A DNA stretch of 17,364 nt, taken from the IMG/VR virus record IMGVR_UViG_2703718840_000006, one strand, 5' to 3'. The DNA is from a virus (taxonomy: Duplodnaviria > Heunggongvirae > Uroviricota > Caudoviricetes). A model generated the notes under the pieces. The model did not search any database. It was not told where the DNA came from and was given only the letters and a program-made list of their open reading frames with translations. Positions 1 through 17,364 of this stretch are shown here, in pieces. Numbering within the stretch: position 1 is the stretch's first letter; each line of letters starts with the position of its first letter. The position numbers and the translations under genes were made by a program.

Positions 1-897
1 CTATGACTTGCTGTTTTCAGTAAGAGTCTTATCATCCAAAGAATTTATTCTAGAAATTCTTTTTAACTCATTAAGATAATCAACCTCGTTTTCTAAGAAC
101 CAATGAAGAACTTTAGAATTGCCAAGTAATTTATTAATATATGACTGGATTATAACGAATTTCAACATATCTGAACCATACTCGGTTTGAAGCTTTTTCG
201 TTTCTTCCGAAGTTGTTGCCATTTCTTGTTCCAGACGAAGTATGGTTTTTTTTATGTCCTTTTTATAGGGAGTGTTTTTCCCTTTATTTACTATCATCGA
301 TGCCGGTGTTGCATCCAAGATGCTCATTGCAAATTTTTTACTATAATTATCAAAATTAATCATTGTACCGACTGCTTCAATTTGGCGAATTGGCTTCATT
401 TTCCTCAAAACGTCAAATGTAGCCTTAGGTATATGTTTATCAGAAAGTTTCGCAATTACACTTGGATCTATGCCGTTCATCACATTCGCTTTATCTTTTA
501 TGGCATCAACAGATATGCCCAAAGCAGCACTAAGTTTTTCAATTGATACTTTTGCCAGAGACTTAATTATCATTCTATGTTCTTCAACTACATTTATATG
601 ATTCACTTGTTTGTTAGGAGTGAAAGCATCATCTATGCTCGAAAGTATACATGGAGCTTTTTCTATACCTAAGTCTTTTAAAGCCTCAACCCTTAAATGG
701 CCATCAAGTATCTTAGTGACATCTTTATCTTTGTCATAGAATACTATTATTGGTTCAATAATACCTAAGCTTTCGATAGAGGTAACTATTTGATGATATT
801 TATGGCTTCGCTTTACGTTTTCTAATAATTCCTTAGATGGAATTAACTTATTAGTTTCCAGGTAAATAAAATTATCGCCAAAACGTATCTGAATCAT
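1..897 (-). CDS. ParB/Srx-family protein (ParB N-terminal domain plus HTH-like region); distal gene of a tandem ParB-like pair
   Basis: 298-aa ORF with stop at 1-3. ParB-box-like GHLRVEA within IIVFYDKDKDVTKILDGHLRVEALKDLG, then an HTH-like segment (SIEKLSAALGISVDAIKDK). Start overlaps the upstream ORF by 4 nt; AGAGG lies 8 nt upstream of the ATG. No adjacent ParA. Confidence 0.6.
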   Translation of the reverse strand: MIQIRFGDNFIYLETNKLIPSKELLENVKRSHKYHQIVTSIESLGIIEPIIVFYDKDKDVTKILDGHLRVEALKDLGIEKAPCILSSIDDAFTPNKQVNHINVVEEHRMIIKSLAKVSIEKLSAALGISVDAIKDKANVMNGIDPSVIAKLSDKHIPKATFDVLRKMKPIRQIEAVGTMINFDNYSKKFAMSILDATPASMIVNKGKNTPYKKDIKKTILRLEQEMATTSEETKKLQTEYGSDMLKFVIIQSYINKLLGNSKVLHWFLENEVDYLNELKRISRINSLDDKTLTENSKS

Positions 898-1790
898 TTT
901 AATACCTCTTTGTTTACTGGGGTTAATATCTGAGATGGTAGTTCTGAAAGATTCTCTTGTTCAAGTATATGTTGAAAGCTTTTATTCATCATTATGATGT
1001 TAAAAATCTCATTTACTATTAGTAGGTTGGTTTTTATGAATTTTGAGTTGTTATAAACAGATTTATGTTCAGCGATACTATTTTCATAAAGCTCAATCAA
1101 CTCCTCTGCAGTCATCCTTTTTGATGGTTTGTGATAATAAAATCCGGCTGCTTTTGCACCTTTATTCCCAACTGTTCTTTGATTTAGAATGTGTTTTATC
1201 TTTATAATGTCCCGACTTTTTATTAATTTTTTATCATATGCTTCGGTAAGAATATCTTGTGCTTCCTCAGTTTCACATCTTGCAAATTGCACTGCGAGAT
1301 ACAGAGGCAAATTACCCCGTTCGACTGCTGAGAGAAGTTTATGCTCTCCCTTATCAAGTAGCATATTAATACTGCTCACCCAGTTCGATGAATATCCAGT
1401 AATCTCACTTATTTCGGAGTCTGAAAGTCCTCTGATTTTCATGTCTTTAATCACCTGTAATAACTCATTAGAACGTGGTCTTCTCCTTGCAATGTTTTCA
1501 ACTAAACTCATAACGTAAGCATCTTCTTCTGATACATCTCTTATAATTGCTGGAATAATAGTTTCACCTAATGCAACGAGAGCCTCTATTCTCCCTTGAC
1601 CACAAATTAAAGCATATTTGAAATCGCCTTCATCAATAGCTCTTACGCTTATTGGCTTGCTTAATCCTCTTTTTTTTATGCTTTCCTTTATTTCTTCATG
1701 CACTACCTTATTTCTTGTTCGTGGGTTAAGAAATTTTATTTTTGCAATCTCAATTTGAATTATTGGGAATTCATTTTTTTCAGGCAGCAT
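894..1790 (-). CDS. ParB-family protein (ParB N-terminal domain, HTH, C-terminal extension)
   Basis: 298 aa. Motifs GQGRIEALVALG and LVENIARRRP in the N-terminal domain, followed by an HTH-like LSDSEISEITGYSSNWVSSINMLL. GAGGG lies 7 nt upstream of the ATG; overlaps the recombinase stop by 11 nt, suggesting translational coupling. Confidence 0.65.
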   Translation of the reverse strand: MLPEKNEFPIIQIEIAKIKFLNPRTRNKVVHEEIKESIKKRGLSKPISVRAIDEGDFKYALICGQGRIEALVALGETIIPAIIRDVSEEDAYVMSLVENIARRRPRSNELLQVIKDMKIRGLSDSEISEITGYSSNWVSSINMLLDKGEHKLLSAVERGNLPLYLAVQFARCETEEAQDILTEAYDKKLIKSRDIIKIKHILNQRTVGNKGAKAAGFYYHKPSKRMTAEELIELYENSIAEHKSVYNNSKFIKTNLLIVNEIFNIIMMNKSFQHILEQENLSELPSQILTPVNKEVLK

Positions 1791-3336
1791 ATAGTTCCCT
1801 CACTTTCATGCGAGTAATAATTTGTAGAAGTTTATCAAGATTATCAAATCTATAGAGATCTAATCGAATGTTGTTTGTTTCCGTCATGCACATTTTATTA
1901 TATTCGTTTTCAATCTTTGGTATGATATAAAAATCAAGAGGTGAAATATTTTGTGAATTCATTCGTATAACAATTGTTATGTCTGCTTTCTGTGAGTTAT
2001 CAAACCGGACTTTCCATCTAAGTTTACCTGATTTCATATGTATGCATTTAGTAACAAGGACGGAAATTAAAAACTCATCATTGATGTAAAGCATTGGGGC
2101 ATATTTATACTCGTCTATATGACAGTTACTTTTTAAAATTTCACCCTTAAAATCCTCAATTATCTCTGAGTAAAATGATCTTAGTGCTTCATTTATTTTG
2201 AGATAGCTGTAATCATGTTCTGGCTTATAACCAATCAAAGTATATGCTCTTAAAAGACCACCAAATCGGGTTCTATAAACAGAAGATGAAGGGCCTGTAT
2301 CATCTTCATCAATGATAAAGCCTGATAGTTTTCCATTAGATTCTAATTTTTGTTTTAGTTTTTCTAATAGATCTTCATTAGTCAAATGAATGGATCGGAG
2401 CTGAATTATTTCTTGAGCTTTATTGTATTTTTTCTTTGAAATAATAGGTTTATATGCCTTGTCACATCTAACCCATTCATGTTTGGGGTTTTTTACAAGC
2501 CTACTTTTTAATTTAGATGAGGTTTTGTTATATATGTTGTTTCCAATATATTTTTCATTTGTCAAAATTTGATGTATTTTTGCACGAGTCCATAATGTTC
2601 CATTTTCTGCAGGTATGTTCTGTTCATTTAATCTCTCAGCAATAATGAATTCTGGGACGTTATTATCTATAAAGAGATCATATATTCTATTTACAATTTT
2701 TATTTCATTTTTTGGTCCCGGAATTAATATTACCCTATCTGTTTGAATACTCTTTCTTTTGCGGAAACTCAATATTTCTTTAGCTATGCCATTTTCGTCT
2801 ACTAAAAGACGTCTCAGCCCATAACCAGCCATACCGCCTTGATGATAACCAAGCTTTATTAAATTTACTTGCCCTATAAATACCTTTTCAGATAGATTCC
2901 TGCTGTGATATGCAGCACTAGATCTTTTTATATTCAGTATAACAGAGGACTCTAAAGGGAAATCTTTAGTGGGTATAGGTTCGGAACAATATATAAGATC
3001 TACACCATTTCTCTCAAATAGAAAGGAATAATATGCCGCTTCATCACTATTTTGAAAACGACCAAAACGGCTCACATCATAAAATAATACAGCCTGTATA
3101 TCTATTTTCTTTTGTTCTACATCGCTAAGTAACTGCTGCAAAGAATGCCTGCCTACGATACTGACTCCGCTCTTACCTGCATCATCGTAGGTATAAGCGA
3201 TTTCCATATTGTTCTTTTCAGCATAATCTTTGATATATTCGGACTGATTATGTAAAGAATATTGCTGATGGTCGGTAGACATCCTCAAGTACTGCGCGAC
3301 CCTAACTCTATGATTTTTGTCATTTTCGCTAGCCAT
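1780..3336 (-). CDS. Large serine recombinase (resolvase catalytic domain plus recombinase domain, divergent C-terminus)
   Basis: 518 aa. N-terminal YLRMSTDHQ (catalytic Ser context) and DDAGKSG; recombinase-domain-like GYHQGGMAGYGLRR. No clear CxxC zinc ribbon seen in the C-terminal ~200 aa. GAGG lies 9 nt upstream of the ATG at 3336. Confidence 0.75.
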   Translation of the reverse strand: MASENDKNHRVRVAQYLRMSTDHQQYSLHNQSEYIKDYAEKNNMEIAYTYDDAGKSGVSIVGRHSLQQLLSDVEQKKIDIQAVLFYDVSRFGRFQNSDEAAYYSFLFERNGVDLIYCSEPIPTKDFPLESSVILNIKRSSAAYHSRNLSEKVFIGQVNLIKLGYHQGGMAGYGLRRLLVDENGIAKEILSFRKRKSIQTDRVILIPGPKNEIKIVNRIYDLFIDNNVPEFIIAERLNEQNIPAENGTLWTRAKIHQILTNEKYIGNNIYNKTSSKLKSRLVKNPKHEWVRCDKAYKPIISKKKYNKAQEIIQLRSIHLTNEDLLEKLKQKLESNGKLSGFIIDEDDTGPSSSVYRTRFGGLLRAYTLIGYKPEHDYSYLKINEALRSFYSEIIEDFKGEILKSNCHIDEYKYAPMLYINDEFLISVLVTKCIHMKSGKLRWKVRFDNSQKADITIVIRMNSQNISPLDFYIIPKIENEYNKMCMTETNNIRLDLYRFDNLDKLLQIITRMKVRELYAA

Positions 3337-3506
3337 GCACGAAACCTCATGGATGATTCAATACAATGTAGTGGATAAAATTGATCAAATTTCAACCGAA
3401 TTCAACTGTTTTATCATTGATTAGAGCGAATTTGGTAGATCTTCGAGGTGTATGATAATCGAGAAGAGATGTGAATTATTTAGCTGATATGACCGACAGC
3501 TTTCGT

Positions 3507-3556
3507 TATGTGGACTCAATGTCCCCATTTGTAAATGGCTATGCTTAGTCCACATA
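3507..3556. repeat. Nested inverted repeat (10-bp arms TATGTGGACT/AGTCCACATA around an inner CCATTT-GT-AAATGG palindrome)
   Basis: Read directly: perfect 10-bp arms at 3507-3516 and 3547-3556, inner palindrome at 3525-3538. Lies between the integrase stop and the recombinase start. Candidate protein-binding or recombination site; no U-tract, so not a canonical terminator. Confidence 0.4.
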
Positions 3557-3618
3557 GGTTAATGGTGTGATTATTAATTCTTTAACTAAATCAAGATAGT
3601 TAATCCATCATGGGAGAG

Positions 3619-4848
3619 TTATGCGGCAATAACTTTGCATTTTTGAGACGAAACATAGTCACTCCACCATTGCATGAGAACCACCCGTTCAGTGAGATAC
3701 TCTGCACGATTGTAGGCTGCAATTATTTCATCTTTCTTCGAGTGGGCAAGGGCGGCTTCTAAGACATCAGTCCTAAACTTGCCAGACTCCTCAGCAGCCG
3801 TTCTAGCAATGGATCGCATACCGTGAGCTACAAGCTCACCTCCGAAACCCATACGGATTATGGCCGCATTAGCTGTTTGTTCATGCATGTGATTGAGTGG
3901 AGCTTTGATACTGGGGAACACCCACTCTCTATGCCCGCTGATGACTTTCATTAAATCCAAAACTCGCAAAGCTTCTTTGCTCAGTGGAACTTTGTGAGGC
4001 TTCTTCATTTTCATAAACTCCGCCGGGATGTTCCACATGCCAGTTTCAATATCAATATCTGACCATCTTGTGCGAACAGCTTCACCTGGGCGAACCCATG
4101 TGAGAAGTTGCCACTCAATCAGTAGCCTTGTTTCCAAACGGATAGAAGCATTGTTTAGAGCAACCAAGAAGCGAGGGAGTTCGGAAGGGGGTAATGCTGG
4201 CATATTCTGTTTTTTTGGCTTGCTGAACCGTTGCCCCAGGTTGTCTGCCGGGTTGAATTCTATGAGTTCTTCTGTTGCTGCATAGCGGAAAATTTCATTC
4301 AGGCGGGATATGATGCGGCGAAGTGTTTCAAGGACACCTCGTTTTTCTATGGGTTCTAAATGCTGTTTAAGCATTTTAGGGCGAATCTCCTTAATTGGGG
4401 TATCACCCAATGTGGAAAAGATATTTCTCTCTAGGCTTCGCCAGATGTCGTTAGCATGATCTTGGGAGATGCCTGACGTTTTGACTTTCTCATCAAGCCA
4501 CTTCTTGGCTACTGCTTGAAATGTATGTTCCGTGGCATCTTTCAGTGCATTGGCTTTTTGGTTGTTATGAACTTGGGGGTCTATACCATTTGTAAGCAAC
4601 GACAAGTATTCATCACGTAAAGCTCGTGCCTTCGCAAGTGTAAGGTGAGGATAGGTTCCTAAGCTCACCTTAGTTCGCTTTTTGGTCACAGGCACTGCAT
4701 ATCTGAAATACCAATTTTTCTTCCCTCCCTTCGCCAGGGGAGCGATTCGCAACAGCAAACCATCGCCGTCAAAAAGGTTAACCTCTTTTTCGGCAGGTTT
4801 GGTGCTTTTGATTTCAGTGTCAGTGAGCTTCTTAGCGATTTTGGCCAT
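3619..4848 (-). CDS. P4-type tyrosine integrase (arm-binding N-terminal domain plus catalytic domain)
   Basis: Start chosen at the internal ATG (4846-4848, MAKIAKKLTDTEIK) with GAGGG upstream; the track ORF extends to 4929 with a non-canonical start. N-terminal KLTDTEIKSTKP...LFDGDGLLL...WYFRY is typical of P4-like integrases; C-terminal HGMRS and AAYNRAEY supply the HxxR and catalytic Tyr. Lies immediately downstream of the ssrA 3' fragment, same orientation. Confidence 0.85.
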   Translation of the reverse strand: MAKIAKKLTDTEIKSTKPAEKEVNLFDGDGLLLRIAPLAKGGKKNWYFRYAVPVTKKRTKVSLGTYPHLTLAKARALRDEYLSLLTNGIDPQVHNNQKANALKDATEHTFQAVAKKWLDEKVKTSGISQDHANDIWRSLERNIFSTLGDTPIKEIRPKMLKQHLEPIEKRGVLETLRRIISRLNEIFRYAATEELIEFNPADNLGQRFSKPKKQNMPALPPSELPRFLVALNNASIRLETRLLIEWQLLTWVRPGEAVRTRWSDIDIETGMWNIPAEFMKMKKPHKVPLSKEALRVLDLMKVISGHREWVFPSIKAPLNHMHEQTANAAIIRMGFGGELVAHGMRSIARTAAEESGKFRTDVLEAALAHSKKDEIIAAYNRAEYLTERVVLMQWWSDYVSSQKCKVIAA

Positions 4849-5014
4849 GTTTGGGACCCTCGATTTTAGGACCCATCTTCGTGGGTCCCATTCAGGGTGC
4901 CATAACTCGTAGTTCTCAGCAATTCTCACTAGACTACAATAGACGTAAAAAAGCCCGCAGAGCTTGTGCTGTGCGGGCTTAGTAGACTTTACTGAACTTC
5001 AGTACATCAATATT

Positions 5015-5047
5015 TGGTGGAGCTGGCGGGAGTTGAACCCGAGTCCG
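5015..5047 (-). ncRNA. ssrA: 3'-terminal fragment of tmRNA gene ssrA (T-arm, acceptor 3' strand, CCA); integration-site core copy, not a full gene
   Basis: Minus-strand read CGGACTCGGGTTCAACTCCCGCCAGCTCCACCA matches my recollection of the E. coli tmRNA 3' end (GGGTTCAACTCCCGCCAGCTCCACCA). The adjacent upstream sequence is AT-rich and unrelated to tmRNA, and would overlap the methyltransferase CDS, so only the terminal ~33 nt are present. Confidence 0.75.
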
Positions 5048-5119
5048 TATTTTTATAATTAGCTGAAATAAAACGATTAATACTAACCATTTTATTCTGC
5101 GGATCTTTTGCGGCTCCTT

Positions 5120-6019
5120 TTATGTCTGGATGTGGTCGTCAACACATCCTCTTTTAAATATAGGCGCTTTTACCTTAGTTGGATCATCTGTTTTAAAGAT
5201 TTTCAATCGTTCACTGAAGAACATTACCTCAGATCCTTTGTACCGATCTTGAGCACTGTAGTTTATTCCATATACTAATGATGATGTCTTATACATAGCT
5301 TGGATCTCAGGAGTGTTATCGTAAGAAACAATCCAAGGCGTTTTAATATTATTCTGTACGACTTTTGCAACCCTAACATGATCATCATGATCATAATGGT
5401 TGATATATAAACCTTTACCTTTTATGTAATAAGGTGGATCCAAATATGTTAATGAGTTTTGTGGCAATTGAATAACTATTTTTTTTATGAAATCAATTGC
5501 ATCCATGTTATATAAATCTATTCTGTGACGATTTTCTGATATTTTATGGATTCGAGAAATCAAATCACTCTTATTATAGCGAGCGTCAAGCTTCCATTTC
5601 CCTTCTTGATTTTTACCGCCAATTACACCACCTTTTAATATTCCAGAACGATTTGTTCTATTGAGAAAAAAGGTTGAGAAACCAATTGTTAAAAGATCAT
5701 GGTCTTTAGGATTATTAATTATATCTTTCTGCCTAAACCATTCATCCATTGTAACTTCTGTTCTTTCAATTAAAGAACATAATTGATCTGCATGATTTAA
5801 TACACTGTGCCAAAAAGCATAAACAGAAATATTAATATCATTAAGGATGATTTTTTCAGCTGCATTTAGATGTAACAGTTTCAATGCTAAACCAGCACCC
5901 CCAGCATATGGTTCGGCATAATGTATAGGCGAAAGATTATTTTCTTCAATAATCCGAAGCATGAAATTTGCAAGCTTGCCTTTACCGCCAGGATAGCGAA
6001 GTGGGGTGTTAAAACGCAT
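5120..6019 (-). CDS. Dam-family (D12 class) N6-adenine DNA methyltransferase
   Basis: 299 aa. Motifs in Dam order: LRYPGGKGK, YAEPYAGGAGLA (AdoMet-binding), FFLNRTNRSG, YLDPPYY (catalytic DPPY). GAGG lies 6 nt upstream of the ATG at 6019. Target sequence cannot be read from sequence. Confidence 0.85.
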   Translation of the reverse strand: MRFNTPLRYPGGKGKLANFMLRIIEENNLSPIHYAEPYAGGAGLALKLLHLNAAEKIILNDINISVYAFWHSVLNHADQLCSLIERTEVTMDEWFRQKDIINNPKDHDLLTIGFSTFFLNRTNRSGILKGGVIGGKNQEGKWKLDARYNKSDLISRIHKISENRHRIDLYNMDAIDFIKKIVIQLPQNSLTYLDPPYYIKGKGLYINHYDHDDHVRVAKVVQNNIKTPWIVSYDNTPEIQAMYKTSSLVYGINYSAQDRYKGSEVMFFSERLKIFKTDDPTKVKAPIFKRGCVDDHIQT

Positions 6020-6053
6020 ATGATACCTCTAAATGTCAGATCTAAAGTATATC

Positions 6054-6092
6054 AAAAAAAGGGCTTTATGGCCATCACATAAAACCCTTTTT
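6054..6092. terminator. Bidirectional intrinsic-terminator-like hairpin between the ATPase and methyltransferase genes
   Basis: A7 (6054-6060), stem GGGCTTTATG / CATAAAACCC (one mismatch) with 7-nt loop (6061-6087), then T5 (6088-6092). On the minus strand the hairpin is followed by a U7 run. Confidence 0.45.
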
Positions 6093-6098
6093 AATCAA

Positions 6099-7832
6099 TT
6101 AGTTATCTGACAGATATGATGAGATGGTAGCAGAATCGACACCATGTCCACTTATCATAATAACTTTAAGACTCTTTATTAGTTCATTCTTGAAGCTATC
6201 CGATTGCACAGGATTTTTCTCGACCCAATATCGATATGGGTTATCTTTAACTCGTCCTTTGACTTGGTCCTGAAATTGAGTCGTATGTGCAAAATCTTTA
6301 AACAGTTTTCTCACTCTCCCGCCATGATTTTTGTTAACTTTTTTATAATTATCTATAAGGATTTTTAAATCAATCGGAGCGTTACCAATCTTTAGCGTTG
6401 TAATTATGTCTTTAGCTGTTTTCATAAAAACAGATTTTGTAAATTTATTTTTATTTTCCCAATATGCATCATCAGGTGGTAAATTATATAAAAACTCAAA
6501 AATCATTTGGTCTGGAGGTAAGGTGCTTGGAAGCAAACATAAGTTTTTTTCTTTTTTGGCTTTTTTTGCATTAGCACTGTTGTCGTGAACAACATCACCG
6601 TCTAAGACGATCAAGCTTTTAGCTGTAAATTCTGGTATTTTTCTTGCCATTAAGTCAAGCATGGCAGAGCAGCTAATATTTATATTTCCTAATGGATTTA
6701 ATATTTTATTTATTTTTCGATCTGTTATCAATTGTTTGAAAAAGTCGAAACCTTCTTTGTCTTCAAAATATACATTTGCTTTTGGAAGACAAATGTCATC
6801 ATTAATTTTTACAGTTTCAACATGTAAATCAGCGTGGATATCTGTCCATGAAAGATTATTCTTTGTTTTAATATCTCCATATGTGTCTGTAAGATATATT
6901 GTTTTAAAGCTATCACTATCTTGTTTTGAACGATTATAGATATCCTCTATTATTAATGGAGAGTGCGAGGTCATGATTATTTGCAGATCGTATTGTTTTG
7001 CTGCTTTAGTTAGAATATTAATTAGCTCTAACTGTGCAGCAGGGAAAAGACCTGCATCGGCTTCATCAATTAACAATATTCCGCCATGATAATCAGAATA
7101 AGTTTCCTTCAATCTTTTAAATGAAAAAATTGCTTGGATTAATTGTCCAACATTATCTTCACCAACAGATACTGATTGGTGATCATAATTGTCACCATGG
7201 ACAACCATTGAATCGATAGTACCTTTTGTTGCTGTTACTGAGCTTCCATTGTTTTTTAGTAAGAGTTGGTTACTCATCATTCTGATTTCATCAGAATTTT
7301 CATTGATGTACTGAACATCCCGTGTTGAGTAATCAGTCCTTAATGTAATAGGAAGAAGTCGTGCTAAGCTTAAAAAAATAACAGGATGAGTAACGTTTCT
7401 ACTTTGGTTTTTTTCCGGTATTGAATCATTTCCCCTGACTACAGGCCTTGATTTATCTCTGTCACTGTAGCTGTATAAACCTAATGTTAGTTTTTCAAGA
7501 TGTTTGTTCGATGCACCATCATAGACACTAATTTTGACGTCCATTGAACCAGGAACATCAAATTGTTCTGAAAGCCTAAAATGTTCGCTGAAAGCTGACT
7601 TGAAGCTGCCATTTGTTAATGTTTTATATTGTGTTAAATCAGTCTCAGGGTTTTTGGTAAAGTCCTTTGTAAAGCTAAATATTTGGGCGATAATGCCAAG
7701 AATTGTGGATTTAGATGTGCCATTTTTACCACAAATAACAGTTAGGCGAGAACCAAACTCGATGTTTATATTTTTCAGTCCGCGAAACTTCACAACATTT
7801 ATATTTTTTAGTTTGGTAATTTGATTTGCCAT
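6099..7832 (-). CDS. ABC/SMC-type ATPase with TOPRIM-like C-terminal region (OLD-family or fused PARIS-like nuclease candidate)
   Basis: Walker A GKNGTSKST, Walker B ILLIDEAD, H-loop IMTSHSP. The C-terminal ~250 aa contain FEDKEG and LDGD acidic motifs about 55 residues apart, consistent with TOPRIM (not verified). Start placed at internal ATG 7832 (MANQITKLKNI; GGAG upstream; Walker A then sits at the usual distance); the track ORF starts at 7883 with no SD. Confidence 0.7.
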   Translation of the reverse strand: MANQITKLKNINVVKFRGLKNINIEFGSRLTVICGKNGTSKSTILGIIAQIFSFTKDFTKNPETDLTQYKTLTNGSFKSAFSEHFRLSEQFDVPGSMDVKISVYDGASNKHLEKLTLGLYSYSDRDKSRPVVRGNDSIPEKNQSRNVTHPVIFLSLARLLPITLRTDYSTRDVQYINENSDEIRMMSNQLLLKNNGSSVTATKGTIDSMVVHGDNYDHQSVSVGEDNVGQLIQAIFSFKRLKETYSDYHGGILLIDEADAGLFPAAQLELINILTKAAKQYDLQIIMTSHSPLIIEDIYNRSKQDSDSFKTIYLTDTYGDIKTKNNLSWTDIHADLHVETVKINDDICLPKANVYFEDKEGFDFFKQLITDRKINKILNPLGNINISCSAMLDLMARKIPEFTAKSLIVLDGDVVHDNSANAKKAKKEKNLCLLPSTLPPDQMIFEFLYNLPPDDAYWENKNKFTKSVFMKTAKDIITTLKIGNAPIDLKILIDNYKKVNKNHGGRVRKLFKDFAHTTQFQDQVKGRVKDNPYRYWVEKNPVQSDSFKNELIKSLKVIMISGHGVDSATISSYLSDN

Positions 7833-7890
7833 GTTTGTATCTTGCTCCGTAAAATGGCCACAAATTGTGGCCAATAGTTTCATGCTTGGA

Positions 7891-9057
7891 TTATATTGTT
7901 ATCTTCTTCAAGCTTGTTTGTCCATCATATTCCTTCAGATATGAGCCATAGTGCCTGAAAAGCATCTCCGGTCCTTTATGCCCCATTTGAGCTGCAAGCC
8001 AAAACAGGTTTGCTCCTCGGCTGATATGGCTGGTGGCGAATGTATGCCTGGTTTGATATGGATTTCTGTATCGAATACCTGCTTTCCGCAATGTTGGAAC
8101 CCATGCTTTTTTCCTGATTGCATCAGCACTTGCCCAAGGCTTATTGGTCTTTGGGTCTTCAAAGACAGTAGCATCCTTCATGAATGTAAATGGCTTCTGA
8201 TTTATCAGCGCCAACATTGCTTCTTCTGTCAGTTCAACTTTACGAGTACCTGCTTTTGTCTTTGTCCCTTTGATAACACCGACAACACTTGCGCTCTGGA
8301 CATGGGCAGTTTTTCCAACAAAGTCGATATCACGCCATCGAAGGGCACATAATTCAGAACTACGCAGGCCTGTATGTATAGCGAACCGGAACAGATTCTC
8401 CCATTGTTTGTTTCCGGCTGCTGCTAGTAATGCATCAACTTCTGCTGGTGATAGCGGATCAACCACGTAGCTGCTTTCTGCTTCTGACTTATCACTTTGG
8501 TAGCGCGAAGCAGTTACCAACGATACGGGGTTAATTTGAAGTACCCCATCGGTTACGGCTTCATCAAGTGCTGACCGCAGGAAAGATAACTGGTTGCGAA
8601 TTGTTTTTAAGGTCGTTTTCTGGCTTTGAATCCACGCTTTCAGGATTGCTGGTGTTAATTCACTTGCAGGGCAAATGTGGAGTGAGGCTAACGCACTACG
8701 GCATTTTTTATAACCACCAATCGTTGAGGGTGAGAGTTTTCTCGTTTCGCAGATTTCAAGGTATTCGTCCAAGTACATTTTTACCGTTTTGCCTGCAGCA
8801 GCATTACCAAAAATTTTCAAACGAGCAGAACGGGGAAAATATTCCGCATAAATGAATGTTCCCCTTTCGATCTTATTATGAATTTCGCCGAGTGTGCGCT
8901 CGGCGTATTTAATGTTCTTTGGTGTTACTTCCAGATTGGAAAGAGGCTCACGACATTTAACTCCTTTATAGGTGAAAGTTATATTGATCGTTTCGCCCTG
9001 GCGGTGTTTCCTGATTGTTACGCCGCGCGGTAGTTTGAGCAGTTTTGTCTGGCCCAT
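7891..9057 (-). CDS. int: Lambdoid-type tyrosine integrase
   Basis: 388 aa. C-terminal catalytic signature QTRHTFATSH...GH...RHYGSY. Preceded by an overlapping excisionase-like gene. Transcribed toward the ssrA-derived att side, as in lambda. Confidence 0.85.
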   Translation of the reverse strand: MGQTKLLKLPRGVTIRKHRQGETINITFTYKGVKCREPLSNLEVTPKNIKYAERTLGEIHNKIERGTFIYAEYFPRSARLKIFGNAAAGKTVKMYLDEYLEICETRKLSPSTIGGYKKCRSALASLHICPASELTPAILKAWIQSQKTTLKTIRNQLSFLRSALDEAVTDGVLQINPVSLVTASRYQSDKSEAESSYVVDPLSPAEVDALLAAAGNKQWENLFRFAIHTGLRSSELCALRWRDIDFVGKTAHVQSASVVGVIKGTKTKAGTRKVELTEEAMLALINQKPFTFMKDATVFEDPKTNKPWASADAIRKKAWVPTLRKAGIRYRNPYQTRHTFATSHISRGANLFWLAAQMGHKGPEMLFRHYGSYLKEYDGQTSLKKITI

Positions 9058-9224
9058 TTTGCAACCTCACTAAGATCAATCCACCTCTCCTTAACGCCTT
9101 CAACCTTTAAAACCTGAACACCTTCACGCCAAACACCGCGCTGTACACGTTTGTTTATTGCTTCAGGAGTTTCGCCAGTTTCTTTGCAATAAGTTGAGAT
9201 TGGAACACAATCGAGGTTCAGCAT
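9018..9224 (-). CDS. xis: Excisionase-like small DNA-binding protein (recombination directionality factor candidate)
   Basis: 68-72 aa; ATG at 9224 with GGAG 7 nt upstream (the track start at 9236 is GTG). Winged-helix-like pattern (ISTYCKETGETPEAINKRVQRGVW...WIDL); overlaps the int start, the classic xis-int arrangement. Family assignment by pattern only. Confidence 0.55.
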   Translation of the reverse strand: MLNLDCVPISTYCKETGETPEAINKRVQRGVWREGVQVLKVEGVKERWIDLSEVAKWARQNCSNYRAA

Positions 9225-9283
9225 ATGTTTCTCCACTTAGCCCGCTGCACACGGGCAGTAATATCAAATTCCAGTCCTGATAA

Positions 9284-9499
9284 TTAATTTTGTTCCCTGG
9301 TTGCTACCTGTTTTATTGGCCTGATGCTGTCCAGTAGCAGACGGCGACGCATGTTAGGTGCACCCCAACGGTAACCAGTCTTTTTGTCGTAGGATTCACA
9401 ACGTCCGGCAACCCAGGACGTTTCAGTGGAATGTAATTTCATCCGCTTTTCACCGTCTCGGGTGATAACAATTCCTGTATGAGTTTTTATCACGCTCAT
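9284..9499 (-). CDS. Hypothetical small phage protein (position of yfdT in KplE1-like operons)
   Basis: 71-aa ORF overlapping the upstream gene by 4 nt (operon context). No motif recognised. Confidence 0.45.
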   Translation of the reverse strand: MSVIKTHTGIVITRDGEKRMKLHSTETSWVAGRCESYDKKTGYRWGAPNMRRRLLLDSIRPIKQVATREQN

Positions 9500-9858
9500 T
9501 TCTTAGTCTCTGGTGCTTTCGGCATTACTGCCCAGTGAGTGATATTGACGTTTTCAAGGTCCCCGACCTGAAATGTCCACTGCCATTCTCCGGTTTCTTT
9601 TTGTCCCCAGGTGTACCAGAGAGAACGCCAGCCAATCAGCCAGCCTTCTCCGTTAGCATCAAATAACAGAACACTTTCATTTGCTGGAGGCAGTTCAGCT
9701 GACACTGGTATTATTTTGCTTTCCAGTGCCGCACATTTAGCTTCAAGCGCGTCGAATTTACGTACCAGGTACTCAGCATTTGTTTCGTTCACTTTCAGAT
9801 CTCGCGGTACACATTTCCCGCGAAGAAACCCTTCCATTTCGAAAACATTCATGCGCAT
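9496..9858 (-). CDS. DUF551-like phage protein (YfdS-like by size and synteny)
   Basis: 120 aa; Trp-rich C-terminus (GWLIGWRSLWYTWG...ITHWAVMP) resembling DUF551. Same size and operon position as E. coli yfdS, from memory. Confidence 0.5.
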   Translation of the reverse strand: MRMNVFEMEGFLRGKCVPRDLKVNETNAEYLVRKFDALEAKCAALESKIIPVSAELPPANESVLLFDANGEGWLIGWRSLWYTWGQKETGEWQWTFQVGDLENVNITHWAVMPKAPETKK

Positions 9859-10385
9859 TTGCGTAATTCCGATAATTCGTTAAAGCGTTTCATAAACATC
9901 CCGTAGGCATGGCCTGGAGCCAGTGGAATAACTTTGAACATCTCTGTTGCCGGGATACCTTCCAGTACAGGCCAGAAAGAGCCATCATCAAGCCCGAGAT
10001 CGCGGCGTTCGGTTGCCAGCATGATGAGATCGGCATATTTCACGGGCGTGCTCATAACCGGGGGTAACCCGTATTTCTCACGGATGACGACGTCTATTTT
10101 TTCTTCCATCCGTTTATAGTCAGGAAGAAGTCGTTTCAGTGGTGCGGGGATGTCCTGGCAATACGCTTCTGTTGCATCATGCATTAACGCTTCAAAAGCA
10201 AATTCCTGCGGCACCAGCTGGCTGCAAAGCACTGCATGCTGGGCGACACTGTAGAAGTGTGAAAGATGTCCTGCAAAGCGACAGATATTTGAAAGGGAAA
10301 CCGCGATATCGTTAATCACGATGTCGTCTTTATTTATCTTGTCATAATAAAAATGCTTCCCGGAAAAAGTTTTAATAAATGACAT
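9849..10385 (-). CDS. HD-domain phosphohydrolase (YfbR/YfdR-like 5'-deoxynucleotidase family)
   Basis: HD motifs (SHFYSVAQHAVL; LMHDATEAY). Start placed at ATG 10385 (MSFIK; GGAG 7 nt upstream), giving 178 aa, the size I recall for YfdR; the track ORF starts 9 codons earlier. Confidence 0.75.
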   Translation of the reverse strand: MSFIKTFSGKHFYYDKINKDDIVINDIAVSLSNICRFAGHLSHFYSVAQHAVLCSQLVPQEFAFEALMHDATEAYCQDIPAPLKRLLPDYKRMEEKIDVVIREKYGLPPVMSTPVKYADLIMLATERRDLGLDDGSFWPVLEGIPATEMFKVIPLAPGHAYGMFMKRFNELSELRKCA

Positions 10386-10512
10386 TTTGTTCTCCACGTA
10401 TATGCGCTGCACCGCGCTGAATTTTGGTTAAAGAAAACCCTCGCCATCAGGCGATTATTGAGTCAATTATGTTTCCATAAATGCCCCCGCAGGGGCATTT
10501 GCAGTAAGGAAA

Positions 10513-11337
10513 TCAGGCGGTAAAAGTACCAATAAAGGTTTCTACTTTGCTGTCTTTGAATTTCTCAACAAGCAGATCACGAAATTCGTTAGCCATTTCT
10601 TCCTGCACTGCTTCCAGCTGAATAATGCGCAGAACCAGTACCGGACGATCGCCAGTGATAATGCTGAGGCGTAATTTAAACGGACGTTCTTTCAGGCCTT
10701 CAAACGGAACGCATTTAAATTCAAATGCCACTGGCATAATGTCTTTGGTCTTCGCTTCGACAGATTCCATCAGGGAGCGTTTGCCGCTGAAGTCATTATC
10801 TTCAAAATCAGCGGTCTGGTTTGCTTCAATCGTGATTTTACGGACTGCCGCAGCCGCTTTTGTTGCCTGAATGGCGTCACCATTAGCATCAAAGCCCACA
10901 AGGTAGTCGGCCCAGTCTTCAATCCATTCTGCCAGTGACTTCTGGGAGTTACGCTCGCCGTTAACAGACAACAGGGCAGAGAACGGTGCTGTCTTTTTCA
11001 GTTTGAGAGTGGCAGTGTTATCTGCGTGACCTGGCTCATCAATAGTACCCAGGTTAAGCACACTGACGGCACGCATATTATCGGCATCGATAAAGCAGCG
11101 GGTGCCTTCATCTGCAAGATCTTTAGAATAACGGGTAAAGTCATCGATGCTGGCAGTGGAAAGCGCACCACGGAAACGGAAACGATTTAAATTAAATTTT
11201 TCCAGATCATGAATGCGGAAATTCTCAGGCAATGCCACAGCATCGGCACCAATCTTACTGATAATTTCATTAACACCCTGAGCAGAAATAAGGGCATGGA
11301 TTTGATTAATTGCGGTTGCGTCTAAGTTCTGAGACAT
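10513..11337 (-). CDS. DUF2303-like phage protein (YfdQ-like by size and synteny)
   Basis: 274-aa ORF, the size I recall for E. coli YfdQ, in the same operon order. No catalytic motif recognised. Confidence 0.6.
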
Positions 11338-11402
11338 AATAAGTCCTCACTATATAAAGATATTCAGTGATGAGATAAATAATCAGTTTATTAAGTATGA
11401 TA

Positions 11403-11765
11403 TTAACGACCTGCTGCGCGGAGTTTTCCGTCAGGTTCACCGGCAAGAGTCAGTAATTGTCCCTGGTCTTCCTGCAGAATAGTCAGGCGACCACCGCGAT
11501 TGACATACATCGGCGTTTCGGTGGTGTCTTCTTCGGAAATTTTCCCGCGGTTAGTCGGGCGAACATATGAGAGTTTGTGTTTGATTTTCACACGGTTCTC
11601 ATCAAATGGTTCGATTTCCAGGTTGAGTGAGACCTTACCTTTGGTTTTCGTGTTCATCACACCGGAAGCGACTTCACTGAGAACTGCGCCGATTTTTGTT
11701 TCAAATACGCCGCCGTCCAGCTCCCCGATAAATGCCTGCACATCAGTACTGCGTTCGCTAGCCAT
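11403..11765 (-). CDS. Hypothetical early-left phage protein (YfdP-like by size and synteny)
   Basis: Start set at the internal ATG (MASERSTDVQAF) with AGGAGC 7 nt upstream, giving 121 aa. The 197-aa track ORF has a Cys/Arg-rich N-terminal extension that overlaps the leader and looks non-genic. Confidence 0.55.
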   Translation of the reverse strand: MASERSTDVQAFIGELDGGVFETKIGAVLSEVASGVMNTKTKGKVSLNLEIEPFDENRVKIKHKLSYVRPTNRGKISEEDTTETPMYVNRGGRLTILQEDQGQLLTLAGEPDGKLRAAGR

Positions 11766-12373
11766 TTTGTTGCTCCTCATCATATCGACCCTGCAAGGCC
11801 GATTAGTTTCTCCACAAAACAGAGAAGAACACCTGCGGTGGCAGCCGCCCGGATGGATTGGGTTATGAGCCCGTCGTCCGGTGATGCTCTTCTCTGTTTT
11901 GTAAAAAGAGCGGTACCAGCCGGAAGCAAGTGTACAAACTGGTACCGCCAAAGCAGTGGCTGTTGTGGTGGGGTTGTCACTCAGGCGTATGGTCAACCTG
12001 ACAATCCGGTGTCCTCAACGGGGAAAGAGTAACCCCGCCATACTTACCGCCGCGCCATTTCGCGGATGACCACAACGCTGAGAGCACTTAGCCAGTTACG
12101 GCACCACACTTTGTCGCGGCTCCATAAATGCCCTCATCGTTGCACCCTGGTCTCTTCCCAGGCGTCAAACCGGATCGCCACGCTGGTTAGGCGTCTTATC
12201 AGCATCATCATTGACTTGCACATTCCGGCTACCTGGTTTGTTTGCCCTAGCAAGGAGTGGATTGTCCCCTTTAACGTCCCCAGACCGCTAACGACGCATG
12301 TGCCATACGCCGTGTTACAACCAAATTTTGTTAGTACCTTGTTTGTTGGTCTGGAAAGAAAGATAAAATGAAA

Positions 12374-12411
12374 TTGCGCGTTGTGCAAGTGCTTTGTTGC
12401 GGGATATGCAA
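12374..12411. promoter_or_regulatory. Candidate OL operators: two 15-bp TTGC-N7-GCAA sites, with probable leftward pL
   Basis: TTGCGCGTTGTGCAA (12374-12388) and TTGCGGGATATGCAA (12397-12411); the first is nearly identical to an OR site (TTGCGCGTTAAGCAA, 13180-13194). Just downstream of the cI terminator, as in lambdoid immunity regions. Confidence 0.45.
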
Positions 12412-12428
12412 TTTAATGGGTAATGAAA

Positions 12429-12446
12429 AGCCACCTTCGGGTGGCT
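12429..12446 (-). terminator. Intrinsic terminator downstream of cI
   Basis: Perfect 7-bp stem AGCCACC/GGTGGCT with TTCG tetraloop; on the minus strand it is followed by UUUUCAUU. Located 20 nt after the cI stop. Confidence 0.5.
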
Positions 12447-12466
12447 AATTGATGAGGAGGTAAGGG

Positions 12467-13159
12467 TTAATTGTGTCGCTTAAGGGTTTGTGACTGGCTG
12501 ATTAAGACCTTTCCAAAGACCATAAACCGGTGTTCATTTTCGCTGGTAATTCCCCATTCACGGTAAATCTGGTTATCAGAAATCACCAGTAGTTTGTCAG
12601 GTATCATTTGCAGTCGTTTGACATAAATTTTATCATCAAAACCAAATACATAGATACCATCTCCATCAAACTGATTGATACTGACATCAACGAAGATGAG
12701 ATCTCCTGGCTCAATGGTTGGACACATACTGTCCCCACGAACGTTGATAACTTTAATGTGATTGGCTGGTCGTCCGCCAAACATCGATACAGCATTATCA
12801 GTTCTGTATTCAATGGCATGAATCACATCAATGACATCACCGCCCTGGATAAGGCCATTTCCCGCACTGGCACTGACATCCAGCATTTCAATACGGAATA
12901 CATCCTTCACCTGCGCAACATCCTCACTAATACTGTTTTTACATACAGTATTACTTTTGAAGTCTGAGGTAAAGAGATCAGCAATATCAACACCTAAGCT
13001 CCTGGCAATATTACTCAGGGCTTGTTCAGTGAATTGTTTCTGCTTACCTGTTTCCAGGCGTGAGATATTCGCCGCATCCACTCCTATTGCTTCAGCGAGA
13101 TCGGCGATTTTCATGTTCTTCGCCTGGCGAAGTTGTCTGACTCGATTTCCTATGTTCAT
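12467..13159 (-). CDS. cI: CI-like phage repressor (HTH_XRE N-terminal domain plus S24 LexA-like autopeptidase domain)
   Basis: 230 aa. N-terminal HTH (IADLAEAIGVDAANISRLETGKQ); C-terminal S24 signature GDSMCPTI (Ser nucleophile) and downstream VKR (Lys). Divergent from a cro-like gene across an operator-rich 97-bp intergenic region. Confidence 0.9.
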   Translation of the reverse strand: MNIGNRVRQLRQAKNMKIADLAEAIGVDAANISRLETGKQKQFTEQALSNIARSLGVDIADLFTSDFKSNTVCKNSISEDVAQVKDVFRIEMLDVSASAGNGLIQGGDVIDVIHAIEYRTDNAVSMFGGRPANHIKVINVRGDSMCPTIEPGDLIFVDVSINQFDGDGIYVFGFDDKIYVKRLQMIPDKLLVISDNQIYREWGITSENEHRFMVFGKVLISQSQTLKRHN

Positions 13160-13256
13160 GCGTTTATTACATTTCTTTATTGCGCGTTAAGCAAATCAAC
13201 TTGCGCAAAATAGTTGCGTGAAATAATATGCTTATCACGCAATATGTGGAGGTTAT
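13160..13256. promoter_or_regulatory. OR-like divergent promoter/operator region between cI and cro
   Basis: TTGC-N7-GCAA site at 13180-13194, degenerate copy ATGCTTATCACGCAA at 13228-13242, palindrome TTGCGCAA at 13201-13208, inverted TTGCGTGA/TCACGCAA arms. Candidate pR: -35 TTGCGC (13201-13206), 17-bp spacer, -10 TAATAT (13224-13229). GGAGG RBS at 13248-13252 before the cro ATG. Confidence 0.55.
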
Positions 13257-13394
13257 ATGCAATCACCATTACGGAATGTGCGTAAAGCGCACGGATTTAC
13301 TTTGCAGCATGTTGCTGCGGGCGTTCAGGTCAATCCAGCGACGCTGAGTCGTATTGAAAGACAGGAACAAATTCCATCTACCGTCCATGAATGA
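13257..13394 (+). CDS. cro: Cro-like HTH protein, C-terminally truncated by a deletion junction
   Basis: 45-aa ORF not in the supplied track (too short). HTH_XRE-like segment FTLQHVAAGVQVNPATLSRIERQEQ. The ORF ends abruptly where lambda-G-like sequence begins. Confidence 0.55.
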   Translation: MQSPLRNVRKAHGFTLQHVAAGVQVNPATLSRIERQEQIPSTVHE

Positions 13395-13581
13395 AGCCGT
13401 TAAACAGATTGAGCAGGAAGTGCTTACCACCTGGCCCACGGAGGCAATTTCTCATGCTGAAAACGTGGTGTACCGGCTGTCTGGTATGTATGAGTTTGTG
13501 GTGAATGATGCCCCTGAACAGGCAGAGGACGCCGGGCCTGCAGAGCCTGTTTCTGCGGGAAAGTGTTCGACGGTGAGCTGA
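13387..13581 (+). pseudogene. G: Remnant of tail assembly chaperone G (C-terminal part only), fused to the truncated cro region
   Basis: Translation PSMNEAVKQIEQEVLTTWPTEAISHAENVVYRLSGMYEFVV...PVSAGKCSTVS matches my recollection of the lambda gpG C-terminus. ATG at 13387 overlaps the cro stop (ATGAATGA); no SD. N-terminal half of G is absent. Confidence 0.6.
13557..13563 (+). other. Programmed -1 frameshift slippery heptamer G GGA AAG (G-T frameshift site)
   Basis: GGGAAAG in the lambda X XXY YYZ register relative to the G-fragment frame (GCG GGA AAG). The downstream T-like ORF is in the -1 frame and overlaps by 19 nt. Confidence 0.6.
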
Positions 13582-13997
13582 GTTTTGCCCTGAAACTGGC
13601 GCGCGAGATGGGGCGACCCGACTGGCGTGCCATGCTTGCCGGGATGTCATCCACGGAGTATGCCGACTGGCACCGCTTTTACAGTACCCATTATTTTCAT
13701 GATGTTCTGCTGGATATGCACTTTTCCGGGCTGACGTACACCGTGCTCAGCCTGTTTTTCAGCGATCCGGATATGCATCCGCTGGATTTCAGTCTGCTGA
13801 ACCGGCGCGAGGCTGACGAAGAGCCTGAAGATGATGTGCTGATGCAGAAAGCGGCAGGGCTTGCCGGAGGCGTTCGTTTTGGCCCGGACGGGAATGAAGT
13901 TATCCCCGCTTCCCCGGATGTGGCGGACATGACGGAGGATGACGTAATGCTGATGACAGTATCAGAAGGGATCGCAGGAGGAGTCCGGTATGGCTGA
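13563..13997 (+). CDS. T: T portion of the tail assembly chaperone G-T frameshift product
   Basis: ORF in the -1 frame relative to the G fragment with no ATG of its own (track start is GTG). Sequence (FDGELSFALKLAREMGRPDWRAMLAGMSSTEYADW...GVRYG) matches my recollection of lambda gpT. Its stop overlaps an ATG GCT GAA CCG GTA (MAEPV) H-like start. Confidence 0.6.
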   Translation: MFDGELSFALKLAREMGRPDWRAMLAGMSSTEYADWHRFYSTHYFHDVLLDMHFSGLTYTVLSLFFSDPDMHPLDFSLLNRREADEEPEDDVLMQKAAGLAGGVRFGPDGNEVIPASPDVADMTEDDVMLMTVSEGIAGGVRYG

Positions 13998-14031
13998 ACC
14001 GGTACCCGGTGGTAATGGCTGCAGGGGCTGA
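13990..14031 (+). pseudogene. H: Five-codon remnant of the tape-measure gene H start (MAEPV) followed by out-of-context sequence and a stop
   Basis: ATG overlapping the T stop encodes MAEPV (lambda H begins MAEPVGDL in my recollection), then PGGNGCRG and a stop. Implies a deletion junction near 14005. Confidence 0.4.
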
Positions 14032-14239
14032 CTCAGGGCAGTGGGACGTTATGACATGGAGTGATGCTGATAATCAGCAGGTGAAACTGTCGATGACGGA
14101 ACTGGAGGAGCTGGCTGCAGCTATGGCGCAGGCGCAGGTTGATCGCAATAATGAGATTTATCGTCATCAGCGTGAAATGAAAGAGGAACTGAGCAATCTC
14201 CTGGATTTGAAGCAGGTTAGGGAGTTCAGTCCAGAATAA
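14009..14239 (+). CDS. Hypothetical ORF or gene fragment in the tail-fibre region (no ATG start, possibly a remnant)
   Basis: 76-aa track ORF with a non-ATG start, downstream of the H deletion junction. Helical-looking sequence with no recognised motif. May be the 3' end of a deleted gene. Confidence 0.3.
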   Translation: MVMAAGADSGQWDVMTWSDADNQQVKLSMTELEELAAAMAQAQVDRNNEIYRHQREMKEELSNLLDLKQVREFSPE

Positions 14240-14332
14240 GAAAAAACGTAGTACATCGTATTCAAGAGGATCTATGCTGGCATCGTAGCTGTTTTTAAAC
14301 AGTAAGTAGCCGTTGAAGGTCACAGGGGAAAA

Positions 14333-14695
14333 ATGCTCTTTGACTTGGCTTCCGGGGACGCACTATTTATCTCTGAACCAGGCCCATTAGCGGAAAATGT
14401 CACCTGGTTGTCGCCGGAAGGGGAATATCAGAAGTGGAACGGTACAGCCTGGGTGAAAGATGCAGAAGCAGAAAAACTATTCCGGATCCGGGAGGCGGAA
14501 GAAACAAAAAACAGCCTGATGCAGGTAGCCAGTGAGCATATAGCGCCGCTTCAGGATGCTGTAGATCTGGAGATCGCAACGGAGGAAGAAAATTCGTTGC
14601 TGGAAGCCTGGAAAAAGTATCGGGTGTTGCTGAACCGTGTTGATACATCAACTGCACCTGATATTGAGTGGCCGATAATTCCTGTAACATCATAG
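14333..14695 (+). CDS. tfa: Tail fibre assembly protein (lambda Tfa family, short form)
   Basis: 120 aa; ATG with AGGGGA upstream. Sequence [14 protein letters not shown]...[19 protein letters not shown]...[25 protein letters not shown] closely matches my recollection of the lambda Tfa C-terminal two-thirds. Confidence 0.8.
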
Positions 14696-14712
14696 TCATT
14701 ATTTATTTGTTT

Positions 14713-14743
14713 TGCTGACATGTTGTATACGACAACGTGTCAG
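14713..14743. terminator. 13-bp inverted repeat hairpin between convergent tfa and the HEPN gene (possible bidirectional terminator)
   Basis: GCTGACATGTTGT / ACAACGTGTCAGC arms (one G-T position) with a 5-nt loop. Flanking U-tracts are weak on both strands. Confidence 0.35.
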
Positions 14744-14807
14744 CAGTTTGACTGGTATTATAACGAATATATTGTAATGTTTTCTGGTGTTATTAATTGT
14801 TGTTTTA

Positions 14808-15761
14808 TTACCATATATCTATGGGTTTTGTTTTCTGCTCATCTAAACAAAATGCACAGATGTAAGCCCCCTTACTTCGGTTGTACTGAACCGTTTCTAA
14901 AGCAGAGTCAAGATGTTTACTATCAAAGTTCCAGCTTTTTTCCATAACAGAAACACATTTTCTGCAATAGAAACTTTCTTTTGAGTTAGTATCTCCTGAA
15001 TCATTTTTAGTGTAGCCAAAGAATTTTTTTGCTGATTCCTTTGAACATGCGGAAATGGCTGCAGTGAACTCATAATGAGTTTGAAGCATAGCCCATACAA
15101 TACCTGAAAATTCTTCATCCTCGTCTTCATCTAATCCTATATTAATGCCGCCAGAGGAATGTATTGCTTTATATTTATACCTATGCCATATCCAGTGTGC
15201 TGATTCAGTATTTAGATAGTTGTGAGCACGTACAACTGATGTGAAAATTAGCTCTGGCATTATATCTGTTTTTTTATCAACCGTATGCATAAAACGATTT
15301 CTTAGAATGCGCATACTATTAAACCAAGTAATAAAGTCATCAGGCAGTGATTTAGAGGCGAAAGTATTATATACTTTAATTAAATCTTGGGCGTCTAATG
15401 TGTGGAAGTCTGAAAATGAAATGTTACCTTCACTATCAGGTTTAGGTGTATTGCGAGTTGCATTCGTGATAAGTAGATAAGGTGATATTTCGACGATAAG
15501 TCCTTTTAGTCTGAATTCAATGGATTGAAGTATCAAATTAAAAGATGTAATCAATTTGGGTCTAGCAAATAACCAATAATGCTCTAAATTTTTAATATCT
15601 GATTCTGTATAGAATTCAGACGTTTTACAATAACTATTCCAAAGGTTTATATCTCTGTAATCATAAGCTAAATCGGCAATTTTTTCCCAAGCCTCATTTA
15701 CCATGTGGTCAGCCATTGTATAAAAATCAGTCTTTGTTGGAATGTCAGTTATCATTATCAA
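14808..15761 (-). CDS. HEPN-motif protein, Abi_2 (AbiD/AbiF)-like, with C-terminal CxxC...CxxC zinc ribbon
   Basis: 317 aa, AT-rich. Mid-protein ILRNRFMH matches the HEPN Rx4H motif and the Abi_2 RN..AH context. C-terminal CRKC-(28 aa)-CAFC. Own AT-rich upstream region. Confidence 0.5.
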   Translation of the reverse strand: MIMITDIPTKTDFYTMADHMVNEAWEKIADLAYDYRDINLWNSYCKTSEFYTESDIKNLEHYWLFARPKLITSFNLILQSIEFRLKGLIVEISPYLLITNATRNTPKPDSEGNISFSDFHTLDAQDLIKVYNTFASKSLPDDFITWFNSMRILRNRFMHTVDKKTDIMPELIFTSVVRAHNYLNTESAHWIWHRYKYKAIHSSGGINIGLDEDEDEEFSGIVWAMLQTHYEFTAAISACSKESAKKFFGYTKNDSGDTNSKESFYCRKCVSVMEKSWNFDSKHLDSALETVQYNRSKGAYICAFCLDEQKTKPIDIW

Positions 15762-15992
15762 TCTACCTTTGGGTCTTTATTGTTGTCTATCAAGATATAA
15801 TATTCAGGCTGGAGTGGCTAATGTTGATCTACTTATTTTCTCCCGGTAAGTCAGTTTATCGCGATATAAGCCGCATTTGATTTTGGCGACTATGGTCGTG
15901 TTAGGTATGTATCTGGCGTGTTACTGCGCCAGATTAAATATAAACCAATAATATTAAAGGGTGTTACTCTCTTGACAGATTTAGGGAACAAA

Positions 15993-16187
15993 TCACTCGT
16001 CAGCTGACTCCCAAGTATCTTTCAGAGTTTCCTGAACAAAAGTTTTAGCTGAATCTTTATCGGCGGTGCGCCTAACAGAAAAACCATCGTTGCTGGTGGC
16101 TTTTACGATCATCTCCACATCGTCATAATGCTCGCCAATGTATTGGGTTAATTCTTCCTTTAATGCGTCTACAGCGCCGTTTGGCAT
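15993..16187 (-). CDS. DinI-family protein (short form)
   Basis: 64 aa. [13 protein letters not shown] and the C-terminal TWESADE match the DinI pattern (AIDALAGEL...ETWESADDWF, from memory). In-frame stop 7 codons upstream excludes a longer form. Two LexA boxes upstream. Confidence 0.75.
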
Positions 16188-16241
16188 TTGGTCATTTTGT
16201 CTTTGGCTATGGAGATCTCAATACGCATAACATTTCTTTTG

Positions 16242-16289
16242 TACTGCGTTTGTAGACAGTATTATTCTTATCTGTGTAAATAAACAGTA
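16242..16289 (-). promoter_or_regulatory. Two LexA (SOS) boxes overlapping the dinI-like promoter
   Basis: TACTGCGTTTGTAGACAGTA (16242-16261; CTGC-N8-ACAG, one mismatch) and CTGT-N8-ACAG (CTGTGTAAATAAACAG, 16272-16287). On the minus strand a TTGATA -35-like hexamer sits directly upstream of the second box. 55-100 bp upstream of the start codon. Confidence 0.55.
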
Positions 16290-16470
16290 TCAAGACTTCG
16301 TTTTAGCTGCATAAGAAAAAAGAGATGGATACATTCGGAAAGATTTTGATGGTGGTAGGTTAAGTGAATAGCCTAAAGGTGTTTTACCCCAATTATTCCC
16401 CGGTATTTCTCCGCATAAAAAACAATCATAAAAACAACAGCCATAATAGGCTGGTTCTTAAGGGATTTTT

Positions 16471-16510
16471 GGTCCACGAGAGAATTTGAACCTCCGACCC
16501 CCGACACCCC
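16471..16510 (-). other. tRNA-like 3' fragment (T-arm plus acceptor 3' strand, no encoded CCA); possible attachment-site or mobile-element junction remnant
   Basis: Minus-strand read GGGGTGTCGGGGGTCGGAGGTTCAAATTCTCTCGTGGACC: T-loop TTCAAAT flanked by a 5-bp stem with two G-U pairs, then 7-nt acceptor strand plus discriminator. No complementary 5' acceptor strand upstream, and no match to any E. coli tRNA I can recall. Confidence 0.25.
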
Positions 16511-16531
16511 ATAATGGTGTAATTAATCAGG

Positions 16532-16900
16532 TTAAATATTTAGCAGATCCTCTACAATATCATTAAACCCAGATGCCTGTTTAGATACAGAATTGAATAA
16601 GTCTCTAAGTGCTTGTGTTTGCTCAAAAGTTTCCCAAAGTGTTTTATAACTTGGCGTTACAATTGCTAATACTAAGCCTTCCGCCCATGACCATTCATGT
16701 TCATCAAAATAGTAGCGATATTTTCTGCTGTATATAACAAAATCCTTTTCCTTATATTTAGCATGAAACACAACTTGAATTATATCCTGTGTACCATTAA
16801 CAAGGTTTTCAGGCGCATCAATTGCCATCCAATTTATCATTTTTTGGACAGTTAACTTATTTAATGAAACAATTAGCTTTGTGGTTTTATCGTTATGCAT
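16532..16900 (-). CDS. Hypothetical protein, second gene of a coupled two-gene operon
   Basis: 122-aa ORF; ATG 2 nt after the stop of the upstream ORF. AT-rich. No recognisable motif. Confidence 0.5.
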   Translation of the reverse strand: MHNDKTTKLIVSLNKLTVQKMINWMAIDAPENLVNGTQDIIQVVFHAKYKEKDFVIYSRKYRYYFDEHEWSWAEGLVLAIVTPSYKTLWETFEQTQALRDLFNSVSKQASGFNDIVEDLLNI

Positions 16901-16902
16901 AA

Positions 16903-17364
16903 TTAGTCCAGTTGCATATCTTTCACAATTTCGTTAACTCTTGAGTTGAGTATACTCAACTTCTCATAGAGCTTCCAGGCTTGGTCTTGGTCATTGATAT
17001 TAATGGAGATTTCTTTTCTTCGAAAGATTCCTTTGGGTTTGACTTCATCAAAAAATATATCAATCTTTGAGCGTTCCTTGGTTGGAAGCCTGCTGAAAAG
17101 GCTTTCAGTTAGCACTGCACACTCAGTAAACTCCTTACGTATAAATTCTTTCTGAGTAACCCAGTCTCCAATAGCATCATTTATCAATGAGGCTTTTTTT
17201 TGAAGATTGCTATGGATTTCAGGTATTCGAACCTTGTTTCTGAGAGTGGCCTTCAATGAACGCGTCGTAAAAAAAAGTTTTACAGTTACAACAAAACCGA
17301 CAATACCCGCTAGGGAGGATATGTCAGTTACCGTCTGTGATAGGGGCCAAGTCAGGATATCCAT
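16903..17364 (-). CDS. Hypothetical membrane-anchored protein (N-terminal TM helix); 5' end at the window edge, may be partial
   Basis: 153-aa ORF whose ATG is the last three bases of the window. Hydrophobic segment ISSLAGIVGFVVTVKLFF near the N-terminus, then a charged soluble domain. Confidence 0.45.
   Translation of the reverse strand: MDILTWPLSQTVTDISSLAGIVGFVVTVKLFFTTRSLKATLRNKVRIPEIHSNLQKKASLINDAIGDWVTQKEFIRKEFTECAVLTESLFSRLPTKERSKIDIFFDEVKPKGIFRRKEISININDQDQAWKLYEKLSILNSRVNEIVKDMQLD

Follow-up and report, generated by a model that had tools for sequence, protein, structure and literature searches.

A probable relic SOS promoter with two LexA-type boxes ahead of a frameshifted prophage dinI-like gene

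Is a pair of LexA-type boxes at the end of a prophage a working link to the host SOS response, or what is left of one? The question arises for the window, the whole stretch of DNA that was analysed (17,364 nt; IMG/VR virus record IMGVR_UViG_2703718840_000006). A sequence-only reading had placed two adjacent LexA boxes at 16242-16293, in the promoter of a dinI-like gene, and had proposed that the region is wired to the SOS response of the host, which could couple neighbouring functions to DNA damage.

The boxes are indeed there: on the plus strand, a check of the window locates TACTGCGTTTGTAGACAGTA at 16242-16261 and CTGTGTAAATAAACAG at 16272-16287. On the minus strand, the distal LexA-type box (16270-16289) reads TACTGTTTATTTACACAGAT with the core CTGT-N8-ACAG, and the proximal one (16242-16261) reads TACTGTCTACAAACGCAGTA with the core CTGT-N8-GCAG. 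Relative to the ATG of the dinI-like gene (16228-16226, minus strand), the proximal 20-mer covers 14-33 nt upstream and the distal 20-mer 42-61 nt upstream, within the ~100 bp that had been claimed. The distal box, CTGTTTATTTACACAG, is an exact match to the 16-bp inverted repeat of LexA, CTGT-N8-ACAG, with an A/T-rich centre. In the proximal box, CTGTCTACAAACGCAG, one half-site is changed (GCAG for ACAG). This departure, together with a second private change in the proximal box, is a caveat that the sequence-only reading had not raised.

Matrix scoring, which had been proposed as a check, was done with a heterology index (HI) of the Lewis/Berg-von Hippel type. Its matrix draws on 30 E. coli LexA sites known from the literature, of which only three (the recN boxes) were confirmed in sequence, at the recN promoter of locus L001; leave-one-out HI values agreed with published ones (Table 1 of PMC11228462) at a Spearman correlation of 0.80-0.89. 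On the coding strand, and with this matrix, the distal box has an HI of 6.7 and the proximal box 9.6. Both values fall within the leave-one-out range of the 30 known sites (1.6-12.1), of which the distal box outscores 16 and the proximal box six. Random windows of the same length (200, first-order Markov) contain on average 0.02 positions with HI <= 8 and 0.175 with HI <= 10, and so both boxes score better than chance would provide. The window also has eight CTG-N10-CAG matches against 2.6 expected, a count reached in one of 200 shuffles.

The surroundings of the boxes are those of a promoter. A -35 hexamer, TTGATA, lies on the minus strand at 16288-16293 (TATCAA on the plus strand) and, as had been noted, directly abuts the distal box; most intact homologues have TTGACA. 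The -10 region, TAAGAAT (16264-16270, minus strand; TAAAAAT in the family), can be read as TAAGAA with a 17-nt spacer or as AAGAAT with one of 18 nt. The order on the minus strand is therefore TTGATA (16293-16288), a 17-nt spacer made up almost wholly of the distal box, TAAGAA(T) (16270-16264), the proximal box, a leader and the ATG, with the proximal box beginning 3 nt after the -10 region and ending 13 nt before the ATG. Both boxes overlap the core promoter, the distal one within the -35/-10 spacer and the proximal one over the predicted transcription start. The gap between the two 20-mers is 8 bp and holds the -10 region; the box centres are 28 bp apart, so two LexA dimers could flank the -10 at once. 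Taken together, motif, score and position support the view that both boxes are LexA-type operators within the sigma-70 promoter of a DinI-family gene. Further upstream, a terminator-like hairpin followed by a T-run (16438-16453, minus strand) would insulate this promoter from incoming transcription. A DinR-like small RNA, derived from the 3' end of dinI (PMC10907235), was considered as a possible product of the locus. An Rfam scan of 15600-16700 found no known sRNA, the sole match being a chance snoRNA (E = 0.12).

The gene behind this promoter had been taken for a working one, and here the sequence-only reading fails. The dinI-like sequence (15981-16228, minus strand; ATG at 16228, original TAA at 15981-15983) is a pseudogene. 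Alignment with the intact gene of mEp460 reveals two lesions. A 1-nt deletion in an A-run (ACCAAAATG to ACCAAATG, at 16187-16189 on the plus strand) shifts the frame after codon 14 and brings a stop after 19 codons, and a change of TGG to TGA at codon 79 (15993-15995) removes the last four codons. The identity of the gene is clear from its frame-repaired translation, which matches Pfam DinI (PF06183) with E = 1.6e-13 and 51 bits (cut-off 24.2) and is ~85% identical to the mEp460 DinI. Intact family proteins have 82 aa and a conserved N-terminus, MRIEI.IAK; the window copy has no uninterrupted frame of the length typical for the DinI family (~81-82 aa). What does remain open is a 64-aa ORF from an internal ATG (16187-15993) that spans Pfam DinI positions 1-61 of 63. 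The Shine-Dalgarno sequence of the family, GAGGG, has become AAAGA, and in the window copy none precedes either the original or the internal ATG. RefSeq labels the gene "frameshifted" in all eight copies that we examined (E. coli HS, UK_Dog_Liverpool, CFT073 and five further genomes); its coordinates are 2797553-2797788 in HS and 3019922-3020169 in CFT073.

The same promoter stands before intact members of the family. Searches of IMG/VR, GTDB and phage records yielded 125 copies, whose 75-nt upstream regions fall into 33 distinct sequences. It should be noted that the diversity in this sample came from tblastn on phage records: a scan of genome contigs for the DinI protein gave four loci, all Escherichia/Shigella, with no cross-genus footprint, and a second scan of viral contigs, with alignment, returned the same near-identical loci. 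Of these 33 sequences, 31 are followed by intact genes. The close family (>= 60% identity; mEp460, cdtI and Stx phages) accounts for 30 of them, and every one has both boxes, at -33 and -61/-62 from the ATG, with HI values of 3.5-9.6 (distal) and 1.3-7.9 (proximal), together with TTGACA or TTGATA, TAAAAAT and a GAGGG-type Shine-Dalgarno sequence. The 31st intact region, from Klebsiella phage P12620-1, has the proximal box only. Across the 23 intact promoters in the common register, both boxes keep their CTG and CAG triplets unchanged, whereas the distal box varies at inner positions of its spacer. Among phage DinI genes that are more distantly related, those of Klebsiella, Gifsy-2 and Aeromonas each have one strong box (HI 1.7-3.1), and in the copy from a Yersinia phage no LexA box was found upstream. 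Among complete E. coli genomes, 1853 of 5426 (about one third) carry the promoter module (window 16170-16310), and ~250 of these carry the frameshifted variant of the window (>= 95% identity).

Measured against this family, the control region of the window has decayed as well. Private to its lineage, and found in none of the 23 in-register intact promoters, are the change of the -10 from TAAAAAT to TAAGAAT, two substitutions in the proximal box (TACTGTaTACAAACaCAGTA to ...c...g...) and the replacement of two Gs of the Shine-Dalgarno sequence. In the rest of the family the affected positions vary little or not at all. The proximal box is a weakened version of the family sequence TACTGTATACAAACACAGTA and the weakest proximal box in the family: the two substitutions raise its HI from 3.3 to 9.6, and a rise of ~6 units would, under the Berg-von Hippel assumption, correspond roughly to a 500-fold lower predicted LexA affinity. 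The frameshift is common to all nine copies that have the window-type promoter (the window, HS, UK_Dog, CFT073 and five that adjoin proL or lie elsewhere). Variable columns among these nine number 1/65 in the promoter/operator, 14/190 upstream and 42/248 in the coding region, which makes the promoter/operator significantly more uniform than the coding sequence (p = 0.0004). However, the coding variation lies in blocks common to intact paralogues, which points to gene conversion and confounds the contrast, and the promoter/operator does not differ from the non-coding upstream flank once junction columns are removed (1/65 vs 6/177, p = 0.68). The low variation of the promoter was therefore rejected as evidence of purifying selection. 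Other copies of the lineage (LH09-a, EC9682 and 3CM) have gained further stops and deletions, the pattern of neutral decay.

Much of this arrangement is already on record. In the GenBank entry of VT1-Sakai, the site homologous to the proximal box is labelled "LexA protein, putative SOS box", and the hexamers around it are given as "putative promoter of H0001 and H0002", that is, as one promoter for dinI and the next gene. The mEp460 record annotates the homologous promoter too; in neither of these two records does the distal box carry an SOS-box label. We found no experimental work in the literature on the SOS boxes of the E. coli prophage dinI family. The window gene belongs to the same family as dinI (H0001) of VT1-Sakai and the DinI-like genes of mEp460, cdtI, BP-4795 and other Stx phages. 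Like the window copy, these genes adjoin the attachment site and have the same promoter, with boxes at -33 and -61/-62; they are intact, with a good Shine-Dalgarno sequence and better operators, whereas the window copy is frameshifted and shortened, and its -10, proximal box and Shine-Dalgarno sequence are weakened.

Experimental evidence comes from Salmonella, where the dinI homologues of Gifsy prophages are LexA-dependent and induced by DNA damage (PMC3121763; PMC8072944, Table 1). Gifsy-1, -2 and -3 have LexA-controlled dinI-antirepressor-irsA operons in which the dinI promoter also drives the downstream genes, and terminator-like palindromes precede their LexA boxes (PMC3121763). The window shares with them a prophage dinI homologue, a LexA box just upstream and a terminator-like palindrome before the box. 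It differs in that the Gifsy genes have a single strong box (HI 2.6 on the same index), only 42% protein identity and a place in the early region, where the gene after dinI encodes a small antirepressor acting on a non-cleavable repressor. The window, in contrast, has a CI/S24-type repressor (with a Peptidase_S24 domain) and no antirepressor-sized ORF after dinI; a 33-aa ORF is the only one between the pseudogene and the next gene, of 315 aa. Judged by ORF size and repressor type, it does not fit an operon of the Gifsy type. The chromosomal dinI of E. coli and Salmonella resembles the phage family in being a DinI-family gene under direct LexA repression near its ATG, but it belongs to the core genome and not to the accessory genes of phages, shows 47% identity and, in E. 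coli, has one box; Salmonella dinI is listed with two (PMC8072944, Table 1). Multi-box operators, as at lexA, recN and colicin promoters, bind more than one LexA dimer per promoter and give tighter repression and delayed induction (PMC2994835). Their boxes are adjacent or overlapping, with centres ~15-22 bp apart (22 and 18 bp at recN of L001), and the 28-bp distance in the window, with the -10 in between, sets it apart from that arrangement.

In our judgment, the site is probably (at roughly 75%) an SOS-controlled promoter that was inherited with a dinI-like accessory gene of lambdoid phages and that survives as a relic, the gene copy behind it being dead. The intact family, with its order of TTGACA, LexA box, TAAAAAT, LexA box, GAGGG and ATG, suggests how the promoter would have worked. 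One LexA dimer would sit in the -35/-10 spacer and a second over the start site, the pair flanking the -10, and both would block RNA polymerase until RecA-stimulated self-cleavage of LexA after DNA damage. Derepression would then allow a DinI-like protein to be made and to act on RecA filaments. In the window copy the coding sequence is broken, the ribosome-binding site lost, the -10 weakened and the proximal operator degraded. LexA probably still binds the distal box, and the proximal box at best weakly; the promoter is likely to be weak, with a transcript that would yield no functional DinI. The proposal that the region is wired to the SOS response thus holds by descent, in that LexA-type operators lie in a DinI-family sigma-70 promoter, but not for the gene itself, which is dead. 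Some observations count against a relic: the distal box is as good as many genuine operators, the few variable columns of the promoter/operator relative to the coding region would be compatible with continued use, and the internal ORF, which keeps the whole Pfam DinI domain, would be compatible with a truncated product.

One alternative is that the dinI-like gene is functional and SOS-regulated after all, either through bypass of the frameshift or through activity of the 64-aa product. The DinI coverage of that ORF and the HI of both boxes, in the range of genuine sites, would fit such a gene. We regard this as very unlikely, given the 82-aa length and conserved N-terminus of the intact proteins, the missing Shine-Dalgarno sequence at either ATG and the accumulation of stops and deletions in LH09-a, EC9682 and 3CM. 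Slightly less probable still is that the CTGT-N8-ACAG matches arose by chance, or that some other (phage) repressor, and not host LexA, binds them. In favour of this are the shortness of the pattern, the deviating proximal core (GCAG) and a small "LexA family" protein encoded by the full-length relative prophage; against this, scores of this kind are almost never reached in random windows, the CTG/CAG triplets are invariant in the 23 common-register intact promoters while the distal inner spacer varies, the homologous site in VT1-Sakai is annotated as an SOS box, and the Gifsy homologues depend on LexA in experiments (PMC3121763, PMC8072944).

As for the setting, the window holds what heavy deletion has left of a lambdoid prophage next to ssrA, and the boxes lie at the right, att-proximal end of this prophage. 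The prophage retains an integrase, early-left genes of the yfdP/Q/R type, a CI-type repressor (HTH plus S24) and scraps of tail genes. Its cro-like gene breaks off at 13380, where it runs straight into the C-terminal part of a lambda-type tail chaperone G; then come T (a minor tail protein), a remnant of DUF4376 and a tail-fibre assembly protein of which the C-terminal part is left, and beyond these tail remnants the 315-aa gene, the dinI pseudogene and a tRNA-Pro fragment. The segment 13381-14310 (G remnant, T and DUF4376 fragment) is absent at this position from the closest full-length relative, and its fusion to the truncated cro-like gene is evidence of several large deletions. The tRNA-Pro fragment (16470-16519, minus strand), a degenerate 52-nt copy of the 3' part with a 2-nt deletion and three mismatches in alignment to proL of L085, is the relic core of an attachment site and marks where the prophage ends. 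ARAGORN finds no tRNA in the window; the tRNA-like stretch amounts to no more than the 52-nt 3' fragment. In other strains the pseudogene and its promoter directly adjoin the real proL, although the window locus lies beside ssrA. This suggests that the prophage end was relocated from one of these sites to the other, or recombined between them. The att relic is separated from ssrA by two minus-strand ORFs (16532-16900, 122 aa; 16903-17364, 153 aa), hypothetical proteins in RefSeq, for which Pfam, PADLOC, PHROGs and NCBIfam gave no match.

Two other parts of the window deserve mention. The strongest LexA-box match of the whole window is not in the dinI-like promoter: TACTGTATGTAAAAACAGTA (12931-12950, minus strand) has an HI of 2.7 and outscores 27 of the 30 real sites. 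This match falls within the gene for the CI-type repressor (12467-13159), where the linker joins the HTH domain to the Peptidase_S24 domain, and we found no promoter-like site around it. A LexA-type box is present at this position in 80 of 80 near-identical IMG/VR copies (76 with the exact 20-mer and four with one substitution), but because the copies are near-identical this conservation is uninformative. At the other end, 1-7883 encodes on the minus strand two ParB-like proteins, a large serine recombinase, an integrase-domain protein, a DNA adenine methylase and an AAA ATPase. This cluster adjoins the prophage integrase (7891-9057), on the side away from the early genes of the prophage, and may be a separate island or defence module.

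Downstream of the pseudogene, and co-oriented with it, is the 315-aa gene (14808-15755, minus strand), which has a HEPN-like domain and a four-Cys C-terminal ribbon; searches of Pfam, PADLOC, PHROGs and NCBIfam gave no match for the ORF. The slot that it occupies, between the tail-fibre assembly gene and the dinI pseudogene, is variable across the window and loci L084, L086, L264, L265 and L266. Depending on the strain it holds the HEPN-like gene, DUF262, DUF4236, GIY-YIG plus acyltransferase, or YnaM/YdfK/recombinase, always co-oriented. With the pseudogene and proL or ssrA as its anchors, the slot resembles a hotspot of variable content, largely of the defence type.

The HEPN-like gene is the only candidate for a neighbouring function within reach of the promoter. 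We scanned the interval between pseudogene and cargo in five arrangements and found no intrinsic terminator in any; in the window, an 8-bp hairpin follows the pseudogene at ~15917-15938, without a U-run and with a regional fold z-score of -1.5. With the cargo co-oriented and no terminator found, SOS coupling of the HEPN-like gene would be plausible. The relic LexA promoter would then have been kept as an SOS-inducible source of transcription for whatever lies downstream, here the HEPN-like gene and in other strains DUF262, DUF4236, GIY-YIG plus acyltransferase, or YnaM/YdfK/recombinase. We think this unlikely, although it is the alternative to which we give most weight. Cargo and pseudogene are co-oriented in six of six arrangements, the single promoter annotated in VT1-Sakai serves dinI and the next gene, Gifsy dinI heads a LexA-controlled operon (PMC3121763), and the promoter/operator of the nine copies varies less than the coding region. 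On the other side, that difference may reflect gene conversion, and promoter conservation is no higher than in the non-coding flank (both as above); the -10 and the proximal operator are degraded; and the stop after 19 codons leaves ~450 nt of untranslated RNA, a likely Rho substrate (polarity). In addition, where homologues of the HEPN-like gene occur elsewhere, they are solitary and lack an upstream LexA box, and among the loci examined the gene is behind no intact dinI. A further step, in which the dead dinI and its LexA-gated promoter would form a fixed "socket" at the prophage end by proL or ssrA, with swappable, mostly defence-type cargo induced by damage, is more doubtful again.

We therefore return to an inherited SOS promoter in front of a dead gene. 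The boxes precede a frameshifted copy in a gutted prophage, so the feature is of an ordinary kind, and it is largely annotated already, given that LexA control of prophage dinI homologues and the SOS box of VT1-Sakai are known. It matters little beyond the correct annotation of the locus. For the family, the refinement is that the E. coli lambdoid dinI genes have two LexA boxes flanking the -10, not one. For the ~250 genomes with the frameshifted variant, the operator may still bind LexA without any DinI output. Were the relic promoter to drive the variable cargo, anti-phage genes would be linked to the SOS response.

What the first reader, a model, noticed from the sequence alone, without database searches (positions are those of the whole stretch)
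16471..16510. Orphan tRNA-like 3' fragment without CCA between the dinI-like gene and the terminal operon
Seen: a 40-nt stretch that folds as a T-arm (TTCAAAT loop) plus acceptor 3' strand, but with no 5' partner strand, no encoded CCA, and no match to any E. coli tRNA 3' end I can recall. Inference: possibly the scar of another integration event or the boundary between two accreted elements, which would mean the right-hand AT-rich genes belong to a different element from the lambdoid remnant.
Basis: seen in the sequence. Interest (0 to 1): 0.35.

Follow-up and report, generated by a model that had tools for sequence, protein, structure and literature searches.

The report
Fossil proL attachment site inside prophage
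The 40-nt "tRNA-like" stretch is a decaying copy of the last ~50 bases of the E. coli proline tRNA gene proL, left over from an ancestral phage that integrated at proL and now stranded inside a phage that integrates at the tmRNA gene ssrA; this is an ordinary by-product of phage mosaicism, not a new kind of element.

Summary
On the minus strand, window 16470-16519 matches positions ~25-76 of E. coli tRNA-Pro(GGG) (proL): a 29-nt exact core, and 96% identity over 76 nt including the terminator (E 6e-31). The CCA is present. The lesions are G29A, C31T, C61T and a 2-nt acceptor-strand deletion. ARAGORN and Rfam find no tRNA.

The downstream terminator and spacer are the phage type. In 105 of 5,426 complete E. 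coli genomes this same block completes an intact proL at the end of a lambdoid prophage whose integrase is unrelated to the window's. In about 141 genomes, this window's type included, the block is orphaned ~1-3 kb from ssrA, behind variable cargo: two unknown genes here, AbiTii-like in CFT073, and GIY-YIG plus two genes in ATCC 11775.

A 44.6-kb circular phage record carries int, an intact ssrA-type attP, the two AT-rich genes, the orphan, dinI and tail genes on one molecule. A 34-nt ssrA repeat at 5014-5047 marks the phage's far end.

So the fragment is a fossil proL-type attP at a mosaic joint. It is not a border between two separately integrated elements. Interest is low.

The parts
16470..16519 (-). 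Orphan 3' part of tRNA-Pro(GGG)/proL (tRNA positions ~25-76): anticodon arm, variable loop, T arm, acceptor 3' strand and CCA. Lesions relative to proL are G29A, C31T, C61T and a 2-nt deletion in the acceptor strand.
   Evidence: alignment A1; no tRNA called
16428..16469 (-). Phage-type tRNA trailer plus intrinsic terminator (AAAAATCCCTTAAGAA CCAGCC-TATTAT-GGCTG TTGTTTTT). The stem is weakened here by GG>TT/TG changes relative to other copies. This is the phage-side trailer of the proL prophage junction, not the host trailer.
16229..16427 (-). Spacer with the dinI upstream region. It holds a perfect LexA-box consensus TACTG-N10-CAGTA at 16242-16261 and a 2-mismatch copy at 16270-16289.
   Evidence: conserved with proL-phage and CFT073 copies
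15993..16228 (-). DinI-like gene. The 64-aa ORF 15993-16187 matches Pfam DinI; RefSeq annotates the longer form as frameshifted. In related phages it is the last gene before attP.
14311..16519 (.). Right-end block shared at 97.1% with a proL-integrated lambdoid prophage (strain 2020N21-246). The homology ends at the 5' edge of the orphan.
16532..16900 (-). Cargo gene 2 (122 aa, 36% GC for the pair). No Pfam, PHROGs or PADLOC match.
16903..17364 (-). Cargo gene 1 (153 aa). No family match. It lies directly downstream of the ssrA-type att arm in complete genomes and in the circular phage.
5014..5047 (-). 34-nt copy (33/34) of the ssrA 3' end. This is the distal att repeat of the lambdoid phage and the true border with the next tandem element.
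7891..9057 (-). Tyrosine integrase of the lambdoid phage (388 aa). It is 97% identical to the integrase of the circular ssrA-attP phage and unrelated to the proL-phage integrase (22% identity over 98 aa).
5120..7883 (-). Second cargo slot between int and the att repeat: Dam-type methylase (PD-Lambda-5_B, E 6e-124) and an AAA/OLD-like ATPase. The circular phage has ParA plus two hypothetical genes in this slot.

Best explanation
The fragment is a fossil phage attachment site. Lambdoid phages of one lineage integrate into the anticodon loop of proL. Their attP carries the 3' part of proL (from about position 32 to CCA) plus their own terminator, placed just after dinI, so that integration rebuilds a working proL.

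In the ancestry of the window's phage, the neighbouring P arm and proL-specific integrase were replaced by a different integration module: an unrelated integrase plus an attP that targets the 3' end of ssrA. The dinI-terminator-proL block stayed behind. It now lies about 1 kb inside the phage, separated from the active ssrA-type att by a variable cargo slot.

With no 5' half, no cognate integrase and no selection for tRNA function, the fragment is decaying. It most probably does nothing as a tRNA or as an att site. The only plausible residual activity belongs to its attached terminator, which would stop read-through from the cargo genes into the SOS-controlled dinI promoter.

Shown: identity to proL; the phage-type flank; both contexts (proL and ssrA); the unrelated integrases; one-molecule carriage; private lesions in each copy.
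Inferred: the direction of the module swap, and the lack of function.
For: 1. Homology to proL positions ~25-76, with a 29-nt exact core.
2. The trailer and terminator match the phage side of the proL prophage junction (L002). They do not match the host trailer seen at the empty site (BL21, L019) or at the displaced copy (L006).
3. In 105 of 5,426 genomes the same block completes an intact proL beside yejM. About 250 genomes carry the block in all.
4. Orphan copies lie next to ssrA-proximal cargo in 13 + 15 + 113 genomes (architectures; tmRNA confirmed).
5. Six proL prophage attL copies show a variable phage-side sequence immediately 5' of ATGGGG. The phage/host identity block therefore begins in the anticodon loop, which is the anticodon-centred site class described in PMC4383910.
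6. The window's integrase is unrelated to the proL-phage integrase but 97% identical to that of a circular phage with an intact ssrA-type attP.
7. Each orphan type has different inactivating lesions: the window has C61T and a 2-nt deletion; CFT073 has CCA>CAA; L008 has a 1-nt deletion; the ATCC 11775 type has U47G; L014 is truncated to ~12 nt.
8. E. coli 042 has the same int-type phage at ssrA without the dinI/fragment block, so the block is a swappable module.
Against: The event that created the joint is not resolved. Three different cargo types join the conserved block within ~2 nt of each other, 5-6 nt upstream of the identity block. That is tighter than random illegitimate recombination predicts.

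The 5-13 nt upstream of ATGGGG in the orphans resemble the host tRNA (5/7 matches, and 10/13 in the ATCC 11775 type) more than most phage P-side sequences do. An attR-derived origin or a pseudo-site origin is therefore not excluded.

No proL lysogen with the orphans' 'CCATC' variant at its attL was found in viral contigs.

Lack of function is inferred from the lesions, not measured. The block is retained at 94-97% identity in two different prophage backbones, although the linked dinI gene could account for that.
Confidence: 0.85

Rival explanations
1. One reading: the fragment is the border between two independently integrated elements, and the AT-rich genes belong to a separate island that accreted next to the lambdoid remnant.
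For: The cargo is AT-rich (36% GC against 47% for the phage early region) and varies between strains. Homology to the proL phage stops at the fragment. Tandem arrays do exist at this ssrA locus.
Against: The fragment derives from proL, not from ssrA, the tDNA that heads this array. Its flank is phage-type, not a displaced host copy. No integrase and no ssrA repeat lie between the cargo and the lambdoid genes. The circular phage record carries cargo, fragment and lambdoid genes together, with one intact attP upstream of the cargo.
Confidence: 0.04
2. Same fossil, different origin. The orphan descends from a regenerated proL junction (attR) that was picked up by aberrant excision of a proL lysogen, or by Int-mediated recombination with a proL-like pseudo-site in an ssrA phage. 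It would not then result from replacement of the P arm in a free phage genome.
For: The bases 5' of the identity block resemble host proL: window CACCATT, CFT073 AACCATC and ATCC type GTAGCTCGCCATC, against host GTAGCGCACCGTC (5/7, 5/7 and 10/13 matches). Most phage P-side sequences differ (GTGAC, GCGTC, GTGTC). A joint at the anticodon stem-loop is where an Int-catalysed crossover would fall (site class in PMC4383910).
Against: One proL phage lineage (L006) has a P side identical to the host, so resemblance to the host does not discriminate. All three orphan types share the non-host A29, which argues for one ancestor rather than three pseudo-site events. No yejM-side host DNA accompanies the fragment.
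Confidence: 0.2
3. The fragment is still functional, either as a recombination anchor or secondary att site that mediates exchange of defence cargo, or as a tRNA-like 3' end that stabilises or processes the cargo mRNA.
For: Three cargo types join the block within ~2 nt. The slot is bounded on the other side by a conserved 152-nt ssrA-att arm. The slot holds defence-type genes in other strains (AbiTii-like, E 4.5e-33; GIY-YIG). The block occurs in both siphovirus-type and contractile-tail prophage backbones.
Against: No cognate integrase is present. Lesions differ from copy to copy and hit the T stem, acceptor strand and CCA. One copy (L014) is truncated well into the fragment. The fold is no more stable than shuffles. 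Ordinary homologous recombination through the flanking dinI block and the ssrA arm would explain cargo exchange without any special site.
Confidence: 0.07
4. Chance resemblance to a T arm, or a degenerate phage-encoded tRNA gene.
For: ARAGORN and Rfam call nothing. The fragment's fold z-score is -0.05.
Against: There is a 29-nt exact match and a 76-nt alignment at E 6e-31 to proL and its phage trailer. None of nine aligned copies has a 5' half, other than the true proL junctions. The same block completes proL in 105 genomes.
Confidence: 0.01

Closest known systems
tDNA fragment carried in the attP of tRNA-integrating phages and islands (anticodon-centred site class; Reiter 1989 and Williams 2002 as cited in Islander, PMC4383910)
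   Same: It is a 3' tRNA gene fragment beginning at the anticodon loop and running to CCA, followed by an element-supplied terminator. The identical block rebuilds proL at the end of related prophages in 105 genomes.
   Different: In this window the block is not at an element end, is not joined to a 5' tRNA half, has no cognate integrase, and carries inactivating lesions. It is a relic of that kind of site, not a working one.
Tandem island arrays at the tmRNA gene ssrA (Williams 2003, 'Traffic at the tmRNA gene', from my own knowledge and the reference list of PMC4383910; the E. coli K-12 CP4-57 arrangement ssrA-intA is also from my own knowledge)
   Same: The locus is an ssrA array. A 34-nt ssrA 3' repeat at 5014-5047 is followed by a P4-type integrase, and different elements occupy that position in other strains.
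   Different: The proL fragment is not one of the array's ssrA repeats and does not delimit an array member.
Integration-module (int/att) exchange among mosaic lambdoid phages
   Same: Closely related right-end and early-region sequences (97% and 95%) are combined with unrelated integrases and different chromosomal targets (proL against ssrA).
   Different: Here the swap left the old attP core in place next to the new one, so both specificities can be read in one genome. I found no published description of this particular proL fossil.
Variable defence or moron hotspots at prophage and satellite ends (P2/P4-type hotspots, from my own knowledge)
   Same: A short slot with sharp conserved borders next to the att site holds different small gene sets in different strains. 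These include an AbiTii-like gene and, at the other att-proximal slot, a PD-Lambda-5-like pair.
   Different: One border of the slot is a fossil tRNA-derived att core. The window's own two cargo genes match no known defence family.

Membership tests
Functional tRNA gene (tRNA-Pro) | Complete cloverleaf with 5' acceptor strand and D arm, detectable by tRNA finders | tested here: not met
   ARAGORN finds 0 genes in the window. Rfam at E<=10 gives no tRNA hit in 15900-17000. The sequence 5' of 16519 is the end of a protein-coding ORF.
Functional tRNA gene (tRNA-Pro) | Intact 7-nt acceptor 3' strand, discriminator base and T stem | tested here: not met
   2-nt deletion in the acceptor strand and C61T in the T stem relative to proL.
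Element-borne tDNA fragment of a tRNA-targeting attP (regenerating copy) | Sequence identity to the 3' part of a host tDNA, starting at the anticodon loop or T loop and reaching the 3' end | tested here: met
   Match to proL from about position 25/32 to A76, with a 29-nt exact core. The identity-block start was mapped from six attL copies.
Element-borne tDNA fragment of a tRNA-targeting attP (regenerating copy) | The same fragment with the same element-side flank completes the tDNA at the end of related integrated elements | tested here: met
   Strain 2020N21-246 and 105 genomes in all. The displaced host copy with the host terminator lies at the int-proximal end.
Active att site of the resident element | Cognate integrase encoded in the element | tested here: not met
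   The window's integrase shares 22% identity over 98 aa with the proL-phage integrase. It is 97% identical to the integrase of a phage with an ssrA-type attP.
Active att site of the resident element | Direct repeat of the core at the other end of the element | tested here: not met
   There is no second proL-like copy in the window or in 67 kb of the complete genome around it. The element is bounded by ssrA repeats instead.
Active att site of the resident element | Recombination at the site (excision or integration junctions) | not testable with these tools
   Needs read-level data or experiments.
Displaced tDNA fragment marking a border in a tandem island array | The fragment derives from the tDNA that heads the array and carries the trailer of the earlier occupant or host | tested here: not met
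   The array is at ssrA and the fragment is proL with a phage-type trailer. By contrast, 5014-5047 meets this test.
Displaced tDNA fragment marking a border in a tandem island array | The DNA on each side belongs to a separately mobile unit | tested here: not met
   Both sides are present on one 44.6-kb circular phage genome with a single attP.

The most novel reading that the evidence does not exclude
The fossil proL core is not inert. Together with the conserved 152-nt ssrA-att arm, it would define a cassette slot in which defence-type cargo is exchanged at a fixed joint, within ~2 nt in three cargo types. The exchange would run either through residual recognition of the core by proL-type integrases of co-resident phages, or through the dinI/proL block acting as a portable homology anchor shared by unrelated prophage backbones.
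Probability: 0.08. Interest if true: 0.5.

Novelty: new member of a known kind. Interest (0 to 1): 0.17.

Why it matters
The main value is for annotation and interpretation.

- The fragment explains an unannotated tRNA-like scrap that recurs in about 141 of 5,426 complete E. coli genomes.
- It shows that a tDNA fragment inside an island need not mark an island border. Tools that pair tDNAs with fragments could be misled by it, in the same way that PGAP calls the displaced proL fragment a tRNA gene.
- It gives a clean, datable example of int/att module replacement in lambdoid phages (proL specificity replaced by ssrA specificity).
- It is a convenient landmark for a variable cargo slot next to ssrA. 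That slot holds defence-type genes in other strains and, here, two uncharacterised small genes.

None of this changes current understanding of phage integration.

Tried and rejected
- tRNA and RNA-family detection: ARAGORN and Rfam at E<=10 gave nothing at the site. The four weak Rfam hits elsewhere are noise.
- Thermodynamic significance of the fold: not significant (z -0.05 for the fragment, -1.67 with the terminator). Fold stability cannot carry the argument.
- Search for a direct repeat of the fragment in the window and in the surrounding genome: none. Repeat family D5 (71% over 28 nt) is a chance match.
- Sequenced phage collection: only the dinI part matches (84-88%). No deposited phage in that collection carries the proL fragment.
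- Scan of viral contigs for a proL-lysogen attL with the orphans' CCAT(C/T) variant: no hit, so the direct ancestor attP was not found.
- Pfam, PHROGs and PADLOC on the two cargo genes and the 317-aa neighbour: no hits.
- Literature: no paper describing this fragment was found. Williams 2003 (PMC142792) is not held.
- Rejected ideas: a displaced host fragment (the trailer is the wrong type); a phage-encoded tRNA pseudogene (no copy has a 5' half); a chromosomal rearrangement between the proL and ssrA loci (the circular phage already has the arrangement).

Full report
**What is in the sequence**

Read on the minus strand, window 16520-16428 is ACACCATTATGGGGTGTCGGGGGTCGGAGGTTCAAATTCTCTCGTGGACCA, followed by AAAAATCCCTTAAGAACCAGCCTATTATGGCTGTTGTTTTT. 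ARAGORN finds no tRNA in the window. A permissive Rfam scan of 15900-17000 finds no tRNA-family match. The fold of the fragment alone is no better than shuffled sequence (z -0.05). The case rests on homology.

**Identity**

A megablast of the region against 5,426 complete E. coli genomes gave a hit (H14) that ended exactly at the fragment and lay under an annotated tRNA-Pro. That gene is the tRNA-Pro(GGG) next to yejM, the proL locus. The empty site in BL21(DE3) reads yejM-tRNA-Pro-yejO.

Alignment A1 shows the window copy matching proL from about position 25 to the terminal A76. A 29-nt exact core sits at 16484-16512, and 0 of 200 shuffles gave any match with up to 3 mismatches. BLAST gives 96% identity over 76 nt, E 6e-31.

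The differences from proL are G29A, C31T, C61T in the T stem, and a 2-nt deletion in the acceptor 3' strand. The CCA is present (TGG at 16470-16472 on the + strand).

**Which kind of tDNA fragment**

Strain 2020N21-246 has a complete 43-kb lambdoid prophage at proL.
- At its dinI end, the tRNA gene is intact and is followed by AAAAATCCC-TTAAGAACCAGCCTATTATGGCTGGTTTTTTT.
- At its int end lies a displaced 3' copy followed by the host trailer AAGAAAACCAACCTATTGCGGTTGGTTTTTTT. This is the same trailer type as the empty site.

This is the textbook arrangement, in which the element's attP carries a tDNA fragment that regenerates the target (PMC4383910). The window's fragment has the phage-type trailer and spacer. 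It is therefore the element-borne regenerating copy, not a displaced host piece.

Six proL-prophage attL copies have different phage-side bases immediately 5' of ATGGGG. The phage/host identity block therefore starts in the anticodon loop. This is the anticodon-centred site class that the same paper tabulates.

**Where it sits here**

In complete genomes with the window's right end (for example UK_Dog_Liverpool), the order on the minus strand is smpB, ssrA, 183 nt, 153-aa gene, 122-aa gene, proL fragment, terminator, dinI-like, 315-aa gene, tail fibre genes, and so on through the lambdoid early genes to the integrase, then ATPase and Dam.

A 34-nt copy (33/34) of the ssrA 3' end lies at window 5014-5047, immediately followed by a P4-type integrase (3619-4929). 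In strain NCCP 15734, the same Dam-ATPase-integrase-lambdoid unit abuts a different element at that repeat: a P4-like satellite carrying Hachiman-type genes. The repeat is therefore a genuine element border.

The lambdoid unit is bounded by ssrA sequences, and the proL fragment is internal to it. Its integrase shares only 22% identity over 98 aa with the proL-phage integrase.

**One phage or two elements**

RefSeq record NZ_CP148393.1 ('plasmid pZ1323HEC0010-3', 44,611 bp, circular) is a complete lambdoid phage genome. It carries, in order:
- an integrase 97% identical to the window's;
- ParA and two further genes;
- an intact ssrA-type attP: GGACGCTGGTTCAACTCCCGCCAGCTCCACCA followed by the same arm that follows ssrA in lysogens (99.6% over 240 nt);
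- the same 153-aa and 122-aa genes;
- the proL fragment, dinI and the tail genes.

The AT-rich genes, the fragment and the lambdoid genes therefore travel together.

**Distribution and decay**

About 250 genomes carry the phage-type spacer plus fragment.
- 105 have it completing proL next to yejM.
- 13 have the window-type joint.
- 15 have the CFT073-type joint, where the cargo is an AbiTii-like gene at E 4.5e-33.
- 113 have the ATCC 11775-type joint, with a GIY-YIG protein and two hypothetical genes as cargo in a contractile-tail prophage.

ssrA lies just beyond the cargo in every orphan-bearing locus long enough to show it. The three orphan types share ssrA plus ~152 nt, differ over 0.9-2.9 kb, and re-converge at the fragment.

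Each orphan has its own lesions: CCA>CAA in CFT073, a 1-nt acceptor deletion in L008/L011, U47G in the ATCC type, and truncation to ~12 nt in L014. The proL-completing copies are intact. That pattern indicates relaxed selection. E. coli 042 carries the same integrase-type phage at ssrA without any dinI/fragment block, so the block is a mosaic module.

**Best explanation**

A proL-targeting lambdoid phage lost its P arm and integrase to an unrelated ssrA-targeting int/att module. The old attP core, its terminator and dinI remained. Homology to the proL phage (97.1% over window 14311-16519) ends at the fragment's 5' edge.

The fragment is most likely inert. Its attached terminator is detected, in weakened form, at 16438-16453. 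It may still insulate the SOS-boxed dinI promoter from cargo read-through; a perfect LexA consensus lies at 16242-16261.

**What is not settled**

The three cargo types join the block within about 2 nt of each other, 5-6 nt upstream of the identity block. The few bases there resemble host proL and share a non-host A29. A single ancestral joint followed by cargo exchange through the flanking homologies is the simplest reading. An attR-derived origin, a pseudo-site (Int-mediated) origin, or some residual role in cassette exchange is not excluded. A scan for the matching attL variant found nothing.

**Comparison with known things and verdict**

tDNA fragments in attP sites, tandem arrays at ssrA and int/att module swapping in lambdoid phages are all well established (PMC4383910; ssrA as a lambdoid/Stx-phage site in PMC8065619). 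This is a further instance, with the minor twist that the superseded att core survives beside the active one. I found no paper describing it.

- Observation: partly confirmed.
- Interpretation: partly supported.
- Novelty: new member of a known kind.
- Interest: low.

Noticed in passing
window 5014-5047: A 34-nt copy (33/34) of the ssrA 3' end, followed leftwards by a P4-type integrase gene. This is the real junction between two tandem ssrA-integrated elements in the window. Other strains have a different element (a P4-like satellite with Hachiman-type genes) at the same junction.
   Followed up: yes
window 5120-6019 and 6099-7883: The Dam-class methylase matches PADLOC PD-Lambda-5_B at E 6e-124. 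The adjacent 594-aa AAA ATPase hits PtuA, GajA and AriA-type models. Together they look like a PD-Lambda-5-like defence pair in the slot between the phage integrase and its att repeat. The circular relative has ParA plus two other genes in that slot.
   Followed up: partly
window 16532-16900 and 16903-17364: Two small AT-rich genes (122 and 153 aa, 36% GC) have no Pfam, PHROGs or PADLOC match. They occupy a slot that holds an AbiTii-like gene in CFT073 and a GIY-YIG gene set in ATCC 11775. That makes them a candidate uncharacterised defence or exclusion pair. They occur in only 13 of 5,426 complete genomes plus one circular phage record.
   Followed up: partly
window 1-4929: The left element encodes two ParB/RepB-like proteins (1-897, 894-1790), a large serine recombinase (1780-3336) and a P4-type tyrosine integrase (3619-4929). 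In UK_Dog_Liverpool it continues into a type I R-M system and IS elements.
   Followed up: partly
window 13381-14310: The window's prophage is a remnant. About 11.8 kb of replication, lysis and tail genes present in UK_Dog_Liverpool (L001 6564-18412) is replaced here by ~0.9 kb of unmatched sequence. No complete E. coli genome in the collection has the window's exact arrangement (0 records with >=80% coverage).
   Followed up: partly
window 16242-16261, 16270-16289 and 12931-12950: A perfect LexA-box consensus TACTG-N10-CAGTA lies upstream of the dinI-like gene, with a 2-mismatch copy 9 nt away. Another perfect box lies inside the XRE-type repressor ORF (12467-13159). Matches with <=2 mismatches are enriched in the window (17 against 5.7 expected).
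   Followed up: no
L006 11547-11624 (NZ_CM125675.1 5026546-5026623): RefSeq/PGAP annotates the displaced proL 3' fragment at the int end of the proL prophage as a 78-nt tRNA-Pro gene. ARAGORN finds no tRNA there and the 5' half is phage sequence, so this is probably an annotation artefact.
   Followed up: yes
L020 (NZ_CP148393.1, whole record): A record deposited as 'plasmid pZ1323HEC0010-3' is a complete 44.6-kb lambdoid phage genome with an intact ssrA-type attP. It is presumably the excised or circular form of a prophage rather than a plasmid, although it does encode a ParA.
   Followed up: partly
window 14808-15761: A 317-aa gene between the tail-fibre assembly gene and dinI has no family match and is AT-rich (34% GC). 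It is conserved in both the proL-type and the ssrA-type phages. ATCC 11775 has a DUF262 (GmrSD-like) gene at the equivalent position.
   Followed up: no

What the first reader, a model, noticed from the sequence alone, without database searches (positions are those of the whole stretch)
16532..17364. AT-rich coupled two-gene operon at the right edge: membrane-anchored protein plus small soluble protein of unknown function
Seen: two minus-strand ORFs separated by 2 nt. The first has one N-terminal transmembrane-like helix and a charged C-terminal domain, the second is a 122-aa soluble protein. Neither matches a family I recognise. They lie next to an SOS-regulated dinI-like gene and the HEPN protein, in a region that looks like a defence/moron cluster. 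Inference: possibly a small abortive-infection, toxin-antitoxin or superinfection-exclusion pair. The upstream gene may be incomplete at the window edge.
Basis: inference. Interest (0 to 1): 0.45.

Follow-up and report, generated by a model that had tools for sequence, protein, structure and literature searches.

The report
Phage-borne membrane/soluble two-gene cargo cassette
Two tightly coupled small genes (a membrane-anchored helical protein and a small acidic cytosolic partner) form a conserved, uncharacterised cassette that temperate phages, plasmids and islands of Proteobacteria carry next to known anti-phage genes, so it is a good but unproven candidate for a new phage-defence system.

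Summary
Window 16903-17364(-) encodes a complete 153-aa protein and 16532-16900(-) a 122-aa protein, 2 nt apart, at 36% GC. The first gene is not truncated: the window ends on its ATG, and upstream lie a terminator and the tmRNA gene ssrA. The pair is cargo of a lambda-like phage. A 44.6-kb circular copy of that phage places it beside attP, between the tail-fibre genes and the integration module. Only 13 of 5,426 complete E. coli genomes carry it. The 122-aa protein belongs to a large unannotated family (403 clusters at 50% identity; Enterobacteriaceae, Serratia, Pseudomonas aeruginosa, Comamonadaceae). In all 13 independent contexts examined it sits -13 to +3 nt behind a homologous gene for a ~150-aa basic, single-pass membrane protein. 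Both genes are under strong purifying selection. No Pfam, NCBIfam, PHROG, PADLOC, PDB or fold match is informative. Neighbours are typically defence genes (PD-lambda-5, PARIS-like, restriction-modification, TIR). In a P2-like prophage the pair follows the CI-type repressor. DefensePredictor (Science 2026) lists the 122-aa protein as a predicted novel defence gene, with no experimental test found. Best reading: a lysogen-expressed two-component anti-phage module with a membrane effector. The mechanism is inferred, not shown.

The parts
16903..17364 (-). Gene A (ORF1): 153 aa, basic (pI 9.2). Short periplasmic N-tail (MDILTWPL...), one transmembrane helix (residues 15-33), a positively charged juxtamembrane stretch with a conserved K-x-R-x-P-E-I motif, then a cytosolic helical domain modelled as a four-helix bundle. 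RefSeq WP_000353836.1.
16532..16900 (-). Gene B (ORF2): 122 aa, acidic (pI 5.5), cytosolic, mixed alpha/beta. W24 is invariant; T17, W72 and L101 are nearly invariant; the C-terminal helix carries an acidic ...Q-x-S-G-x-D-D...LL motif. RefSeq WP_000551278.1. It starts 2 nt after the stop of gene A, which suggests translational coupling.
   Evidence: ORF listing. Family of 403 representatives at E <= 1e-3, of which 145 of the 149 listed beyond the query's own cluster are 114-145 aa. Alignment A5. No Pfam or PDB match. Junction and pI statistics. Listed as 'Predicted novel defense gene' in DefensePredictor Table S10.
16470..16519 (-). 3' half of a tRNA-Pro(GGG) gene, from the anticodon loop to ACCA, slightly degraded, about 12 nt after the stop of gene B. 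It is read as a relic attP core of a tRNA-Pro-integrating relative and marks the distal edge of the cassette.
   Evidence: In other E. coli genomes the same dinI flank abuts an annotated tRNA-Pro gene (H14/H15). ARAGORN calls no tRNA in the window.
16428..16453 (-). Hairpin plus T-run (CAGCCTATTATGGCTG TTGTTTTTAT), the likely transcription terminator of the two-gene unit.
   Evidence: Terminator scan on L001 20639-20654 (-), which equals window 16438-16453. The hairpin is conserved in Klebsiella and Leclercia.
5015..5039 (-). Context: a second exact copy of the 25-nt 3' end of ssrA. This is the distal att site of the roughly 12.5-kb prophage remnant that carries the cassette. The proximal att site is the ssrA gene itself, 182 nt beyond the right edge of the window.
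   Evidence: Pattern search finds 1 match with 0 expected by chance. attP, lysogen junction and distal end are aligned in A9.

Best explanation
The two genes form one conserved cassette carried by mobile elements, here by a lambda-like temperate phage that integrates into the tmRNA gene ssrA.

Gene A gives a basic, single-pass inner-membrane protein (N-terminus out) with a cytosolic helical bundle. Gene B gives a small acidic cytosolic protein. The two are made in fixed proportion through a -13 to +3 nt gene junction.

The most likely role is a lysogen-expressed anti-phage (superinfection-immunity) module. B is proposed to bind the cytosolic domain of A and hold or regulate it. An infection cue would then change the complex, and A, the only part that can act on a cellular structure, would perturb the inner membrane. 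That would abort the infection or stop it at an early, membrane-proximal stage.

Shown here: the cassette, its phage and mobile-element carriage, the universal pairing, purifying selection, the topology signals, the opposite charges of the two proteins, defence-rich neighbourhoods, and placement in a repressor operon in one lineage.

Inferred, not shown: the defence role itself, the physical A-B interaction, which partner senses and which acts, and membrane damage as the output.
For: (1) Phage cargo. NZ_CP148393.1 is a complete 44.6-kb circular lambdoid genome. Its order is J, lom, tail fibre, tfa | 315-aa protein, dinI, B<-A | attP (ssrA core) | a 3-gene ATPase module | int. The 182-nt stretch from ssrA to gene A, terminator included, is identical in the circular phage and the lysogen.

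(2) Universal pairing. Homologues of B from 85% down to about 30% identity always have an A-type gene directly upstream. The contexts are: ssrA prophages of E. coli, Klebsiella and Leclercia; an island with PARIS-like AAA_15+DUF4435 and a DpnII-type enzyme; a DnaB replication module; a Serratia lambdoid prophage end; a P. aeruginosa integrase-proximal island/prophage; a P2-like prophage; a Klebsiella IncF plasmid beside TIR and PLD genes; a glmS-downstream islet with toxin-antitoxin modules; a chromosomal locus with PadR, MacB-type and PIN genes; and four short metagenome or sequencing-run contigs. All A-type partners share the N-terminal TM helix, the positive C-flank, the RxPE motif and the KDxxW C-terminus.

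(3) Selection. dN/dS is 0.07-0.13 for B. For A, dS is saturated at dN 0.12-0.18. The pair is intact in all 13 E. coli carriers, including remnants that have lost all virion genes, while the adjacent dinI is frameshifted.

(4) Expression in lysogens. In the P2-like prophage the pair follows or overlaps the CI-type repressor gene (HTH + Peptidase_S24), with no terminator-like or promoter-like site found between them.

(5) Defence neighbourhood. Across attP in this window lies PD-Lambda-5 (component B at E 6e-124, plus an AAA_15/21 ATPase). Other loci carry RM systems, TIR proteins and a PARIS-like pair.

(6) Complementary charge. The A family has pI 8.6-10 and the B family pI 4.6-5.6 in 11 of 11 pairs.

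(7) No invariant catalytic-type residue set in either family, which leaves the membrane anchor as the plausible effector.

(8) Independent published prediction. DefensePredictor Table S10 lists WP_000551278.1 with mean log-odds 7.33 (strict cutoff 4) as a 'Predicted novel defense gene' with no HHblits or Foldseek link to known defence (PMC13092281).
Against: There are no experimental data, and the pair is not known to be among the 42 systems validated in PMC13092281. That paper's overall validation rate for predicted units was 45%.

No PADLOC model matches any of five diverged pairs. The pair is absent from 50,697 sequenced phage isolates.

The AF2 models are weak (pLDDT 57 for B, 69 for A), so the folds are uncertain and no complex was modelled.

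Defence-rich accessory regions also hold toxin-antitoxin modules, anti-defence genes and unrelated morons. One context (L025) shows no obvious mobile element.

Gene A (WP_000353836) was not found in the held, truncated copy of Table S10.

No sigma-70-like promoter was found in the 182 nt upstream of gene A, which sits 40 nt after a strong terminator. How it is expressed in this lysogen is therefore unknown.
Confidence: 0.42

Rival explanations
1. Superinfection exclusion at the inner membrane. The A-B complex sits in the cytoplasmic membrane and blocks DNA entry by incoming phages, for example by interfering with the tape-measure protein or with the ManYZ/PtsG-type entry route. The cell is not killed.
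For: Gene A is a single-pass inner-membrane protein. The carriers are temperate siphophage-like and P2-like prophages, and the pair sits next to tail-fibre and host-range cargo. In one lineage it appears to be co-transcribed with the repressor. Known exclusion proteins of temperate phages are small inner-membrane proteins (established knowledge: HK97 gp15, P22 SieA, T4 Imm).
Against: Known exclusion proteins act alone, whereas here a cytosolic partner is strictly conserved (13 of 13 contexts). Only about 14 residues of A face the periplasm. The cassette also occurs on a conjugative plasmid and in chromosomal islets, where protecting a prophage from its own relatives is not at issue. There is no sequence similarity to any exclusion protein.
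Confidence: 0.15
2. A toxin-antitoxin or addiction module with no primary role against phages. A is a membrane-damaging toxin held in check by B, and loss of the element kills or arrests the cell, which stabilises prophages, plasmids and islands.
For: It is a tight two-gene operon on plasmids, prophages and islets that also carry PhdYeFM/PIN and HigBA modules. It persists in heavily decayed prophage remnants. The two products have opposite charge, which suggests a neutralising complex.
Against: No match to any TA family was found in Pfam, NCBIfam or PADLOC. B has no recognisable DNA-binding domain for autoregulation. The putative toxin comes first and the antitoxin second, the reverse of most type II systems (established knowledge). 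TA and abortive-infection roles are not mutually exclusive, so this rival overlaps with the main explanation.
Confidence: 0.13
3. A lysogenic-conversion or phage-regulatory function unrelated to defence, for example a membrane-tethered regulator or adaptor that affects prophage induction, host envelope physiology or fitness. The defence-like neighbourhood would then simply reflect the general accessory-gene slot next to attP.
For: Accessory slots next to attP and tail fibres hold many kinds of morons (dinI, SRAP, UmuDC, Lom). Neither protein has an enzymatic signature. The modelled four-helix bundle is a common scaffold for signalling and adaptor proteins. One context lacks mobile-element marks.
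Against: The patchy distribution (13 of 5,426 E. coli genomes) across Gamma- and Betaproteobacteria, on phages, plasmids and islets, and repeatedly beside RM, TIR, PARIS-like and PD-lambda-5 genes, is the typical pattern of defence cargo. The DefensePredictor score is 7.3.
Confidence: 0.2
4. Holin/antiholin-like lysis control: A would be a holin-type membrane protein and B its cytosolic regulator.
For: A is small, single-pass and has a charged cytosolic tail.
Against: In the complete phage the lysis cassette (essD holin, rrrD endolysin) is about 17 kb away in the late operon. The pair also occurs on plasmids and in non-phage islets. In the P2-like prophage it sits in the repressor operon, that is, expressed during lysogeny. 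No PHROG lysis family matches.
Confidence: 0.03

Closest known systems
Lambda RexA/RexB abortive-infection system
   Same: A prophage-encoded two-gene unit of one membrane protein and one cytosolic protein with no enzymatic domains. Rex is expressed in the lysogen, co-transcribed with cI, and the pair follows a CI-type repressor in the P2-like locus. The proposed logic, a cytosolic partner controlling a membrane effector that collapses membrane potential, is the same.
   Different: No sequence similarity: PADLOC, Pfam and PHROG give no hit. RexB has four TM helices and RexA is 279 aa (established knowledge). Here the membrane protein has one TM helix plus a cytosolic helical bundle, and the soluble partner is 122 aa. 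The gene order is membrane protein first.
Kiwa (KwaA/KwaB)
   Same: A two-gene defence system pairing a membrane protein with a cytosolic partner. It offers the alternative wiring in which the membrane protein senses and the soluble protein acts.
   Different: KwaA is multi-pass and KwaB is a roughly 300-aa DUF4868 protein (established knowledge). No PADLOC Kiwa model matches.
Small inner-membrane superinfection-exclusion proteins of phages (HK97 gp15, P22 SieA, T4 Imm)
   Same: Moron-type cargo of phages, small inner-membrane proteins, expressed from the prophage.
   Different: Those act as single proteins and need no conserved cytosolic partner. There is no sequence similarity. This cassette also travels on plasmids and chromosomal islets.
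DefensePredictor 'uncharacterized cluster' WP_000551278.1 (DeWeirdt, Mahoney and Laub, Science 2026, PMC13092281, Table S10)
   Same: It is the same protein as gene B, identified by its RefSeq accession and listed in that table as a 122-aa, 369-nt gene, with mean log-odds 7.33, labelled 'Predicted novel defense gene'.
   Different: That entry is a single-gene machine-learning score among 1,041 clusters. It gives no partner gene, no family description, no context analysis and no experiment. The work here adds the obligate partner, the family size, the phage/attP location and the architecture.
PD-Lambda-5 (Vassallo et al. 2022), the neighbour across attP
   Same: It is defence cargo in the accessory slot flanking the attP of the same prophage.
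   Different: The proteins are unrelated (ATPase plus D12 methyltransferase). It is relevant only as context.

Membership tests
RexAB-type abortive infection | Sequence or profile homology to RexA or RexB | tested here: not met
   No PADLOC, Pfam or PHROG hit at E <= 1 for either protein, nor for four further diverged pairs at E <= 0.1 apart from one chance-level Cas8a match, E 0.008.
RexAB-type abortive infection | Multi-pass (4-TM) membrane component acting as an ion channel | tested here: not met
   Only one hydrophobic segment per A-type protein in all 11 full-length partners. Channel activity cannot be tested with these tools.
RexAB-type abortive infection | Expressed in the lysogen together with the prophage repressor | tested here: inconclusive
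   Met in the P2-like prophage: the gene overlaps or follows the CI-type repressor with no terminator-like or promoter-like site found between them. Not the arrangement in this window, where the pair lies behind the ssrA terminator.
Type II toxin-antitoxin module | Match to a known toxin or antitoxin family, with a DNA-binding antitoxin | tested here: not met
   No Pfam, NCBIfam or PADLOC match.
Type II toxin-antitoxin module | Toxicity of one product neutralised by the other | not testable with these tools
   Needs expression experiments.
Phage superinfection-exclusion proteins (SieA, Imm, HK97 gp15) | Homology to a described exclusion protein | tested here: not met
   No PHROG or Pfam hit. 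No relative in 50,697 phage genomes by tblastn.
Phage superinfection-exclusion proteins (SieA, Imm, HK97 gp15) | Block of DNA entry without cell death | not testable with these tools
   Needs infection assays.
Holin/antiholin | Location in the lysis cassette next to the endolysin | tested here: not met
   essD and rrrD lie at 354-1066 of the circular phage and the pair at 18237-19069.
Kiwa | KwaA multi-pass protein plus KwaB with DUF4868 | tested here: not met
   No PADLOC or Pfam hit.
DefensePredictor predicted-defence clusters | The same RefSeq protein listed with log-odds above the strict cutoff of 4 | tested here: met
   WP_000551278.1 has mean log-odds 7.33 (range 6.87-7.85) in Table S10. 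It is the accession annotated for gene B.
Mobile-element defence cargo (operational definition) | Patchy distribution, carriage on phages, plasmids and islands, and co-location with known defence genes | tested here: met
   13 of 5,426 E. coli genomes. Phage, plasmid and island carriage. Neighbours include PD-lambda-5, PARIS-like, RM and TIR genes.
Mobile-element defence cargo (operational definition) | Measured protection against phage | not testable with these tools
   No experiment is available, and none was found in the literature searched.

The most novel reading that the evidence does not exclude
The pair founds a new, widespread family of two-component, membrane-acting anti-phage systems in Proteobacteria (at least 403 clusters at 50% identity). 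It would be built from two folds with no described relatives: a single-pass helical-bundle effector and a small acidic sensor or regulator.

In the ssrA-integrating lambdoid phages the cassette has no promoter of its own. Integration wires it directly behind the very highly transcribed tmRNA gene, so its expression in lysogens would come from read-through of the phage-supplied ssrA terminator.
Probability: 0.3. Interest if true: 0.65.

Novelty: new variant of a known kind. Interest (0 to 1): 0.42.

Why it matters
If the cassette protects against phages, it adds a compact system (about 0.85 kb, two proteins, no enzymatic domain) to the defence repertoire. Its family spans E. coli, Klebsiella, Salmonella, Serratia and Pseudomonas aeruginosa, all of which are targets of phage therapy. 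Its parts have no structural precedent, so the mechanism would be new at the molecular level even though the logic (membrane effector plus cytosolic partner) is familiar.

This work gives experimenters three things: the correct unit (both genes, not only the one flagged by machine learning), natural variants for testing, and a tractable strain (E. coli HS, where the pair survives in a minimal prophage remnant).

The position directly behind a phage-supplied ssrA terminator is also a clean case for asking how promoter-less prophage cargo is expressed.

Tried and rejected
**Database and structure searches that gave nothing useful**
- Pfam, NCBIfam, PHROG and PADLOC scans of both proteins and of diverged family members found nothing above noise. 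The weak BrxA, DUF4130, MLKL_N and SesA hits (E 0.01-0.05) each appear in one member only and are treated as chance.
- Profile searches against PDB sequences gave PspA at E 0.035 for B and coiled-coil proteins (DC-SIGNR neck, haemagglutinin HA2, ZorA tail) for A, all compositional.
- tblastn against 50,697 phage genomes found no match.
IMG/VR yielded only two loci.

**Readings that were rejected**
- A truncated gene at the window edge.
- A holin.
- A third conserved gene: the downstream neighbours differ between contexts, and the SRAP gene that recurs in Klebsiella and Serratia belongs to the UmuDC/SOS cargo.
- A promoter of its own in the ssrA-gene A spacer: none was detected, though the scan is crude.

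**Literature**
- Full-text searches for the RefSeq accessions found nothing.
- Brenes and Laub 2025 (Cell Host Microbe) is not held in the library, so I could not check whether the pair was tested there.
Full report
**1. The observation**

The minus strand of the window carries ORF1 at 16903-17364 (153 aa) and ORF2 at 16532-16900 (122 aa). They are separated by 2 nt (GAC TAA TT ATG).

ORF1 has a single hydrophobic segment at residues 15-33. Its N-flank is acidic and its C-flank strongly basic, which points to an N-out/C-in single-pass protein. The rest is charged and helical. ORF2 has no hydrophobic segment and is acidic.

GC content is 39% for ORF1 and 32.5% for ORF2. No Pfam, NCBIfam, PHROG or PADLOC family matches either protein.

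The description is therefore correct, apart from the suspicion that ORF1 is truncated.

**2. Where the window sits, and the true 5' end**

An Rfam hit to the E. coli sRNA IS009 and a megablast search place the window in E. coli. The 1.5-kb segment holding the pair occurs at 99.7% identity or more in only 13 of 5,426 complete E. coli genomes, among them strain HS.

In these genomes the gene order is smpB, ssrA (tmRNA), 182 nt, ORF1, ORF2. The window ends exactly on the ORF1 start codon. Upstream there is an in-frame stop 34 codons away and a strong hairpin terminator 40 nt before the ATG. All orthologues begin with the same MDILTWPL. ORF1 is complete.

**3. The pair is phage cargo beside attP**

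Within it the order is: tail fibre assembly gene | 315-aa protein, dinI, ORF2<-ORF1 | attP | a three-gene ATPase module | int.

An alignment of this attP with the lysogen junction shows two things:
- The ssrA 3' core is shared.
- The whole 182-nt stretch up to ORF1, terminator included, is identical and so comes from the phage.

After integration the phage therefore supplies the 3' end and the terminator of ssrA.

The window also holds a second exact copy of the ssrA 3' end at 5015-5039. This is the far att site of a roughly 12.5-kb remnant that has lost all virion genes. E. coli HS retains only ssrA, the pair, a frameshifted dinI, the 315-aa gene, tfa and IS elements. The pair is intact in every carrier.

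**4. Orthologues and selection**

Word-based protein searches found the two proteins only in Enterobacteriaceae: Klebsiella, Raoultella, Leclercia, Cronobacter and Salmonella. In the Klebsiella and Leclercia loci fetched, the pair sits in the same place, 182 nt after ssrA, and is followed by variable prophage cargo (SRAP, UmuDC, DinI, TIR, a Tad2-like gene, tailspikes, GpJ).

Evidence for purifying selection on both genes:

| Gene | Identity at codon positions 1 / 2 / 3 (E. coli vs Klebsiella) | dN and dN/dS (E. coli vs Klebsiella and Leclercia) |
|---|---|---|
| ORF1 | 0.84 / 0.93 / 0.44 | dN 0.12-0.18, dS saturated |
| ORF2 | 0.91 / 0.93 / 0.61 | dN/dS 0.07-0.13 |

DNA homology between the E. 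coli copy and the Klebsiella and Leclercia copies runs from ssrA to 100-150 nt past ORF2 and then stops. This defines a cassette of about 1.2 kb.

**5. A large hidden family with an obligate partner**

An exhaustive profile search with ORF2 found 403 representatives (50%-identity clusters) at E <= 1e-3 and 97 at E <= 1e-10. Of the 149 listed beyond the query's own cluster, 145 are 114-145 aa long. None matches a Pfam family or a PDB sequence.

Named members come from Serratia, Pseudomonas aeruginosa (more than 700 contigs), a Comamonadaceae MAG and a Pseudomonadota MAG.

I looked up the genomic context of ten diverged representatives and one plasmid hit. In every case a 145-163-aa gene lies directly upstream, with a junction of -13 to +3 nt.

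These upstream proteins are homologous to ORF1, or share its architecture down to about 15% identity. The shared features are:
- a short N-tail, often with a conserved Trp
- one TM helix
- a basic juxtamembrane stretch
- an R-x-P-E motif
- a helical domain
- a KDxxW C-terminus

The A family is basic (pI 8.6-10) and the B family acidic (pI 4.6-5.6) in all 11 pairs. Together with the ssrA prophages and locus L007, that makes 13 independent contexts, all paired.

**6. Contexts**

| Context | Neighbouring features |
|---|---|
| Lambdoid prophage ends in Serratia | SRAP and UmuDC next to tail fibres |
| P2-like prophage | pair follows or overlaps the CI-type repressor gene, beside an Eco29kI RM system, in the slot before gpD; no terminator-like or promoter-like site found between repressor and pair |
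| P. aeruginosa integrase-proximal region | also present in a 53.7-kb IMG/VR viral contig |
| Island (L007) | PARIS-like AAA_15+DUF4435 pair and a DpnII-type enzyme |
| Klebsiella IncF conjugative plasmid | TIR and PLD genes |
| Replication module | downstream of DnaB |
| Islet downstream of glmS | PhdYeFM/PIN and HigBA modules |
| Chromosomal locus | no obvious mobile-element marks |

In this window the other side of attP carries PD-Lambda-5: component B at E 6e-124, plus an AAA_15/21 ATPase. In the circular phage that slot holds a different ATPase module.

Rare, mobile, swapped between element types and surrounded by defence genes: this is the usual signature of defence cargo. It is also compatible with addiction modules.

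**7. Structure**

AF2 with shallow alignments gave the following:

Neither family alignment shows an invariant set of catalytic-type residues.

**8. Literature**

Full-text searches for the accessions found nothing.

The supplement of DeWeirdt, Mahoney and Laub (DefensePredictor, Science 2026, PMC13092281) does list ORF2 (WP_000551278.1). It appears in Table S10, "uncharacterized_clusters", with a mean log-odds of 7.33 (strict cutoff 4). It is labelled "Predicted novel defense gene" and has no HHblits or Foldseek link to known defence.

That paper validated 42 of 94 tested predicted units. I found nothing indicating that this pair was tested, and its sequence motifs do not occur in the held supplements. 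Gene A was not found in the truncated copy of the table that is held.

**9. Mechanism**

Shown:
- a strictly conserved, probably translationally coupled pair: a basic membrane-anchored helical protein and an acidic cytosolic protein
- carriage by mobile elements
- placement consistent with expression alongside the repressor in one prophage lineage
- retention in decayed prophages

Inferred: the two proteins form a complex at the inner face of the membrane. Because neither has an enzymatic signature, the membrane anchor is the likely effector and the small partner its sensor or regulator. Infection would release or activate A, which would perturb the membrane. This is Rex-like logic built from unrelated parts.

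I give 0.42 to a defence role with this wiring. The rivals are:
- an exclusion mechanism at DNA entry, 0.15
- a pure addiction module, 0.13
- a non-defence moron, 0.20
- a holin, 0.03

**10. Expression puzzle**

In the ssrA phages gene A starts 40 nt after a strong terminator whose stem shows compensatory changes between genera. No sigma-70-like promoter is detectable in the 182-nt spacer.

The spacer is more conserved between genera (85%) than the coding DNA of ORF1 and ORF2 (72-82%). It also folds far better than shuffled controls (z = -4.6). It is probably the attP arm.

Expression in the lysogen may depend on read-through from ssrA. In the circular phage it may depend on transcription coming from the int side. 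This is speculation that RNA-seq could test.

**11. Verdict**

This is a real, complete and conserved two-gene cassette of unknown biochemical function, and a credible but unvalidated candidate anti-phage module. One of its two genes has already been flagged by a published predictor.

It belongs to no described defence family. I rate it a new variant of a known kind, with moderate interest.

Noticed in passing
window 16470-16519 (-) and 16428-16453 (-); also L004/L005 about 10860-10960: Just after the stop of ORF2 lies the 3' half of tRNA-Pro(GGG), from the anticodon loop to ACCA, followed by a hairpin terminator. It is conserved in the E. coli, Klebsiella and Leclercia copies. The cassette is therefore bracketed by two tRNA-type att cores: the ssrA core upstream and the tRNA-Pro half downstream. 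This suggests the integration module was swapped in an ancestor that integrated at tRNA-Pro.
   Followed up: partly
window 5120-6019 (-) and 6099-7883 (-): A PD-Lambda-5-like defence system lies between the integrase (7891-9057) and the distal att site: component B (a D12 methyltransferase, PADLOC E 6e-124) plus an AAA_15/AAA_21 ATPase. In the circular phage NZ_CP148393.1 the same slot holds a different three-gene ATPase module.
   Followed up: partly
window 1-5039: A second island sits in tandem beyond the duplicated ssrA 3' end (5015-5039). It carries a P4-type tyrosine integrase (3619-4929), a large serine recombinase (1780-3336) and two ParB/RepB-like proteins (894-1790 and 1-897), all AT-rich.
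   Followed up: partly
L001 21566-21747 (the 182 nt just beyond the right edge of the window): The phage-supplied spacer between ssrA and ORF1 is about 85% identical between E. coli and Klebsiella or Leclercia, while synonymous sites of the adjacent genes are saturated. It folds much better than shuffled controls (z = -4.6) and ends in a terminator with compensatory stem changes. It is probably the attP arm, possibly also a structured RNA, and no promoter for ORF1 was detected in it.
   Followed up: partly
Like the pair, it stays intact in all decayed remnants. It may be a separate single-gene defence candidate.
   Followed up: no
window 15993-16187 (-): The DinI-like ORF (Pfam E 9e-14) is annotated as frameshifted in RefSeq genomes, so it looks like a pseudogene sitting between intact cargo genes.
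   Followed up: no
window 14454-14652 (+): A full-length Rfam match to the E. coli sRNA IS009 (220 bits) lies inside the prophage remnant.
   Followed up: no
L005 14365-14550; L003 14831-15613: The Klebsiella prophages that carry the pair also carry a Tad2-like (anti-Thoeris) gene, or a TIR-domain gene, a few kb away. The same accessory region therefore mixes defence and counter-defence cargo.
   Followed up: no
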